Below, piece by piece: positions 1 through 64,000 of a stretch of 64,000 bases of DNA. The translations under genes and the position numbers were made by a program. The DNA comes from a virus: positions 3,658 through 67,657 of the IMG/VR virus record IMGVR_UViG_3300035661_000056. One strand, 5' to 3'. How positions within the stretch are numbered: the stretch's first letter is position 1; each line of letters begins with the position of its first letter. The notes beneath the pieces were generated by a model. That model did no database searches, was not told the DNA's origin, and saw nothing but the letters and a program-made list of their open reading frames with translations.

Positions 1-29
1 CAGATAAATTACGGGCATCAGTATCTAGT

Positions 30-2297
30 ATGGAAGCGTATATGCTTCGACTTAAACAAGCTAAAGAAGAGCTTAGTAAAAGTACCGATGCTATTGATAA
101 AGCAACTGAGGATAGCAAAGATCCAAAAAATAAAGCTAAAAAATATAGAGGGGAATATCGAAAAATTATAGATGTTGAAACAGAACGCGCTAATATACTA
201 AGAAAATCTATAAAAGAAGATACAGAGCATTTAAACAATATTAAAGAAACATATAAAGGCATTCCTAAAGCACTCGCAGAGGCCAGTTTTGAAAGGTTAA
301 CAAAAGGGTTAAAGAATGCAATTGCTCAAGCCGATTTAAATACTCAAAAAGGACTAGTTGGATTAGCTTCCCAAGCGGGAGCTAACATGGATGTAGATAA
401 TGCCAACCTAACCTTAAAAGATCTAGGAATAAAAGCTGAACTAATAAAAAGTAATGTACGTTTAGCTCTTTCCACTGAAAAATTAAACGCTACATCAGCA
501 TATTTGGCACTAGTAACTGAGCGCGCTAGTATTGAGGCAAGTATACACGATCAAACTATGCTAGCCAGACAAGGTGTAGACACTAAAGATAAGCTACAAG
601 AACTTGGTGGAAGATTAGCTCAGAATATAAAAAATACTCCTGATGCAATTGAAAGAGTTAGAATAACTTCTGAGGCCTCTAATAGTAATACACTTCCAAA
701 AGTTACTGCAAAACTAAATACATTATTACCAAGTCTTTCTGCAGAACTTATGGGTGCTCAAGCACAGTTAGCCACTATTGCGGGTGAAGCTGTTGTAGCT
801 GAAACTAATAAGAAGATTGCTACTACTAATTACCCATTAAAAGAGGCAAAAGAGTTAAATAATACTGAACTTGAAAGATTGGCAATTAAAAAGAAAGAAT
901 TAGATTCCATAAAACTTAGTGAAGGTTACTACAGTGATGAGCTAGAATCGGCTAAACTATATAATACTATGGTATCGGAAGCACTAACCTACGCCAATAA
1001 ACAGATAGATGCAGATATACGACTAAATAGCCTTTATGCGGCACGGGATGCATTGCTTAAATCTAAAGATAAAAATAAAGATAAATCTATAGCAGATATA
1101 AACGCTGGAATAAAACAAATTGAAAAATATAAGCAAGTAAATACTGAACAATATGATACTAATCAAAACCTAACAGCATCTGCTAAGGCTTACTCGGAAG
1201 GACTAGCTGAAATTACTAGAAAGTATAACGATCAAATTCATGCTTTAGACATATTAAAAACTGTTAAAACTTCGGATGAAGACGCAGATGCTATTATTTT
1301 AAAAGCAAAGCAAGATAATATGGCTTTATCAGATGCTGAAATTGCTAAGAATGCTAAAATAGCAGCAGATAAAAAAGCAGATCTTACTCTAGAAATGACT
1401 AACTTGCAGACTATTTTAGAATTACATAATAATATAGATAAAATTAAGCTTAGTACTAAATTAACCCCAGAACAGGTTGCAGATGAAATTGCTGCGGCTG
1501 GAAAAGCGGCAAATTATAAAATAGAAAAAGCAACTGCAGATAATGAAGCTGCTAAAAAGTCCAGTAGTGCTATATTAGAGGCTGCTAATATTAATATAGC
1601 AGCTAAATCTAATTGGACTGAGGGTGCTAAAAATGCTTTGAGAGACTATAATAATGAAATTACTAATGTAGCTGCTAATATAAAAAATGTTATGACTTCA
1701 GCATTTAAAGGAGCTGAGGATGCTTTAACAAATTTTGTAATGACAGGGAAACTAGATTTTAAAAGTTTAGTAGATTCAGTTATTGCAGGCTTAGTACGCA
1801 TTAAGATTCAAGAGTCTATCATGCCCGGATTATCTGAAGGATTAGATAAAGGGATATCTTCTATCTTTAATTTATTTAAGGCTGATGGTGGAGCATTTGA
1901 TAGGGGGATAGAAAAATTTGCTAAAGGAGGTTCTTTTACAAATTCTATTGTTTCTGAACCAACAGCATTCAGGTTTGCTAAAGGTATTGGACTAATGGGA
2001 GAAGCTGGCCCAGAAGCTATTATGCCGCTATCTAGAGACTCTAAGGGCACTCTAGGCGTTAGAACTATGGGTAATAATGCACCTCAGATTCAAAACACTA
2101 TTACTATTAATATAGTAGAATCTAAGGAAAAAGCAGGTACTCAAGAACGTACTACAGAAAACGGTGTTGATATGATTACAGTATTTGTAGAAAAAGTTAA
2201 AAATTCTATAGCTGGTGATATAAGTAGAGGTACTGGTTCTGTAACTGGAGCTCTAAGTCGTACTTATGGACTAAATAGAGTAGCAGGAGTATACTAA
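30..2297 (+). CDS. Tail tape measure protein, C-terminal part (probably starts before the window)
   Basis: Long Ala/Lys/Glu helical ORF ending in lambda-type TMP C-terminal motifs (AFKGAEDALTNFVMTGKLDFKSL, FAKGG, GLMGEAGPEAIMPL). Confidence 0.9.
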   Translation: MEAYMLRLKQAKEELSKSTDAIDKATEDSKDPKNKAKKYRGEYRKIIDVETERANILRKSIKEDTEHLNNIKETYKGIPKALAEASFERLTKGLKNAIAQADLNTQKGLVGLASQAGANMDVDNANLTLKDLGIKAELIKSNVRLALSTEKLNATSAYLALVTERASIEASIHDQTMLARQGVDTKDKLQELGGRLAQNIKNTPDAIERVRITSEASNSNTLPKVTAKLNTLLPSLSAELMGAQAQLATIAGEAVVAETNKKIATTNYPLKEAKELNNTELERLAIKKKELDSIKLSEGYYSDELESAKLYNTMVSEALTYANKQIDADIRLNSLYAARDALLKSKDKNKDKSIADINAGIKQIEKYKQVNTEQYDTNQNLTASAKAYSEGLAEITRKYNDQIHALDILKTVKTSDEDADAIILKAKQDNMALSDAEIAKNAKIAADKKADLTLEMTNLQTILELHNNIDKIKLSTKLTPEQVADEIAAAGKAANYKIEKATADNEAAKKSSSAILEAANINIAAKSNWTEGAKNALRDYNNEITNVAANIKNVMTSAFKGAEDALTNFVMTGKLDFKSLVDSVIAGLVRIKIQESIMPGLSEGLDKGISSIFNLFKADGGAFDRGIEKFAKGGSFTNSIVSEPTAFRFAKGIGLMGEAGPEAIMPLSRDSKGTLGVRTMGNNAPQIQNTITINIVESKEKAGTQERTTENGVDMITVFVEKVKNSIAGDISRGTGSVTGALSRTYGLNRVAGVY

Positions 2298-2662
2298 TGG
2301 CAACCTGGCCTTTACCCACAATTAAGCCTACTGGAGGAGTTAGTATTACTCCAGTAGACCAAACTATACGAACAGAAATGGATGTTGGTAGTGCCAGGGT
2401 TCGTAGGCGTACTATGTCTCGTAATGATATATTACAAACATCTTGGCTAATGACCAATGAACAGGTAACTTTATTTAGAAATTGGTTTGAGGACTCCTCA
2501 AACGGAATTTCTGGAGGAGCTGGATGGTTTATAATAAATCTACCTCTAGGGTCTACTATAGAAACTACAGTAAGCGCTAGATTTAAAGGTCCATATACAC
2601 TTGAGCATATTGGCGGTATATATTGGAAAATAAACGGAACACTAGAAATTAGAATACCATGA
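2297..2662 (+). CDS. Minor tail / distal tail protein
   Basis: Follows TMP with overlapping stop/start; RTEMDVGSARVRRR motif typical of lambdoid distal tail proteins. Confidence 0.75.
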   Translation: MATWPLPTIKPTGGVSITPVDQTIRTEMDVGSARVRRRTMSRNDILQTSWLMTNEQVTLFRNWFEDSSNGISGGAGWFIINLPLGSTIETTVSARFKGPYTLEHIGGIYWKINGTLEIRIP

Positions 2663-3183
2663 CCGATACAACACTATCACAAGCACTAAAAGAAGCGTAT
2701 GCAAGCGCTCCTGCAAATACAGTAATCTACCATACCCTAGAATTGTGGCATCCTGTATTTACTGTACCTATTCGTGTAGTAAGAGACTACAATGATTTGA
2801 CAGCTAAGTTAGAGTCTACTGCTCCACGCGACCCTAGTACTAACGTAACCTTTATTGCATTTAATTTTGAATTTACAAAGCCAGAAATTAGCGATACAGG
2901 GGTACCTCAAATCACTATTGTTATGGATAATGTAGACCGGGCTATTATTACTAATGTAGAGGCTGCACTAAGTACAACAGAAATGGTAACAGTAATTTAC
3001 CGAGAATTTCTTAGTACAGATTTAAGTGCTCCTCAAAATAATCCTCCTTTACAGATGACAATTTTAAGTGTTGTATCAGATGTATTTAAAGTTACAGCTA
3101 CTGCTGGGTTTCCTAATTTAATGAACTATAGATTCCCTCGTATTGAGTATAGCCCGGAAGTGTTTGTAGGATTAACAGCATGA
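2659..3183 (+). CDS. Minor tail protein (DUF1833-like)
   Basis: ALKEAYASAP...YHTLELWHP...IRVVRD motif; position in tail tip module. Confidence 0.75.
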   Translation: MTDTTLSQALKEAYASAPANTVIYHTLELWHPVFTVPIRVVRDYNDLTAKLESTAPRDPSTNVTFIAFNFEFTKPEISDTGVPQITIVMDNVDRAIITNVEAALSTTEMVTVIYREFLSTDLSAPQNNPPLQMTILSVVSDVFKVTATAGFPNLMNYRFPRIEYSPEVFVGLTA

Positions 3184-3569
3184 GTTTTAGTAAATATATT
3201 GGAATACCTTGGGAAGCTGGAGCACAGGGCCCAGAAGCGTTTGATTGTATGGCATTTTTCCGATATATACAAAAAGAGCATTTCGATATTGAAGTTCCGA
3301 GTATTATTGCACCTGACTATGAAGATCAGTATGCTATTGCAGATTTATTTGCAACACATGCAGAAAGACAGAAGTGGGTACGTATTGAACACCCTATACA
3401 TGGTTGCGCTGCATTAATTCATAGACCAATGCACATAGGTATATGGTTAAATATTGATGGTGGTGGAGTACTGCACTGTGTACGCGGATCAGGTGTAGTT
3501 TTTACTAGTGATAGTTCATGGCTTGTGAGTGGCTTTGGACGTAAAGAATATTTTAGGTATAAAGTATGA
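3180..3569 (+). CDS. NlpC/P60 tail-associated peptidase
   Basis: YIGIPW...GPEAFDC and HIGIW...VLH catalytic motifs. Confidence 0.85.
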   Translation: MSFSKYIGIPWEAGAQGPEAFDCMAFFRYIQKEHFDIEVPSIIAPDYEDQYAIADLFATHAERQKWVRIEHPIHGCAALIHRPMHIGIWLNIDGGGVLHCVRGSGVVFTSDSSWLVSGFGRKEYFRYKV

Positions 3570-6500
3570 GCACAGTTATTTACCTTGAAAACGGGTTATG
3601 CCCACAAAACAGACGGGTAGAGCAGCATACGAATAAAAGTATTGCTGAACTTGCTCCATCATGGCAGACCCCTTTTATTGCATTTGTAGATGGTAAACCT
3701 ATATTACGAGCAGGTTGGGAACTAGTACTGGAAGAAAACCAGTCTTTAGTGTTTGTAGACGCAGATTCCATACCTATGGGGGGTGGGGGTTCGTCAAATC
3801 CACTACGCACTGTTTTAATGCTTGCAGTGATGACTGTTACTCCTTCTATAGCACTTAATATGCTTGATCCAGAATGGACAGCAATTTTAGGGCCTGCTGG
3901 TGTTAAAATGTTCACTGCAGGTGTTGGTTTAGTGGGTATGGCACTAGTGAATGTTATCGCACCAGCACCTAAACTTACTACTCCACAGCAAGCGGCTGAG
4001 TTAGCTGCACCAAGTCCTACATATAGTATACAGGCTCAAGGAAATAGCGCTAGACTAGAAGCTGCTATTCCTGAGCAATTCGGATATCTGTTATGCTACC
4101 CAGATTTTGCAGCTCAACCATACGTTGAATACTTCAATAATGAACAGTATTTGTACCAGTTATTATGTATCGGACGTGGAAAATATGTATTTAACCCAGA
4201 TACTGATGTTTTTATTGAAGATACCCCAATACATAACTTTGCAGAAGTAAGTGTTACTGTAATACCGCCGTATACTGGGGAAACTCCATTACCCTCCAGT
4301 GTAACTACTAGTGTAGAGGTTTCCGGTCAAACACTTAGCACAACTATTATTGGGCCATTTGTCACTAATGACCCAGATACATTTGTTAATAAACTAGCAT
4401 TTGACTTTATAGCACCACGTGGCATATATTATGCCAATGATGATGGATCGTTAGCTTCACGCTCAGTATCCATTATAATTGAGTACGCTTCTGTAGATAA
4501 TTATGGTAATTTAACTAGTGGATGGACTAAGGTAACTGGGAGTGCGATAGCATATTCTGCTAATACTACTACTCCGCAGCGCTGGAGTTGGGACTGTAAC
4601 GTCCCTAATGGGCGTTATACTGTACGGGTTAGTCGTACAGAAAATGAGAGTACGGCTGCACGTGAGGCTAATAGTGTAGTATGGGCAGGGTTACGCGCGT
4701 ATCATCCTGATCCCCCCGGCAAAAATTATGGGGATGTTACTCTATTATTTATAAAAATGCGCGCTAGCGATAACCTAAGTGGATTAGCTAGCAAAAAAAT
4801 TAATGTTAAATGTACTAGAAGTCTACCTGTATGGAATGGTAATACCTGGATACCAGATACACCAACCCGTAGTGCTGCATGGGCATTTGCTTATGTGTGC
4901 AAACAGGTAGGTCTAACTGATGCACAAATAGATCTATCTGCATTACTTGCTTTAGATGCCGTATGTAATAGTCGTGGAGATACTTTTGACGGACGGTTTG
5001 ATAATTTTCTTAGCTTTTGGGAAGCTGCTACCAAAATTATGCAAGCTGTACGTGCAAAACCGTTCATGCAGGGCGGTATTATGCGCGTTGTTAGAGATCA
5101 GGTTGCAACTATTCCAGTAGCTTTATTTAGCCAAAGAAATATAGTAAAAGGCAGTTTTAGTGTTACCCACTTAATGCCTACCCCAGATACCGCAGATAGT
5201 GTAGATGTAAGCTATTTTGACAGTATTACATGGAAACCTGCTAAAGTCCGCAGTACTTTAGCAGGTAGTACTGCGGATAAACCGGCTAAAATTGACCTAT
5301 TTGGTGTTATTAGCCGTGAACAAGCACATCGCGAGGGATTATACCAAGCTGCGTGTAATAAGTATAGACGCAAGGTTATTAGTTTTCAGACTGAAATGGG
5401 TGGGTTTATCCCTTCATTTGGCGATCTTATTTCTATACAGCACGATATGCCTGCCTGGGGACAGGGCGGAGATGTTTTAGGGTGGAATGCTAGTAATAGA
5501 TATGTTACTTTGTCTGAACAACCTGTATTTACTACAGGTACCCATTATATTGCTTTCAGTAGACGAGATGGCAGTGTAAATGGCCCCTATGCAGTAATAC
5601 CTACTACAGATCCTTATACTGTAGTACTGACTAGTGAAATTAATTCATTTACACCATATACTGGATTGGATGAAGACCGCACACGTTATACATTTGGACC
5701 GGGTATTGCTTGGCACCAACCAGCCCGTGTAACTAGTGTTAAACCACAAAGTATGCATTTAGTTACTATTGAGGCAGTTAATGAGGATGCTAGTGTTCAT
5801 ACCGCAGACACAGGTGTTACCACTCCTGTACAAGTATTTAGTCAATTAAGTACTACAAACTTTTTACCTAGTATATCTGGATTGCATGCTGGCTATAGAT
5901 ACATAGGCGATCGTCAAGTAGTACTTACATGGCAACCGTCTATAGGGGCTGAGAAATATCATATTGAACAGTCAAGCGGTAATGGTGTTTGGGAATATGA
6001 TTCTACAGTATTTTCAAATAGAGCTGATTCCATAGCTAGATTTGGTAGTTTAACTGTTTATAGAGTAGCTGCCGTAGGTATTGCACTTGGACCCTGGAGT
6101 GAGGTAACACCTGATTTAGCCGTAGATATGGGACCTACAATTCCATCTTATGAAATTAGTTCTAGAGCATATGTTACAGTTGATGGTGCACAAAAACAAC
6201 TTCATGAGTTAGTAACAGAAGTTAAATCTGTTATAGTTATTGATACTACTCCACCTCCAACACCTGGAAACTTTACACTATCAGCAGCAATTAGCTCGGT
6301 TTTTATTACTCAAGATACTATTCCTGCATATACTCAGGGTCATGGTCATGGGTCTACTGTTGTTTATGGTGTTGTAAGAGCAAAGGGAGCTCCCGCACCT
6401 ATATTTACTGACGCTACTCGTATTAGTGAGTTTTACGGCACTGTTAGTTCTTATGCAGCTAATCCTTCCCAAACTTGGCATGTATGGATTAAGTGGCGTA

Positions 6501-9500
6501 CTAAAGATGGTATAGAGTCATTAGAACCTGCTGGTGGGCTACATGGTGTATCCGTAACAACTGGTGAGGATGTATCCCTACTGCTTACTGCTTTAACTGG
6601 CGAGATAACTGAAAGCCAACTGGCACAGACACTAAATAGTCGTATTGACCTGATTGATGGACCTGTTAGTACTGCTGGTACTGTAGCTTACCAGATTGCA
6701 CAAGAAACTGCTAATAGAATAGCTGCAAATGAACTTACAACACAAGCACTTTTATCTGAAGTAGATGCTAGAGTCTTGTCGGTTGGGAACGAAGAAGCAG
6801 CTCGCATAGAGGCTAACCGTCTGCAAGATGAAGCATTTCAGAAAGAGGCTAGGATCAATACTGATCGAGCACAAAGCGAGGCCTATGCTGACCTTGCCAA
6901 TACTTTATCTGCTAATGCAATTGAGTTGAATGCAGCAAGCACTGTCGCCATTGCACGGCAGGAGCTTACACATACAATAATTGATGGTCTATCTGCAGAA
7001 GCTGCACTGCGTACCATACTTGCTGCAAAACTTGATACTGATATTGGTAATACATTGGCAGCCATTTCAACTGAGCAACTAGCTCGGGTTAATGCAGACT
7101 CTGCTGAGGCTGAATCTCGCAAACTATTGTCTGCTCAATTGCTTGGGGAAGATGGAACCGCCAGTACATCAGGATTAATTTATTCAAAAGATAAAGTTAG
7201 AGCAGATGCTGATAATGCTTTGAGTGAGCGCATTACACTACTCTCTGCTGGCTCTGCTGAGCAATTTGATTCAGCCAATATCTGGTACTTTGATACTACA
7301 GTAGAGGGTTGGGCGGGTAATGGTACACCGACGGTTACATTGAGCTTTTTACGCCCTGCTAATGTAGCCAGCGATGCATACGTAATTTCACCTGTCTTTT
7401 CTCTAGATGGAGATAAGTATAAGCAGGTTCGTATGCGCATACAGAAGGTTGGAAGTCCAATATTCGCGGGCTATCTAGACTGGATAGTAGGCAGCGATAC
7501 TACTTGGGACATATCTACCCGTAGGATCACATTTACAGAACCAACCTACATTAGTGGCACAGCATTAATAACGGTAACAGCGCCCTGGTCTGGAACAGTA
7601 AAACAACTTCGTTTATCATTATCTAGCGCACAGACTGCCACAGATTATTTTGAGATTGATTGGGTGGCTGTTGGTAGACCATCTCCGGGTGCTTCGTCTG
7701 CTCAACTACAAGAGTTAAACCGCGTGACAGTGGATACCTCTAATAGTACGTCACTAGCATCAAAGCTTAATACTTTAACAGCCACTATAGGTGATGCAAA
7801 TACTGGGTTGATTAAGTCTTTGGCTACTATTGCAAATGACTATATCACGGCAGCCACTTTAAACTCATCCGTTGCAAATGGACAGAGCTCGCTGACAGCT
7901 AAAATGGGGCCAGTACGGGTATTTCGTCAATCCGAACCTCCAACACAAGTTGCAAACTTTGAGGCTATCACGCTCAAAGATGGGTCGACAACTTATTTGC
8001 CAAAATTGTCAGTTGGCAGCACTTGGTATGATACTGATGATGGTAATAAGCCATATACTTGGAGTGGTACAGACTGGGTGTACACACCAGATACGTCAGC
8101 CACGGCTACTCAAGCATACATCAATAATCTTGAGACGGCACTTGCTAACCCCACAACAGCCACTACTAACGCTTGGAAAGATGCTATAGCTGAAGTTACA
8201 AATCCGGTCACTGGATTGTCAGCTACAAAAGCAGCAGTTAATACTCTTACGGATACAGTTGCAGCCCAAAAAGAAGCATCGGCCACAGATCATAAGTCTT
8301 TATTAGTGCAAGGTGAAGAAGATGGATATACACAACTTCGTAACATTCTTAATGGAGAGATAGAAAGCAAGCGTCTATCAAGCACTATCGCATTGGTAGC
8401 ACAAGACCTAGATGCAAAGATTGTAGATGGACTATCAGCGGAAGCAGCGGCTAGGACAACTTTAGCTACAGAGGTAGCGAGCAATAAGGCTACACTAGTC
8501 AACGACTATTATACTAAAACTGATGTCAATAAAGTTACCTCCAATGCAACAACTACTCTAAAGGCTGAAATGGAGGGTATCAATGGTTCTGTAGGTTCTT
8601 TAAAGGCTACACTTACTAATGATTACTCCACAACGGCTACTACTACTGCTGCTGCTGCTGCTGCACAACAGGCTTTAGTTGCCCATATGGGGCCACTATT
8701 AGTTTTTCGTGAACCTGGAACTGCACGTATTGATGGTCCGGATATAGGTGGGCCTGCGCAAGACTTTAATTACCTTCCAAATAAGATCATTCTAAGTACT
8801 GGTGAAGTGAAGTACCTGCCCAAATTATCTACAGGGGCTATTTGGTATAATACAGCTAATAGTAACAAACCCCATACATGGGATGGCAGCACTTGGATAT
8901 ATACTCCTGATGTATCACCTACAGCTACCAAAGCATATATAAATAATCTTGAGACGGCACTTGCTAACCCCACAACAGCCACTACTAGCGCTTGGAAAGA
9001 CGCTATAGCTGAAGTTACAAATCCGGTCACTGGATTGTCCGCTACAAAAGCAGCAGTTAATACTCTTACTGATACAGTTGCGACCCAAAAAGAAGCATCA
9101 GCCATTGATCGTAAGGCTTTATTAGTACAAGGTAAAGAGGATGGTTACACTCAGTTACGTAATGTACTCGCTGGGGAAGAGGGTAATAAACGTATCTCAG
9201 AAACACTTGCTATGGTAGCGCAAGATTTGGATGCAAAGATTGTAGATGGGCTATCGGCTGAGGCTACAGCTAGGACGACTCTTGAAGCTACAGTTTCTGG
9301 AAACAATGCAACATTGCTAAATAAATATCGCACCTATGCGGACCAGGATGTTGTTACAGCCTCAGCACTTACGCAATTAAAAGCTGATATTGAGAATAAA
9401 ACAGGTAGTTCCTTGGGTGCACTGCTTAATAAAGACTACTCAACTACAGTAGATATGAATGGGGCAATTGCCAATGCCAAGACGCAGCTTAAAGCTTACT

Positions 9501-11878
9501 CTGGTTTTGGTGTGAAAACATTTAACCAAGTCAGTGCCCCAACAAAACGGGGCGTTGACCAAACAGTAACCCCTAATGTAGATGTACCCCTAGAAATTGG
9601 TGATGTATGGATAAACTCTGCTAACTTAGTGCAAAAATGGGATGGTTCAGCATGGGTGCCAGCTTCTGATACCTCAGCACTTGATTCATGGCTATCCAAT
9701 GATTTACCTATTATTCAAAGTCAGATTGACAGCAAAACAGAATCCTGGTTTCAATCGTCTGACCCATCAACCTCTTGGACAACAGCTGCACTGAGGCAGC
9801 AACACACAGGCGATCTTTGGTACGATAACACTAATAAGGTGCTTAAGCGCTATACATCATCAAATCCTTACAGTACAGGCTCTTGGAGCGACATTGAAGA
9901 CAAGACAGCTATTGAGGCTTTTAACAAAGCCTCAATAGCACAAACTACCGCAGACGGAAAAATAACTACTTTTGCAGCACCTAATGCACCAACTGCTTTT
10001 GCTGTTGGAGACTTGTGGATTGATACAAATAATGAGAATCTACTTAGTCGCTGGGATGGGTCAGCTTGGGTGCCTTTACGCGACACTAACGCGTCAGCAT
10101 TGATTACTAATCTAGAGCAATCCAAGATAGGGTACGCAACCAAAGGCGGCAATATATTTGACAATAATGGGTTAATTACCAACAAAGCGGGTGTAGATGC
10201 ATGGAATGAAGTGCACCCAGATGATTTAGCAGTATGGCATGTAGGCCTACCACTAGCCACTGCAGTCAAACAGGTTAGTGTGACTGATGCGGATGGCAGT
10301 ACAGCATCCATTGAACAAGCCTTTACTGCGCAAAAGATGCTGAACGATACTCTCAAGGCACAGTACACTATTAAGCTTGAGGTTGGTAATTTGGTTTCTG
10401 GATTTGGTTTGACATCCACTAACACAGCTAGCGCATTCGGAATCCTTGCAGATAGATTCTGGGTATCTCCATCAGCTATCAGTTCTGAAACAGTACCAGA
10501 AACAAACCTTTATGTCGGTAAGGCATGGTATCAACCCAGCACTGGGTATACAATGTACATGACACAATATGAACCAGGTGTCATCTCGGAGTGGAAGTCG
10601 ATTCAAGTAGATGGTATAGAGCAGGTTGCTGCTGCTGTATCTCCATTTGTAATACAGGCGTCTCCTGTTGGTACGCCAGGTCAGCAAGGATATATCCCGC
10701 CAGGGGTTTATATACGCAGTGCGTTCATTGCAAACGGCACCATCACCAATGCTAAGATTGGTGACATGGCCGTTGATGATGCCAAGATCGCCAATCTGAG
10801 TGCAACCAAGATCACTACTGGGTTTCTGAGTGCTGATAGGATCGAAGCAACCTCAATCACGGCGGAAAAGATAGATACCCGAGGACTAACAATAAGAAAT
10901 GCAGCAGGAGACGTTATTGTATCATCTGGGTCATCGCTGCAATATCAGATTGCTCCATATGAACCTGGAGCAACAGTAGGAGCCACTTCAGCCCAGATCA
11001 GTGCCATCACGAATGCACAAAATGTAGCAGATAGTGCAGCGTACCAGGCTTCTTTAGCAAACCAACTCGCCGCTGACAAGCTATCGAAGTCAGGGGCTGA
11101 TGTCATTACCGGTCCAATCAGTCTGAATGCGGAAACTGCCATATTAGTAGGGGATACAACTAACGGTCTTTACCTTGGAAATACCGGAATAGTGGGCCGT
11201 AAAAGCGGACAGACTACATTTGCAGTTGATGCGTATGGAAATGCTGTTTTTAAGGGCGATTTGACCGGGTCTAATGGAACCTTTGGGGGAAATGTGCATG
11301 GCGGCCAGTTTACCACAGGTGCATTTACCGCATGTGCATGGCCAGATGCTGGAAACTATGGAACATACATTGGGCCGGAGGGATTGCTAATTGGCAATGC
11401 AAATAATAATAAATATTTGCAAATTACAAGTGAGGGTAATCTTTATTCACCTGGATTTAATGTAGTAAATGGCACTATGACCATTAACCAAGCTAATGTT
11501 ATTAACACGCTGAATATTGCCGGGAATGCAGTGACTATTTCTGCCAGTGCGTTTACCGCTAGTAGTATTGACGTTGACTGGAACTCTTATCCTACTGGAA
11601 TCTCTATTCAATCAGTACATATAGATAACTCTGATAATCCTGTCTACATTAGTGGGTCTGCATCGTTTGCCAAAGACGGATATTTGCACCTATATAGGAA
11701 TGGTATATTACTTACAACATTATATAGAGCAAGTGCTATTAGTTATACTGACTATCCGGGTCCAATTGGCGTGACATATGAATTACGGGCAAATGCAGAT
11801 TCATATGCTGCAGCCTCAAATCCATTTACAATTTCTGTCACGAATAGAAGTTTATTTGTTCTAGGTGTAAAACGTTAA
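3566..11878 (+). CDS. Tail tip / host specificity protein J-like (2770 aa)
   Basis: J-like N-terminal ~750 aa, FN3-like segment, coiled-coil region, internal duplication, C-terminal AFIANGTITNAKIG-type motif. Confidence 0.9.
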   Translation: MSTVIYLENGLCPQNRRVEQHTNKSIAELAPSWQTPFIAFVDGKPILRAGWELVLEENQSLVFVDADSIPMGGGGSSNPLRTVLMLAVMTVTPSIALNMLDPEWTAILGPAGVKMFTAGVGLVGMALVNVIAPAPKLTTPQQAAELAAPSPTYSIQAQGNSARLEAAIPEQFGYLLCYPDFAAQPYVEYFNNEQYLYQLLCIGRGKYVFNPDTDVFIEDTPIHNFAEVSVTVIPPYTGETPLPSSVTTSVEVSGQTLSTTIIGPFVTNDPDTFVNKLAFDFIAPRGIYYANDDGSLASRSVSIIIEYASVDNYGNLTSGWTKVTGSAIAYSANTTTPQRWSWDCNVPNGRYTVRVSRTENESTAAREANSVVWAGLRAYHPDPPGKNYGDVTLLFIKMRASDNLSGLASKKINVKCTRSLPVWNGNTWIPDTPTRSAAWAFAYVCKQVGLTDAQIDLSALLALDAVCNSRGDTFDGRFDNFLSFWEAATKIMQAVRAKPFMQGGIMRVVRDQVATIPVALFSQRNIVKGSFSVTHLMPTPDTADSVDVSYFDSITWKPAKVRSTLAGSTADKPAKIDLFGVISREQAHREGLYQAACNKYRRKVISFQTEMGGFIPSFGDLISIQHDMPAWGQGGDVLGWNASNRYVTLSEQPVFTTGTHYIAFSRRDGSVNGPYAVIPTTDPYTVVLTSEINSFTPYTGLDEDRTRYTFGPGIAWHQPARVTSVKPQSMHLVTIEAVNEDASVHTADTGVTTPVQVFSQLSTTNFLPSISGLHAGYRYIGDRQVVLTWQPSIGAEKYHIEQSSGNGVWEYDSTVFSNRADSIARFGSLTVYRVAAVGIALGPWSEVTPDLAVDMGPTIPSYEISSRAYVTVDGAQKQLHELVTEVKSVIVIDTTPPPTPGNFTLSAAISSVFITQDTIPAYTQGHGHGSTVVYGVVRAKGAPAPIFTDATRISEFYGTVSSYAANPSQTWHVWIKWRTKDGIESLEPAGGLHGVSVTTGEDVSLLLTALTGEITESQLAQTLNSRIDLIDGPVSTAGTVAYQIAQETANRIAANELTTQALLSEVDARVLSVGNEEAARIEANRLQDEAFQKEARINTDRAQSEAYADLANTLSANAIELNAASTVAIARQELTHTIIDGLSAEAALRTILAAKLDTDIGNTLAAISTEQLARVNADSAEAESRKLLSAQLLGEDGTASTSGLIYSKDKVRADADNALSERITLLSAGSAEQFDSANIWYFDTTVEGWAGNGTPTVTLSFLRPANVASDAYVISPVFSLDGDKYKQVRMRIQKVGSPIFAGYLDWIVGSDTTWDISTRRITFTEPTYISGTALITVTAPWSGTVKQLRLSLSSAQTATDYFEIDWVAVGRPSPGASSAQLQELNRVTVDTSNSTSLASKLNTLTATIGDANTGLIKSLATIANDYITAATLNSSVANGQSSLTAKMGPVRVFRQSEPPTQVANFEAITLKDGSTTYLPKLSVGSTWYDTDDGNKPYTWSGTDWVYTPDTSATATQAYINNLETALANPTTATTNAWKDAIAEVTNPVTGLSATKAAVNTLTDTVAAQKEASATDHKSLLVQGEEDGYTQLRNILNGEIESKRLSSTIALVAQDLDAKIVDGLSAEAAARTTLATEVASNKATLVNDYYTKTDVNKVTSNATTTLKAEMEGINGSVGSLKATLTNDYSTTATTTAAAAAAQQALVAHMGPLLVFREPGTARIDGPDIGGPAQDFNYLPNKIILSTGEVKYLPKLSTGAIWYNTANSNKPHTWDGSTWIYTPDVSPTATKAYINNLETALANPTTATTSAWKDAIAEVTNPVTGLSATKAAVNTLTDTVATQKEASAIDRKALLVQGKEDGYTQLRNVLAGEEGNKRISETLAMVAQDLDAKIVDGLSAEATARTTLEATVSGNNATLLNKYRTYADQDVVTASALTQLKADIENKTGSSLGALLNKDYSTTVDMNGAIANAKTQLKAYSGFGVKTFNQVSAPTKRGVDQTVTPNVDVPLEIGDVWINSANLVQKWDGSAWVPASDTSALDSWLSNDLPIIQSQIDSKTESWFQSSDPSTSWTTAALRQQHTGDLWYDNTNKVLKRYTSSNPYSTGSWSDIEDKTAIEAFNKASIAQTTADGKITTFAAPNAPTAFAVGDLWIDTNNENLLSRWDGSAWVPLRDTNASALITNLEQSKIGYATKGGNIFDNNGLITNKAGVDAWNEVHPDDLAVWHVGLPLATAVKQVSVTDADGSTASIEQAFTAQKMLNDTLKAQYTIKLEVGNLVSGFGLTSTNTASAFGILADRFWVSPSAISSETVPETNLYVGKAWYQPSTGYTMYMTQYEPGVISEWKSIQVDGIEQVAAAVSPFVIQASPVGTPGQQGYIPPGVYIRSAFIANGTITNAKIGDMAVDDAKIANLSATKITTGFLSADRIEATSITAEKIDTRGLTIRNAAGDVIVSSGSSLQYQIAPYEPGATVGATSAQISAITNAQNVADSAAYQASLANQLAADKLSKSGADVITGPISLNAETAILVGDTTNGLYLGNTGIVGRKSGQTTFAVDAYGNAVFKGDLTGSNGTFGGNVHGGQFTTGAFTACAWPDAGNYGTYIGPEGLLIGNANNNKYLQITSEGNLYSPGFNVVNGTMTINQANVINTLNIAGNAVTISASAFTASSIDVDWNSYPTGISIQSVHIDNSDNPVYISGSASFAKDGYLHLYRNGILLTTLYRASAISYTDYPGPIGVTYELRANADSYAAASNPFTISVTNRSLFVLGVKR

Positions 11879-11886
11879 GGTAAGAA

Positions 11887-12462
11887 ATGATTCAAATAAC
11901 TATATTTAACCGTGCTACTGGTCAAATTCAACGAATAGTAGCGTGTGATGAAACTAGCATTAGCTATCAGTACGATACTAGTATTTGCGACCATATAGTC
12001 GGTGTTTTCGCTGATGATAAGTATTACATTGAAAATGGGGTGGCTATCCTTATACCGGCTAAGCCATCAGAAAACCATATCTTCAATTATACCACCAAGC
12101 AATGGGAAGACCCTCGCACCTTACAAGATATAAAAGATGTGCAGTGGGCTTTGATTAAACAATCACGCACCAGAGCAGAGTATTCAGGTTTCACCTGGGA
12201 TGGCTCAATATTCGACTCAGATGCAGTCAGTCAAAACCGCATCACGGGTGCAGTAACTCTGGCACAACTATCGTCATCCTTCACGATTGACTGGACATTG
12301 CAAAACAATACAGTTCGTACCCTAAGTCAGACAGACATGTTGCAAGTCGGTGCAGCACTTGGGGTGCATGTGCAGACACAGTTCACTAAAGGGCAAGCGC
12401 TTCGGGCACAGATTGATGCAGCCACCACCGTTGCCGAAGTTGAAGCAGTAGTGTGGTACTAA
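11887..12462 (+). CDS. Tail fiber-associated protein (DUF4376-like C-terminus)
   Basis: FTWDGSIFDSDAVSQNRITGA...WTLQNN...LRAQIDAATT motif; located between J and fiber genes. Confidence 0.7.
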   Translation: MIQITIFNRATGQIQRIVACDETSISYQYDTSICDHIVGVFADDKYYIENGVAILIPAKPSENHIFNYTTKQWEDPRTLQDIKDVQWALIKQSRTRAEYSGFTWDGSIFDSDAVSQNRITGAVTLAQLSSSFTIDWTLQNNTVRTLSQTDMLQVGAALGVHVQTQFTKGQALRAQIDAATTVAEVEAVVWY

Positions 12463-12497
12463 ATAATGATATTACTAAAACTTAATAAGGAAATTAT

Positions 12498-14591
12498 ATG
12501 GGTTTTTATCGCACAGGCACAATTAGCCTAACCAATGGATCGGTTTCAGTTACAGGTACAGGAACCGACTTTATTGGTGGTGCTACTATTGGTGAATGTT
12601 TACAAGCACCCGATGGCAAGCTATATGAAATACTAAGCATTCAGTCTTCTACAGCGCTCACGTTGGGGCAGCCTTACCTTGGGGCAACAGCATCGGGTCA
12701 AACTTACAGTATTGTCCCAACACAGAGCTATATTCGTGACTTAGCAGGCCAAGTAGCAACGTTGGTTAATAGTTATTCAGCTACAAAAACCAATGCTCTC
12801 ATAGTCACTGCTGATGACAAAGGTACCATTGTTGATGCTGACAAGCTTGGTGGCCGCGATTCGGTGAGTGGGCTTGCAAAGCTGTTCAGCTTCAGCACAA
12901 TCAAGTCTGCACTAGCAAGCTGGCTCAATGGGGGAACTCTGCCTATTTCGGCTACTACTATTAGTGCGACTGGTGCACTTACCGCTGCATCGGTTTTAAG
13001 CGGCTCAGATATATCCGTGACTGCTCCCACAAACTATTTATATAACAGTAGCAATGGAGTTAATGGATTCTACTTAGATGGTACTGGTCAGAATGTGCGT
13101 GTATATACAGCGGGCTCTGAGAAAATGCGTATAGATGCTGCTGGCAATCTACATGTCCCCGGAGGTGGAGGAATACCAACAAATGAGGCGTTTGGTACAG
13201 GCGCGCTACACTCCAACACCACGGGCTATCAAAATACAGTAAGCGGTAAAGACGCTCTGTATCACAACACTACAGGTAACCAAAACACAGCAAGTGGTCA
13301 AGCTGCTCTATACTCCAATACCATAGGCAGTCAAAACACAGCGAGTGGTGTAAACGCTCTGTTCTCCAATACCACAGGCATCTATAACACAGCAAGTGGT
13401 GTGAGTGCTCTGTACTCCAATACAGTAGGCAACAATAACACAGCAAGTGGTTTAGTTGCTCTGTTCTCCAACACCACAGGCAGTCAAAATACAGCAAATG
13501 GTGTAAGCGCTCTAGCTAACAACACTATAGGAAGCAACAACACAGCAAGCGGGCAAAGTGCTTTGCAGAACAATACCACAGGAAACTACAACACAGCCTG
13601 TGGTGTAGGTGCGATGTATTCCAACATCACAGGCACCCAAAATACAGCAAGTGGTAAAGACTCTATGTTTTCTAATACCACAGGCAGTCAAAACACAGCA
13701 AGTGGTCAAGCTGCTCTGTACTCCAACACCACGGGCTATCAAAATACAGCAAGTGGTGTGAGTGCTCTATCCTCAAACACTACAGGTAACCAAAACACAG
13801 CAAGTGGTCAAGCTGCTCTATACTCCAACACCATAGGCAGTCAAAACACAGCGAGTGGTGTAAACGCTTTGTTCTCCAATACCACAGGTACTAACAACAC
13901 AGCAAATGGTGTGAGTGCTCTGTACTCCAATATATCAGGCAACAATAACACAGCAAGTGGTTTAGTTGCTATGTTCTCCAACACCACAGGTAGTCAAAAT
14001 ACAGCAAATGGTGTAAGCGCTCTGGCTAGCAACACTATAGGCAGCAACAACACAGCAAGCGGACAAAGTGCTTTGCAGAACAATACCACAGGAAACTATA
14101 ATACAGCCTGTGGTGTAGGTGCGATGTACCACAACACTACAGGTAATAACAATACCGTATTAGGTTCCCAGTACCGTATAGATAACTCCTATGCACCAGC
14201 CTATGACATAACCACCGAGGACAATCGTGTATCTATAGCCCATACAGGCGTTACCAACGCCTACATACAGGTAGCCTGGACTGTCGTGTCTGATGCCAGG
14301 GACAAGACAGACTTTGCGCCCGTACCTCACGGTCTAGACTTTGTCTGCCAGTTAAAGCCAACTGCTTACCGTTACAAGCCAAGCAGGGATGCTGTTGAAG
14401 GACATGGACCAGTTCGATACGGATTCAAAGCTCAGGATATCTTAGAACTTGAGGGCGAAACTCCTGTTATTATTGATACCGAAACCCCAGACAAATTGCG
14501 GCTTAATGACCAGTCAATGCTGGCTGTGCTTGTCAATGCAATCCAAGAACTCAAAGCCGAGTTTGATGTTTATAAACTTTCTCACCCATAA
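12498..14591 (+). CDS. Tail fiber with 17-aa beta-solenoid repeats and C-terminal intramolecular chaperone (peptidase S74-like)
   Basis: N-terminal YRTGTISLTNGS..VTGTGT; ~18 NTTGxxNTAxGxxALxx repeats; SDARDK...YGFKAQ...LVNAIQEL. Confidence 0.88.
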   Translation: MGFYRTGTISLTNGSVSVTGTGTDFIGGATIGECLQAPDGKLYEILSIQSSTALTLGQPYLGATASGQTYSIVPTQSYIRDLAGQVATLVNSYSATKTNALIVTADDKGTIVDADKLGGRDSVSGLAKLFSFSTIKSALASWLNGGTLPISATTISATGALTAASVLSGSDISVTAPTNYLYNSSNGVNGFYLDGTGQNVRVYTAGSEKMRIDAAGNLHVPGGGGIPTNEAFGTGALHSNTTGYQNTVSGKDALYHNTTGNQNTASGQAALYSNTIGSQNTASGVNALFSNTTGIYNTASGVSALYSNTVGNNNTASGLVALFSNTTGSQNTANGVSALANNTIGSNNTASGQSALQNNTTGNYNTACGVGAMYSNITGTQNTASGKDSMFSNTTGSQNTASGQAALYSNTTGYQNTASGVSALSSNTTGNQNTASGQAALYSNTIGSQNTASGVNALFSNTTGTNNTANGVSALYSNISGNNNTASGLVAMFSNTTGSQNTANGVSALASNTIGSNNTASGQSALQNNTTGNYNTACGVGAMYHNTTGNNNTVLGSQYRIDNSYAPAYDITTEDNRVSIAHTGVTNAYIQVAWTVVSDARDKTDFAPVPHGLDFVCQLKPTAYRYKPSRDAVEGHGPVRYGFKAQDILELEGETPVIIDTETPDKLRLNDQSMLAVLVNAIQELKAEFDVYKLSHP
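13215..14160 (+). repeat. 51-bp (17-aa) tandem coding repeats with a higher-order duplication at 510-bp offset
   Basis: Units 2-8 (from 13266) recur nearly identically as units 12-18 (from 13776). Confidence 0.9.
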
Positions 14592-14600
14592 GGACTTATC

Positions 14601-15065
14601 ATGAATGAATTCACCCCAGAACAACAATATGCAGCCGCACTGCATTCCGTTTCACTCATTGATACCCTACTTCAGGAAGCCGTTCCGACGCCGGAATCGC
14701 TTGATCGAATCAAAGCTAACGCACAGCACTTGCAAACGATGATCGCCAAGAGTATTTGGACAGCAGCACAGATTGCTACATGTCAAACAGCTGTGGATAA
14801 AGCCAAAACTTTGGTCGATATTGGAACAACCCCTCCTGTGACTGTTCCACAGGCAGTATCTATGCGACAGGCTAGATTAGCTCTGCTGGCTGCTGGACTG
14901 CTGCAGAAAGTTGAATCTGTAATTGTTGACCCTGCTGCCAAGATTGAGTGGGACTACGCAACTGAAGTGCTGCGCACCTCGGGCTTAGTACCACAAATGG
15001 CTACAATGTTAGGCCTGACAGATACGCAGATTGACGACCTGTTTATTGCGGCATCCAAGTTGTAA
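14601..15065 (+). CDS. Phage protein, putative tail fiber accessory
   Basis: C-terminal VSMRQARLALL...WDYATEV...LGLTDTQIDDLF motif typical of genes following fiber genes. Confidence 0.55.
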   Translation: MNEFTPEQQYAAALHSVSLIDTLLQEAVPTPESLDRIKANAQHLQTMIAKSIWTAAQIATCQTAVDKAKTLVDIGTTPPVTVPQAVSMRQARLALLAAGLLQKVESVIVDPAAKIEWDYATEVLRTSGLVPQMATMLGLTDTQIDDLFIAASKL

Positions 15066-15569
15066 TCTTGCTTGGGCTACCTATTTAGAAATTTGGTGAG
15101 GTATAGTTGCCGACCTACTTAAAGACCATCCTAGCAAATTCACCTAACTTTCTCGGAAACTCTAGTAAATAACTAACGATATTAATAGTAATTTATTTAC
15201 AGTTAATAAGTATTACGTAATGCTCTCTATATTTACAAAATACTATTAGTATTTTGTCTTAATTTACTGTGTATACCTAATTTCTACTGTAAAATAGCAG
15301 AAATTAGGTAATACTATACCAGAGTAATACCTAATTTCTGCTTATATACTTTTAATTGCTACTCAAGTCATAGGTATAATATCTACTGTGATTGCTATGC
15401 GTAATACAATACTAGTTAAGAATATTAGACACTCAATGAATTGGGCTGTGAATAGGGTCTACTCTATTTATAGTTAAAGGCGTAGTCATTTATATACTAT
15501 TTTTATTATGTCGCAAATGTCAGTAAAATAGTATATTATTACCTAATTAATATTACAAGGATTATATAC

Positions 15570-15929
15570 ATGGATGAAAACATACATTATACTAACTTAG
15601 AGCTTGAAACAGCTTTGCCAAATCATAAAGAATTTACAAATGAAGAACTATTACTTATTTTTAAAGAGCTACTATTAGAGAGTAAACTCATGCGAAAAGA
15701 GCTAAATGAACGTATTGCAAATGAAAGTTCACTAATATTTAGAGCATTTCCAAATAGTGATCCTGACTCTCATAGATTAAGCCATGAATTACATAGTAAA
15801 CTGCTACAGGAAAGAGCGGATTTTTGGTCTGAACTTAGAGTATCTGTAGCTACTTGGGGAATGATAGGCGTACTAGGATTTATTATTGTAACCGTGTGGA
15901 AAGCACTTTTATTAGGACCAATAAAGTGA
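15570..15929 (+). CDS. Membrane protein, putative holin/antiholin
   Basis: Single C-terminal hydrophobic helix; start of lysis cluster. Confidence 0.5.
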   Translation: MDENIHYTNLELETALPNHKEFTNEELLLIFKELLLESKLMRKELNERIANESSLIFRAFPNSDPDSHRLSHELHSKLLQERADFWSELRVSVATWGMIGVLGFIIVTVWKALLLGPIK

Positions 15930-16339
15930 TATATTTACTATTTTATAAAGCACCTGGTAATATATGGGATAAAATTATTAGACTAGTAACTAAGTCAAAA
16001 TATTCACATGTTGAAATTGCCTTTGAAAAGATAGGGGATACGTATAGGTGTTGGAGTTCCGCAACTCGTAATAATGTTGGAGTACGTATGGCTTGGCAAA
16101 ATAACGCACAAGATATTTGGGATATTATAGAATTACCGAATAATAATTGTAGTGAACAACTATTTTTACAGCAAAACGGTAAGGGGTATGATTATATAGG
16201 TCTATTAGGTACTATATTTAAAATACCTATTTTTAATAGTAAGGATAAGTGGTTTTGTTCCGAAATTATAGCTGAAGCCCTAGGTGTACCTAATAGTTAT
16301 AAATGTACACCACAAGATTTATATAAAATGTATAGTTAG
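15926..16339 (+). CDS. Permuted papain-like (YiiX-type) peptidase/amidase
   Basis: YSHVE, YDYIGLLG and WFCSE motifs; likely GTG start overlapping the upstream stop (GTGA). Confidence 0.7.
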   Translation: MIYLLFYKAPGNIWDKIIRLVTKSKYSHVEIAFEKIGDTYRCWSSATRNNVGVRMAWQNNAQDIWDIIELPNNNCSEQLFLQQNGKGYDYIGLLGTIFKIPIFNSKDKWFCSEIIAEALGVPNSYKCTPQDLYKMYS

Positions 16340-16448
16340 CTACTTTAAGGCAGCTATTTTTAATTTGACCCTAAACTGCTCATACGCTATAGTGAGCAGT
16401 TTTACAGAAGTAACACTATGTACATTAAAATATTGTTAAGGAAACACC

Positions 16449-16820
16449 ATGTTAGTATTACTACTTAAGTATTGGAAATATATTATTGCAACTGTAACTT
16501 TACTAACTTCATTGTATGGTAGCTTTCTATATATTAAAGATATGGGATATAAAGAAGCCGAGACTAAATATACTGAGATTATTGCTAATAATGAGCGAGC
16601 AATACAAGATAAATCCAAATCTATAGAAGTTATGTCAAATGTTTTAGTAGAGCAACAAAAACAAGCTAGTATTCAACTTAATGCTAGTATCAATAGTATA
16701 ATGGCAGGACTAAAAGGCAAAACACTTACTGTTATAAAAAATGGTGAGTGTACCCCAAGTCAAACATTTTCAGATAGTTTTGTAACTATAAATAAACGTA
16801 CGAATGAGAGTATTAAATGA
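16449..16820 (+). CDS. Inner-membrane spanin (Rz-like)
   Basis: N-terminal TM helix plus coiled coil; 4-bp overlap with a lipoprotein gene. Confidence 0.7.
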   Translation: MLVLLLKYWKYIIATVTLLTSLYGSFLYIKDMGYKEAETKYTEIIANNERAIQDKSKSIEVMSNVLVEQQKQASIQLNASINSIMAGLKGKTLTVIKNGECTPSQTFSDSFVTINKRTNESIK

Positions 16821-17095
16821 TTAAACCACTAGTAGCTTTCCTTATAGCTTTATCTATTCAAGGCTGCGCATTTTTAGATCACTCTAAAAATTCACCTGCA
16901 ATTCCTCCAGGTGCTCCCGTTAATATTTCTGCCGAAGCATTAACTACCTGTCCCTTATTAAAAGATTCGGTACTAGTGTCATCTTTTGAAGAGGCAATTA
17001 TATTGTATGGTGATCTAGCAGAAACTTATGAGGTATGTGCTAATAAGCAGAAAGCTAGTATTAAACTTATTAAAGAACTAGGTAATATTGAGTAA
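16817..17095 (+). CDS. Outer-membrane spanin (Rz1-like lipoprotein)
   Basis: Signal peptide with lipobox IQGC, Pro-rich segment, CP.L and later Cys. Confidence 0.75.
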   Translation: MIKPLVAFLIALSIQGCAFLDHSKNSPAIPPGAPVNISAEALTTCPLLKDSVLVSSFEEAIILYGDLAETYEVCANKQKASIKLIKELGNIE

Positions 17096-17172
17096 TAGTA
17101 GCTAATAGATATTACTACTAATGCCTATATATTTTAGATATAGGCGCCTTAAAATTATTATAAGGAAAATAT

Positions 17173-17382
17173 ATGACACTTGTAGAAGATGCAGAACAGA
17201 GCTGGAAATGGTTTAGTATGCAAGCAATGACTTTAGCTGCAGCTATTCAAGGAGCTTGGGTATTTATTCCCGAAGATATGAAATCAACAATACCACATAA
17301 CTACGTTACAGGTGCTACAGTAGTACTTTTAGTAGCAGGTATATTAGGTAGACTGGTGAAACAAAATGCAATTAAGTCCTAA
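17173..17382 (+). CDS. Holin
   Basis: 69 aa with two hydrophobic helices, WKWFSMQAM...GRLVKQ; overlaps endolysin start. Confidence 0.75.
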   Translation: MTLVEDAEQSWKWFSMQAMTLAAAIQGAWVFIPEDMKSTIPHNYVTGATVVLLVAGILGRLVKQNAIKS

Positions 17383-17791
17383 TTTTACTTTAGAGGAATT
17401 TACTATTAGCCAAGTCGCCGCACGTTTAGGGTTAGATAATACTCCTAAAGGGGACGTACTTGAAAATATTAAATTTACTGCTAATGAGATGGAGAAAGTT
17501 AGGTCTTTACTATCTTATCCAATTATTATTAGTTCAGGATATAGAAGTCCGCAGGTTAATGCAGCTGTAAAAGGAGCTGCAAACAGTCAGCATTTAGAAG
17601 GTAGAGCAGCAGACTTTACTAGCCCTAAATTTGGTACTCCAAAACAAATTATAGAGAAAATCTTATCTTCTAATATTCAGTACGATCAGGTAATCTATGA
17701 ATTTAATACCTGGGTACATATTAGTTTCTCTCCAAAAAATCGTAAGCAAGCCCTAGTAATTGACTTAACAGGTACTAGAAATTTCGTGTAA
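17366..17791 (+). CDS. Endolysin, peptidase M15A family
   Basis: LSPNFTLEEF, SSGYRS, SQHLEGRAADF and WVHIS Zn-peptidase motifs. Confidence 0.9.
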   Translation: MQLSPNFTLEEFTISQVAARLGLDNTPKGDVLENIKFTANEMEKVRSLLSYPIIISSGYRSPQVNAAVKGAANSQHLEGRAADFTSPKFGTPKQIIEKILSSNIQYDQVIYEFNTWVHISFSPKNRKQALVIDLTGTRNFV

Positions 17792-17805
17792 CTATAGGAT
17801 AAGTA

Positions 17806-18540
17806 ATGGCACGTAACTCAGGTAAAACTCGACGTAATTTTCCCATGAAAAAAGACTCTAAAAAAGTTATTACTCAGGTAGAAAAATCAATCGCTAGACG
17901 TAATGATGATTATAATAAGGAGTTTAAAGAGGTAGAACCCCTTAATTTTATTCAAGGAGAATATCTCGAAGCAATTAAATATAATGATATTATATTTGGT
18001 ATAGGAAGTGCAGGTACAGGTAAAACATATATTGCAGCAAACTATGCTGCAAGTGAGTTATTTCATAGACGAGTTAATAAAATTATCCTAACTCGCCCTA
18101 ATATAGAAACTGGTAGAGGCCTAGGGTTTCTACCAGGTACTCTAGAAGAGAAGTACGCTCCGTATCTTGCACCATTTGATACTATTTTTACTAAAGCATT
18201 AGGCAGAGGATTTTACGAATATGCTCTAAAAAATAAAGATATAGAACCTATTCCTTTAGGGTTTTTACGTGGCACTACGTTTGATGATTGTATTGTTTTA
18301 ATTGATGAATGCCAACAAATGACATCAGAAGAATTTAAAATGATGTTATCTCGTATAGGTAGAAACTGTAAGATGATTTTTAGTGGAGATGCTGAGCAAA
18401 GTGATATTCAAAACTCGGGTCTTGAAGATGCAATTAATAGGTTAGAAGGTATTGAGGGAATCTCTGTGATTGAATTTCTAGATCAAGACATTGTACGAAG
18501 TAAGATGTGCAAAGCTATTATTATGGCTTATCGTAAATAA
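17806..18540 (+). CDS. phoH: PhoH-like ATPase
   Basis: GSAGTGKT P-loop, LGFLPG, FLRGTTF, IDECQ, GDAEQSD, DIVRS. Confidence 0.95.
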   Translation: MARNSGKTRRNFPMKKDSKKVITQVEKSIARRNDDYNKEFKEVEPLNFIQGEYLEAIKYNDIIFGIGSAGTGKTYIAANYAASELFHRRVNKIILTRPNIETGRGLGFLPGTLEEKYAPYLAPFDTIFTKALGRGFYEYALKNKDIEPIPLGFLRGTTFDDCIVLIDECQQMTSEEFKMMLSRIGRNCKMIFSGDAEQSDIQNSGLEDAINRLEGIEGISVIEFLDQDIVRSKMCKAIIMAYRK

Positions 18541-18580
18541 ATAAAAGCCCCTAAGCTGTTGAAGCTTAGGGGCTTTTTTA
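18541..18580. terminator. Bidirectional rho-independent terminator
   Basis: AAAAGCCCCTAAGCT-loop-AGCTTAGGGGCTTTTT between convergent phoH and RNR genes. Confidence 0.9.
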
Positions 18581-21060
18581 TTAAAATTTAATTTCGCAAC
18601 TTCCACCAGCACAAGCTAATTCGGCCGCTAGATCAACACTACTTCCATCTTTTTCAAATACTTTACTAATATCAATATTTGCTAACATTGGTAGCATTGA
18701 TTCATACTGTTCTTTAGTAATATCTTCAAAAGGTAACTGTGGGTACGCTTCAGCGCCAAAGAATGGCAGTACAGAAATACCATTATAGTATTCTCTATTT
18801 TCCCACATCCAAATAGCTAACTGCCTCCACTCATCTGGTTTAACACTAATAGTACAACTTACGTTATGTCGATTAGTACCACTAATATGCCCTTTAGCTA
18901 CCCATTTAATAGATACGTTCTTAACCCGTTCTAGCAAACTCATCATGGATTCGTCACGAGTTACAGCACCTTCGGGAGCTTTTTGAGGGAAACTAAGAAC
19001 GACTTGGTTAGTTTTAGTAACATCCTGCTCTACTAGGCCAGGAGCAGCTTTCATCATGTATTGTGCTAGGGCTTCATCCTTACCTGCTCGCATCCTACGA
19101 ATATAGTACGGAGCGTGCCAAGCATGAATACCACTAGAAGTACCAAGAACCAGGCTAGTAGTCCCAGCAGGTTTAACACAAGTACTACGGGCTGCAGGGT
19201 TAATACCCAATTTTTTAGAGATTTCAGCATTAGTATCTACCACACATTGTGCGGCCCATTCCATATCCAATTTTTCCACTGTACCACTAGCAATACCTGT
19301 CATAGAAACTCCAAGCAATGATTCCTTTTCACAAGTTACACGCCATTTAGGGTTTAGGTAATGAAAGTCCGTATAGCCTGCTTGTAGCGTACCAATAAAG
19401 GCTGCCGCACTAGCTGCTTCATTGAACTCCCGCTGTGTACTAATTGCACCAGCATTAATCTCTGTAAGGTTACAAGTCTGATAAGGACGTAGGGCAATCT
19501 CACAGTTATGCACTACAATACCATTTGCTGCGAATGCATGTGCGTCTTCAATAGTAGCATCATATACTGCCTCAGTGCCAAATAATTTAATTGAGGTAAC
19601 CTTAGTATACTCAGAGTCATTGTTAGCTTTACGTTTTCTATTTTGTTCTACATACTCAAAGGCTTTTTGTTTTTGAGGGTCATTAAACCCGATAGTATTG
19701 CCAAAAATAGAGAAACTATAATTACTAATAACTAACTCGTGAACCTCCTTACAATAGTACTCTTTTTTACCCCCATGCCCATCCGGCATCATTCTATACC
19801 CTGCCTTATTTCGTCCTGTATAAATTTTAGACGTAATACCAAAAGTAAGTAGAAGTTGCTGTACAAGTTCTAGCTTAGCTAAGTCAGCCTGTGTTAGTCT
19901 AATACTAACACCTTTAATTAGGTTTCCCTGCACACTACCATCTGCGTCAAAAAACCCAGATAGTACCCCTGCAATAAATTCTTTCCCTCTACTAAGTACT
20001 GAGGATTTAATATTTTTAGTACCTTCCTCAATATAGAGAGAGCAGAATTTAGTTAGGTTAACTGAGGATACTGTTATTGATTTATTAGTAGTATTCTCTT
20101 TATTAACAGTAATAGCGCTATTTAGGGAAGTATTAATAATATCTACGGCCCTTTTAGCCATAATTTTTTTATCTTTCCCCCAGAATCTCAGGTAACTAGG
20201 GTACTTACTAGGGTTATGTCCCCCGTCCCCTATTACTTCACCTAATAGCCATCCAAGATTGAAATCGGTACCAGAATACGTGGATACATTGCCAGTTGAA
20301 ATTTTCACATATTCCCCAATATTTAGGTCTAATAGTTCTACCCATCCCCTATCTTTGGTAAGAATTTTGTGGTCTCCAGTAGCCCTTATACTAGCTCCCA
20401 TACCTGTTTCTAAAGTATACGTAATTTTATCTCCTGTGTACCAGAAACCTTTCTTACTTTCGTAATACTTTCCATGTAATTCTGCTATAAATGGTGTATT
20501 AATTAATTCACCGATACATCTTAGCCCTGAAGATGTTTGGATAAGAGTACTTGCAGGAAGACAGCAAGGATTAGTACCCCAATCTTTATTATTAGTCCAG
20601 TAAATACCCGGTTCCCCACATCCAGAATCTTCAATACGTTCCATTAATTCATAGAACTCTAGTTCCGATACTGCACCGCGTAGTAGTACCGCACTATTGT
20701 TTGCTCTAGCACGAGCAGGATTACTTTCCCACCATTTACCGCTCTTACACTCTAGCATTGCCTTATCATCTAAATCAAACAAGGCAATCATAGCAGCTCG
20801 GCGAATTCCACCCGCTAGAACAGCATCGGCAATGATACACGCCATATCATGTACTTCAATAGGCTCTAATTTACGTCCTACAGCATTACGAAGTAAATCT
20901 ATTAACTGATTGATACAAATACGAAGGGGTTCAGGTCCCGGTGCCTGCCCTCCTGTAGTAATTAATTCTGCACCTTTTTCACGTATATCACGGTAGTCAA
21001 ATATAGGTAATGTACCTGCATTGAAAAAAGCCTTACATACAACTTTAACAGCGTCACTCC
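18581..21060 (-). CDS. nrdJ: Class II (AdoCbl) ribonucleotide reductase, exon 2 (contains intein)
   Basis: After splicing reads DSIVG-W-SDAV...TTGGQAPGPEPL...GGIRRAA...TNPC|CEIAL...CNLTE...VKPAGT...CAGGSCEI. Confidence 0.92.
19505..20563 (-). mobile_element. Intein (353 aa) with LAGLIDADG homing endonuclease
   Basis: Starts CLPAST, ends VVHN before C; blocks LLGEVIGDG and LSGFFDADG; removal restores TNPCCEIAL. Confidence 0.93.
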
Positions 21061-21992
21061 CTATGACGCATACCTACTATTTATAGTAGGATTAGATCAT
21101 ATCTTCATCTAACTTCCACACAAAGCCACCAGCTGTTTTCTGACGCCCTGTTATGGCTGCACTAATTCTTTTATAGCAAATACCTGTTGTTTTAGATGCT
21201 TCTCTAGCAGAGACAAACTCTGCTATAATAATACCATCTTTATCTAACTGTATAGTCTTTTTAGGGGTACCTTTTGGCTTATCATACGCCTTATTAGGTA
21301 CATCATTGTAGGACCATAGAAACCCCCCACGGCTATTATTACCTACTTTATTTGGGTTTCTACATACTTCTCCAATTGCGGCATCATTAATACCTGTAAT
21401 AAGCATAGCCTGATTCGCATTTGGAAATTTTGCTATAAATTCTCCCAGTAAACTGAATTGGTAAACTGGTGTAGTTACTACTACAGGAGTATTACGCGCC
21501 CTATCTTCTGAGTTTGTTAAATCACAACCCTCGTCTTTATAGAACTGTATCATATCAGTTTCGAAGTCATTAGCCTCTTTAGCTGACATTACATCTTCCC
21601 ATAGTATTTCCATTATAGGTTTAGCATTCTTACGAAGAAGTTGAATAATCCATCTTTCTTTATGGGTTTTATTATTCTTTTTTGCTTCGTATATATGATT
21701 TCTATACCTATTATCTGGGTCTACTGTTTGCCCAATATAACGTATTTTTAACGTAAATGGGTCTTTAAGTGCATAAAAATAGATGCGCACCGTTTCGAGG
21801 GAATTACTTCCGTCTACGTCATTACTGACTGATCGTTGAACTTTCATGAATTTTCTTATCATGCTTAGCTGCTGATTGCCCAATCCTAAATCTTTTCAAA
21901 CATTCACGTCTCCCTTAGACAGGGTTCGTTGTAGTGCTCTAGGCTATAAGGGGTTCCCAGCAATTAGATGCGTTTTAGTTGAGCAGAGGTTT
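21061..21992 (-). mobile_element. Group I intron in nrdJ
   Basis: P1 GUUGGGU/GCUCAAC with U-G at splice site, P (AAUUGCUGGGAA), Q (AAUCAGCAG), R (GUUCAACGAUCA), S (AAGAUAUGAUC), terminal G; splicing restores the frame. Confidence 0.9.
21092..21883 (-). CDS. Intron-encoded GIY-YIG homing endonuclease with NUMOD1 repeats (start uncertain)
   Basis: YFYALKDP...RYIGQT...R; two VYQFSLLGEFIAKF / IQLDKDGIIIAEF..KTAGGFVW repeats. Confidence 0.85.
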   Translation of the reverse strand: MGNQQLSMIRKFMKVQRSVSNDVDGSNSLETVRIYFYALKDPFTLKIRYIGQTVDPDNRYRNHIYEAKKNNKTHKERWIIQLLRKNAKPIMEILWEDVMSAKEANDFETDMIQFYKDEGCDLTNSEDRARNTPVVVTTPVYQFSLLGEFIAKFPNANQAMLITGINDAAIGEVCRNPNKVGNNSRGGFLWSYNDVPNKAYDKPKGTPKKTIQLDKDGIIIAEFVSAREASKTTGICYKRISAAITGRQKTAGGFVWKLDEDMI

Positions 21993-22428
21993 ACCCAACA
22001 ATAGAGTCTTGAACCTGATATTTATATTCTTCATCTGATTCAGGTGTTTTAATTTTTGGTAGTTTATCTGTATGGCAACGTTGAACTGAGTAGCCCATGC
22101 CAGTTCCGCCTAATAGAAGAAACATTAGTTCACTAAAAAACTTAGTACTTTCGGCGGGTGCATATGCACAGTTAAAAATTCTATTTTCTGCCATAAGAAT
22201 TGGTCTACCCCCGAATTGGAGTGACCTCATACTAGGGAGAACTTTTTTAGGGAATACAAATTTCCTATAAACCGAGTCAATTTCTGATTGCATCCAAGGA
22301 TATTTTTCCTTGTGCATGTTCATATTGCGAGTAACTATTTCGTTCCAATTTTCACGACGATTTTTATCTTTTGCGAAACGCGCATATTTATTAAATACTG
22401 TAATATCTGCTAGTGCTTGTTTATCCAT
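21993..22428 (-). CDS. nrdJ: Class II RNR, exon 1
   Basis: KYAR...RRENW, VLPSMRSLQFGG, FNCAY, LLLGGTGMGYSVQ. Confidence 0.92.
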
Positions 22429-22681
22429 TTTTTCCTTCTTTAATTACTCTACGTCCAACCGCTATAATAAGTTGGTTTTTAATAATTTCTAGGGCTTCTT
22501 TAACTGCATGAACGCTATCTAAATGTTCACACATAGGGACTAGAAGTCTATCTAAATCTTTAATAGCAGCAGCTACTTTTATTTCAGATTCTGTCATCAT
22601 GCTAAGTCCTTATTTTCTCTTTGTCCAATACGTATCATTAAAATTCTAGTATAATCGAAACTAGCTTAATTTTATTTATAC

Positions 22682-23149
22682 TTATGCACCAGTACTACCA
22701 AACCCACCAGTACCTCGTTTAGTGTCTAACCAAGTATCTCCATCATGTAGTACAAATTCTGGTAGCATAATAGGAGTAATAACTAACTGTGCTATTTTAG
22801 TAGTGTAAGCCTTAATTTCATAAGGATCATCACCTTCATTAACTAATATTAGCTTAATATTACCTCGATAATCTGAATCAATAACCCCAACACTGTTTGA
22901 TAAAGACACCCTTAATTTGCCTTGACTTGAGCGGCTATATACCAATCCTACAAATCCTACGGGTATTTTTATAGATACTCCTGTATCTACCATATCTATG
23001 CAGTTTGGGTAGATTATTAAAGATTTAATTGATACAAGGTCAGCTCCTGCGTCATTTGGGTGCCCCCGTAAGGGGATGCACCTAGGGTCATCTAGCTTAA
23101 TTTCTACTTTTGGTTTAGTTTCTAGTTTTGCTTGCATATACTTGGGCAT
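22682..23149 (-). CDS. dut: dUTPase
   Basis: DAGADL, SRSS, GVIDSDYRG, IAQL, RGTGGFGSTG. Confidence 0.97.
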   Translation of the reverse strand: MPKYMQAKLETKPKVEIKLDDPRCIPLRGHPNDAGADLVSIKSLIIYPNCIDMVDTGVSIKIPVGFVGLVYSRSSQGKLRVSLSNSVGVIDSDYRGNIKLILVNEGDDPYEIKAYTTKIAQLVITPIMLPEFVLHDGDTWLDTKRGTGGFGSTGA

Positions 23150-23153
23150 CCTT

Positions 23154-24002
23154 TTATTTTAGATAATTGTCTAGTATTAAGTCTAATTTTTTACAGTTTT
23201 CTTCTCCAATAGCATCAATACAGTAAGTAATTAAGTCCATTAATTGATAGTTACGGATTAACGCCTCCGCTCCAAACTTATTAAGCGAGTCGATATACTT
23301 GTATTTGCTGAAAATAGGCAATGAAGCGATGATATCATATGTACTGCCATACTCCTGCACAAGCTGTAAAGCCCTTTTAGGTCCAATCCCAGGAACCCCA
23401 GGGACATTATCTCCTGAATCGCCCATGAGACACTTAATACTAATATACTCATCTCTACTAAATTCATAGTGTTCTTTCCAGTTATCTACAGTAAATTCCT
23501 TCCTTGTAACATAGGAGAACTGACTTACGCCTTCATCTACTAAAAGATTCCAGTCACGGTCTGATGAAACTAACCAGATATTACTGATTCCGTAGTTTTT
23601 TCGGTTTCTAACAATATACGCTGCAATGTCATCTGCCTCAACTCCCGGAAAGCGAGCAACTGGATAAACTGCATCAGTTTCATATTTTTGTAGTATTCGT
23701 TGCATTTCAGCAAAGAACTCTTCAAACTTTGCCGCTTCCTCAACTGTCTGATTTTCATACTTTTCCTTTCGGTTTGCTTTGTACTCAGGGTAAATAGCTT
23801 TACGATAGTTAGAAGAACCCATATCTCCTGCAATTATTAATTTACCGCACTTATAAGACTTTTTAAGGCTTAGTACTGTGCGTGTATAATCTTCGCAGAA
23901 GTTTCCCGCCCCTGCATGAAGGTACCTGAATCCAAGGTTTAAACTATCTAAGATCATTAGGTTATTGTCTGTAGTATCGTTAATTTCTTTAAATGGTTTC
24001 AT
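23154..24002 (-). CDS. D15: 5'-3' exonuclease / flap endonuclease (T5 D15-like)
   Basis: YPEYKANR, GVEADD, SSDRDW, GDSGDNVPGVPGIGPKRA. Confidence 0.93.
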   Translation of the reverse strand: MKPFKEINDTTDNNLMILDSLNLGFRYLHAGAGNFCEDYTRTVLSLKKSYKCGKLIIAGDMGSSNYRKAIYPEYKANRKEKYENQTVEEAAKFEEFFAEMQRILQKYETDAVYPVARFPGVEADDIAAYIVRNRKNYGISNIWLVSSDRDWNLLVDEGVSQFSYVTRKEFTVDNWKEHYEFSRDEYISIKCLMGDSGDNVPGVPGIGPKRALQLVQEYGSTYDIIASLPIFSKYKYIDSLNKFGAEALIRNYQLMDLITYCIDAIGEENCKKLDLILDNYLK

Positions 24003-24460
24003 ATAAATTTAGGTTTTTCTTTTGTTACGAAATCTTCTAGTAGGGATACATTCATATTAACTTTATCTCTACTAATCCAGATATACGATACTTCAGTAGG
24101 TAGTTCTTGATAAGCACAGAAGATTTTTGATCGGTCATGTTTAAATATAAGTAAGGGTATTTTATTAACTTGCTTACTTTGCCTAACTGTTTGCTCCCAC
24201 CACTCAAATAACTGAGGATTTTTATCAGTTAAAATCTTGCTAGTAAGGTGGTCGTCTTTATAATGTTTTACTTCTATGCAGTAATTATTATGAACTCCTA
24301 CTACGTATAAATCCCCTTTTAATCCATGTTTAGGGTCTAGCGCTCCAGAGCTAGGGATTCGCTCAAACTGAAGTCCCGTAAGTAATCTTAATTTATCTCT
24401 AATCTGAGTCTCTGCTCTAGCACCTTTTTCGTTACTAGTTACCAATTTATAGCCTTTCAA
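23999..24460 (-). CDS. D14: PD-(D/E)xK endonuclease / resolvase (T5 D14-like)
   Basis: KGARAE...RIPSSGA...GD...IEVKHY...WWEQT; T5 synteny. Confidence 0.85.
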   Translation of the reverse strand: MKGYKLVTSNEKGARAETQIRDKLRLLTGLQFERIPSSGALDPKHGLKGDLYVVGVHNNYCIEVKHYKDDHLTSKILTDKNPQLFEWWEQTVRQSKQVNKIPLLIFKHDRSKIFCAYQELPTEVSYIWISRDKVNMNVSLLEDFVTKEKPKFI

Positions 24461-24616
24461 AATTCATTTCAAACATTTCAATAGGTAACTTAAAGCTACT
24501 ATCTATACTACTTCTATAAAATACTACAGTTTTAATGCCATCAATATGCTCAATACTAGTAATATATACTATATCAGTTTTATTATATTTATTTCTATAT
24601 TTATAGTTTACTTGAA

Positions 24617-26416
24617 TCATTCTAACCTCGATATATTATGTTCTTTAATAACATTAATTTTTTCAATTAAGGGATGGCTAAATCCATGAGATACTAAGAA
24701 AGTATTCAAGTCAGTTTCTGCTAGTAGTACTTCGAGTAGTTTTTCTTTGCCTTCTGCATCCAGATTTTCTATTGTTTCGTCAAGAATAAGGAGATTCGTT
24801 CTGCTATTTGACAAAGCCTGCATGAGTTTCCTGATAGCTAGCAAAGTAGCTACATTAACTCTGGCACGCTCACCAGAAGACAAAGCAACGATATCTATAT
24901 CCTTACCATTATCTGTAATGATAACATTTAATTTATCTGAACTTGAAATTTTGAAACTAAGCTGGAATCGCCCGTCTGCTAATACACTTAAGTATTCATT
25001 AGTTAATTGTTCTAGATCTTTAACCAAGCACTCTATTTTATAAGCAACTAGTCCTGTAGTACTAAAAGTTTTTACTAAAATATTTAAGTTAGTTAATTCA
25101 AATACCTTTAATAGAAGTTTTTCTGATAAACTAGCTAGATCAGATTTCATTTCAACTAATTGTGATGAAATAACTCTAACTTTAGAGTTATGTTCTTCAA
25201 TAAGTTTATTGTTTTTCCTAGTATTTGCAATAGCTAGTTCTATCGTATCAATAGACCTTTTTAATGAGTTAATATTATTTTCTAATTCAGCTCTATCTAT
25301 AGGAACGGCTGAAATATCATTAGACACCAATGAGTTATACTTTTCCCATTCCTGTACTCTCTTCTCATATTCTGAAAAAGCTTTATTAGCATGTTCTGCC
25401 TCATTTATATTAGATTCTAATTGTTTTAATTCTAGTTCTAATAGGGGTTTTGCTTGCTCGAAGGCTAAAATTCTATTAAACATTACAGAATTATCCATAT
25501 CCTGCGAGCATGTAGGACACTTGATAGTTTTAGTTGAGGGTTTTTTACTTAATGTTGCCCCTTCCTTAAGCTCTACTTTAATAGCTGCAACACGACCAAT
25601 CCATTCTTTTAGTAAAGGATAGTTTGGTTGACTATATGGTATACTAATATCAATAGTGGCCAGAAATCTTTTATAAGTATTGTTCTGTGCAATTCTTTTA
25701 TTAGTGCTATCAATATTTGCTAATTCATTTAATAGTAACACTAATTTTTCTTTTAGGAGTGTTGGAGGATCTGCTTCTTTCTCTAGTTCCCTGAGTACTA
25801 AATCTTGATTAGAATACTTATCTAGCCAAGAATTAATAGTATCAATTTTAGCTTGAGTAGCATCTACTTGTTTTGACATATTCAAAACAAGCTCTTTAAA
25901 TACCTCTAGAGCCCGAGTGTACTTACTAAGATTTAATAGTTCTATTAGGAATTTCTTTCTAGCAGAATCCGTAGCAGTTAAAAACTCTAGAGATGATACA
26001 CTACTTTGATATACAATCTGACTAAATGTTTTAGCATCAAACCCTAATATAGTTTCAATTTGCTTATACGTGCCTGTAGCAGTATGAGAACTTATATCTA
26101 AGCTACCACACATTAATTTAACTATACTAGTAGTATTTGTTCTAGTAGTACTTATAGTATAGGGTGTTCCATCTTTTTCAAACGTTAGCTCGATGGTATA
26201 GCTTTTAGCTTTTGTATACCTATTAAGAATATCTGATTTCTTAATCTTTTTAGAGTTAGTATTAAAAAGAACTTCTTCAATAATTAAAGCTATTGAACTC
26301 TTACCAAATCCATTTTTCCCTACTAATTGTGTTAGATTATCTTTATCTAATCTAATATAATTATTTTCTCCATATGAGAATACATTGCTGAATTTTAGAT
26401 TAGTAAATTTAATCAT
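24617..26416 (-). CDS. D13: SbcC/Rad50-like recombination ATPase (T5 D13-like)
   Basis: GKNGFGKSS, CPTC zinc hook, LSSGE, ILDE. Confidence 0.93.
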   Translation of the reverse strand: MIKFTNLKFSNVFSYGENNYIRLDKDNLTQLVGKNGFGKSSIALIIEEVLFNTNSKKIKKSDILNRYTKAKSYTIELTFEKDGTPYTISTTRTNTTSIVKLMCGSLDISSHTATGTYKQIETILGFDAKTFSQIVYQSSVSSLEFLTATDSARKKFLIELLNLSKYTRALEVFKELVLNMSKQVDATQAKIDTINSWLDKYSNQDLVLRELEKEADPPTLLKEKLVLLLNELANIDSTNKRIAQNNTYKRFLATIDISIPYSQPNYPLLKEWIGRVAAIKVELKEGATLSKKPSTKTIKCPTCSQDMDNSVMFNRILAFEQAKPLLELELKQLESNINEAEHANKAFSEYEKRVQEWEKYNSLVSNDISAVPIDRAELENNINSLKRSIDTIELAIANTRKNNKLIEEHNSKVRVISSQLVEMKSDLASLSEKLLLKVFELTNLNILVKTFSTTGLVAYKIECLVKDLEQLTNEYLSVLADGRFQLSFKISSSDKLNVIITDNGKDIDIVALSSGERARVNVATLLAIRKLMQALSNSRTNLLILDETIENLDAEGKEKLLEVLLAETDLNTFLVSHGFSHPLIEKINVIKEHNISRLE

Positions 26417-27362
26417 CTATTTTATTCATATTATTATTTAATAACTGCAACACATTATCTACAGTTGCTTGTTCTAGATTTAGCACGTATAGTAAGTACT
26501 CTTGCACTTCTTCTTGAAGGCTCATAGTAGAGTCGAGAATAAGGGCTGTTTCTATGTCTCGTTTTACTACCTTTTTGTCAATTAGGTCATTATCTTCAAT
26601 ATTACCTAATTCAGACATATCACCCTCTACTTCATATACAATCCTATTATATCCATCTTCTGGCATTGGATCGCCTGCCTTAATTGTCTTACGAATTAGC
26701 TGGGGCAATTTGAGCTTAACCCATTCATGATTCATAGTATCAGTATCAAACATGATAATACCTGTATCAATCACTGAGCGATGAAAATTAGTAGTGATAG
26801 GACTTCCTGGGTATAGTATATTACGTTGACAGTTATCATATGAGTGAAGATCACCTGCAAGTACTACTTTCCATCTATCAAAAATAGTAAGATCAACCTC
26901 GGGCCTTACATGAGGTTCAATTGCTCCACGCACGTGGGTGAATAGGATACTATTAGTAAACTCTACTGGAGTCTTTTCAAACTCTTTTAGTTTATTATAT
27001 GGAATAATATCAAAAGTTTCATTACTAAAGTAATCATCAATAACAGTTACTAACTTATTCAGTCTATTAGTAACTGCTCTTAAGTAACTAAAGAAGGTAG
27101 TATCTTTCTTTATAGATTCATGATTGCCTGGATAAATAATGGTTGGAATCTTGCAAGAAGTCACTAAATCATAATAAACTTCTAATTCTTCCATATTAGG
27201 CATCTTATCAAATATGTCCCCACCAATGATAAACATATCTGCATCTTCTTGTAAAACGCTTAATTGACTAATAAGTTCTAAGCATCTATTCTTAGCCCAA
27301 ATGGTAGGTATATTTTTAGCACCAAGTTTTATATGTAAATCTGCGGTAAATAGTATTTTCAT
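26409..27362 (-). CDS. D12: SbcD/Mre11-like nuclease (T5 D12-like)
   Basis: MKILFTADLH, GGDIFD, GNHE, GDLH, YPGSP. Confidence 0.93.
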   Translation of the reverse strand: MKILFTADLHIKLGAKNIPTIWAKNRCLELISQLSVLQEDADMFIIGGDIFDKMPNMEELEVYYDLVTSCKIPTIIYPGNHESIKKDTTFFSYLRAVTNRLNKLVTVIDDYFSNETFDIIPYNKLKEFEKTPVEFTNSILFTHVRGAIEPHVRPEVDLTIFDRWKVVLAGDLHSYDNCQRNILYPGSPITTNFHRSVIDTGIIMFDTDTMNHEWVKLKLPQLIRKTIKAGDPMPEDGYNRIVYEVEGDMSELGNIEDNDLIDKKVVKRDIETALILDSTMSLQEEVQEYLLYVLNLEQATVDNVLQLLNNNMNKIDD

Positions 27363-27442
27363 TTCCACTATTCCTTGATGTGTTCTAACTTGTAATAGCA
27401 CAAGGACTGTATAGCGTCAAACTTATTCATATTTATAAGATA

Positions 27443-27481
27443 AAAAGCCGCCAGAAATTTTAGCTTCTGGCGGCTATTTTT
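27443..27481. terminator. Rho-independent terminator
   Basis: AGCCGCCAGAA / TTCTGGCGGCT stem flanked by A/T runs, after the D11-like gene. Confidence 0.75.
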
Positions 27482-28127
27482 AGTTGAGCTCGTTTACAGC
27501 CTCTTTGTCAATACCATCGGCATGTACTTCTTCATCATCTCCGCCTTTAGCAAGCCGCTCTAGTAAAGCAGTAATTTCAGCGGTTGTAGGACGAGGAATC
27601 TTTTCGTCGATAGACATAGCGGCATCAGCAGCTGCACGTTCCGTAGCAGTCAGGGGACGTTTTTTAAGTTTAAGCTGGCTAAGAGTATACTCCACATTAA
27701 AGGCTAGAGCACCAGTTTTAGCGCGCCTAAATACAATATCAAACCCTTCGTCATAATCAGTTGGGTCAAGTCCAAGGTCTTCTGCAGCAGAAAGAATTTG
27801 CTCAAATAATTTTTTCTTTAAATTTAGTACTTTAACTTTACCATCTTTAGGGTCAATACAATTGACTGCATAAGCCCACGAGCACTTTAAGTCTGGGTAA
27901 AAGTCTTGCACCACATCTTGTACCTTATTATTAAATTTTTCTTCTTCTCTTGAGAAAGCCAAGCACTCTACAGGAATTTGCTTATCATTAGTTCCTTTTA
28001 CCCAGTAAACATAACGTGGAAGAATTCCTCCTACCATACGTACTGTATTTTCACCGTCTACATAGGTATATGCCTCATGAGAATTCTTTACTGCTTTACC
28101 TTTTGTGTTTTTGAAATTTAAAGCCAT
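27480..28127 (-). CDS. D11: ssDNA-binding protein (T5 D11-like)
   Basis: GENTVR..G.ILPRYVYW, CSWAY, LKKKLFEQI, acidic tail; synteny. Confidence 0.85.
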   Translation of the reverse strand: MALNFKNTKGKAVKNSHEAYTYVDGENTVRMVGGILPRYVYWVKGTNDKQIPVECLAFSREEEKFNNKVQDVVQDFYPDLKCSWAYAVNCIDPKDGKVKVLNLKKKLFEQILSAAEDLGLDPTDYDEGFDIVFRRAKTGALAFNVEYTLSQLKLKKRPLTATERAAADAAMSIDEKIPRPTTAEITALLERLAKGGDDEEVHADGIDKEAVNELN

Positions 28128-28129
28128 TG

Positions 28130-28510
28130 TTATCTTTCGTATTTAAAGTTGATTTCTGTTGGTGTTATTTCTAACAGCGGGTTATATTTTATTGCTGAAT
28201 GGTTAAGATCAGGATAAAATGATATTTGCAATGCTTTATACTTATACATTTTATATAGTAAGTAATCGCGCTTTGCAGCGAGTTTTAGATATTGTACTTT
28301 ATATATTATATCAGTATTTTTATCTAATAGAAAATCCCTAGGATTAAGTAAAAACGAATGCCCGACTAGAGGAACTCTGGATGGGGGGTATTTATCATAT
28401 TTACTAGGAATTGTTTTTCCGTTGTAATGATGCAGTAATAAAGCCAATAATTTGTTATTATCTGTGCCAGCCTGCTCCTCTAAGATTTGTTGTGAAAAAA
28501 ATAAAGTCAT
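28130..28510 (-). CDS. Conserved T5-like hypothetical protein
   Basis: ORF between D10 and D11; ATG at 28510 lies just downstream of a promoter. Confidence 0.6.
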   Translation of the reverse strand: MTLFFSQQILEEQAGTDNNKLLALLLHHYNGKTIPSKYDKYPPSRVPLVGHSFLLNPRDFLLDKNTDIIYKVQYLKLAAKRDYLLYKMYKYKALQISFYPDLNHSAIKYNPLLEITPTEINFKYER

Positions 28511-28529
28511 AGTTTTCTTTTGAATAATA

Positions 28530-28558
28530 ATTATACCATAAAGGAAATGTCTGCGCAA
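28530..28558 (-). promoter_or_regulatory. sigma70-type promoter
   Basis: TTGCGC-17bp-TATAAT with A-rich upstream element. Confidence 0.7.
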
Positions 28559-28708
28559 GTTAAAAATTAATTATCTTTTTTATCCATTGCTTTCTTTCAC
28601 CCCAAGCCAAAAGAATAGCTATAATCATGAGTAGTATTACTGTAAATACAGTTAAGGGTGCAGGAACTATATACATAGCACTAGATAGTGTGAACATATA
28701 TTAACCTT

Positions 28709-29998
28709 TCATTCAATTTTCCACCCTTTACGTTGATAAAATCCTAGACGTAAATTATTTTGGCGTTTATCACTAGGACTATTGAAGTTCATGTCTATAA
28801 CTAAAGGGTCCAGTTTATTAGGGTGATTACGCATGATACGTCCAATGATCTGTTCTAGTAAAGAGTCATTAGCCATTGGCGCAGCTAAAATGACACAACT
28901 AAGAATGTTTACTGAGATACCTTCTGAGAAGATTTGTCTGGAGCCAGCAATGCAGCTCTTTTCACCGTCTTCGATTTGTCGTTTGAGTTCTGCTCTTTGT
29001 TCAAAGGTTGTTTCGCCAACAATGCACACACATTCTTCACCAATTAGTTCTCCTACTTTTTGTAAAAATTCTACACGGTCTGCAATGATTAGAACTTTAT
29101 GCCCCTCAGCAATTTCTTTAGCCGCAATTACTGCGATCAGTTCCTGGTAGTCTGGATCATATAAAAGCTTATTAATCTTAATAGCCCAAGGGTCTCCTTC
29201 GGATAAACCTACTCCAGTTTTTATTATTCGTACTCTTGGTACCATTGTATTTTCTTGAGGGGGTTGGTATAGTGTTAATCCGAAAAAGTCTTTAAATAGG
29301 ATGTGCTTACCATCTTTTCTATTCATAGTACCTGAAAGGCCTATTTTATATCTGGAATACATTCCATCTAGGAAAGTACTAAAAGTAATGGCAGTAATAT
29401 GGTGACACTCATCTACTATAACAGTACCAAACTCTTTAGCAATACTTGGAAGTTCTTTAGTAAGTGTCTGTATATTTCCGATAGTAATAACATGATCTAT
29501 ATCAAAACGACCGCTACCAATAATACCGACATCCATTCCATATAACTTCTCTACTTCTTCAATCCATTGATCTCGAAGCATTGTATTATGACATACTATT
29601 AAGGTTTTCTGACCTAATTTTCTAGCTACATGTAGTGCTAGAAAAGTTTTACCAAATCCTACCATAGCATTAATGAAGCAGTTATCTTTAATATCATTAT
29701 ATATAGTTATTTGAGTGTCCCTAAGTGGCAATTTAGGGTCAGGGTAGGGATATTCTTCTTGAATACGCTTATCTACTATCTCATAGTCTTTTGGAATAAG
29801 ATCAACTCTGCCAATAGGTATAGCTATTGCACCTCTAGATAATAACTTATAATTCTTAACTATTTCAAATTGAGAAAAGCGTGTTAATCCAGGACGAGGT
29901 GGTTTCTTAATTTTATAAGTTAAGGTCTTTTTAAGTTGCTCTAGTAGTTCCGGAGTAGTGTCTAAATATATTCTATTACTAAGAACTGCTTTAGTCAT
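28709..29998 (-). CDS. D10: Superfamily II helicase (T5 D10-like)
   Basis: GFGKT, VDECHH, GLSGT, SEGIS, QIIGRIMR; start MTKAVLSNRIY. Confidence 0.92.
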   Translation of the reverse strand: MTKAVLSNRIYLDTTPELLEQLKKTLTYKIKKPPRPGLTRFSQFEIVKNYKLLSRGAIAIPIGRVDLIPKDYEIVDKRIQEEYPYPDPKLPLRDTQITIYNDIKDNCFINAMVGFGKTFLALHVARKLGQKTLIVCHNTMLRDQWIEEVEKLYGMDVGIIGSGRFDIDHVITIGNIQTLTKELPSIAKEFGTVIVDECHHITAITFSTFLDGMYSRYKIGLSGTMNRKDGKHILFKDFFGLTLYQPPQENTMVPRVRIIKTGVGLSEGDPWAIKINKLLYDPDYQELIAVIAAKEIAEGHKVLIIADRVEFLQKVGELIGEECVCIVGETTFEQRAELKRQIEDGEKSCIAGSRQIFSEGISVNILSCVILAAPMANDSLLEQIIGRIMRNHPNKLDPLVIDMNFNSPSDKRQNNLRLGFYQRKGWKIE

Positions 29999-30151
29999 AC
30001 TCTTTACCAAATAAACAATATACTTCAAACCACTTCCAGTTGAGATCATTGTTTTTGAAGTATACCTGATGCGGGTTTTCTTTAAACGTAACTTTCCACG
30101 GACTAATTTGTAGATGCCTTGTACCAAATCTTATATTAAACCATAAATTAC

Positions 30152-30715
30152 TCATAATTTTCTTCGTGTATCTTTAGGTAGTTCTGAATATAGCCCGTAT
30201 AATATGTTAGCCATACCCATATGTAGTATTCCTGCGTATCTAACAGATTCATCGGGCATTATTAATGTTTTAAATCTACTAGGTATTCCTTTTACATCAA
30301 TTATTGCACCACCCGTACTAATAGGAAATATATTATTTATAGGATAAAACCTTAGTTTTGCTGAAGTACTTTTTTTATACTTAAATAGTTTACCATTACT
30401 ATCAATAAAGTAAGTACTGGAAGTACTTACTTTAATTAAATCTCCAAGAAAGAAAATAGCATTATGTAATCTATAAAGACTACCTCCTTCTTTTAAGATT
30501 TGGAGACGTCTAGAGGCTAAGGATGCTCCAGGTAGATTAGTATCATCAACGATCTGTAACTTACCCTTTAGTTCCCCGCCTCTTTCCGATTCACTATAAT
30601 AGTATAGTATTCCGTCTTCTTTATTAGGCTTATCCGGTAGTTTGAATACGGGATAGCTTATTTCCTGTAATGTTGTAGTATTCGTCAAAGTGTCCAAAAG
30701 AGTAGTCCTTTCCAA
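30152..30715 (-). CDS. Conserved T5-like hypothetical protein (start uncertain)
   Basis: Between pol and D10; IVDDTNLPG.SLASRRL, YFIDSNGKLF. Confidence 0.65.
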   Translation of the reverse strand: MERTTLLDTLTNTTTLQEISYPVFKLPDKPNKEDGILYYYSESERGGELKGKLQIVDDTNLPGASLASRRLQILKEGGSLYRLHNAIFFLGDLIKVSTSSTYFIDSNGKLFKYKKSTSAKLRFYPINNIFPISTGGAIIDVKGIPSRFKTLIMPDESVRYAGILHMGMANILYGLYSELPKDTRRKL

Positions 30716-31209
30716 TTTCTTGATCTACTCCAATAGGAGCCCCTATAATAGAACAACCACGATCTTTCTGAGTATTACGCTTTAGAATTTCGCAATACTC
30801 CTCTACGTGTTCTTCTTTTACTAATGCTACAATGGAGTCATGGACTAACATAAATATTTCCGCACATAATCCCTTTTGTTTAATTTCATTAGCTGTATCA
30901 ATAGCAGCTAATAAATTTACATCAGAAGCAATTGATTGCACTTCTGAGTTAATACCCGATCTAACCTCATGTGCAGCAATTCCAGCATCACTACTAAAAA
31001 CATTAATAAGACGACGTTTACGACCAAAGAAGCTATAGGTGTAACCATTGGCACGAATGAATTCTTCTCTAGTTTTAAGCCAATTTTTAAGTTTAGAGAA
31101 CTTTGTAAAGTAGGCTTTAATATCTTCTTTTGCGCGATCAACTCCGTAGTACTCTTTAGTTGCTTTACTAACTGTATCCGAAACTTTTTGCGGACCTGAG
31201 CCATATAAA
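30630..31209 (-). CDS. pol: DNA polymerase family A, exon 2
   Basis: LYGSGP...FGRKRRL...NSEVQSIASD...MLVHDSIV (motif C). Confidence 0.92.
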
Positions 31210-31558
31210 CATCTTAATCCATTATTACTAATGGGATGGACTATACCTTTATCTCTTTTCTACTATGTAATTAATTTCCATATAACCCCTCTTTATTTAA
31301 AGAAGGGAGAGATACTCGCCGTGTTATACCTCTCCCAAAAATATTATGGTATAGGTACACCTTAACCATAAGATTATCAAGAGTATTTTTGGTATCCCAG
31401 ACAACTTCCGTTCTGGAAGTTCTGTGAGTCTCTGAACCATTTGAAGGCATTCCTGCCAACTCTGGCTGCTGATTGACCTTAACTTAATAGTAGGCGTTCC
31501 AGCAATTGAGCGAGTTATTTTTCTAGTCGTCGCCGACTAGTGGGACCTTTATAGGTTA
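31210..31558 (-). mobile_element. Group I intron (349 nt, no homing endonuclease) in DNA polymerase motif B
   Basis: P1 GGGAU/GUCCC, P10 UAUAAA/UUUAUA, P AAUUGCUGGAA, Q AAUCAGCAG, R GUUCAGAGACU, S AAGGUAUAGUC, terminal G; splicing gives KAISFGI-LYG. Confidence 0.93.
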
Positions 31559-33273
31559 ATCCCGAATGAAATTGCTTTAGCACTTTGTCTCATTGAACCA
31601 TATAGCCGCTTAACATCAGCTACTTCGCACGGAAGATCAAATACCATTTTAGCAATAGTTGAGTGAAAATCGCCATGAGATTTAAATACCTCTTGTAGAT
31701 TTTTATCTCCACTTAGTACTGCAGCATAGTGCATTTCTGCAGTTTGTAAGTCCTGAGATACGATTACATATCCATCGGGAGCATAAATACACCCTTTAAT
31801 GATGGGATTATCTCTTGGAATTTGTTGCGCATTAAACTTTCCACTACTAGATAAACGACCGCTAGTAGTAAAAATGAGATTAAAATTAGTACGTATACGT
31901 CCATCTCTATCTAATTCTGGTAAAATCTTACTAATGTAAGTATTTTTAATTTTTCCTAGCTGTCTAACTTTTAGAATAGAAGCAGGAAGCGGGTGAAACT
32001 CGCTCAATTGTTCGAGTACCTCGGCATCCGTGCTAATTGCACCAGTAGCTGTCTTTTTACCGGTAGGGTCAAGTTTAACATAGTCAAATAATACTTTTCG
32101 TAGTTGTATTACAGAGTTTGGATTGAATATGATATTATCATCTTTTTCAAACTGCTTTACTTCTTCGTACTTGTATACTTCTTTTTTAGCTTCTTCAATC
32201 TCACGATCTAAGTATTCTTTCGCTAAAGTCATACGCTCTTTACTAATAGGAATACCTACTTCTTCCATATCCATTAGAAATAAAGTTCCAGGAATTAAAA
32301 GAGTATTGTATACATTTAGTAACTTTTTATTATTTTGTACCAAATCCCAAAATTTAGGGAATATAGTAATTGTTACTGCAGCATCAATCGCAGCATACAC
32401 GCAAATAATATCAAAAGGAATAAGATCATATGTAAAATCATCAACCAATATATTATTCTTAGTACAGTATGCGCTTTTAAATTCTTCTAGTGCTGCGTCA
32501 TAATCGCCATAGTCAGTATATTTTATAGCTAAAAATTTAAGACTATGACTCTCATTTTCATCTAATACATAGTGTAATAGCATTGTATCGTGTACTCTAG
32601 ACCTGTCAAACCGAAGATTTGTATGATACTCAATCATTTTCATGTCAAACTTCAAGTTATGGAAGACGATATGATAAGTATCTATAATACTCTGTAGAAG
32701 CTGCATACATTCTTCGTCTAGACAATCTGTGCTAATATAAGCACCATGTTTAGGTTTATACGCAATAGAGATACCTAAGATATATCCATCTCGTGGATAT
32801 AGACAAGTAGTTTCAGTATCTATTGCTACAAATCCTTGTGCATTCTGCAGCACTTCTTCTAGAAACTCTTTGGCTTGCTGAGTTTCTATAATACCGACAT
32901 AGTGTCCGTCTAGTTTAGTAGGTTTTAGTTCTCCAGATACAAATTTATGTATCATTGAGCATGCCCTATCAAAATCGGCTTTACCTTCTGGTTTAAATAC
33001 TAAAGCAGCGGGATTACTAATACAGATGAATTTATCGTTTACGATCTGACCCGCCATATTAGTAATACTAGTAATCTTAGCATATTCTTTTGCAGCCTCA
33101 CTACCTACTAGAATTACTAGATCAAATTCACTATGGTCAAACTCTAGATCAACATCCCTTTTTAGCAATTTAGTGATAGGAATTGAACTCATATGAAATA
33201 CTTCAAACTCGAATTTAAAGTATTTACTATATACAGTCTTGCTAGGGCATTTATCAATTAGGGCTATTTTCAT
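31559..33273 (-). CDS. pol: DNA polymerase family A, exon 1
   Basis: DTET, HNLKFD, YAAID exonuclease motifs; TSGRLSS; DLQTAEMH; RQSAKAISFG. Confidence 0.95.
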
Positions 33274-34130
33274 TTAATATACTCAATTATTTCATTTATA
33301 TCATCTTGAGTTGATTCACCAGGGTCAGAGCCATCTGCTACGTTAATAATGTCTACTTCAAAGCCTGCCGCTTCGATTAGTGGAACAAGTTTATCTCTCG
33401 CCTCTCTGCCTGGGTCATCTCCATCATACATGATATATACTTTCGATACCCCTGCTGCTTTATATGGTAATAGCTTTTCAGCAGTATTATTAAATAGACC
33501 ACTAGTGCCGAAGGTACAGACTACATTTTTCAATCCCTTATCCCATAGATTAAGCATATCAAATATACCTTCTACTATAATAATACAGTGCTGCTTTTCT
33601 TGGAATTTAGTAGGATATAGAGATAATTCACAATGTGTAGGATAAGTCTTGTATCTTGGGTTTCCGTTAGAATTTAGATGCCTACCAACATAGGCTGTAA
33701 CTTTATTACGAACATCTCTAATTGGAAAAATAATACGGTCTACTAACTCAGGTACTTTATCTGTAATAAAAGCGCCAAATTCTTTTAGGGTTTGAGAACT
33801 AATATTACGGTGTACTCCATTAAACGGCCTTGCTCCATCTAATGGCTTTAATCCATTAGTATTTACACTAAGTACTCGTAGCTTTTCTTTAATTTTAGAA
33901 ACACGAATAGACGCATTATTAGATAACTCACCATAGTGCTTAAATAGGTTAAATTTAAACCCACAAGCAAAACAATGAGCAACTCCAGTAATTCGGTCAA
34001 TTCTAAAACTTGGATTAGTATCTGTATGTTCAGGGTTAAAACATTTTGTTACATAATCTTTGCCTGATAGTGTATATGGTATATTATGACTTACTAATAG
34101 TTCTACTACTGTTTTATTGCTCATATACAT
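33270..34130 (-). CDS. DNA primase
   Basis: C..PEH.D..PS / CFACG zinc finger, VEGIFD, YDGDDPG TOPRIM. Confidence 0.92.
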   Translation of the reverse strand: MYMSNKTVVELLVSHNIPYTLSGKDYVTKCFNPEHTDTNPSFRIDRITGVAHCFACGFKFNLFKHYGELSNNASIRVSKIKEKLRVLSVNTNGLKPLDGARPFNGVHRNISSQTLKEFGAFITDKVPELVDRIIFPIRDVRNKVTAYVGRHLNSNGNPRYKTYPTHCELSLYPTKFQEKQHCIIIVEGIFDMLNLWDKGLKNVVCTFGTSGLFNNTAEKLLPYKAAGVSKVYIMYDGDDPGREARDKLVPLIEAAGFEVDIINVADGSDPGESTQDDINEIIEYIK

Positions 34131-34290
34131 GTCTTAAAAGATATTCTACTACACGTTCTGGCTCTAGACGAAATACTTGGTCTGGTGTATCTCCTCCAAA
34201 TGCTGTATTTTCTCCATGCCACCATTGTTCTACTAGTTCAGCTGAACCAACTAGGGCTAATACTACCTTATCTAAGTCATATTCTATCAT
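34114..34290 (-). CDS. Small protein resembling the Xre/MbcA/ParS antitoxin C-terminal domain (not in ORF track)
   Basis: 58 aa MIEYDLDKVVLALVGSAELVEQWWHGENTAFGGDTPDQVF...; ATGA overlap with helicase stop. Confidence 0.55.
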   Translation of the reverse strand: MIEYDLDKVVLALVGSAELVEQWWHGENTAFGGDTPDQVFRLEPERVVEYLLRHVYEQ

Positions 34291-35675
34291 TTTGATTCCC
34301 AGGGTAAATCACTAGCAGGTTCATGACCTGTACTAGTATTGTCATAGGTTTTCTTACCTTTGGCTTTCTTTTCTTCCTTATTTGGTTTTTCCACTGACTG
34401 AGGACTAATTCGTAACGTGTCCCAGTTCATACCACTAGTAAATTTCATTTCTTTAGCTCCGCGAATCTTAGTGGTATCGAAACTAATAGCATTATCTTCT
34501 TTAGCATTAGCATCTAGAATTAAAGCAACGTCAGCCGCATCTAGAATACCTTTAGCAAAGCGCGCTTCTCCAGATTCATCAATCTGATAAGGAGATACCA
34601 CTAGAATATCGTGCTTGCGAGCCATTTCTTTCAGCTTTTTAGAAACAGTGATTTGTGGTTGCCAGTCAAACTGACTACCCCCTTCGACTACGATCTGATT
34701 TAAATAGTCAACTACTGCTACCGTAAAAGAATCCCCAAACTTAGATTTAATTTTACCTAAATGTAAGTCTAAACTACTTAGGGATAGTGCACGATCATCA
34801 ATAATAATCATTTGATTATTAGGCTTTAATTCACATTGTTTAACTAAAGTTTCTTCGAATCGGTACTGGTCTCTATCTTTTATAAACTGATTGACATATG
34901 GTTGAGCATCAATAAACATATCTGCTCTAGCCTTAACAACGCTTAATATTTCTGCATCTGTTAAAGTTCCATTTTTTAAATTCTGGTGATTTACATTTGC
35001 AAGAATACTCATATTACGCTGAAGCGTTTCATGAGCAATCATTTCAATAGTAAAATAAACACTTGTAAATCCTGCCTCATACTGATTAACTTGTATATTA
35101 CTACTTACTAAAGATTTACCTGAACCTCTCCTGCCACCAATAAGTATAAGTTCTTGTCTTGCTCCTCGTACAACTGAATCAAATGTATTATTAAGCCCAA
35201 GATATACTGTATTTTTAGCCAACTCATCTGGTTTAACAAATACCATGATGTTATTCATACTAAAGACACCTTCAGTAGTTAGAGTTTTTTCATCTAACTT
35301 CATCACTATATTAGCTAAATTTTCTTTTATTTCTAGTGTATCGTATAAGGGCAATTTATCAATAAATTTATCTAGTAAATCTATTGTAGTATTTTGTGTA
35401 TATAAATCAATTAGAGCATCTAATGCAACTTCTGCAGAAATATCTTCCTGATCCGCTAATTTAATAGCTGCTAGCATTTTTTCTGCGGAACTATCTCTAG
35501 ACGAGGCCTCTAGTTCATCAAAACTAGGTATTGAGCCGTATTTTTCATAATGTTTACTAATTAGTGCATATACTGATGAATAAGCTGCATCTAAAAAAGA
35601 TAATTTAAGTTTACTCCAACACTCTAAGTTTGATTCTGATATTAGCTTATTTAGAAGAGTTGCAGAAATATCCAT
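34287..35675 (-). CDS. D6: DnaB-like replicative helicase (T5 D6-like)
   Basis: GGRRGSGKS, FTIEM, VVDYLNQ, SPYQ, ARFAKGILDAAD. Confidence 0.92.
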   Translation of the reverse strand: MDISATLLNKLISESNLECWSKLKLSFLDAAYSSVYALISKHYEKYGSIPSFDELEASSRDSSAEKMLAAIKLADQEDISAEVALDALIDLYTQNTTIDLLDKFIDKLPLYDTLEIKENLANIVMKLDEKTLTTEGVFSMNNIMVFVKPDELAKNTVYLGLNNTFDSVVRGARQELILIGGRRGSGKSLVSSNIQVNQYEAGFTSVYFTIEMIAHETLQRNMSILANVNHQNLKNGTLTDAEILSVVKARADMFIDAQPYVNQFIKDRDQYRFEETLVKQCELKPNNQMIIIDDRALSLSSLDLHLGKIKSKFGDSFTVAVVDYLNQIVVEGGSQFDWQPQITVSKKLKEMARKHDILVVSPYQIDESGEARFAKGILDAADVALILDANAKEDNAISFDTTKIRGAKEMKFTSGMNWDTLRISPQSVEKPNKEEKKAKGKKTYDNTSTGHEPASDLPWESK

Positions 35676-35974
35676 TAAGCTACTTTAGATTCGTTGTCAA
35701 TTATAACCTGGTCTAAAATCTCACTTAATTTATAGAGTATTTCGCCACGTAATTTTTGTAATTTACTAGCATAGGCAAATTTATCTTCATAGAGTAGACT
35801 AAGTTGTTCGTGTGTTATCATACACTGTAATGCAAAATAAATCAAATCATGAGGTTTGGCGCTATCTGGCATAACTTGCACATTAGCAGACTTTCCATAG
35901 TTATTAGTGGCTAACTTTACAATTTCTTCTACTGTAAAAGCAGTGTCGTCGTTATATGTTATTGTTACGTGCAT
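35675..35974 (-). CDS. Hypothetical protein
   Basis: 99-aa ORF translationally coupled to the helicase. Confidence 0.6.
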   Translation of the reverse strand: MHVTITYNDDTAFTVEEIVKLATNNYGKSANVQVMPDSAKPHDLIYFALQCMITHEQLSLLYEDKFAYASKLQKLRGEILYKLSEILDQVIIDNESKVA

Positions 35975-36221
35975 TTACTTCCATCCTTACAAAGATATCA
36001 TTATTTTATATAACGATACTAAATTTTCACAACTTAATGTAATAAACAAGAGCCATTTATGTCTAGTATATTATGTTAAAGTACAATTCCCTACCTTTGA
36101 CTGAAATTCTACTTTAGCATCACAATTTTGACATCATATATAAACTAAATTGAATCTGGCCTTCTTCAAGAAGGAAAGGCCAGGAGCTACTACTAAACTC
36201 CTGGCCCTTTAATCCTTGCAA

Positions 36222-36968
36222 TTAAGCAGTAGTTTTACCTTCAGCTTTTGCTTTTTTAGCTTGACCATCGTAGTCGGCAACTTTAATACCACGACGAGTT
36301 AGTAGTGTTTTAATACCCCTAGGACTCTTATCCACAGCTACAGCAATTTCATCTACAGTCATGGATTTAATAGAATCACCTAGAGCATCAACCGGGTCTA
36401 CTGTATTCTTTGCGTGACTTTCTTTTTGTGCAGGAATTTTTTCGATCATACCTTTACGAGACAGGCTCAGGGCTTTACCACGCACACTAGCAATAGTTTT
36501 GTTAAGAGCCGTAGCAATGTCTTCAATAAAACTACCCGCTTTAACCATTTTAACAAATGTAGCTTCTTCACTTTCGCTATACTTTGTTGCCACTTCAATT
36601 TTATCTGCTGGGCGAACAAAAGAAGTCAATTCTAGAGCTAGTAGTTTACCTTGAACCTGTTTTGCACTGAAATTACCCGGGAATTGTTCGGCAATTTCTT
36701 TATAAGTTAACTTTCCTGCATTTGCCTGTACAAAAGTAGCTAGTGCGCTACTTTCTTCAGTAGTAAAAGTAGGTGCTTTAGTTGTAGCCATGCTAGCAAC
36801 TTCACGGTCTAATTGACGTAGTTTAGACGCAACAGAGCGGGTAGTTACTCCTAGTGTTTCTGCAGCTTGTTCTACAAGCGCTACACTGACTGGAGATGTG
36901 TTACCTACAATACTAAGTAGAGTAGATACTGATTCGTTATTCCATTTTTTAGATTTAGTTTCGGTCAT
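36222..36968 (-). CDS. D5: DNA-binding protein (T5 D5-like)
   Basis: Repeated HTH-like units RSVASKLR / KQVQGKLLALEL / SVRGKALSL / RGIKTLLTRRG. Confidence 0.88.
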   Translation of the reverse strand: MTETKSKKWNNESVSTLLSIVGNTSPVSVALVEQAAETLGVTTRSVASKLRQLDREVASMATTKAPTFTTEESSALATFVQANAGKLTYKEIAEQFPGNFSAKQVQGKLLALELTSFVRPADKIEVATKYSESEEATFVKMVKAGSFIEDIATALNKTIASVRGKALSLSRKGMIEKIPAQKESHAKNTVDPVDALGDSIKSMTVDEIAVAVDKSPRGIKTLLTRRGIKVADYDGQAKKAKAEGKTTA

Positions 36969-37720
36969 TTTTGTTTCTCTTTCAGAAGATCATTTAGATC
37001 AGTTATAATTGTTATGCCGTAGGCTACGGCTTTATTGCGCTTTGTTGAACCTTTGCCCTCTTCGTCTATTAGATAATCAATTGTTTTAGTTACTGAATCT
37101 ACTAGAATGAATCCTGCGGCAGATAGCGCTCCCTCTGCGTCGGATTTCTTTTTATAGGACTTTAATTTTCCTGTAATACAAACACGTTTTGCATTTGTAT
37201 CTTTCACTTGTATATTACCATCAAAAGTAAACGGTAAAAACTCTTTTAGTTCTTGGTACTCTGTACGAACCCAATTTAATAGATTCTCAGTCACCTTAGC
37301 ACCTAGACCTGCTATCTTGCAGGTTTCTTCGTTAATTTCATCAATGCTAGTTACTACAGTAGCAATCTTCTTGCTTGCTGTTATCCCTACTAAGGGTATA
37401 CCAAAACTAGCTAAAACAACGTCAAGAGATGCTGATTTAGCTCTCTCAATCTCGTCTAGCAATTTAATTGCTAGCTTTTCACCGATAATGCCCGCTAATT
37501 CATCCTTATCAAGGTAGAATAATTCGGTTAAATCAGCCAGATTAAGTTTTTCGATTGTAACCTTACCTAAGCCCTTAATGCTAAGTGTTTTAGCAAAATG
37601 TTCTACTTGCTTATTCAGGCGAGCATCACAGGCAGTATTTTTACAAAAAATCTGATCGTTTACCCACACTAAGGTTGACGAACATGCTGGGCATAAAGTT
37701 GGTATGTTAATATCTTGCAT
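36965..37720 (-). CDS. ligB: NAD-dependent DNA ligase subunit B
   Basis: CPAC..C..C zinc finger, HhH motifs, BRCT (CITGKL...VTK). Confidence 0.92.
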   Translation of the reverse strand: MQDINIPTLCPACSSTLVWVNDQIFCKNTACDARLNKQVEHFAKTLSIKGLGKVTIEKLNLADLTELFYLDKDELAGIIGEKLAIKLLDEIERAKSASLDVVLASFGIPLVGITASKKIATVVTSIDEINEETCKIAGLGAKVTENLLNWVRTEYQELKEFLPFTFDGNIQVKDTNAKRVCITGKLKSYKKKSDAEGALSAAGFILVDSVTKTIDYLIDEEGKGSTKRNKAVAYGITIITDLNDLLKEKQK

Positions 37721-37742
37721 TACTATCTCGTTTTGTTCATAT

Positions 37743-37771
37743 ATTATAAATCATTAGGGAACGCTTCGCAA
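37743..37771 (-). promoter_or_regulatory. sigma70-type promoter upstream of ligB
   Basis: TTGCGA-17bp-TATAAT. Confidence 0.65.
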
Positions 37772-37914
37772 GTTCATTTTTCTGATGGTATTAAGTTGTC
37801 ACTTTATGCGCCTTAAATATTGGTTTATAAATATCTATTGTCATAGTTACTTCGTATAGCTTATTACAGTATAAGTTAGGTAACCTGTTAGTATAGATTA
37901 TATTGCCTATTACT

Positions 37915-38859
37915 CTAATCTACTCGGTGAATAATCTTAGGTATTACCTCACCACCCATTATTATAGCAACCGTACAGCCTACTCTAAGGTCAAGCATTT
38001 CAATATATCTTGGATTATTCAAAGTAGCTCTAGATACCAGCTTATCTCCAATATATACAGGTTTTAGAATAGCAGTAGGGGTAACCTTACCAGAGCGACC
38101 AGTGTTCCACTCTACGCCTAGTAGTTCTGTCTCAACAGCTTCTTTACGAACCTTAATTGCATAAGCTCCACGAGGAAATTTCGCTGTGTACCCAAGAGCT
38201 TCAAACTCTGCATTACTGTTCACTCGATGTACAATACCATCAGTCTCATAGATTAAGTCTAATTCTGGAGTACATACTGTACTAAATCCAACTGATTCTA
38301 GAAATTGCATATCTTTACGATATGTACTAAACTGGAAAGGATAGACACCATATGCAAAGAAACTAATTGCACGTAAGCAAAATTCACTAGAGTCTTTTAA
38401 GTTAAGAGCACCTGCTGCGTAATTGCGGCTATTTTCAATATGTTTTGGAGCAACAACTTCTCCAGTCACTTGAAGCACACCCTTAGCGCTAATCTGTAGA
38501 GGAACCAAATTTTTTCTAGCGATAACATGTTCAGTGATATCCCTACCCTCTACACCATCACCTCTAGTTAATACTCGGACTAATTTCCCTTCTAAGTATA
38601 AAATAGATATAGCAGCACCATCTAGTTTAAGGCTAGGAATACAGTCATATCCCTCTAGTGGACGCTTTTGCTCTCCTTCGTAGTATTTCTGTAGACTCCA
38701 CATGGGAAATAAGTGCCTGCACGTATTTCCATGTTGTTTTGCTCCAATTTTGGAGTACCCAATAGACTCAGATAGAAGATCAAACTCCTCATCACTGATA
38801 ATAGGCTCTCCCATATAGTATTTAACGGACGCTTCATCTAAATATTCTTTAATGTTCAT
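37915..38859 (-). CDS. ligA: NAD-dependent DNA ligase subunit A
   Basis: YYMGEPIISDEEFD, KLDG, TRGDG, GEV, RNYAAG, TDGIV, GEVIP. Confidence 0.95.
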   Translation of the reverse strand: MNIKEYLDEASVKYYMGEPIISDEEFDLLSESIGYSKIGAKQHGNTCRHLFPMWSLQKYYEGEQKRPLEGYDCIPSLKLDGAAISILYLEGKLVRVLTRGDGVEGRDITEHVIARKNLVPLQISAKGVLQVTGEVVAPKHIENSRNYAAGALNLKDSSEFCLRAISFFAYGVYPFQFSTYRKDMQFLESVGFSTVCTPELDLIYETDGIVHRVNSNAEFEALGYTAKFPRGAYAIKVRKEAVETELLGVEWNTGRSGKVTPTAILKPVYIGDKLVSRATLNNPRYIEMLDLRVGCTVAIIMGGEVIPKIIHRVD

Positions 38860-38874
38860 AAGATATATTATATA

Positions 38875-39171
38875 CTAAACAATCGGACTATTCAAGTCAA
38901 TAATTTTGTCACTAAAATATGTACTGATTGCTTCTATTGCTTCTTCCTTTGATACTATCTCTAGTAATCCGTCAAGTAGTGAGTATATATTACTCATTGA
39001 GGCAAGCATACTTACGCCCTCTTTAGAAGGTAGGTACTCTCCCTCATAACTAAGAAAATATTTTCTTATGTGTATATACTGTTCTCCGCGAAACTCACTG
39101 CAAACTAACCTTAATTGGTATGCTTTAGCTTCATTTTCATAGATAGTTTTTTCATAAAGTTCTTTATGCAT
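38875..39171 (-). CDS. PC4-like ssDNA-binding / transcription coactivator protein
   Basis: SEFRGEQYIHIRKYF...PSKEGVS. Confidence 0.8.
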   Translation of the reverse strand: MHKELYEKTIYENEAKAYQLRLVCSEFRGEQYIHIRKYFLSYEGEYLPSKEGVSMLASMSNIYSLLDGLLEIVSKEEAIEAISTYFSDKIIDLNSPIV

Positions 39172-39297
39172 TAGGAATACCTCTCATTTTAAGTTCCCTT
39201 TGCATATCCAACATTTTGTATCAATAATCATAATAATACCATTCATTATACAGACAATAAATAAGTATATACAGTATACTTTGACTGCTACATATAG

Positions 39298-39915
39298 CTA
39301 TATTCTTACTCCTAGTTTACGTAGGTGTTCTAGAGAAGCTAGCTCATAGCTTTCAGTATATGCGTATTGTTTCCACTTATCTGCCAGAAGCCAGATACGG
39401 TATACATAACCATACCTAGAATCCTCTATTTCTCTATCAATTCTAGCAATAGAGTCATACCTAGCGGAATACACTGTTTCACCAATCGAGAAACGATTTC
39501 GTATAGCCTCATCAGGTAATAGTTCTGGCTTAAAGTAGTCATGGGAACTTGCACGTAGTGGTACAGCATATTTTTCAAGTATATTTTTAATAAATAAAGC
39601 TGACCTAAATGTTAAACGTGTTAGCGAATCAATTGTAGCTCCTTCTAAGTATTCACTAATTATAAATACTACTTCATCAGTTGTGGCAGGTTTTCCTCGT
39701 AGAGCAGCCCTACGTTCTGCATCTTTAATTTTCTTTTCTTTGTATTTTTCGATAAGGTTGGCAAGCCTTGTAACATTATAAGAAATGCCAAGTATTTGGC
39801 AAGCTTCTTTTTTTGTACAGGGTTTGCCCTCTTTAGGTTCAAGTAACGAAATAACCTTATCCATATGTACATCATCTAGACGTTCCTCTTCACTTTTTGC
39901 GCGTCTTGTTGCCAT
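39298..39915 (-). CDS. D2: T5 D2-like protein
   Basis: TKKEACQILGISYN, YLEG.TI, FRS..FIKNILEKY; synteny. Confidence 0.8.
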   Translation of the reverse strand: MATRRAKSEEERLDDVHMDKVISLLEPKEGKPCTKKEACQILGISYNVTRLANLIEKYKEKKIKDAERRAALRGKPATTDEVVFIISEYLEGATIDSLTRLTFRSALFIKNILEKYAVPLRASSHDYFKPELLPDEAIRNRFSIGETVYSARYDSIARIDREIEDSRYGYVYRIWLLADKWKQYAYTESYELASLEHLRKLGVRI

Positions 39916-39968
39916 AATTTTCCTTAAAAGATTATTATAATACTTTTAGTATATGAAAACAAGGGTAT

Positions 39969-40202
39969 TTAATCGTACCTTAAGAAGTGTTGTAATTTAT
40001 CAAAATCTCCGATATAAGTACTTCCCTCAAAGATCTGAGGGACAGATTTTGCATTAGGCACCCGTTCTTTTAGTTTTACTACTGGAACATAAATTTTATC
40101 TTCTTCTTGTTTTTGTCCAATATTAAGAATGAGCTCAAGGTAGGTATGGCCCTTGGACTTTATAAGAGCCTTAGCTTGCTCACAGTAAGTACACCCTGGT
40201 TG
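39969..40202 (-). other. Glutaredoxin-fold core of ORF 39969-40223
   Basis: CTYC redox motif, SVPQIF, YIG. Confidence 0.5.
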
Positions 40203-40223
40203 TGTATAGATAGTGAAAATCAT
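39969..40223 (-). CDS. Glutaredoxin
   Basis: IYTQPGCTYC...VPQIF...YIG. Confidence 0.9.
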   Translation of the reverse strand: MIFTIYTQPGCTYCEQAKALIKSKGHTYLELILNIGQKQEEDKIYVPVVKLKERVPNAKSVPQIFEGSTYIGDFDKLQHFLRYD

Positions 40224-40523
40224 GTTAAAATTACCACCAAAATAGGTTCTTGCATAATCTGTATAGCCTTTAGTAGGGTTGATTCAATAATAAAATTTTG
40301 CAGGTTTGGCGCAGGCATATTTTCTTTGGTAGTATTAAGGCCGAGTACGAGATAGCAATCATAACCCAATATTAGCAGATATGTAAAATACAACCATCTG
40401 TTATTTTATATAGCGGGAAACTATACACGTATGTATAGTTTCCCGCTATAGTTGCTAGCACTTTATCTACTATTGAAATTATACTCATTTAATAATGAAA
40501 AAGGCAGCCGAAGCTGCCTAGTA

Positions 40524-40877
40524 TTAGGAAAATACGCTAACCAGGTAAGCGGCTGCTTTACCTGTAAGTTTGCTAAGAATTTCATCATCAGCAGTCTTAC
40601 CGCGTCCTTCGATCAATTCCTTGAGGGCAGCAATTTGTGCTTCTTTTGAAACACGAGGAGCTTTATCTCCTGATTTAGTGGACGTACCTTTAGTACCTGC
40701 CACTACGTCTTTCTTTACGTAAACTCCTGCTTGAACTAGTACTTGACGTACACCATTGGCAGATTGCTCCATATCTTCTGCAATTTCTTTTACCAATTCA
40801 GTAGAATTTTCGGCTGTAGGTTCTCCTGCCAGGTATGCTTCAATTACTTGTTTCTTTTGTTCGTCGGTCCAGGCCAT
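40524..40877 (-). CDS. D3: T5 D3-like DNA-binding protein
   Basis: WTDE, NGVRQVL..AGVYVKK, KLTGKAAAYL. Confidence 0.85.
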   Translation of the reverse strand: MAWTDEQKKQVIEAYLAGEPTAENSTELVKEIAEDMEQSANGVRQVLVQAGVYVKKDVVAGTKGTSTKSGDKAPRVSKEAQIAALKELIEGRGKTADDEILSKLTGKAAAYLVSVFS

Positions 40878-40906
40878 TTTATATGTCTTTCTAGGTTTGT
40901 GGTTGA

Positions 40907-40981
40907 TGGTGCTCTCGTCCAGAATCGAACTGAATTCTCAGGTTTACAAGACCCGTACATCGCCAGCAATGCTTCAAGAGC
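40907..40981 (-). tRNA. tRNA-Thr(UGU)
   Basis: Cloverleaf, anticodon loop CUUGUAA, encoded CCA. Confidence 0.85.
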
Positions 40982-40987
40982 TATAAA

Positions 40988-41260
40988 TTAAACTGCTTCT
41001 TTAACAACATTAGTCATTTTACTTGGGTCAAAGCGACGATAGCGATTTTTTAGGTCATATTTAACTAGCAATGTGTTTACATTAGCTAAATATTCATCAC
41101 GCAATTTGCCAAGTTCTTGACAGTATAATACTTGATCTTCTACTGATAGTTCGCTCAAATCAGTACCCTCAAACATTGTTGACGGGCTAATAATCGGCGA
41201 AATAACTCGATTAGATGTACTACCATCAGATTTAGTATATGTAAAAGAAATAATATTCAT
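40988..41260 (-). CDS. Hypothetical protein (WYL-like N-terminus)
   Basis: ISFTYTKSDGSTSNR; promoter TTGATT-17-TATAAT at 41289-41317. Confidence 0.55.
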   Translation of the reverse strand: MNIISFTYTKSDGSTSNRVISPIISPSTMFEGTDLSELSVEDQVLYCQELGKLRDEYLANVNTLLVKYDLKNRYRRFDPSKMTNVVKEAV

Positions 41261-41326
41261 AAAGACTGCTTTTTCTGTATAAAGAATAATTATACTATGA
41301 AATAGTGTGTAAATCAAGTATAAATT

Positions 41327-41590
41327 TTACGTTTTACTATATAAACCTTTATATAAGCTATCACGAAAACGATCTCCAAAACTTGGTACAATACAACTAA
41401 GGAAGATTAAAGGGGCAATAATTGTATTACTAATGAAAAATATTGCTACTAGCAAAAATACTGATAATATATCCTTACCGGTATTTTTGCGCTCTTTTAA
41501 AATAACAGGTAAAACTAATTCGTATAAAGAGGTAAAACTAGTAGTTATTGCAAAAATTGCGTACCAAAAAATATACTCAGTCATGGGCAT
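41327..41590 (-). CDS. Membrane protein
   Basis: Two hydrophobic segments. Confidence 0.55.
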   Translation of the reverse strand: MPMTEYIFWYAIFAITTSFTSLYELVLPVILKERKNTGKDILSVFLLVAIFFISNTIIAPLIFLSCIVPSFGDRFRDSLYKGLYSKT

Positions 41591-41966
41591 TTATATTTGC
41601 ACGACAAAAGATTGAGTACATACTTTTGTCTTTATTAACTACTAGAGTGTAGGGTCTATCCTTACGAGAGTTAGACAGAGCTGCACTTGCTATAGCAGCA
41701 TTGGATGACATAATGTCTTTATCAAATCTACCAGTAAATTGTTTAATAAGCTGCGCGGTACGTTTCCAGGTAGCAGACCACATACGAGTAGTAGGAGTCT
41801 TACGTCGATACACTACATTTTTCATAGCAATTTTAACTTGCTCATTATTAGGCTGTTTTTTTAATGTTTTAGCCAATTTACGAAGACGATTAGTCTCCCA
41901 TACACGTGAAGCTCTATACCTAGTTAGGTACATTTCCATACTTTTTCCACGAGATTGTTTAGCCAT
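41577..41966 (-). CDS. Hypothetical basic protein
   Basis: 129-aa Lys/Arg-rich ORF overlapping its neighbours. Confidence 0.6.
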   Translation of the reverse strand: MAKQSRGKSMEMYLTRYRASRVWETNRLRKLAKTLKKQPNNEQVKIAMKNVVYRRKTPTTRMWSATWKRTAQLIKQFTGRFDKDIMSSNAAIASAALSNSRKDRPYTLVVNKDKSMYSIFCRANINAHD

Positions 41967-42228
41967 TTACTATATTCCTTTTAAGAATAAAAATTTGACC
42001 TAGAGTACTTGGATAGGTAAGTACTGTAAGTGTAATTAGACCTAATTTACTAAATTCATTCATTAGTAGTATTACTGCTTGATTAGATATTTTAGGTATA
42101 CCTACTTCCATAAATTCTAGACTTATTGAATCTAACAGTTTAGGGTCAAGTATGGTATCAGTATACGGAATTAGATCTAATATTTTTGGTAGAGGATTAG
42201 CTACTATATCCTTCAACGAGTTTTTCAT
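41959..42228 (-). CDS. Hypothetical protein
   Basis: ORF in operon-like arrangement. Confidence 0.45.
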   Translation of the reverse strand: MKNSLKDIVANPLPKILDLIPYTDTILDPKLLDSISLEFMEVGIPKISNQAVILLMNEFSKLGLITLTVLTYPSTLGQIFILKRNIVNG

Positions 42229-42475
42229 ATAAAAAGTTTGCTAGTTGTTCTGAGTTTTTAACGTAATTATTTATACGAGCTAAAGTAAAGATAATTGAAT
42301 CAAGTTCCTCTACATATACTGGAAATGTACGCCCAATAGAATCAACCAATCTAACTATATTGTCATCAAATTCAATTTGATAAGTAAAAAGTTTACCCTC
42401 TGAGGTTTTAAAAAGCTTTTCTGTTCCTTCGGAACCAATTTGATCGTCTGGCACGGAGCATACTAAAAATTTCAT
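42197..42475 (-). CDS. Hypothetical protein
   Basis: 92-aa ORF with purine-rich RBS. Confidence 0.6.
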   Translation of the reverse strand: MKFLVCSVPDDQIGSEGTEKLFKTSEGKLFTYQIEFDDNIVRLVDSIGRTFPVYVEELDSIIFTLARINNYVKNSEQLANFLYEKLVEGYSS

Positions 42476-42501
42476 TAGTTTCTTTCTTTGGTTAATAAAC
42501 G

Positions 42502-42577
42502 TGGTGTGACTCCTGGGATTCGAACCCAGACCTTAAGAATTATGAGTTCTCGGCACTACCAATTATGCTAAAGTCAC
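42502..42577 (-). tRNA. tRNA-CAU (Met or Ile2)
   Basis: Cloverleaf, loop CUCAUAA, GGUUCGAAUCC, CCA. Confidence 0.9.
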
Positions 42578-43031
42578 TATTATTGGTATGACTGACTGGA
42601 ATCTAACAAATATATTCTATATTAACGAAGATACATAATTTAAGTCTACAGTGGCCTACTATTTTAGCCACATTTCCTAATTAAATTAGTCGAGCAGTAA
42701 AATAACTTTTTACTGCTCGACTAATTTTTATGATTAGTTCAGCATCAATAGCCTTACTAATGGGGCTTTAGGTATCATACTACAACAATTTCTATCATAA
42801 TACATCCTGTATGTTTAGTAGCTGTTTGGAGATAACAATCATTCCGCCCTACAAATTAAGTACGTATTGTCCTAAATACATATAAGGCACTTACTTTTAA
42901 GTAAGTGTGCTCTTATTATTTATTTAGGTACATCAGTTAAAGTGTTATGATTATTAGTATAGCTATTAGGCCTAACGGGAAATGCTTGTGCTTATTTCGT
43001 ATTAAACATTATCTGTATTTCTAAGTATAAA

Positions 43032-43586
43032 TTATATCAAATTTATATTACTATTGCAAGTCAAAATTTTTACTCGTTTTAGTTTTTCTAGAGAAATAGG
43101 GGTATAATCATCTAGTTGTTCCATACATACTGAGATATATCGCCTATCTGGAACATCTGTGCCTTCTATACTGACCACATTTGCGTGTAGATGTCCATGT
43201 ATATTAGCTTTACATTTACCTAGGCTACTAGGATGTACAGGAATATGGCTAAGCAGCATACCGTCTAATTGATGTGTGCCCCGTACATCTTTAAAGTATT
43301 TTAGATACTCGCCAGCAGGTTCAGTGTCGTGGTTTCCCCGAATAAGAATTTTTTCTCCATTCATTCTAAGAAGAATAGGTAGAAACTTTTTATTCATAGC
43401 TATATCTCCTAGCATATAAACCTTATCTTTCGGGCGTACAACTCTATTATGCTGCATAACTATATACTCATTCATATGGGCAGCATCTTTAAATACACGT
43501 AGGGGTGTCACTCCATCAGATCGAGTAAATTTCATGATGGATTCATGCCCAAAATGATAGTCACTAGCTAAAAAAATATTAGGCAT
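43032..43586 (-). CDS. Calcineurin-like metallophosphoesterase
   Basis: SDYHFGH, LGDI, GNHD, SHIP, IHGHLH. Confidence 0.92.
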   Translation of the reverse strand: MPNIFLASDYHFGHESIMKFTRSDGVTPLRVFKDAAHMNEYIVMQHNRVVRPKDKVYMLGDIAMNKKFLPILLRMNGEKILIRGNHDTEPAGEYLKYFKDVRGTHQLDGMLLSHIPVHPSSLGKCKANIHGHLHANVVSIEGTDVPDRRYISVCMEQLDDYTPISLEKLKRVKILTCNSNINLI

Positions 43587-43629
43587 AATTAAAATAGCCG
43601 CTCTAGGCGGCTTGAGTTTGAAATTTGAT

Positions 43630-43704
43630 TGGCGGCTTCAAGGGGTAACGATCCCCTTCCTCAACAGTGACAGTGTTGTGTGCATCCGTTAACACTTTAA
43701 AGCC
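43630..43704 (-). tRNA. tRNA-Asp(GUC)
   Basis: Loop CUGUCAC, T-loop AUCGUUA, CCA. Confidence 0.85.
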
Positions 43705-43813
43705 GTTAACTACTTTATCAGTCTATAACTAATAACCCAAATTTACGTATTCGGCACGAAACTATAATATATTTTATTACCGGTTTTTCTTGTGAATTAT
43801 ATGTTTCTTATTT

Positions 43814-43888
43814 TGGTACACCCTGACGGATTCGAACCGCCAACCTTCGCCATGTAAAAGCACTATTCTACCGTTGAACTAAGGATGT
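43814..43888 (-). tRNA. tRNA-Val(UAC)
   Basis: Loop UUUACAU, GGUUCGAAUCC, CCA. Confidence 0.85.
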
Positions 43889-43893
43889 ATTGT

Positions 43894-43967
43894 TGGAGCG
43901 AAATACCAGAATCGAACCGGTAACTCCTACTTGGAAGGAAGGTGTTTTACCATTAAACTAATTTCGC
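43894..43967 (-). tRNA. tRNA-Gly(UCC)
   Basis: Loop CUUCCAA, U73, CCA. Confidence 0.88.
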
Positions 43968-44230
43968 ATTTATTATATTTAAATTTCCATTTCTGAAAAA
44001 GTTATAGAGCCTTTTGTTAGGTAAAGACTATCGAATTTTTTCATAATATAATTATACCAATTAATGAAACGCTTTTCAATTATATATTTGATATATTCTA
44101 AATGACTGGACTCTTGAATCAACTTTGGTTAGTTACATTCTACCATTAAACTAACCACTTGTATATTGAACTAGGTAATATACTACTAGTTCAATATACA
44201 AGTGTTGAGAACACTACACTAGAAATAACA

Positions 44231-44530
44231 TTAAAAAGGTATATCGTCATAGTCTATGAAAGGAATTGACGTATCCATGCCGTTAATCATATTGTGCGAA
44301 TCTAAATGATCTGAAAAGGTTTCAACTTCAATACTAGAAGCACTAAACTTAGTCTTTAATTTATCCAGTACTTCCGGTATGAACCGAATAATACCTTTTT
44401 TATCCATAAAGATTAGGTATTCGTAATCGTGTTCAACTATAGAATCAACTCTACAGTTTTTATATTTACCAATAGGCAACATGTCTAGTAAACCTAGACC
44501 CTTTTTAATATTTGAAAATGTTTTAGCCAT
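44231..44530 (-). CDS. Hypothetical protein (DUF3820/ExoX C-terminal-like)
   Basis: LPIGKYKN...DYEYL motif; acidic DDIPF tail. Confidence 0.55.
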   Translation of the reverse strand: MAKTFSNIKKGLGLLDMLPIGKYKNCRVDSIVEHDYEYLIFMDKKGIIRFIPEVLDKLKTKFSASSIEVETFSDHLDSHNMINGMDTSIPFIDYDDIPF

Positions 44531-44613
44531 ATATTATCGTACGCTTTGCTAGCAAACAATATAAATTATCTCACTTAAGCAGAATACAGTAATATAATGA
44601 CGTCACCACTACA

Positions 44614-45228
44614 CTAGCCTACTAGTCTGGTCTTGTTTTTTTCTTCTAATTCTGCTAATTCACGACGTGTTGCAATACGTTTATTCATTCTAGCGGCTAC
44701 TTCGTCTACATCCATCCATAGATCACGACCTGCTAGAATTTCATTAATTTCTGAAGGAGTAAGAAAGTCTTCGTACACTTCCTTAAATAGTTTTTCTGAC
44801 CATTTACGTTCATGATTTACTTGAGCGTATTGTTCCACCCCTTTACCGTAAGTACCTCCTGAAAAAGTATGTACCATGAAACTGGAGTGAGGAGTTATTT
44901 CAAATATATGTGCGCTCAAGAAAATTAAGGTAGCAGCACTAGCACACATACCCTCTACAGAGCAAGTTACGGTTGCATTAGTTTCACTAAGAACTCGCAT
45001 GAATTGTATTGCGGTGGACATATCTCCACCATAGCTATTAATATAAATTTTTACATCATCGTCTTCACGCGCATGACGAATCTGGTCAAAAATATGAATA
45101 TAGTCTTCTGGACTAGTAATCGTACCTGAGATATAATACTCGTATAAAGTAGATATATTCTTAGGTCTTACTATACCCTTATTTGATGGTATTAATACAC
45201 TCTCAATATTGTCATCAGTATTATCCAT
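44614..45228 (-). CDS. ClpP-like protease
   Basis: YINSYGG, GMCASAAT (Ser), FMVH (His), DLWM. Confidence 0.88.
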   Translation of the reverse strand: MDNTDDNIESVLIPSNKGIVRPKNISTLYEYYISGTITSPEDYIHIFDQIRHAREDDDVKIYINSYGGDMSTAIQFMRVLSETNATVTCSVEGMCASAATLIFLSAHIFEITPHSSFMVHTFSGGTYGKGVEQYAQVNHERKWSEKLFKEVYEDFLTPSEINEILAGRDLWMDVDEVAARMNKRIATRRELAELEEKNKTRLVG

Positions 45229-45424
45229 CAGTATCCTTTACTATTTTCCACCCTTTTATAGAGGGTTTTTCTACCATTTAGAACTTGATAGAGATCACTA
45301 TTATTTAAGTTATACTCTTACCAAATTTACGTATATTATCTACGGTGTAGGGCTTCCACCTACTGCTAATCAAACTTTGTAAGTGATTAATCTGCCTTAG
45401 TATTAGTATTAATAAGGACTTTAT

Positions 45425-45495
45425 TGGATGCGGGGGCCGTACTCGAAACGACTAGGTAAGACTTATGAGGACTCCCTATACCCTGAATCCCCGCA
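45425..45495 (-). tRNA. tRNA-CAU, initiator-like acceptor, reduced D-arm
   Basis: UGCGGGG/CCCCGCA acceptor, loop CUCAUAA, CCA; D-arm region very short. Confidence 0.55.
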
Positions 45496-45652
45496 TTACT
45501 CTAATTTATACGCTGAAATACTCATATTGAAGCAGCACTCTACTAATTGGCTATGCTACAGTATATTTGTTCAGTATATTTGCTTAAAGAATTATTATAA
45601 CACTTTAAGCAAATATAAATCAAGCCAGAAATTTCTGGCTTGATTAACTATA

Positions 45653-46102
45653 CTATACGGTTAGTAGCTTATTAGTAATGTCTTTACTAGAAGTACCTAT
45701 AGTTATTGTTTTTGGTTTTTTAGACTCTGGTACAATTTTAGTAATACCAATAGTTAAAAGTCCATTTTCAAAACTAGACCCTACTACTTCCATGTCTGGA
45801 TCAAGACCCCATCTACGCTCGAAGGCTTTTTTACTAATACCCTCGTACTGATACTCAATAGCGTCATCATTTTTGAGCTGTTTGGCGCCGGAAACAATAA
45901 GCTGGTTATCATTAACTAATACGGTAATATCTTTAGCAGAATATCCAGCTAAAGCAATATTGATAACCCAATTATTTCCTTTTCTGATTATGTCAGATGG
46001 GGGAAATAGGACATACTTTTGAATACTCGTAGAACGGGCATTCTCCATACGATCTACTAAATTTTGAAAATTTAACAAAAACATACTTGCTACATCATTC
46101 AT
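45653..46102 (-). CDS. Small heat shock protein (Hsp20/IbpA-like)
   Basis: FPP.DI, IALAGY, GISKKAFER, FENGLLTI...VPESKKPKTI. Confidence 0.92.
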   Translation of the reverse strand: MNDVASMFLLNFQNLVDRMENARSTSIQKYVLFPPSDIIRKGNNWVINIALAGYSAKDITVLVNDNQLIVSGAKQLKNDDAIEYQYEGISKKAFERRWGLDPDMEVVGSSFENGLLTIGITKIVPESKKPKTITIGTSSKDITNKLLTV

Positions 46103-46160
46103 ACTAATCTCCTATATTAAGCAAGATTACAAAAACAGCAGACCCATCATTGGCATCTGC
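46103..46160 (-). promoter_or_regulatory. ROSE-like RNA thermometer in hsp20 leader
   Basis: AUCUUGCU-UAAUAU-AGGAGAU hairpin pairs UUGCU (bulged G) with the SD; a second hairpin GCAGAUGCC...GGGUCUGC lies upstream. Confidence 0.6.
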
Positions 46161-46174
46161 ATGAATAATATATC

Positions 46175-46248
46175 TGGCATCGACCCAAGGATTCGAACCT
46201 TGACTGTTGCTTTTGGAGAACAAAGTGCTGCCATTACACTAGGTGGAT
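46175..46248 (-). tRNA. tRNA-Trp(CCA)
   Basis: Loop CUCCAAA, G73, CCA. Confidence 0.88.
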
Positions 46249-46284
46249 GTATATTGTTAACCAGTTAGGTAACTAGTTAAAACC

Positions 46285-46378
46285 TGGCGGGTAATGTAGG
46301 ATTCGAACCTACGGGACTCTTATTAAGAAATCCGGCTCTTTAGCAAAGAGCTGCAATCGGCCTCTCTGCCAATTACCC
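46285..46378 (-). tRNA. tRNA-Ser(GCU)
   Basis: Loop UUGCUAA, long variable arm, CCA. Confidence 0.9.
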
Positions 46379-46381
46379 GAA

Positions 46382-46475
46382 AATTCTAGAATATGTGATG
46401 CTCAGATTCACCTTACGGTGAAGGGTTTGATTATAGTCAGAAAGTAAGAAGTAAGAGCATCTATCGCTAAGAATT
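46382..46475 (-). ncRNA. Y RNA-like element 4
   Basis: AAUUCUUAG-CGAUA-GAUGCUC-UUACUUC...GAGCAUC-ACAUAUU-CUAGAAUU. Confidence 0.65.
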
Positions 46476-46485
46476 AAGAATAATG

Positions 46486-46553
46486 CCTGTAACAGGTATA
46501 ACCGAACGTTTTTAGAAAACAAAATTAAGAAGTAACGGTTATTATCAACAAGG
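46486..46553 (-). ncRNA. Y RNA-like element 3
   Basis: CCUUGU-UGAUA-AUAACCG-UUACUUC...CGGUUAU-ACCUGUU-ACAGG. Confidence 0.62.
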
Positions 46554-46555
46554 AC

Positions 46556-46637
46556 TTAGATTGTTAGAACAATAAGGAGTAAAAGGAGATGGTTTAAAAA
46601 GCGAAATACCTATTACTACCGCTATCTAACAGTCTAA
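46556..46637 (-). ncRNA. Y RNA-like element 2 (more divergent)
   Basis: UUAGACUGUUAG..AG-CGGUA-GUAAUAGG-UAUUUC...CCUUUUAC...UUGUU-CUAACAAUCUAA. Confidence 0.5.
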
Positions 46638-46659
46638 ATCCTCGAAAGGATTTAAAGCT

Positions 46660-47060
46660 TCAATTTTGGACAAGGGCTGGCTACCTTTAGAGCATGAATT
46701 AATGCTGCACTCCCTGGTTCTGATGGGCTGACTACCATTCCTAGCGTACATTTATTTAATTACTTAATTACTGAGCTGGGTTCCGTTGATAAGACGCGTA
46801 GGACTGACTACCTACTAAAGTACTGATCCATATTTGGAGTTATCAGCTCCGAGTTACCCAATCTAGGCCTAGTCTCGGTTTATAGCTTTGTCGTCAGATC
46901 ATTAACATACTAGAGCATCCGAGTTGGGTATTAGTGATAGGTAAGATATAGTGAGTTACGAGGTATAGCTTACTCTAGCACGTATTAGTAGTACCGCTGT
47001 TAACGGCTTCAGGAATTCCGGTCCTCTTGACTACCTTAGTAGCAATCAGTACATACCACC
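46660..47060 (-). ncRNA. Unidentified ~400-nt structured RNA downstream of Ro60
   Basis: No ORF in the track; long-range helices and three hairpins sharing the loop UAGYCAGY. Confidence 0.55.
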
Positions 47061-47063
47061 TAT

Positions 47064-48446
47064 TTACCTACTATTTTCACTTTCACGAATATAGTCTACC
47101 ATAGACTCCGAGAATCCTGTAATAGTAATCCATTCATTACTATTAATGCCGTTCCTATAAGAGCCTACATTAGCAATGTAATTTTGACCTTCTTTTCCAA
47201 GACGCTTAGCCTTAGATGGATCAAAATTACGGCCCGATAGACTTGTATCCATTTCGTCAGTGAAGACAATAACACGATCTACAATGTTGGAATTTTCTTT
47301 ATCGGCGATATAGGACATTGTTTGCACAAAGAAGATTCCTCCTTCTCCAATTTTAAACCGTACTTCAGGAGAAGTAATATACTCAGAAAGAGCAAATCCA
47401 CGACGAGTGGGGATAAGCATTGTTGCGTGTCGGCGAGTAAAATCGTCACCTGCCGTAGCATAGATAACAACATCTTCACAAATTTCCCGAGCTAAAATAG
47501 CTAAGGCACATGCTGCATCAATACGTGTAATATCAGACTTACCTGATACTTTATCCCGCATTGATCCACTAGTATCAACTACTAGAACTGTGCGCCCAGG
47601 CAGTTTCTCTACGGTAGACAGAGAGCGAAACATCATAGCTTCTAGCATATCCTCAAGTTGAGGAACAATACGTGCTGCGGCAATATAACGGAAAGGAAGA
47701 ACCTTATCCACATTTACACTAGCTGCGTAAGTTCTGATTTCAGACTCAGGTACACCAGCTTGAGTCATATTACGCAAATTACGTAGAAACGCTAAAGCAC
47801 CTAGTTTCTTTTCACTCATTAGTCGAGAGAAAGTTTCGGCCTTGTCTGCTCCACTAGAAAGCTGCACTTCCCAAGTGTCAGGAGTTGCTAATTCCTGATT
47901 AGCAACACGTTTGAACAGAGCTTCTTGTTCTTCATCCTTAGGCTTAACATGAGACAAGAACATAACATCTCGTATAGAAACGTTAGCGGAGGCCTTGTTA
48001 TATTTAGCTAGCTGGTACTCGTTAAATTTAACGAAGGCCTGTGCAAGTCCCTTTTTTACTTGATTGGCAATAGGGGTTTTACCCTCCATCCAGTACAAGT
48101 TAAGAAACTCTCCCATTTCATCTGCTCGTTGACATACTTCATTAAGTACGGAGGCTTTCAGCTTTCCAATACGAGCAAGCTCACGAACAAGCAATAGAGG
48201 CACATGACGTAGCTTATAGATATGACGTGCAGTAATTGCAAGTTCGGCTACCTTTTCAGGAGCAACCTTAGGGACTAGGGATTTAATCAAATCTACATGG
48301 CTTACACCATCTAAATAGAATTGATTCTCCCATAGCAAGGAAGCCAGAACTAAACGATTCAATTGCTTTTCAGCAGAGATGCTATTAACTAGCGTACCTA
48401 CACCATTAGACTCCATACCGCGAATACGACGATTTAAACTGGACAT
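47064..48446 (-). CDS. rsr: Ro60/Rsr (TROVE + vWA) RNA-binding protein
   Basis: LRHVPLLL, QRADE, KKGLA.AF.KFNEYQLAKY, TWEV.LS, LRNLRN, LPFRY; MIDAS DTSGSM and FTDE. Confidence 0.93.
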   Translation of the reverse strand: MSSLNRRIRGMESNGVGTLVNSISAEKQLNRLVLASLLWENQFYLDGVSHVDLIKSLVPKVAPEKVAELAITARHIYKLRHVPLLLVRELARIGKLKASVLNEVCQRADEMGEFLNLYWMEGKTPIANQVKKGLAQAFVKFNEYQLAKYNKASANVSIRDVMFLSHVKPKDEEQEALFKRVANQELATPDTWEVQLSSGADKAETFSRLMSEKKLGALAFLRNLRNMTQAGVPESEIRTYAASVNVDKVLPFRYIAAARIVPQLEDMLEAMMFRSLSTVEKLPGRTVLVVDTSGSMRDKVSGKSDITRIDAACALAILAREICEDVVIYATAGDDFTRRHATMLIPTRRGFALSEYITSPEVRFKIGEGGIFFVQTMSYIADKENSNIVDRVIVFTDEMDTSLSGRNFDPSKAKRLGKEGQNYIANVGSYRNGINSNEWITITGFSESMVDYIRESENSR

Positions 48447-48473
48447 TTGGTTTCTTTCGTGTTTATTAAATGA

Positions 48474-48589
48474 ATTCTTAGAATACGCGAGATCAGATAT
48501 TGTGCCCTACTAGGGGCATCATTGCGATGAATCGAGCATAGACTAGTTTAGTATGTATATGAAGTATCTGATCTCTGTCACTAAAGAAT
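48474..48589 (-). ncRNA. Y RNA-like element 1, upstream of Ro60
   Basis: UUCUUUAG-UGACA-GAGAUCAGAUA-CUUC...UAUCUGAUCUC-GCGUAUU-CUAAGAA, directly after a TATAAT box. Confidence 0.65.
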
Positions 48590-48590
48590 A

Positions 48591-48619
48591 ATTATAAGGC
48601 ATTTAACTTAAAAATTCAA
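48591..48619 (-). promoter_or_regulatory. sigma70-type promoter of the Ro60 / Y RNA-like unit
   Basis: TTGAAT-17bp-TATAAT. Confidence 0.7.
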
Positions 48620-48755
48620 CTTCAAAAATTTGAAGTTGATCGAGAATTACTTTATTTACAAATTGATTGAATGTAATATCTAATTTATGTGCTTCCATTG
48701 CTAATACGTTAAATTCTTCTTCGGTTAGTTGAATTTCTACAGTTTCTGACGACAT
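48603..48755 (-). CDS. Small hypothetical protein (ribbon-helix-helix-like)
   Basis: 50 aa MSSETVEIQLTEEEFNVLAMEAHKLDITFNQFVNKVI... Confidence 0.45.
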   Translation of the reverse strand: MSSETVEIQLTEEEFNVLAMEAHKLDITFNQFVNKVILDQLQIFEVEFLS

Positions 48756-48770
48756 ATAAACTTTCTTGTT

Positions 48771-48849
48771 TGACTCCACATCTGAGTAATGATCTCAGTC
48801 AATCTCTGGCTAACAGCCAGGCCCATATCCATATTCGGGTTCTGCGGAA
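48771..48849 (-). tRNA. Atypical tRNA-Asn(GUU)
   Basis: UUCCGCA/UGUGGAG acceptor, loop CUGUUAG, T-loop AUCAUUA; CCA not fully encoded. Confidence 0.55.
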
Positions 48850-49224
48850 TAAAATTGGTTGTATACTACTTATCACCATATACAATGGGGATTATTTTAA
48901 TAATCGGGCTAATAATTAAACTTAGATCCTTACATAATTAAACCTGTTGCTCCACCATTAGGCAGTAATTAGATCACTTCACCCCAATAGTTTTTGGAAT
49001 TCATAAAACGAAAGTACTGGTACTCTAGTAATTCAACTTGAGCAGTTGAGGTTGGGTTATGTGCAGCAATCCAATCTTCTAGAGACGGTTTTTCTTTAAA
49101 CCAACTACGCATTATAACAAATAGATTTTGCATTAGTAGTACCTACTAATATTTTTAGGGTTTACTTTAATATCCCTATAAAGGTTTGCGTACCAATTAG
49201 CGAATTTAGTTAGTAACTTGCTAA

Positions 49225-49461
49225 TCATTTAGAGGGTTTTCCGTCTACAAATGTACCCCATTTTCTAGCCAACTCAATTACTTCTTCAAAAGAAGGATAT
49301 TTTGGCATATACTTTGTTATGGCATCAGTATACAATTGACCCATATTAACTGCTTCTTTAAGCATTGCTTCTGCAAATTTGCTGTTTGCAATAAATTCTT
49401 TTTCTAGATGATCGTGCGCCAGCGCAATCAGATCATAACGAATTTCAAATGGACTTTTCAT
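49225..49461 (-). CDS. Hypothetical phage protein
   Basis: MKSPFEIRYDLI...YPSFEEVIELARKW.FV, with GGAGG RBS. Confidence 0.7.
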   Translation of the reverse strand: MKSPFEIRYDLIALAHDHLEKEFIANSKFAEAMLKEAVNMGQLYTDAITKYMPKYPSFEEVIELARKWGTFVDGKPSK

Positions 49462-49518
49462 GTAGCCTCCTGTGTGTTGTGTAGCATACTTTAGTGTATT
49501 ATATACACTAAAGTATGC

Positions 49519-49599
49519 GAACTCATTGCAAGTAGGACTCGAACCTACACAGTCTCCGCAAAGGGGAAACATTCTAGCCAGTTAAATTATTGCGAGTTC
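49519..49599 (-). tRNA. tRNA-like element (UUU at anticodon position, bulged extended acceptor)
   Basis: Canonical T-arm GUAGG-UUCGAGU-CCUAC and D-arm, loop CCUUUGC, no CCA. Confidence 0.45.
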
Positions 49600-49766
49600 T
49601 ACGGGTCATGACTCCCGTAAATGGTGTAGAGTAATTACTTCTACACCATATTTAAGTACTATTAATAATGTCTTTTTATATTGACACGTATAGTTTTCGT
49701 ATGCGCCAAAGCTACTAATAAGGGCAACAAGCTTTATTAGCCTATGCCTACAATAATACTTAAATA

Positions 49767-49842
49767 TGGTTCGCTGACTCGGATTTGAACCGAGGTCTTA
49801 CACCTTAAAAGGGTGATGTTATAACCACTTAACTATCAGCGA
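49767..49842 (-). tRNA. tRNA-Lys(UUU)
   Basis: Loop CUUUUAA, CCA. Confidence 0.9.
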
Positions 49843-49966
49843 GTAATTCACGATTTTTTGCACCTCGTGTAGCTTTAAACGGCTTACGGTGCGCCCCTGC
49901 TTTTCTAAACTTTGCTAGCGGTACGCAAGGGTTACGCTTCGCTAGCACTCGTTTTGCTGTTTTCAT
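49829..49966 (-). CDS. Small basic protein overlapping the tRNA-Lys 5' end
   Basis: 45 aa MKTAKRVLAKRNPCVPLAKFRKAGAHRKPFKATRG... Confidence 0.5.
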   Translation of the reverse strand: MKTAKRVLAKRNPCVPLAKFRKAGAHRKPFKATRGAKNRELLADS

Positions 49967-50601
49967 TTGAAATTCTAAAAATTAAGTAAAATGTGCCCAC
50001 TACTGCAAGGAAGCAAGCTACTGAGATAGTCTTTAGTAGATAACCGAAAGCTACTAACATATTAGTGTATATTAGTATGAATTTCTCTAGAAACTGGTGT
50101 AGTTTTCCAGAAGTTTATATACTCAGGATAATGCCATAGTGACTCAGTTGGAGTAGGAGTAGAATTAAACTTTGGGATTTTTTGCTTATCAATTGTAAGT
50201 GTTACTTCATGGTTAGGATCAAGTGATTCTAAAATTTTAATTGCTTCTACTGCGCGCATCATCTTTCTTTCTATACTCTTCTTCAATTTCACGCTGCAAC
50301 ATAGCTACTTTACGTGCAACAGAACTACTAAGAGGACGTTCGTCTTGTTCTACAAGAGCTCGTTTAAGTTCTCTTTCCAGTTTTCTAATATATTTCATTG
50401 GTTGCTTTGTTTTAAGAAATAAAAATTAGTCAATATAAGGAATACCTATTAATTTACAATACTCTTGTTTTAAGAGGTTAAATATAGCATCTGAACGGTT
50501 TCTACGAATAGTTGATATATAGGACCGATTAAGGTGTAATCGTCTTTGAAAGCGTGTTTTCTTCATTTTATATGCTGCTTTAACTAAGGTTAATTATATT
50601 T

Positions 50602-50676
50602 TGGTGGAGAATATCGGTAACGATCCGATCTGGCTGACTCCGTGCAAAGGAATCCCGGGTACCCTGCCCATCCCCC
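50602..50676 (-). tRNA. tRNA-Ala(UGC)
   Basis: G3-U70, loop UUUGCAC, T-loop AUCGUUA, CCA; atypical D-arm. Confidence 0.8.
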
Positions 50677-50848
50677 ATTTAATTTAGTACTAGTTTACTG
50701 CCATTAAGCCCTAAGTTTGCTTGAGGTTTCGACGCTCGCTATATCTTAGGATCAACACGCTTTACAGGTCTACCGGCCGGATACTGCTATTTCTCTGTGT
50801 TGCAAGGGGCTCGAATGAACCAGCCCGAGCTAGTACTAAATTAAATGT
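50676..50848 (-). ncRNA. Unidentified multibranched RNA between tRNA-Pro and tRNA-Ala
   Basis: 18-bp closing stem CATTTAATTTAGTACTAG with internal helices GGGCU/AGCCC, CAACAC/GUGUUG, CCUAAG/CUUAGG. Confidence 0.5.
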
Positions 50849-50877
50849 AGTAAGTTTAAAGCACCTACTAGCTTTAT

Positions 50878-50953
50878 TGGTCAGTTTGGAGAATTACGAT
50901 ATCTCGACCTCATGCTCCCAAAGCAAGCGCTCTTCCACCTGAGCTACAAACTG
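50878..50953 (-). tRNA. tRNA-Pro(UGG)
   Basis: C1-G72, loop UUUGGGA, T-loop AUCGUAA, CCA. Confidence 0.85.
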
Positions 50954-51016
50954 TTCTATTCTATTAAATATTATACACTTATGTAATATGAAATGCAAGT
51001 GTAAATTTTTACACCC

Positions 51017-51325
51017 TTACCAGTAATATACATGAGGTTTATGCCCAAGATCAGGAAAATCAAAATCTTCTAAATCTTCGATATCAATGGACTTAACTAC
51101 AGCGACTTCTAGTAAACGATTCGAGCGGCGTTCAGGACGAGTCATCATTAGTCTAGTCCACCAAGAAGGTGTAGACATCCAATGATCTTCTGTATCTACT
51201 TCTTTACGCTTCTTTGTTTTCTTAGTAGGGGAATCAATATATGTGTACCTATCTAGTTTAATCAAGTCAATATCCCAAGGTTCTGGGTTAAATTTACGAG
51301 GCCTGTCTTTATACGTTCTAGACAC
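51017..51325 (-). CDS. Hypothetical protein
   Basis: GTG start after AAGGAG; SRTYKD...TPSWW...RPERR...KPHVYYW. Confidence 0.6.
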   Translation of the reverse strand: MSRTYKDRPRKFNPEPWDIDLIKLDRYTYIDSPTKKTKKRKEVDTEDHWMSTPSWWTRLMMTRPERRSNRLLEVAVVKSIDIEDLEDFDFPDLGHKPHVYYW

Positions 51326-51450
51326 AATATGCTCCTTTATTAGGAAGGTCTTGCATAGAAGTACCAATACTTAAAACGTAATGTGCTTATTAAAGATGAA
51401 TAGCAAACCTACATGCTTTTTAAGGTTAGAATCTCTAATACACCACTATA

Positions 51451-51684
51451 TTATTTTACTAAGGGCTGATTTTTAAGTACACTTACTGCCAGGATTACAT
51501 TATCCCATTCTTCAAAAGAGATACGAATTTGATTCGCATTATTGTTTGTATCATCTTGCTCAAATACTAAAAACATTCCTGCACAATCATCATCCAGTTT
51601 AATACGAATGCCATGTCCAAATATGGGACTATCATCTTTTTGCCCAACTGATATTTGAGTTATTGTATTGTATATGTTAGTCAT
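51451..51684 (-). CDS. Hypothetical protein
   Basis: ATG downstream of tRNA-Leu; the longer track ORF runs through tRNAs. Confidence 0.55.
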   Translation of the reverse strand: MTNIYNTITQISVGQKDDSPIFGHGIRIKLDDDCAGMFLVFEQDDTNNNANQIRISFEEWDNVILAVSVLKNQPLVK

Positions 51685-51698
51685 ATTGTTTAGGATGT

Positions 51699-51785
51699 TG
51701 GTACGAGAGACGGGACTTGAACCCGTAAGCCTTTTATAGCGGCAGATTTTAAGTCTGCTGAGTTTACCTATTTCTCCACTCTCGC
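51699..51785 (-). tRNA. tRNA-Leu(UAA)
   Basis: Loop CUUAAAA, long variable arm, CCA. Confidence 0.92.
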
Positions 51786-51810
51786 AAATAATATAGTTAA
51801 GAAAACTAAG

Positions 51811-51892
51811 TGCGGAAGACTGGATTCGAACCAGCACGCCACAAGGACACGAACTTCTAAGGATCGCAAGGCTACCATTACATCACTTCCGC
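51811..51892 (-). tRNA. tRNA-Leu(UAG), no encoded CCA
   Basis: Loop CUUAGAA; acceptor stem extended by ~13 bp of flank pairing. Confidence 0.8.
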
Positions 51893-51917
51893 ACTTAGTT
51901 TTCTTTAAAGATTTAAT

Positions 51918-52005
51918 TGGTGGATGCTGATGGTAACGATCCATCGGAGTGCAAAAGCACGTTCGGGTTACAGCCGAAACCGCCTCCTTAACGGTATAAG
52001 CATCC
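51918..52005 (-). tRNA. tRNA-Tyr(GUA)
   Basis: Loop CUGUAAC, long variable arm, T-loop AUCGUUA, CCA. Confidence 0.85.
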
Positions 52006-52372
52006 GTTAAACTATTTATTAAATGCTAAACAATCTTACTAAAACTTTCGCACCCTATTATGACAGTAATTACCCAATAATTTTACTACGCAGTTTCTAG
52101 TGATTCTGCCCTCACTGTACTAAGCTAATAACCATTACCGAATAACTAGTAGCCACTCATTGCTAGTCACTTTAGGTTAGATTTAGTTAGAGGCAAACTA
52201 ACCTTAGCATTTAATAAATAATTCTTAACAAGAATTATAACAATTTCTAATAACTATTTCAAGTAAGAAAATCTGAGGCTCACGGTGCGTTCTATTATAT
52301 AGGCTTAGCAATTATTATTGCGTTTTAGCAAAGGTGATACGCTTTGTGTTTTTAGCCTCAGATAAGTGTATA

Positions 52373-52400
52373 TTATACATGATATGTATGACAGATGCAA
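52373..52400 (-). promoter_or_regulatory. sigma70-type promoter
   Basis: TTGCAT-17bp-TATAAT with A-tract upstream. Confidence 0.7.
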
Positions 52401-52622
52401 GTCTATTTTTTTAATGCTTTAAGGACTTTAATTACACTAGCATCTAGTGATGTTTATGTACGAAACTTATCTTTCCTACTTTATCCTTTACTTTAGCCAT
52501 TATTTAATCCATCCATACTTGCCAGTTAAACAATAACCACCAAGGCACTTAGTGTGCAGCATATTTTCTCTGTTTAAGTATTAATTATACAATGTTTAAG
52601 CAGAATAATCAAGTTTAAATTT

Positions 52623-52697
52623 TGGCACGTCTTGCAGTACTCGAAACTGCATTTAGAATTTAGGAAATTCTCGTGTTATCCGTTACACTAAAGACGT
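52623..52697 (-). tRNA. tRNA-Arg(CCU)
   Basis: Loop UUCCUAA, CCA. Confidence 0.85.
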
Positions 52698-52703
52698 GTA
52701 TTT

Positions 52704-52778
52704 TGGCCGCCCCAGACAGAATCGAACTGCCATTTAGGAGGTAGAAGCTCCCTGTATTATCCATTATACTACGGGGCG
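52704..52778 (-). tRNA. tRNA-Arg(UCU)
   Basis: Loop CUUCUAC, CCA. Confidence 0.88.
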
Positions 52779-52949
52779 GTACATTTAGTTCATTTGCTAG
52801 AAATTTCTTAATCACATATAAATAAATTAAGTCTTAATACTAAAAGTATAGGATAAAGTTTCTTTTATCTTCTTTAAGCTAAGGATTCTATATGTATCTG
52901 CCATCCAAATAGGTATACTTATGATAATAGTATATACCTCTTACACAGT

Positions 52950-53771
52950 AGTATTCTTAGTCACAGCTGCCCACAGTTCAGTGTGCTTGTCAAGCAGTAC
53001 TAGCGCAGCACGGTATTCCTGACCCTAGTTATTATCACCTACTATATGTCAAGTGCAGCCTCAAAATTGTCACGAGTATCAAAAAAGCAGCTGGCTTGTA
53101 ATACAATATCTGTGTTAGTGATATATGCTTGGATGTAATAACCGCGTGATCCAATAGGATCAATGTGTAAAAATCGGATGTTTGTCAATGATCTTTCTAC
53201 TCCACAGATAGATATTCCTTAGACTGATACCTCTCAGGTTATCTCTACTCAGGTTAGCACCGCTTAGGTCAGTACCCTTTAGGTTGGCACCACGCAGGTT
53301 GGCACCACGCAGGTTGGCACCACGCAGGTTGGCACCACGCAGGTCGGCATCGCCCAGGTCGGCATCGCATAGATCAGCACCACGTAAGTCAACACTACGT
53401 AGATCGGCATCACTTAGTATGGTATCTCTAAGGTTGACACAATATAGGTTAGCACCACACAGGTTGGCACCACGTAGATTGGTCTTGCTTATTAGAGCAC
53501 AGTGAAGATTAGCATCACGTAGGATGGCACCGATTAGGATGGCATCGCGCAGATCGGCATCGCGCAGATCGGCACCTCGTAGGTCAGCATCACGTAGATT
53601 GGCACCACATAGATTGGCACCACGTAGATTGGCACCACTAAGATCAGCATCACTTAAGTTAGTTTTTGCTGCTACTGCTCTTTCAAGCGTACATAGCAGG
53701 GTATCATCATCGTTACCCTCAAATATAACGTAGCCAGTCCAGCGATTTTTAATTTGAATGTTTTTTGTCAT
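52950..53771 (-). pseudogene. Pentapeptide-repeat protein copy 5; C-terminal domain frameshifted and decayed (ORF 53160-53771)
   Basis: Repeats intact; downstream DNA still matches PIGSRG.YIQA.IT...FFDTRDNFE...DKHTELW out of frame, with stops. Confidence 0.8.
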
Positions 53772-53827
53772 TCTAGAATTCTTCAAGGTAAGTGTACAAA
53801 ATAACTTATATATGTAGTGTCATACTT

Positions 53828-54628
53828 TTACGCAACAGTATTCTCAATCACAGGAGTCCATAGTTCAGCATGCTTGTCGATCAGCATCAGTGCAACGTGA
53901 TACTCCTGACCATAGTTATTACCCACATGCTTTGTATTAAGCATCGCCTCAAAATTGTCCCTAGTGTCAAAAAAGTCCCCTGCCTGTATCATCACTCCTG
54001 CGTTAGTGATCCATGCTTGGATGTAATCACCATGCGGTCCAATAGGACCAATACTTAAAACTGGGCGTGGACCTACGAGCTTTCTACCATGCATACGGGC
54101 ACCACTAAGAACGGCACTACTTAAGTCTGCACCATTTAACACAGCATTACTTAGATCAGCATCATACAGGTCTGCGTCATACAGGTCTGCACCACGCAAG
54201 TCAGCACCGCTTAGGTCAGCGCCCCTCAAGTTGGCACCATACAGGTTGGCCCCATACAGATCGACACCTCTTAGAACAGCACAGCTTAGGTCAGCACAGC
54301 TTAGGTCAGCACCTCTCAGAAGAGCTCCGCTTAAGTCAGCACTACTCAGGCCGGCATCGTCCAGATAGGCACCACTCAGGTTGGCACAGCTTAGGTTAGC
54401 AGTATCCAGATAGACACCCTGTAAGTTAGCCCCCCGCAAGTCAGCACCATTCAAATTAGCCCCATACAGGTTAGCTGTGCTTAGGTCTGCACCGCTTAAA
54501 TCAGCACAGTATAAGTCAGTTTTTGCTGCTACTGCCTTTTCTAGTGTGTCCAGTAAAGTATCATCACAGGCACCCTCAAATAGAATATAGCCAGTCCAGC
54601 GATTTTTAATTTGGATATTTTTTGTCAT
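53828..54628 (-). CDS. Pentapeptide-repeat protein copy 4
   Basis: MTKNIQIKNRW leader, A(D/N)Lxx repeats, intact C-terminal domain. Confidence 0.9.
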   Translation of the reverse strand: MTKNIQIKNRWTGYILFEGACDDTLLDTLEKAVAAKTDLYCADLSGADLSTANLYGANLNGADLRGANLQGVYLDTANLSCANLSGAYLDDAGLSSADLSGALLRGADLSCADLSCAVLRGVDLYGANLYGANLRGADLSGADLRGADLYDADLYDADLSNAVLNGADLSSAVLSGARMHGRKLVGPRPVLSIGPIGPHGDYIQAWITNAGVMIQAGDFFDTRDNFEAMLNTKHVGNNYGQEYHVALMLIDKHAELWTPVIENTVA

Positions 54629-54679
54629 TTTAGAATTCTTCAAGGTAAGTGTACAGGTTATTTCTGATAGTAGTATCAC

Positions 54680-55456
54680 TCTTTATACAAAGGCGGACTC
54701 AATCTTATGGGTCAATCATTCATAGCGCTTGTCGAGTAGCACTAATGCAACATTACTACCCCTAGTTATTGTATACATACTTTACAGTAATTTCAGTATA
54801 AAAGTATCCAACTTATATCATCACGTGTGTATCAGGTATCATGTATGTAGTCACAACATGATCCAATACTTAAACCGGACGCTTATCAATGAGTTTTTAC
54901 TTCACAAGTTAACATCACACAAGTTAGCACCACGTAGATGAGCACCCTGCATATCAGCACCACGCAGATCTGCCTTATATAGATCAGCATCTCGCAGGTC
55001 AGCACAACATAGGTTGGTATTACGTAAGTAGGCAACACGTAGATAAGCACCACACAGATCTACATCGCGTAGGTCAGCACCACTTAGGATGGCACCGCAT
55101 AGGTCAGCATAGCTGAGATTTGCATCTCGTAGGTTAACGTCGCTTAGGTTGGCACCATGCAGGTCAGCACCATGTAGGTCAGCACCTCTTAGATCAGCAC
55201 CTCTTAGATCAGCACCAAACAGATTGGCACTGCTTAAGTTTGCGCAGCGCAGATCAGCATCACGTAAATCAGCATCACGTAAATCAGCATATCGCAGATT
55301 GGCACTGCTTAAATAGGCCCCATGAAGGTCAGCCCCGCTTAAATTGGTTTTTGCTACTGCCTTTTCAAGTGTGCACAGCATGGTAGTGTCACCACTATCA
55401 CCCTCAAATAGGGTGTAGCCAGACCAACGATTTTTGATTTGGATGTTTTTTGTCAT
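54680..55456 (-). pseudogene. Pentapeptide-repeat protein copy 3; C-terminal domain decayed (ORF 54902-55456)
   Basis: Stop at end of repeats; 54680-54900 is a degraded copy of the C-terminal domain. Confidence 0.75.
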
Positions 55457-55491
55457 TTTAGGGTCTTTTTAAGATATATAGCGTCTTGCTA

Positions 55492-56217
55492 TTATGCAAG
55501 AGTATCTTCAATCACAGGTGTCCACAGTTCAGTGTGCTTGTCGATCAAGATCAATGCAGCACGGTATTCCTGAATATAGTCATTATCTCTATGCTTTGTA
55601 TTAAGCACCCCCTCAAAATTGTCACGAGTATCAAAAAAGTCCTCAGCCTGTATCATCACTCCTGCGTTAGTGATCCATGCTTGGATATAATCACCACGCG
55701 AGCCTATTGGCCCAATACTTAAAACTGGGCACTTACCTATGAGCTTTCTACACCCCAGTTCGGCATCTCGCAGGTCAGTACCACTCAGGTTGGTACTGCT
55801 TAGGTTGGTACTACTTAGGTTAGCCCCACGCAGAATAGCACCGCTTAGATTTGCACCATATAGATTTGCACCATATAGATTTGCACCATATAGATTGGCA
55901 CCGTATAGGGTAGCGCCGCACAAGTCGGCACTGCATAGATCGGTACCTTGTAGGCTAGCACCACGTAAATCAGCACCACGTAAATCAGCACCACGTAAAT
56001 CAGCACCATACAGATTGGCACTACTTAGGTCTGCACAGCTCAGGTCAGCACAGTATAGGTTAGCCTCATACAGGTAGGCACCGTGCAGATTAGCACCGTG
56101 AAGATTGGTTTTTGCTGCTACTGCCTTTTCTAGAGTATCTAGCACGGTATTATCCTTATCACCCTCAAATAGGGTGTAGCCAGACCAACGATTTTTAATT
56201 TGGGTATTTTTTGACAT
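55492..56217 (-). CDS. Pentapeptide-repeat protein copy 2
   Basis: Same leader, repeats and C-terminal domain. Confidence 0.9.
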   Translation of the reverse strand: MSKNTQIKNRWSGYTLFEGDKDNTVLDTLEKAVAAKTNLHGANLHGAYLYEANLYCADLSCADLSSANLYGADLRGADLRGADLRGASLQGTDLCSADLCGATLYGANLYGANLYGANLYGANLSGAILRGANLSSTNLSSTNLSGTDLRDAELGCRKLIGKCPVLSIGPIGSRGDYIQAWITNAGVMIQAEDFFDTRDNFEGVLNTKHRDNDYIQEYRAALILIDKHTELWTPVIEDTLA

Positions 56218-56273
56218 TCTAGAATTCTTCAAGGTAAGTGTACAAGTTATTTTGTATGTGTAGCATTCCGCTT

Positions 56274-57074
56274 TTACATAAAAACGGACTCAATCTTAGG
56301 TGTCCACAGTTCGGTATGTTTATCAATCAATACCAGCGCAGTGCGGTATTCATGTCCATAGTAGTTATCCCCATGCTCTACATTAAGTGCAGTCTCAAAA
56401 TTATCACGAGTATCAAAAAAACACCCAGCTTGTACCATTACTCCTGCATTAGTGATCCATGCTTGGATATAATCACCACGCGAGCCTATTGGCCCAATAC
56501 TTAAAACTGGGCGTGTACCTACGAGCTTTCTACCATGCAGGTTAGCCCCCCTCAGGTTGGTATTGCGCAGGTCGGCACTACTTAGAAGGGCACCACTTAA
56601 GTTAGCATTGCTCAGATTAGCGTCACGTAGGTTAGCGTTACTCAGATTGGTACTGCTTAGGTCAGCATCACGTAGGTCAGCATAACGCAAGTCGATGCAA
56701 TTCAAATCAGCACCGCTCAGATCAGCACCGCTCAGATCAGCACTGCTCAGAAGAGCTCTGCTTAAATTGGCACTACGCAGGTCAGCATTACTTAGGTTTG
56801 CATCGTCTAGGTAAGCACCACTCAAGTTGGCAACACTTAGATCGGCATTGTCCAAATAAGCACCATATAGGCTGGCACCTCGCAAATCAACTCCACTTAG
56901 GTTGGCATTACTTAGATTGGCACCACGTAAGTTTACACCACGCAAATCGGCCCCATACAAATCGGTTTTTGCTGCTAGTGCCTTTTTTAGTGTGCACAGC
57001 AAAGTATCACCACTATCACCCTCAAAAAGGATACCCCCAGTCCAACGGTTTTTGATTTGGATGTTTTCTGTCAT
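56274..57074 (-). CDS. Pentapeptide-repeat protein copy 1
   Basis: Same leader, repeats and C-terminal domain. Confidence 0.9.
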   Translation of the reverse strand: MTENIQIKNRWTGGILFEGDSGDTLLCTLKKALAAKTDLYGADLRGVNLRGANLSNANLSGVDLRGASLYGAYLDNADLSVANLSGAYLDDANLSNADLRSANLSRALLSSADLSGADLSGADLNCIDLRYADLRDADLSSTNLSNANLRDANLSNANLSGALLSSADLRNTNLRGANLHGRKLVGTRPVLSIGPIGSRGDYIQAWITNAGVMVQAGCFFDTRDNFETALNVEHGDNYYGHEYRTALVLIDKHTELWTPKIESVFM

Positions 57075-57097
57075 TTTAGTGCCTATATGTATTTAAA

Positions 57098-57313
57098 CAA
57101 TAATTATAGTATATTTTGATAAAGATTTCAAGTAAGAATAAATCATTCTGAAATAGACGAGCTTATAATAAGGTTATGTTGCGTATAATATCGTCTACTA
57201 GTATATTAGGAAACTAAATATATGTAAACTATATTTAGTTTCCTCGTGTATTCAAGCAATAATTATAGTATATTTTGATAAAGATTTCAAGTCAGAATAA
57301 AGCATTCTGAAAT
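57098..57313 (-). promoter_or_regulatory. Duplicated promoter (two ~55-bp direct repeats) upstream of the pentapeptide array
   Basis: CAATAATTATAGTATATTTTGATAAAGATTTCAAGT at ~57098 and ~57257 = TTGAAA-17-TATAAT on the minus strand. Confidence 0.75.
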
Positions 57314-57498
57314 CGGCTTACCTATTAATATGCAATACAGCCTTTATCTTAATATACTGTAAGATTTTTAAATATAATAATTAGTACATTATCTAAGCCA
57401 ACATGACTTCTAATATTGTGTCTTAGTTCAATACATACAATTGTTGTAAATGATTGTAACATTCTTGTACTGTATACAAGCATATTGCACAAGCTGTG

Positions 57499-57720
57499 CT
57501 AAAATCTCATAGTATCTAAATCATCACATATTCTACAATATGCACTGCCCTCTACCTGAAATATAATATTATTTTTTGCTACCCAGGTATTACAATTATC
57601 ACATCTAGTAATATCTAACATATCCGGATCTGCGTATTCTGGGTCAATTCCTAGAAATTTACATGTTTCTGTAAAAGTCTTTCTAGTATGTTTTAATTCT
57701 GCCGTTAACCTTTTATACAT
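57499..57720 (-). CDS. Small zinc-finger protein
   Basis: CDNC...CRIC. Confidence 0.6.
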   Translation of the reverse strand: MYKRLTAELKHTRKTFTETCKFLGIDPEYADPDMLDITRCDNCNTWVAKNNIIFQVEGSAYCRICDDLDTMRF

Positions 57721-58010
57721 TCTCTTGACTCTAGCTCCATTAACAAATCAATATAGTGTTTAGCTTTTTGTAAATCTGCAATACCATTTTTAGACTTCCA
57801 CCTAAAAATATACTTAATAACATTAGCCTCACAAAATGGTATATTATTAGCGTGTATAAATTCTATTGGTTGAATTTTAGCTTTTTTATAATGATCTCCA
57901 TTAATCTGTAAATCCAGTGCAGAAGTATTGGCATGCTCCACTTTAGGAGAAGTAATCACTTCTGGATTTCTATCCTTAAAGTTTTCTAGGTTTATATATG
58001 TTGTGCTCAT
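57705..58010 (-). CDS. DUF3310 / T7 gp1.7-like nucleotide kinase
   Basis: GDHY..IQPIEFI...NVIKY..R...KNG..DL.KA.HY. Confidence 0.88.
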   Translation of the reverse strand: MSTTYINLENFKDRNPEVITSPKVEHANTSALDLQINGDHYKKAKIQPIEFIHANNIPFCEANVIKYIFRWKSKNGIADLQKAKHYIDLLMELESRECIKG

Positions 58011-58327
58011 GGCTTTAATAATGCAGGTACTTTCTTTTCTTTAGTTATTTGGTCAAGTAATCTATGATCTATATCTTTAAGAGGGTCTTTAATTCCTTTT
58101 GCTAGCTCTTGCAATTTATATGCAGGCAATAGTTTATTTATAATAAGTAATTCTAATTCACGAGTATAAGTATAGGCCATAATATTCCTTTGTTTTCTTA
58201 TATTATAGCATTAAGAAAACATGCCTGCAAGTGTAAATTTTTATATGCTTTGGCGCATAAAGTATAACAAAAACTGTCTTGATTTTCTCTATCTTTTACG
58301 GTATAATAAACAATCGAAAGGAATTTT

Positions 58328-58690
58328 ATGCAACAATTATTAAATGAATTAACTAGTGGGTTCATAGAAATCCAAGCGGACGGAACTAGTATGACTAAGG
58401 CACCTTCTTTATTAACACTAAGAGCTTCTAGAGCAATTAAACAGCTTGTAGATCAAAATAATCAACATATTGCTTCTATTGAAAGTTTACAAGAGCAGTA
58501 CCTTACGCAGCATTCTACAATACAAGCGTATCTAGACCAAATTTACCAACTAAAGGAAGATAATGAAAGTTTACGCAAAAATCAACGGAAAACTAGCGAT
58601 GTGGGAAACAGTGGGCATGACAATTCAAGAAAGCATAGAAGCAGTGAGGAAGGGGGCCAAACCAAAGTCGGCAATCCTTGTACTAGTTGA
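58328..58690 (+). CDS. Hypothetical coiled-coil protein
   Basis: AAGGA RBS; promoter TTGATT-17-TATAAT at 58279-58307. Confidence 0.6.
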   Translation: MQQLLNELTSGFIEIQADGTSMTKAPSLLTLRASRAIKQLVDQNNQHIASIESLQEQYLTQHSTIQAYLDQIYQLKEDNESLRKNQRKTSDVGNSGHDNSRKHRSSEEGGQTKVGNPCTS

Positions 58691-59106
58691 AAAAGACTCT
58701 AACAGCAAATCTAGTGCTGCTTAGTTTTTCTTTGGCAAATTTAAATGTACCAACATTACCAGATATAGACGAACTAAATTGCTTAGCGGCTAATGTATAT
58801 TATGAAGCTAGAGGAGAACCATTTGAAGGGCAGGTTGCTATAGCTAAAGTAACCCTTAACCGTGTAGCGGATAAACGGTTTCCTAAAACTATATGTGAAG
58901 TAGTATTCCAGCCCAATCAATTTAGTTGGACTACTAAATATAAACAAATAGTATATACACAGCAATCATTGGAGGCATCATATATAGCATTAAACTCTAC
59001 AGTGCAATTTGACTCTCTCTACTACCACGCAGAATATGTAGCACCTAAATGGAAGCTACAATATGTGGCAAAGGTAGGTAAACATATTTTCTATAAAGAC
59101 GTATAA
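58687..59106 (+). CDS. SleB-like cell wall hydrolase
   Basis: CLAANVYYEARGE, V.LNRV...FP..ICEVV.Q..QFSW, YYHA, GKHIFY. Confidence 0.92.
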   Translation: MKKTLTANLVLLSFSLANLNVPTLPDIDELNCLAANVYYEARGEPFEGQVAIAKVTLNRVADKRFPKTICEVVFQPNQFSWTTKYKQIVYTQQSLEASYIALNSTVQFDSLYYHAEYVAPKWKLQYVAKVGKHIFYKDV

Positions 59107-59384
59107 ACAATCATGTTAGTAACTGAAATCTCCCTAATTCCTCCGGTACCTCCGGTATATAAATCTACTAAAATTAAAGAACCACAATGTGAATTTTGTG
59201 GTTCTTTAATTAAACCTTTCTGTAAAACTGACTGTAGCTGTCATAAAAAACAGTGCACTAAAATCGCAGAAACAGCTATTATAAAGGCAAAAAATGAATA
59301 ACTGGTTTTGTAAAATTAAAGGACATACTGCCTATTTACTTATACTAAGTGTATCTATCTTTTCATTAATCATTATTATTAAGT

Positions 59385-60281
59385 ATGCATAAATCAACTA
59401 TATCTGCTAAAGTAATTCAAGACTCCATAAGTTTAGAAGGATACCGTATCACTACGTTTGAATTAGAGTACCCTAGGTTTATTCACTCAGAGTTTATGAC
59501 GCATAGAGCATTCTCTAGAAATGCAGCTAGTTCAAGAGCAATACCTATTGCTAGTATGCACGAACAGATTCTGTCTAATACTGCTATGCCAATTAACTGG
59601 GGTAAAAATAACCCAGGTATGCAGAGTAAAGAGGATTTACCCCCTGAACATGTTGAGATAGCTAAACAGATTTGGATAAAGGCACGCAATGATGCGATTC
59701 ACGGGTCTAAAGCTTTGGCAAACTTAGGCTCTCATAAACAAATAGCTAATAGAATTACAGAATGTTTCATGGTTATGAAAACAGTTATGACAGCTACAGA
59801 GTTAGATAACTGGTTTAATCTTCGTAATCATAATGATGCACAGCCGGAGATTCATGAGTTAGCTAAAAAGATGAATGAGGCTCTACAAGATTCTATACCT
59901 ATGAGGATAGAAGTAGGTGAATGGCATGTACCATATATTCATAGAGAACGTCTAGATGGTGAGATGATATACTCTACTAATGGTAGAGTACTTACACTAG
60001 ACGAAGCTAGAAAAATTAGCGTCTCTTGTTGCGCGCAAGTTAGTTATAGAAAAAATGATGATAGTATAGATAAAGCTATAATGATTTTTGATAAGCTAAT
60101 CAATAGTAAACCTATACATGCTTCACCTATGGAGCATCAAGCAACGCCTATTGTCACTAACTATCTTAGTGAGCAGTACAACCCTAGAACCTGGCAACCA
60201 GGTATAACTCATATAGACCTTTGGGGCAGACATTGGTCTAATAATTTTTGCAAATGGATACAGCTTAGAGCGCTTATTTAA
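59385..60281 (+). CDS. thyX: Flavin-dependent thymidylate synthase (ThyX/Thy1-like)
   Basis: SEFMTHRAFSRNAASSR, KQIANR, LR...AQPEI. Confidence 0.8.
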   Translation: MHKSTISAKVIQDSISLEGYRITTFELEYPRFIHSEFMTHRAFSRNAASSRAIPIASMHEQILSNTAMPINWGKNNPGMQSKEDLPPEHVEIAKQIWIKARNDAIHGSKALANLGSHKQIANRITECFMVMKTVMTATELDNWFNLRNHNDAQPEIHELAKKMNEALQDSIPMRIEVGEWHVPYIHRERLDGEMIYSTNGRVLTLDEARKISVSCCAQVSYRKNDDSIDKAIMIFDKLINSKPIHASPMEHQATPIVTNYLSEQYNPRTWQPGITHIDLWGRHWSNNFCKWIQLRALI

Positions 60282-60283
60282 CT

Positions 60284-60327
60284 AAGGGGGATTCAGGTCG
60301 ATATATTCGTACTTGAGTCCCCTTTTT
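60284..60327 (+). terminator. Rho-independent terminator
   Basis: AAGGGGGATTCAGG...CTTGAGTCCCCTTTTT. Confidence 0.7.
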
Positions 60328-60356
60328 GCATAAGATTCTATAAATAGGAGTAATAA

Positions 60357-60563
60357 ATGAAAAAAGAAGATTGGATTGAAGTATCAAAGCATCTACCGGA
60401 ATTATATTATATTGATGATAATTGGAGTTGTTCTAAAACTGTACTTATTACAGATGGTGATTATGTTAAAGTAGCTCATTATGAGAAGTTTTTTGATAAA
60501 GTAGCGTGGTCTGGGTTTGCAAATTTAAACCCTACACATTGGATGGAGATTGTATTACCATAA
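60357..60563 (+). CDS. DUF551-like protein
   Basis: WIEVSKHLPE...PTHWM. Confidence 0.75.
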   Translation: MKKEDWIEVSKHLPELYYIDDNWSCSKTVLITDGDYVKVAHYEKFFDKVAWSGFANLNPTHWMEIVLP

Positions 60564-60723
60564 AATTAACCCAGTTTATCAGGTTTTGCGCTCGTAGAGC
60601 GCAAGCTCGATAAGGCTAGGGTAATATCTCTACAATTTCCTCTATGCAACTAATATTTAGATGAAAATTTTTATTGGTAATAGTAATTTTCAACAATTTC
60701 CCTGACCCTAGAAACTTTTAAGC

Positions 60724-60752
60724 TTGACAGGAAATGCTTTTCTTGGTATAAT
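60724..60752 (+). promoter_or_regulatory. Consensus sigma70 promoter
   Basis: TTGACA-17bp-TATAAT. Confidence 0.85.
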
Positions 60753-61095
60753 AATTGTATAAAGAGATACTAGTGGTTCCTTTGAACTGGTTTAAAAATT
60801 ATAAAACTATATCGCGCCCTGTGGGTGGCGGCCTAGTTTTCTTAATTTCTGAAACCTGTGCAAAGGAACAATAATAAAAAATAAAACATATGACTAATTG
60901 CGTCTAAAAATGATTCCTTACTTGGAAACTGAGAAGGATTTAAGCGACTTCCCACCCTTTCCACCCTTCCAGCCCGCTAGAGACGCCAACCTTCCTCAAA
61001 ATATCTTAGCACTTTCGTGCAACGCAGTTATAGTAAGAGACTTCAGTCCTTGACCCGCTATAGCTGTTTTAACTTAGGGTCAGAAAGAAAAACAT

Positions 61096-62202
61096 ATGGC
61101 AATTACATTTAAATCATGGGATAGACCTGCTAACGGTAACTGGGGAGGTAAGATTCCTAAATCATCTGGATCTTCCGCAAGGATTACTAGCTGGAGAGAT
61201 TTGGATTGGGCTTCTCTAGCAGATAATTGTGATAGTGCATCAGATATCGCAGTTAAAATGATAGAATCAGAGTTTGAGGATGACTACTGTAAAAGAATCG
61301 CAGCACTAAATAAGAGTCAAGAACGTTTGAATCCAGAAGGTGGCTCTTATGAAGGAAATTTGTCTGAAACGGTAGTAAAACGCGTACTAACTATGCGTGA
61401 GCTAATTCAAATCAAGCAGCAAGCTACCTCAGATATTATAGAGGCCTTTTGCGATTCAAACGGACTTAAGCATACAGGAACCCAACTGCTTGGACTGTTA
61501 GTTACTTATTTTAGCTCATTCAAATTATCCACTATGGACGGTGAGATTTATGATGCTAGTGTTGCAGAGGCTGCATTTAAGGCCAATGATGGGGGTGGGC
61601 TGATTTCTTCTAGAGCTTTCTACACGCAACTACGTGCTACGGCTGAGGGTAGAGGGTTGCATTATTTCCTTATGTATGATAATAGGTCTCATTATCTAGA
61701 AAAACAGTATACTGGGCCGGGCAAGAACTTTTGCGCTCTAGTTCCTTTAGTACTATACGCGTTTAAGCTAGTAAAGGGTATTCCTTATCGTCACTGGTAT
61801 AAGAAAGATATTATAGGTATTGTGAACCCTAAATTGGCAATGGCTATGCTCTGGGATGAGAAACTCGACCCTAAACCGTCGCGTGAGGAAATCATACAAG
61901 CCCGTGAAGATGGATTACTAGTCAAAACTGGAAAATTTGCTGGAACTAGACGTAATCCAGTATCCACAGTCAGACTATATGGTACTAGCTGTATTTCTCA
62001 CTTACCAGAGTATATACAGACAATGTACGCTCAAATCTGGTGTGCACATCCTGAGAATCGCACTAAATACATGATTCTAGACCCATCAAATTGGGATACT
62101 ATGCCAGAAGCATTGATAAGTTCTGAAGTAGTTACTAGTACTCCAGCTAAACCTATTGGTCTTAGCATTGGTAGACACAATTTAGAAGATGATCCATGGT
62201 AA
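61096..62202 (+). CDS. Hypothetical protein (368 aa)
   Basis: Long ORF downstream of a strong promoter; no motif recognised. Confidence 0.75.
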   Translation: MAITFKSWDRPANGNWGGKIPKSSGSSARITSWRDLDWASLADNCDSASDIAVKMIESEFEDDYCKRIAALNKSQERLNPEGGSYEGNLSETVVKRVLTMRELIQIKQQATSDIIEAFCDSNGLKHTGTQLLGLLVTYFSSFKLSTMDGEIYDASVAEAAFKANDGGGLISSRAFYTQLRATAEGRGLHYFLMYDNRSHYLEKQYTGPGKNFCALVPLVLYAFKLVKGIPYRHWYKKDIIGIVNPKLAMAMLWDEKLDPKPSREEIIQAREDGLLVKTGKFAGTRRNPVSTVRLYGTSCISHLPEYIQTMYAQIWCAHPENRTKYMILDPSNWDTMPEALISSEVVTSTPAKPIGLSIGRHNLEDDPW

Positions 62203-62270
62203 GATTTTAGTATTCAATAGCTTGCTATATTTTTAATAGTTTAAGGTTAGTACAGAATGAAATACTACAC

Positions 62271-62426
62271 TTTTTACAGCTTATTGCACTTTTAACAGTT
62301 TACTATATCACTACACTTTTTACAGCTTAGGGTCAGAATGAAATTTCAACAATTTTTACAGCTTATTGCACTTTTAACAGTTTACTATATCACTACACTT
62401 TTTACAGCTTAGGGTCAGAATGAAAT
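62271..62426 (+). repeat. 74-bp direct repeat, two copies (offset 82)
   Basis: TTTTTACAGCTTATTGCAC...CTTAGGGTCAGAATGAAAT at 62271 and 62353; second copy supplies the ATG of the next gene. Confidence 0.9.
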
Positions 62427-62752
62427 ACGACAAGAAATTAGCCGACCAAATTGTGGTTTGGTACCAGTCTGAGGGACTTTCGGTGCCACAAATCGCTACA
62501 AAACTCAGTACCTTAACTGGCGAAATCGTACCGGAACGGTCAATCATCGCCAAACTTAGCAGTTTAGGTGTCTACAAAAAGAAGCAATATTTAACAAAAC
62601 GAGGAGAAATTCCTATCAAAAAGAGTGAATATGTCGAAAAATTTGCAAAAATCCTCAATGTAGACGTAGAAATTCTAGAAAGCATGGAAAAACTCAATAA
62701 AAGCGTTTTAGTTATGTTACTAGAAAAACTTGATCCTAAACCGAGCGAATAA
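62420..62752 (+). CDS. T5 A2-like DNA-binding protein
   Basis: IA.KL...RSIIAKLSSLGVYKKK...KKSEYV..A..L...ESMEK.NK pattern resembles A2. Confidence 0.65.
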   Translation: MKYDKKLADQIVVWYQSEGLSVPQIATKLSTLTGEIVPERSIIAKLSSLGVYKKKQYLTKRGEIPIKKSEYVEKFAKILNVDVEILESMEKLNKSVLVMLLEKLDPKPSE

Positions 62753-62754
62753 CA

Positions 62755-62793
62755 CAAAAGCCCCTAAAGCTGTATAGGCTTTAGGGGCTTTTG
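62755..62793. terminator. Rho-independent terminator
   Basis: CAAAAGCCCCTAAAGC...GCTTTAGGGGCTTTTG. Confidence 0.85.
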
Positions 62794-62856
62794 TGTTTAT
62801 GAACTTTCGTGTTTTACACTCAAATTTCTACAGCCTAGGGTCAGAAAAAATTTACA

Positions 62857-62885
62857 TTGACAAATGCTACCTTCTGATGTATAAT
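62857..62885 (+). promoter_or_regulatory. Consensus sigma70 promoter
   Basis: TTGACA-17bp-TATAAT. Confidence 0.85.
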
Positions 62886-63082
62886 AGTTGTTCAAGCCAA
62901 TAACGAACGCGCCAAAGCGGAGGTCGCCAAAGGATCCGTTATTCTAGAAACTATTACAGTAGGCGGTCCAATAGGATTCACGGATAGTAACACTTTTAAC
63001 ACTTATTAATCTTCCACACTTTGCTACGGCTTAGGGTCCTCATTTTGCTACGACTTAGCTTCTTATACCGAAAGTTACTTAT

Positions 63083-63532
63083 ATGACCTGTGGAATATAC
63101 CTAATATCCTTTGAAAGCATAAATAGTGTATATATTGGTAAATCTATAGATATAGAAAATCGCTTAAAGCAACACGAATTAGCTTTTAAAAGTGGTACCC
63201 ATACTAAACTATTACAAAACGCGTATAATTTAAGTAATGATTATACAACTAAAATTCTTATAGAATCTGATTATCTATGGTTAGACTTATTAGAAGCTTA
63301 TTATTACACTAAGTTTAAAAGTTCAGGTAAATATACTTTGTTAAACCTAGTACCCTTATACCCAAAAGCTAGTACTAAAAAGCTTACTGGGTGGCTAAAA
63401 TCAGGTGCACTAAACGTACAAAAATCACCTATAGATATTTTACTAGAATTAAAAGTATTACCAAACACTAGATCAGGCAAGCACAGAAAGTACCCTATAG
63501 TAAGAGAGTCTCCTATAGACCTCAGACCCTAA
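63083..63532 (+). CDS. Free-standing GIY-YIG endonuclease
   Basis: CGIYLI...VYIGKS.DIENR..QH...L.E. Confidence 0.85.
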   Translation: MTCGIYLISFESINSVYIGKSIDIENRLKQHELAFKSGTHTKLLQNAYNLSNDYTTKILIESDYLWLDLLEAYYYTKFKSSGKYTLLNLVPLYPKASTKKLTGWLKSGALNVQKSPIDILLELKVLPNTRSGKHRKYPIVRESPIDLRP

Positions 63533-63664
63533 ACCGTAGCAAATTGCTAAACTGCTAGGTTAGTTTAACCTTTTTCTGGTTATTCAATGCATTGATTCGC
63601 CCACTGTTGGTGGTTGCGAGGAATTTTTTCGCCCATACTGCAAAGTTGGGCTATTCGCGTTTAT

Positions 63665-63830
63665 AAAAATTTACTTGACAAATTACCTTTAGCACTAGTA
63701 TAATTTGGCGCAGACACCCCTCGCTTAATTGGGGTAATTTAATAATTTGCTACGGTTTAGGGTAGCTTTGACGCTGGATATTAAAAATTTACTTGACAAT
63801 CACACTAACACTGAGGTAAAATTTGGCGCA
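63665..63830 (+). promoter_or_regulatory. Two tandem related promoters
   Basis: AAAAATTTACTTGACA...TA(T/A)AATTTGGCGCA repeated twice. Confidence 0.75.
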
Positions 63831-63841
63831 AATGAGGTAGT

Positions 63842-64000
63842 AAAATTATAAAAATCTTTGAAAATTTTACTAACAAAAATTATAAAAATCTTTGAAAATT
63901 TTACTAACAAAAATTATAAAAATCTTTGAAAATTTTACTAACAAAAATTATAAAAATCTTTGAAAATTTTACTAACAAAAATTATAAAAATCTTTGAAAA
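63842..64000 (+). repeat. Perfect 34-bp tandem repeat, more than 4 copies, running off the window
   Basis: AAAATTATAAAAATCTTTGAAAATTTTACTAACA. Confidence 0.95.

Follow-up and report, generated by a model that had tools for sequence, protein, structure and literature searches.

The three hairpins with a UAGYCAGY loop that lie between the Ro60 gene and the Y-like RNAs of this phage are copies of one conserved, previously undescribed motif. They are found in the window, by which we mean the whole 64,000-nucleotide stretch of DNA analysed here; its source record is viral, 67.6 kb long and 64% complete. We hypothesise that the 400 nt following Ro60 are a chain of separately folding and separately evolving RNA modules, and not one big RNA, and that the UAGYCAGY hairpins within this chain would have a docking-leader role. 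Taken jointly, these two proposals are given a probability of about 0.4.

On the minus strand of the window the order is promoter-like site, TROVE/Ro60, a 685-nt spacer, tRNA-Ser, tRNA-Trp, Hsp20, ClpP and terminator-like site (Table 1), and the window as a whole carries a dense array of 15 tRNA genes. Among PDB sequences, the predicted Ro60 protein matches that of a Thermus phage (9KOP/9L5Y, E 7e-18). Searched by tblastn it finds 95 phage records, with identities of 40-47% among the matches listed, and no close relative was found among 185,579 bacterial and archaeal genomes. The first-pass annotation had placed a structured RNA on the Ro60 strand, in a region free of ORFs and not assignable to any family. 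All three statements are borne out: the features are on the minus strand, there is no ORF of note, and Rfam 15 at gathering threshold finds only tRNAs in the window, while the region stays without a match even at E<=10. Nor did blastn find a match to the 685 nt in 50,697 phage records. The scan found no promoter-like or terminator-like site inside 46379-47063, which makes it plausible that the spacer is transcribed together with Ro60. Of the sequencing runs listed as containing the stretch, none is an RNA run.

Table 1. Features of the Ro60 locus in the window, ordered along the minus strand. Positions are those of the window; where two ranges are given, they are the two strands of a helix.
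Feature	Position	Strand	Details
Promoter-like site	48619-48591	minus	scan
Ro60 (TROVE) gene	47064..48446	minus	460 aa; Pfam TROVE, E 7.5e-12
Spacer	46379-47063	minus	685 nt; no ORF of note
Module A	46986..47073	minus	about 88 nt; closing helix UAGUAG 47073-47068 / CUACUA 46991-46986
Long-range helix GUACUGAUU/GAUCAGUAC	47052-47044 / 46828-46820	minus	9 bp, in the sequence
Module A, variable hairpin	47048-47041 / 47035-47028	minus	
Module A, hairpin AGGA/UCCU	47025-47022 / 47014-47011	minus	
Module A, hairpin GCCG/CGGU	47007-47004 / 46996-46993	minus	7-nt loop, anticodon-loop-like
13-bp helix	46983-46971 / 46917-46905	minus	3 G-U pairs; window-specific
Module B core	46855..46930	minus	closing helix UACCCAA 46930-46924 / UUGGGUA 46861-46855
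Module B, S1	46921-46917 / 46899-46895	minus	CGGAU/AUCUG; H-type pseudoknot
Module B, S2	46916-46912 / 46889-46885	minus	H-type pseudoknot
Hairpin GGAG-CUGAUAA-CUCC	46836..46850	minus	4 bp, present
Hairpin module type II (variant)	46788..46829	minus	P2 46815-46811/46802-46798; loop UAGUCAGU 46810-46803
Hairpin 1	46815-46798	minus	loop UAGUCAGU
Hairpin module type I, copy 1	46703..46753	minus	P1 46750-46746/46710-46706; P2 46738-46735/46726-46723; loop UAGUCAGC 46734-46727
Hairpin 2	46738-46723	minus	loop UAGUCAGC
Hairpin module type I, copy 2	46656..46701	minus	P1 46698-46695/46662-46659; P2 46687-46684/46675-46672; loop UAGCCAGC 46683-46676
Hairpin 3	46687-46672	minus	loop UAGCCAGC
Two-state junction and first Y-like RNA	46552..46654	minus	
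H1, short hairpin	46654-46648 / 46641-46635	minus	
Long basal stem of first Y-like RNA	46641-46625 / 46568-46552	minus	z -4.15; 0/200 shuffles as good
Terminator-like site	45645-45618	minus	scan

Related loci were collected by a search with the Ro60 protein, giving 8 viral and 34 metagenome loci with Ro60 identities of 42-74%. All loci with enough flanking sequence have the same order, namely Ro60, a non-coding stretch of about 250-1200 nt, and tRNAs. Where counts are given below out of 33, these are the related loci that include the 3' end of Ro60.

The hairpin module consists of a helix P1 of 4-5 bp, a 5' internal loop, a helix P2 of 4-6 bp closed by a G-C pair, the UAGYCAGY loop, and a 3' internal loop, with P1 placed around P2 at a fixed position directly before a conserved GC. 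The stems vary between copies, while the loop is flanked in every copy by G on its 5' side and C on its 3' side. The eight loop positions and this closing pair are invariant or Y-only in all 22 seed copies (described below) and in 13 further distinct copies. In the window, GGTAGYCAGYCC has three exact sites in the region and one site with one mismatch elsewhere in the 64 kb. The number expected in 64 kb is 0.39, and only one of 100 shuffles reached four, so that the loop motif is beyond chance. The earlier observation of three hairpins with different stems and the same loop is thus upheld, and the motif recurs in relatives: 31 exact sites of the strict pattern GUAGYCAGNC lie downstream of Ro60, shared among the window and 21 of the 33 loci. 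A full-text literature search found no description of the motif. The text of one survey of 10,006 candidate viral RNAs (PMC10690425) makes no mention of Ro60 or TROVE, and its supplementary tables may list overlapping candidates.

For the seed, 24 copies were delimited, L002 and L004 (long insertion) were left out, and the remaining 22 were aligned by sequence only (alignment A1). In A1, 88.8% of cells are paired, compared with 60.0% in shuffles (none of 500 as high) and 21-40% when the partners are slid, and nine of the ten pairs, from P1 and P2 together, change on both sides. The seed sequences were cut three bases outside P1 helices that had been picked by eye for complementarity, and P1 is therefore favoured in A1. 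When single sequences were tested, P1 was no better than shuffled flanks, and the case for P1 is its covariation only. A covariance model built from the motif (R1) was then run against 260 kb on both strands at E<=1, and returned 29 matches, all of them on the Ro60 strand downstream of Ro60. A further 17 matches outside the seed, 13 of them distinct, came from loci fetched by DNA patterns; in these 13, in an alignment fitted to the model, 94.5% of cells are paired against 75.2% in shuffles and 23-47% with slid partners. The compensatory changes and the loop conservation that the first-pass annotation had proposed to look for in homologues are therefore both seen, in that P1 and P2 covary and the loop is invariant.

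G-U pairs are present in both P1 and P2. These are mismatches on the other strand, and RNA is therefore favoured as the form in which the module acts. Taken alone, the hairpin modules are thermodynamically weak (z +0.55, +1.11 and +0.79). Their internal loops differ between subtypes, which makes a common tertiary fold uncertain. Pairing of the loop with a nearby site was considered and rejected: there are 29 sites complementary to the loop in cis, with 28.4 expected, and this lack of enrichment argues against a local pseudoknot or kissing partner.

Two of the window copies belong to type I and score 47.5 bits (copy 1, E 6.6e-10) and 44.5 bits (copy 2, E 4.6e-09) with R1; the helices of both also appear in the MFE fold. 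Among strain variants, that at 46748 turns a U-G pair of P1 in copy 1 into C-G, and that at 46706, from one low-depth contig, breaks the end pair of the same helix. The variants listed in copy 2 (46664, 46670, 46671 and 46676) all fall outside both helices, and 46676 affects only the last Y of the loop. The third copy is of a variant type II, which starts with a conserved leader, GAUCAGUACUU; leader and hairpin are common to L011, L014, L016 and L020. R1 gives no more than weak, partial matches of 14.9-17 bits to type II in L014, L016 and L020, and the window copy is not listed among its matches. In L010, L016 and L137 a hairpin inside module B, recognised by eye, has a G-C-closed loop UAUCCAGU or UAAUCAGU, differing from UAGYCAGY by one letter, and the hairpin motif may be broader than the R1 model.

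A hairpin with the loop motif is found downstream of Ro60 in 22 of the 33 loci and is missing from 11. The module is restricted to one group of uncultured phages with genomes of ~100 kb; R1 does not find it in the Ro60 loci of the cultured Ralstonia RsoM2USA, Microcystis Mvi-JY20 and Xanthomonas Tenjo phages. An exact pattern for one motif subtype occurs in four viral contigs and nowhere in 185,579 bacterial and archaeal genomes. A tandem-hairpin pattern gave at least 107 stretches in viral contigs, of which three (L045, L074, L137) are confirmed by R1 among the matches listed; the unconfirmed stretches are consistent with chance. There are 13 phage records with an R1-confirmed module. Ten carry Ro60 and three do not, so that the tie to Ro60 is strong and not absolute; one of the three, which is 96% complete, speaks against an obligatory tie. 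In all three Ro60-less records the module follows a tRNA, and in two of them it is followed by the H1/long-stem element described below and then by a small ORF.

A small ORF beginning MSxGGKGSKPRP stands after the module and Y-like elements in L002 (3852-4097), L155 (8648-8869), L003, L025, L037 and L156. It has no Pfam family above cut-off. It has no match in the window's record (64% complete), and was rejected as a consistent partner of the module.

Some further features of these loci may be recorded here. On the minus strand of the window, 46097-46162 matches the ROSE_3 RNA thermometer at a score below threshold (27.5 bits, cut-off 43; E 0.0037), and the match stops at the start codon of Hsp20 (phage gene 45653-46102). 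ROSE elements repress heat-shock gene expression (Rfam description), and it is plausible that the phage Hsp20 is under an RNA thermometer. A tmRNA is found by the beta and permuted tmRNA models (88-168 bits) in L014 (4940-5314), L016 (5939-6290) and L023 (4624-4993), about 1-2 kb downstream of Ro60 and within the tRNA array; Rfam models at gathering threshold find none in the window. Three loci lacking the hairpin module (L006, L007 and L028) have, in the first 40 nt after the Ro60 stop, what reads by eye as a near-consensus promoter (TTGACA, 17 nt, TATAGT/TATAAT), which precedes a Y-like RNA and tRNAs. In two of them, L006 and L028, an 87-nt tRNA-Met call about 262-348 nt past the Ro60 stop has an insertion in its variable region (by eye). 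The insertion holds GUCGAAAG, which is a Y-RNA box of the form GNCGAAN0-1G, and the element could be a tRNA/Y-RNA hybrid.

The hairpin module is one of several units in the region, and it is their distribution that argues for a chain. Relatives have one to three hairpin modules, with or without two other units that we call modules A and B, in orders that vary, and most relatives lack A and B. In the closest complete relative found, which is 104 kb long with terminal repeats and has a Ro60 of 67% identity, just one hairpin module separates Ro60 from the Y-like RNAs; in L045 module A is accompanied by a minimal module B and by two hairpin modules; and in L011 the order is reversed, a type II module coming before module A. 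In DNA contigs of related strains from a like habitat (microbial-mat and sediment runs), 142 nt of the window (46711-46854) are replaced by 83 other letters, which is a module swap at the level of strains. A loose end at the junction of the replaced piece (run X3) reads another UAGCCAGC hairpin.

Module A lies at the head of the chain in the window. It contains, besides its closing helix and three hairpins, a conserved joining stretch. In an alignment by sequence only of eight copies, from the window and seven loci (A3), 92.4% of cells are paired, compared with 82.7% in shuffles and 27-52% with slid partners. Changes on both sides are seen in three of the four pairs of the last hairpin and in two pairs of the closing helix, and an alternative 5' strand closes the module equally well. 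The core searched as an exact string in viral contigs gave no match, the pattern being too strict. The RNA had been described as starting at the Ro60 stop; module A instead begins at 47073, inside the last Ro60 codons, which overlap its 5' strand. A fourth UAGUCAAG, at 47034-47027, is merely part of the variable stem of module A and was rejected as a hairpin copy.

Two observations concern the 5' part of module A. The conserved segment AGUAGGUAAAUAGG (47073-47054 in the window; also in L011, L012, L015, L023 and L045) has stops in all three frames, and by eye the Ro60 ORF ends at one or other of the AGUAGGUAAAUAGG stops in the window, L023 and L045; such an arrangement would let module A follow any ORF. 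From 47052 to 47017 the window reads GUAC, the variable hairpin, and then AGAGGACCGG. We take this to resemble the sarcin-ricin loop of 23S rRNA, with the hairpin replacing part of the tetraloop.

Module B is an H-type pseudoknot of two helices, S1 and S2, within a closing helix. Six sequences (window, L010, L017, L018, L023 and L137) were aligned by sequence only (A4), and 91.7% of cells are paired, against 78.2% in shuffles and 27-43% with slid partners. All five pairs of S2 change on both sides, and S1 is nearly invariant. The closing helix fell out of register in the automatic alignment and was scored sequence by sequence. It corresponds to a pairing of UACCCAA with a downstream UUGGGUA that had been suggested earlier; the complementarity is indeed present and gives 7 bp in the window, a length matched by 10 of 500 shuffles, but in relatives the helix is only 4-5 bp and not significant singly. 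The 13-bp helix reported in the same place has fared less well. It is present in the window and in both the MFE and the centroid folds (z -1.86; 9 of 200 shuffles as good), but it is not perfect, its 3' strand overlaps S2 of module B, and inspection by eye found no counterpart in L023, L045 and L137, relatives that share the flanking modules.

At the other end of the chain, the last hairpin module always sits directly 5' of a helix with two possible states, with the 3' strand of its P1 abutting H1, a short hairpin. The first Y-like RNA has at its base a long stem that uses the 3' arm of H1 as its 5' strand, and the two pairings are exclusive. For 13 of 20 loci an automatic search returned both pairings: H1 has 7-9 bp, and the 3' arm of H1 also pairs over 15-18 bp with a strand about 70-80 nt downstream, compared with a mean of about 8 in shuffles. 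In the Ro60-less locus L155 the long stem is scored as terminator-like and is followed by a small ORF; that of L156 is not called a terminator by the scan. In the window, no U-run follows the long stem and the scan finds no terminator-like site there, so that a termination switch is unlikely to be the mechanism in the window; it may be in L155. The Y-like array itself (46379-46655, minus strand) shows an AGCG/AGUG-type box followed by a UUAC box, placed within its long stems or behind them, a layout seen also in relatives and in Microcystis phage Mvi-JY20.

We hypothesise the following. The whole stretch would be transcribed from the Ro60 promoter. A trans-acting factor, most probably a protein, would dock on the invariant loop, and occupancy of the module would bias the choice between H1 and the long stem. 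This bias would in turn guide folding, processing or read-through of the downstream RNA. With three modules in a row, the site in the window would be multivalent: an identical loop repeated on different stems looks like a recognition site, and would fit multivalent docking.

A different proposal, which we regard as possible and somewhat unlikely, is that the hairpin modules and modules A and B act in trans as partners of Ro60, in the manner of Y RNAs, being cut from a precursor, with loops that would hold Ro60 or an effector, for instance a nuclease of the host. It corresponds to the scaffold or sponge idea of the first-pass annotation. It would account for the fact that, in every Ro60-bearing locus having them, the modules lie within 700 nt of Ro60 and on its strand, and for the presence of Ro60 in most module-bearing phage records (10/13). 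Bacterial Y RNAs adjoin Ro60 and are processed from one precursor (PMC4201824), and those of YrlA type (RF02553; Chen et al. 2014, PMC4201824) are described there as having a GNCGAAN0-1G box near the 5' end, the proposed contact with Ro60. The region resembles them in adjoining Ro60 on the same strand (within about 4 kb, a position that counts towards a Y RNA of YrlA type), in being clustered and in standing beside tRNA-like RNAs, and the modules at 46379-46655 have a YrlA-like layout, with a basal stem and the UUAC box after the AGCG/AGUG box. The hairpin modules and modules A and B, however, are without the GNCGAA box, a T-arm, a D-arm and any match to the YrlA or tRNA models. There is no GNCGAA on the minus strand of 46379-47073, which covers the entire 685-nt spacer and with it the Y-like array; the three minus-strand matches in the locus are all inside the Ro60 ORF. 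Neither the YrlA model (threshold 69 bits) nor a tRNA model gives a match in 46379-47063 at E<=10, and elsewhere in relatives the YrlA model scores 31.2 and 28.7 bits.

Phages offer a closer comparison. The Ro60 of a Thermus phage binds two phage Y-like RNAs and forms complexes with host PNPase (PMC12135203), and these RNAs, Yrl1 and Yrl2 of phage phiLo, have their place upstream of Ro60 and were selected for a bulge containing a CGAA motif (PMC12135203). As in phiLo, the window has phage small RNAs beside a phage Ro60, and its Ro60 matches the phiLo protein. By contrast, the RNAs of the region are downstream of Ro60 and lack the CGAA motif. Against a role as Ro60 partners there is also the distribution: the UAGYCAGY module, unlike YrlA, occurs also in phage without Ro60, where it stands between a tRNA and an ORF, and the hairpin is missing from a third of the Ro60 loci (11/33) and from the three cultured Ro60 phages. 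The docking-leader reading, in which the module acts on the RNA next to it, is the one we prefer.

A more specific version of docking, and in our view a doubtful one, makes the module the sensing part of a phage riboregulator belonging to a new class. A factor on the loop would set which exclusive helix forms, gating the Ro60-partner Y-like RNAs and tRNAs or, in Ro60-less phages, an ORF; the window would have three sensors stacked, and module A may mimic an rRNA loop. Leader RNAs with exclusive helices are well known as the expression platforms of riboswitches and attenuators, and as the put-type antitermination RNAs of HK022. The module is like these in being a conserved structured unit directly 5' of two exclusive helices, the longer of which scores as terminator-like before an ORF in L155. 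It differs in that the longer helix in the window is the stem of a Y-like RNA and is not called a terminator by the scan, and the region has no likeness to any Rfam leader.

The modules might also be passive punctuation of a long precursor, that is, protective or cleavage-site hairpins between the Ro60 mRNA and the small RNAs, with no dedicated partner. They do lie on the boundary of a coding region or tRNA with the RNA gene that comes after it, and a tRNA array as dense as that in the window requires processing. Nevertheless, the loop and its closing pair are invariant while the stems vary freely, which exceeds the need of a hairpin for stability, and the hairpins are weak. We consider punctuation alone improbable.

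Very improbable is a single RNA of ~400 nt with a global fold closed by GUACUGAUU/GAUCAGUAC, which is how the first-pass annotation had read the region. The 9-bp helix does exist, and is found in the centroid folds of both the 401 nt and the 685 nt. The 401 nt, however, have a z of +1.34, their fold being equalled or bettered by 95 of 100 shuffles (for the whole 685-nt spacer z is -0.90), and relatives hold the pieces in other numbers and orders. The strands of the helix belong to separate modules, the 5' strand being the joining stretch and variable stem of module A and the 3' strand the type II leader. L016 and L011 have both modules and, by eye, no such complementarity between them, and modules A and B are in any case missing from most relatives. 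Two smaller elements claimed for the same fold are likewise present in the window and not in relatives: the GGAG-CUGAUAA-CUCC hairpin, with its anticodon-like loop, has no counterpart by eye and is treated as unsupported, and the CCGAG/CUCGG helix is not kept, again by eye, in relatives that share the flanking modules. Large RNAs such as GOLLD and ROOL do occur in phages near tRNA genes. The region differs from these in having no Rfam match and in being made of units of 45-90 nt that shuffle independently.

A role of the hairpins at the DNA level, such as that of a single-strand promoter or origin, is scarcely credible: covariation alone cannot separate DNA from RNA hairpins, but both helices contain G-U pairs, whose counterparts on the other strand would be A-C mismatches, the hairpins lie without exception on the strand that is transcribed for the flanking genes, and the 64-kb window has them in one cluster only.

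Ro60 has been well studied, together with its partner RNAs, in animals and a few bacteria; in phages, to our knowledge, almost nothing is known of either. The modules are a new addition among the non-coding RNAs of Ro60 loci, a kind already known: in uncultured phages of ~100 kb, covarying modules without an Rfam match separate Ro60 from an array of Y-like RNAs and tRNAs. They add at least three candidate RNA families, namely the hairpin module, module A and the module B pseudoknot. If they prove to be punctuation only, their value would lie mainly in a better annotation of phage tRNA regions. If the hairpin is a docking or switching element, its 8-nt loop would be a handle for finding how phage Ro60 particles are controlled or assembled.
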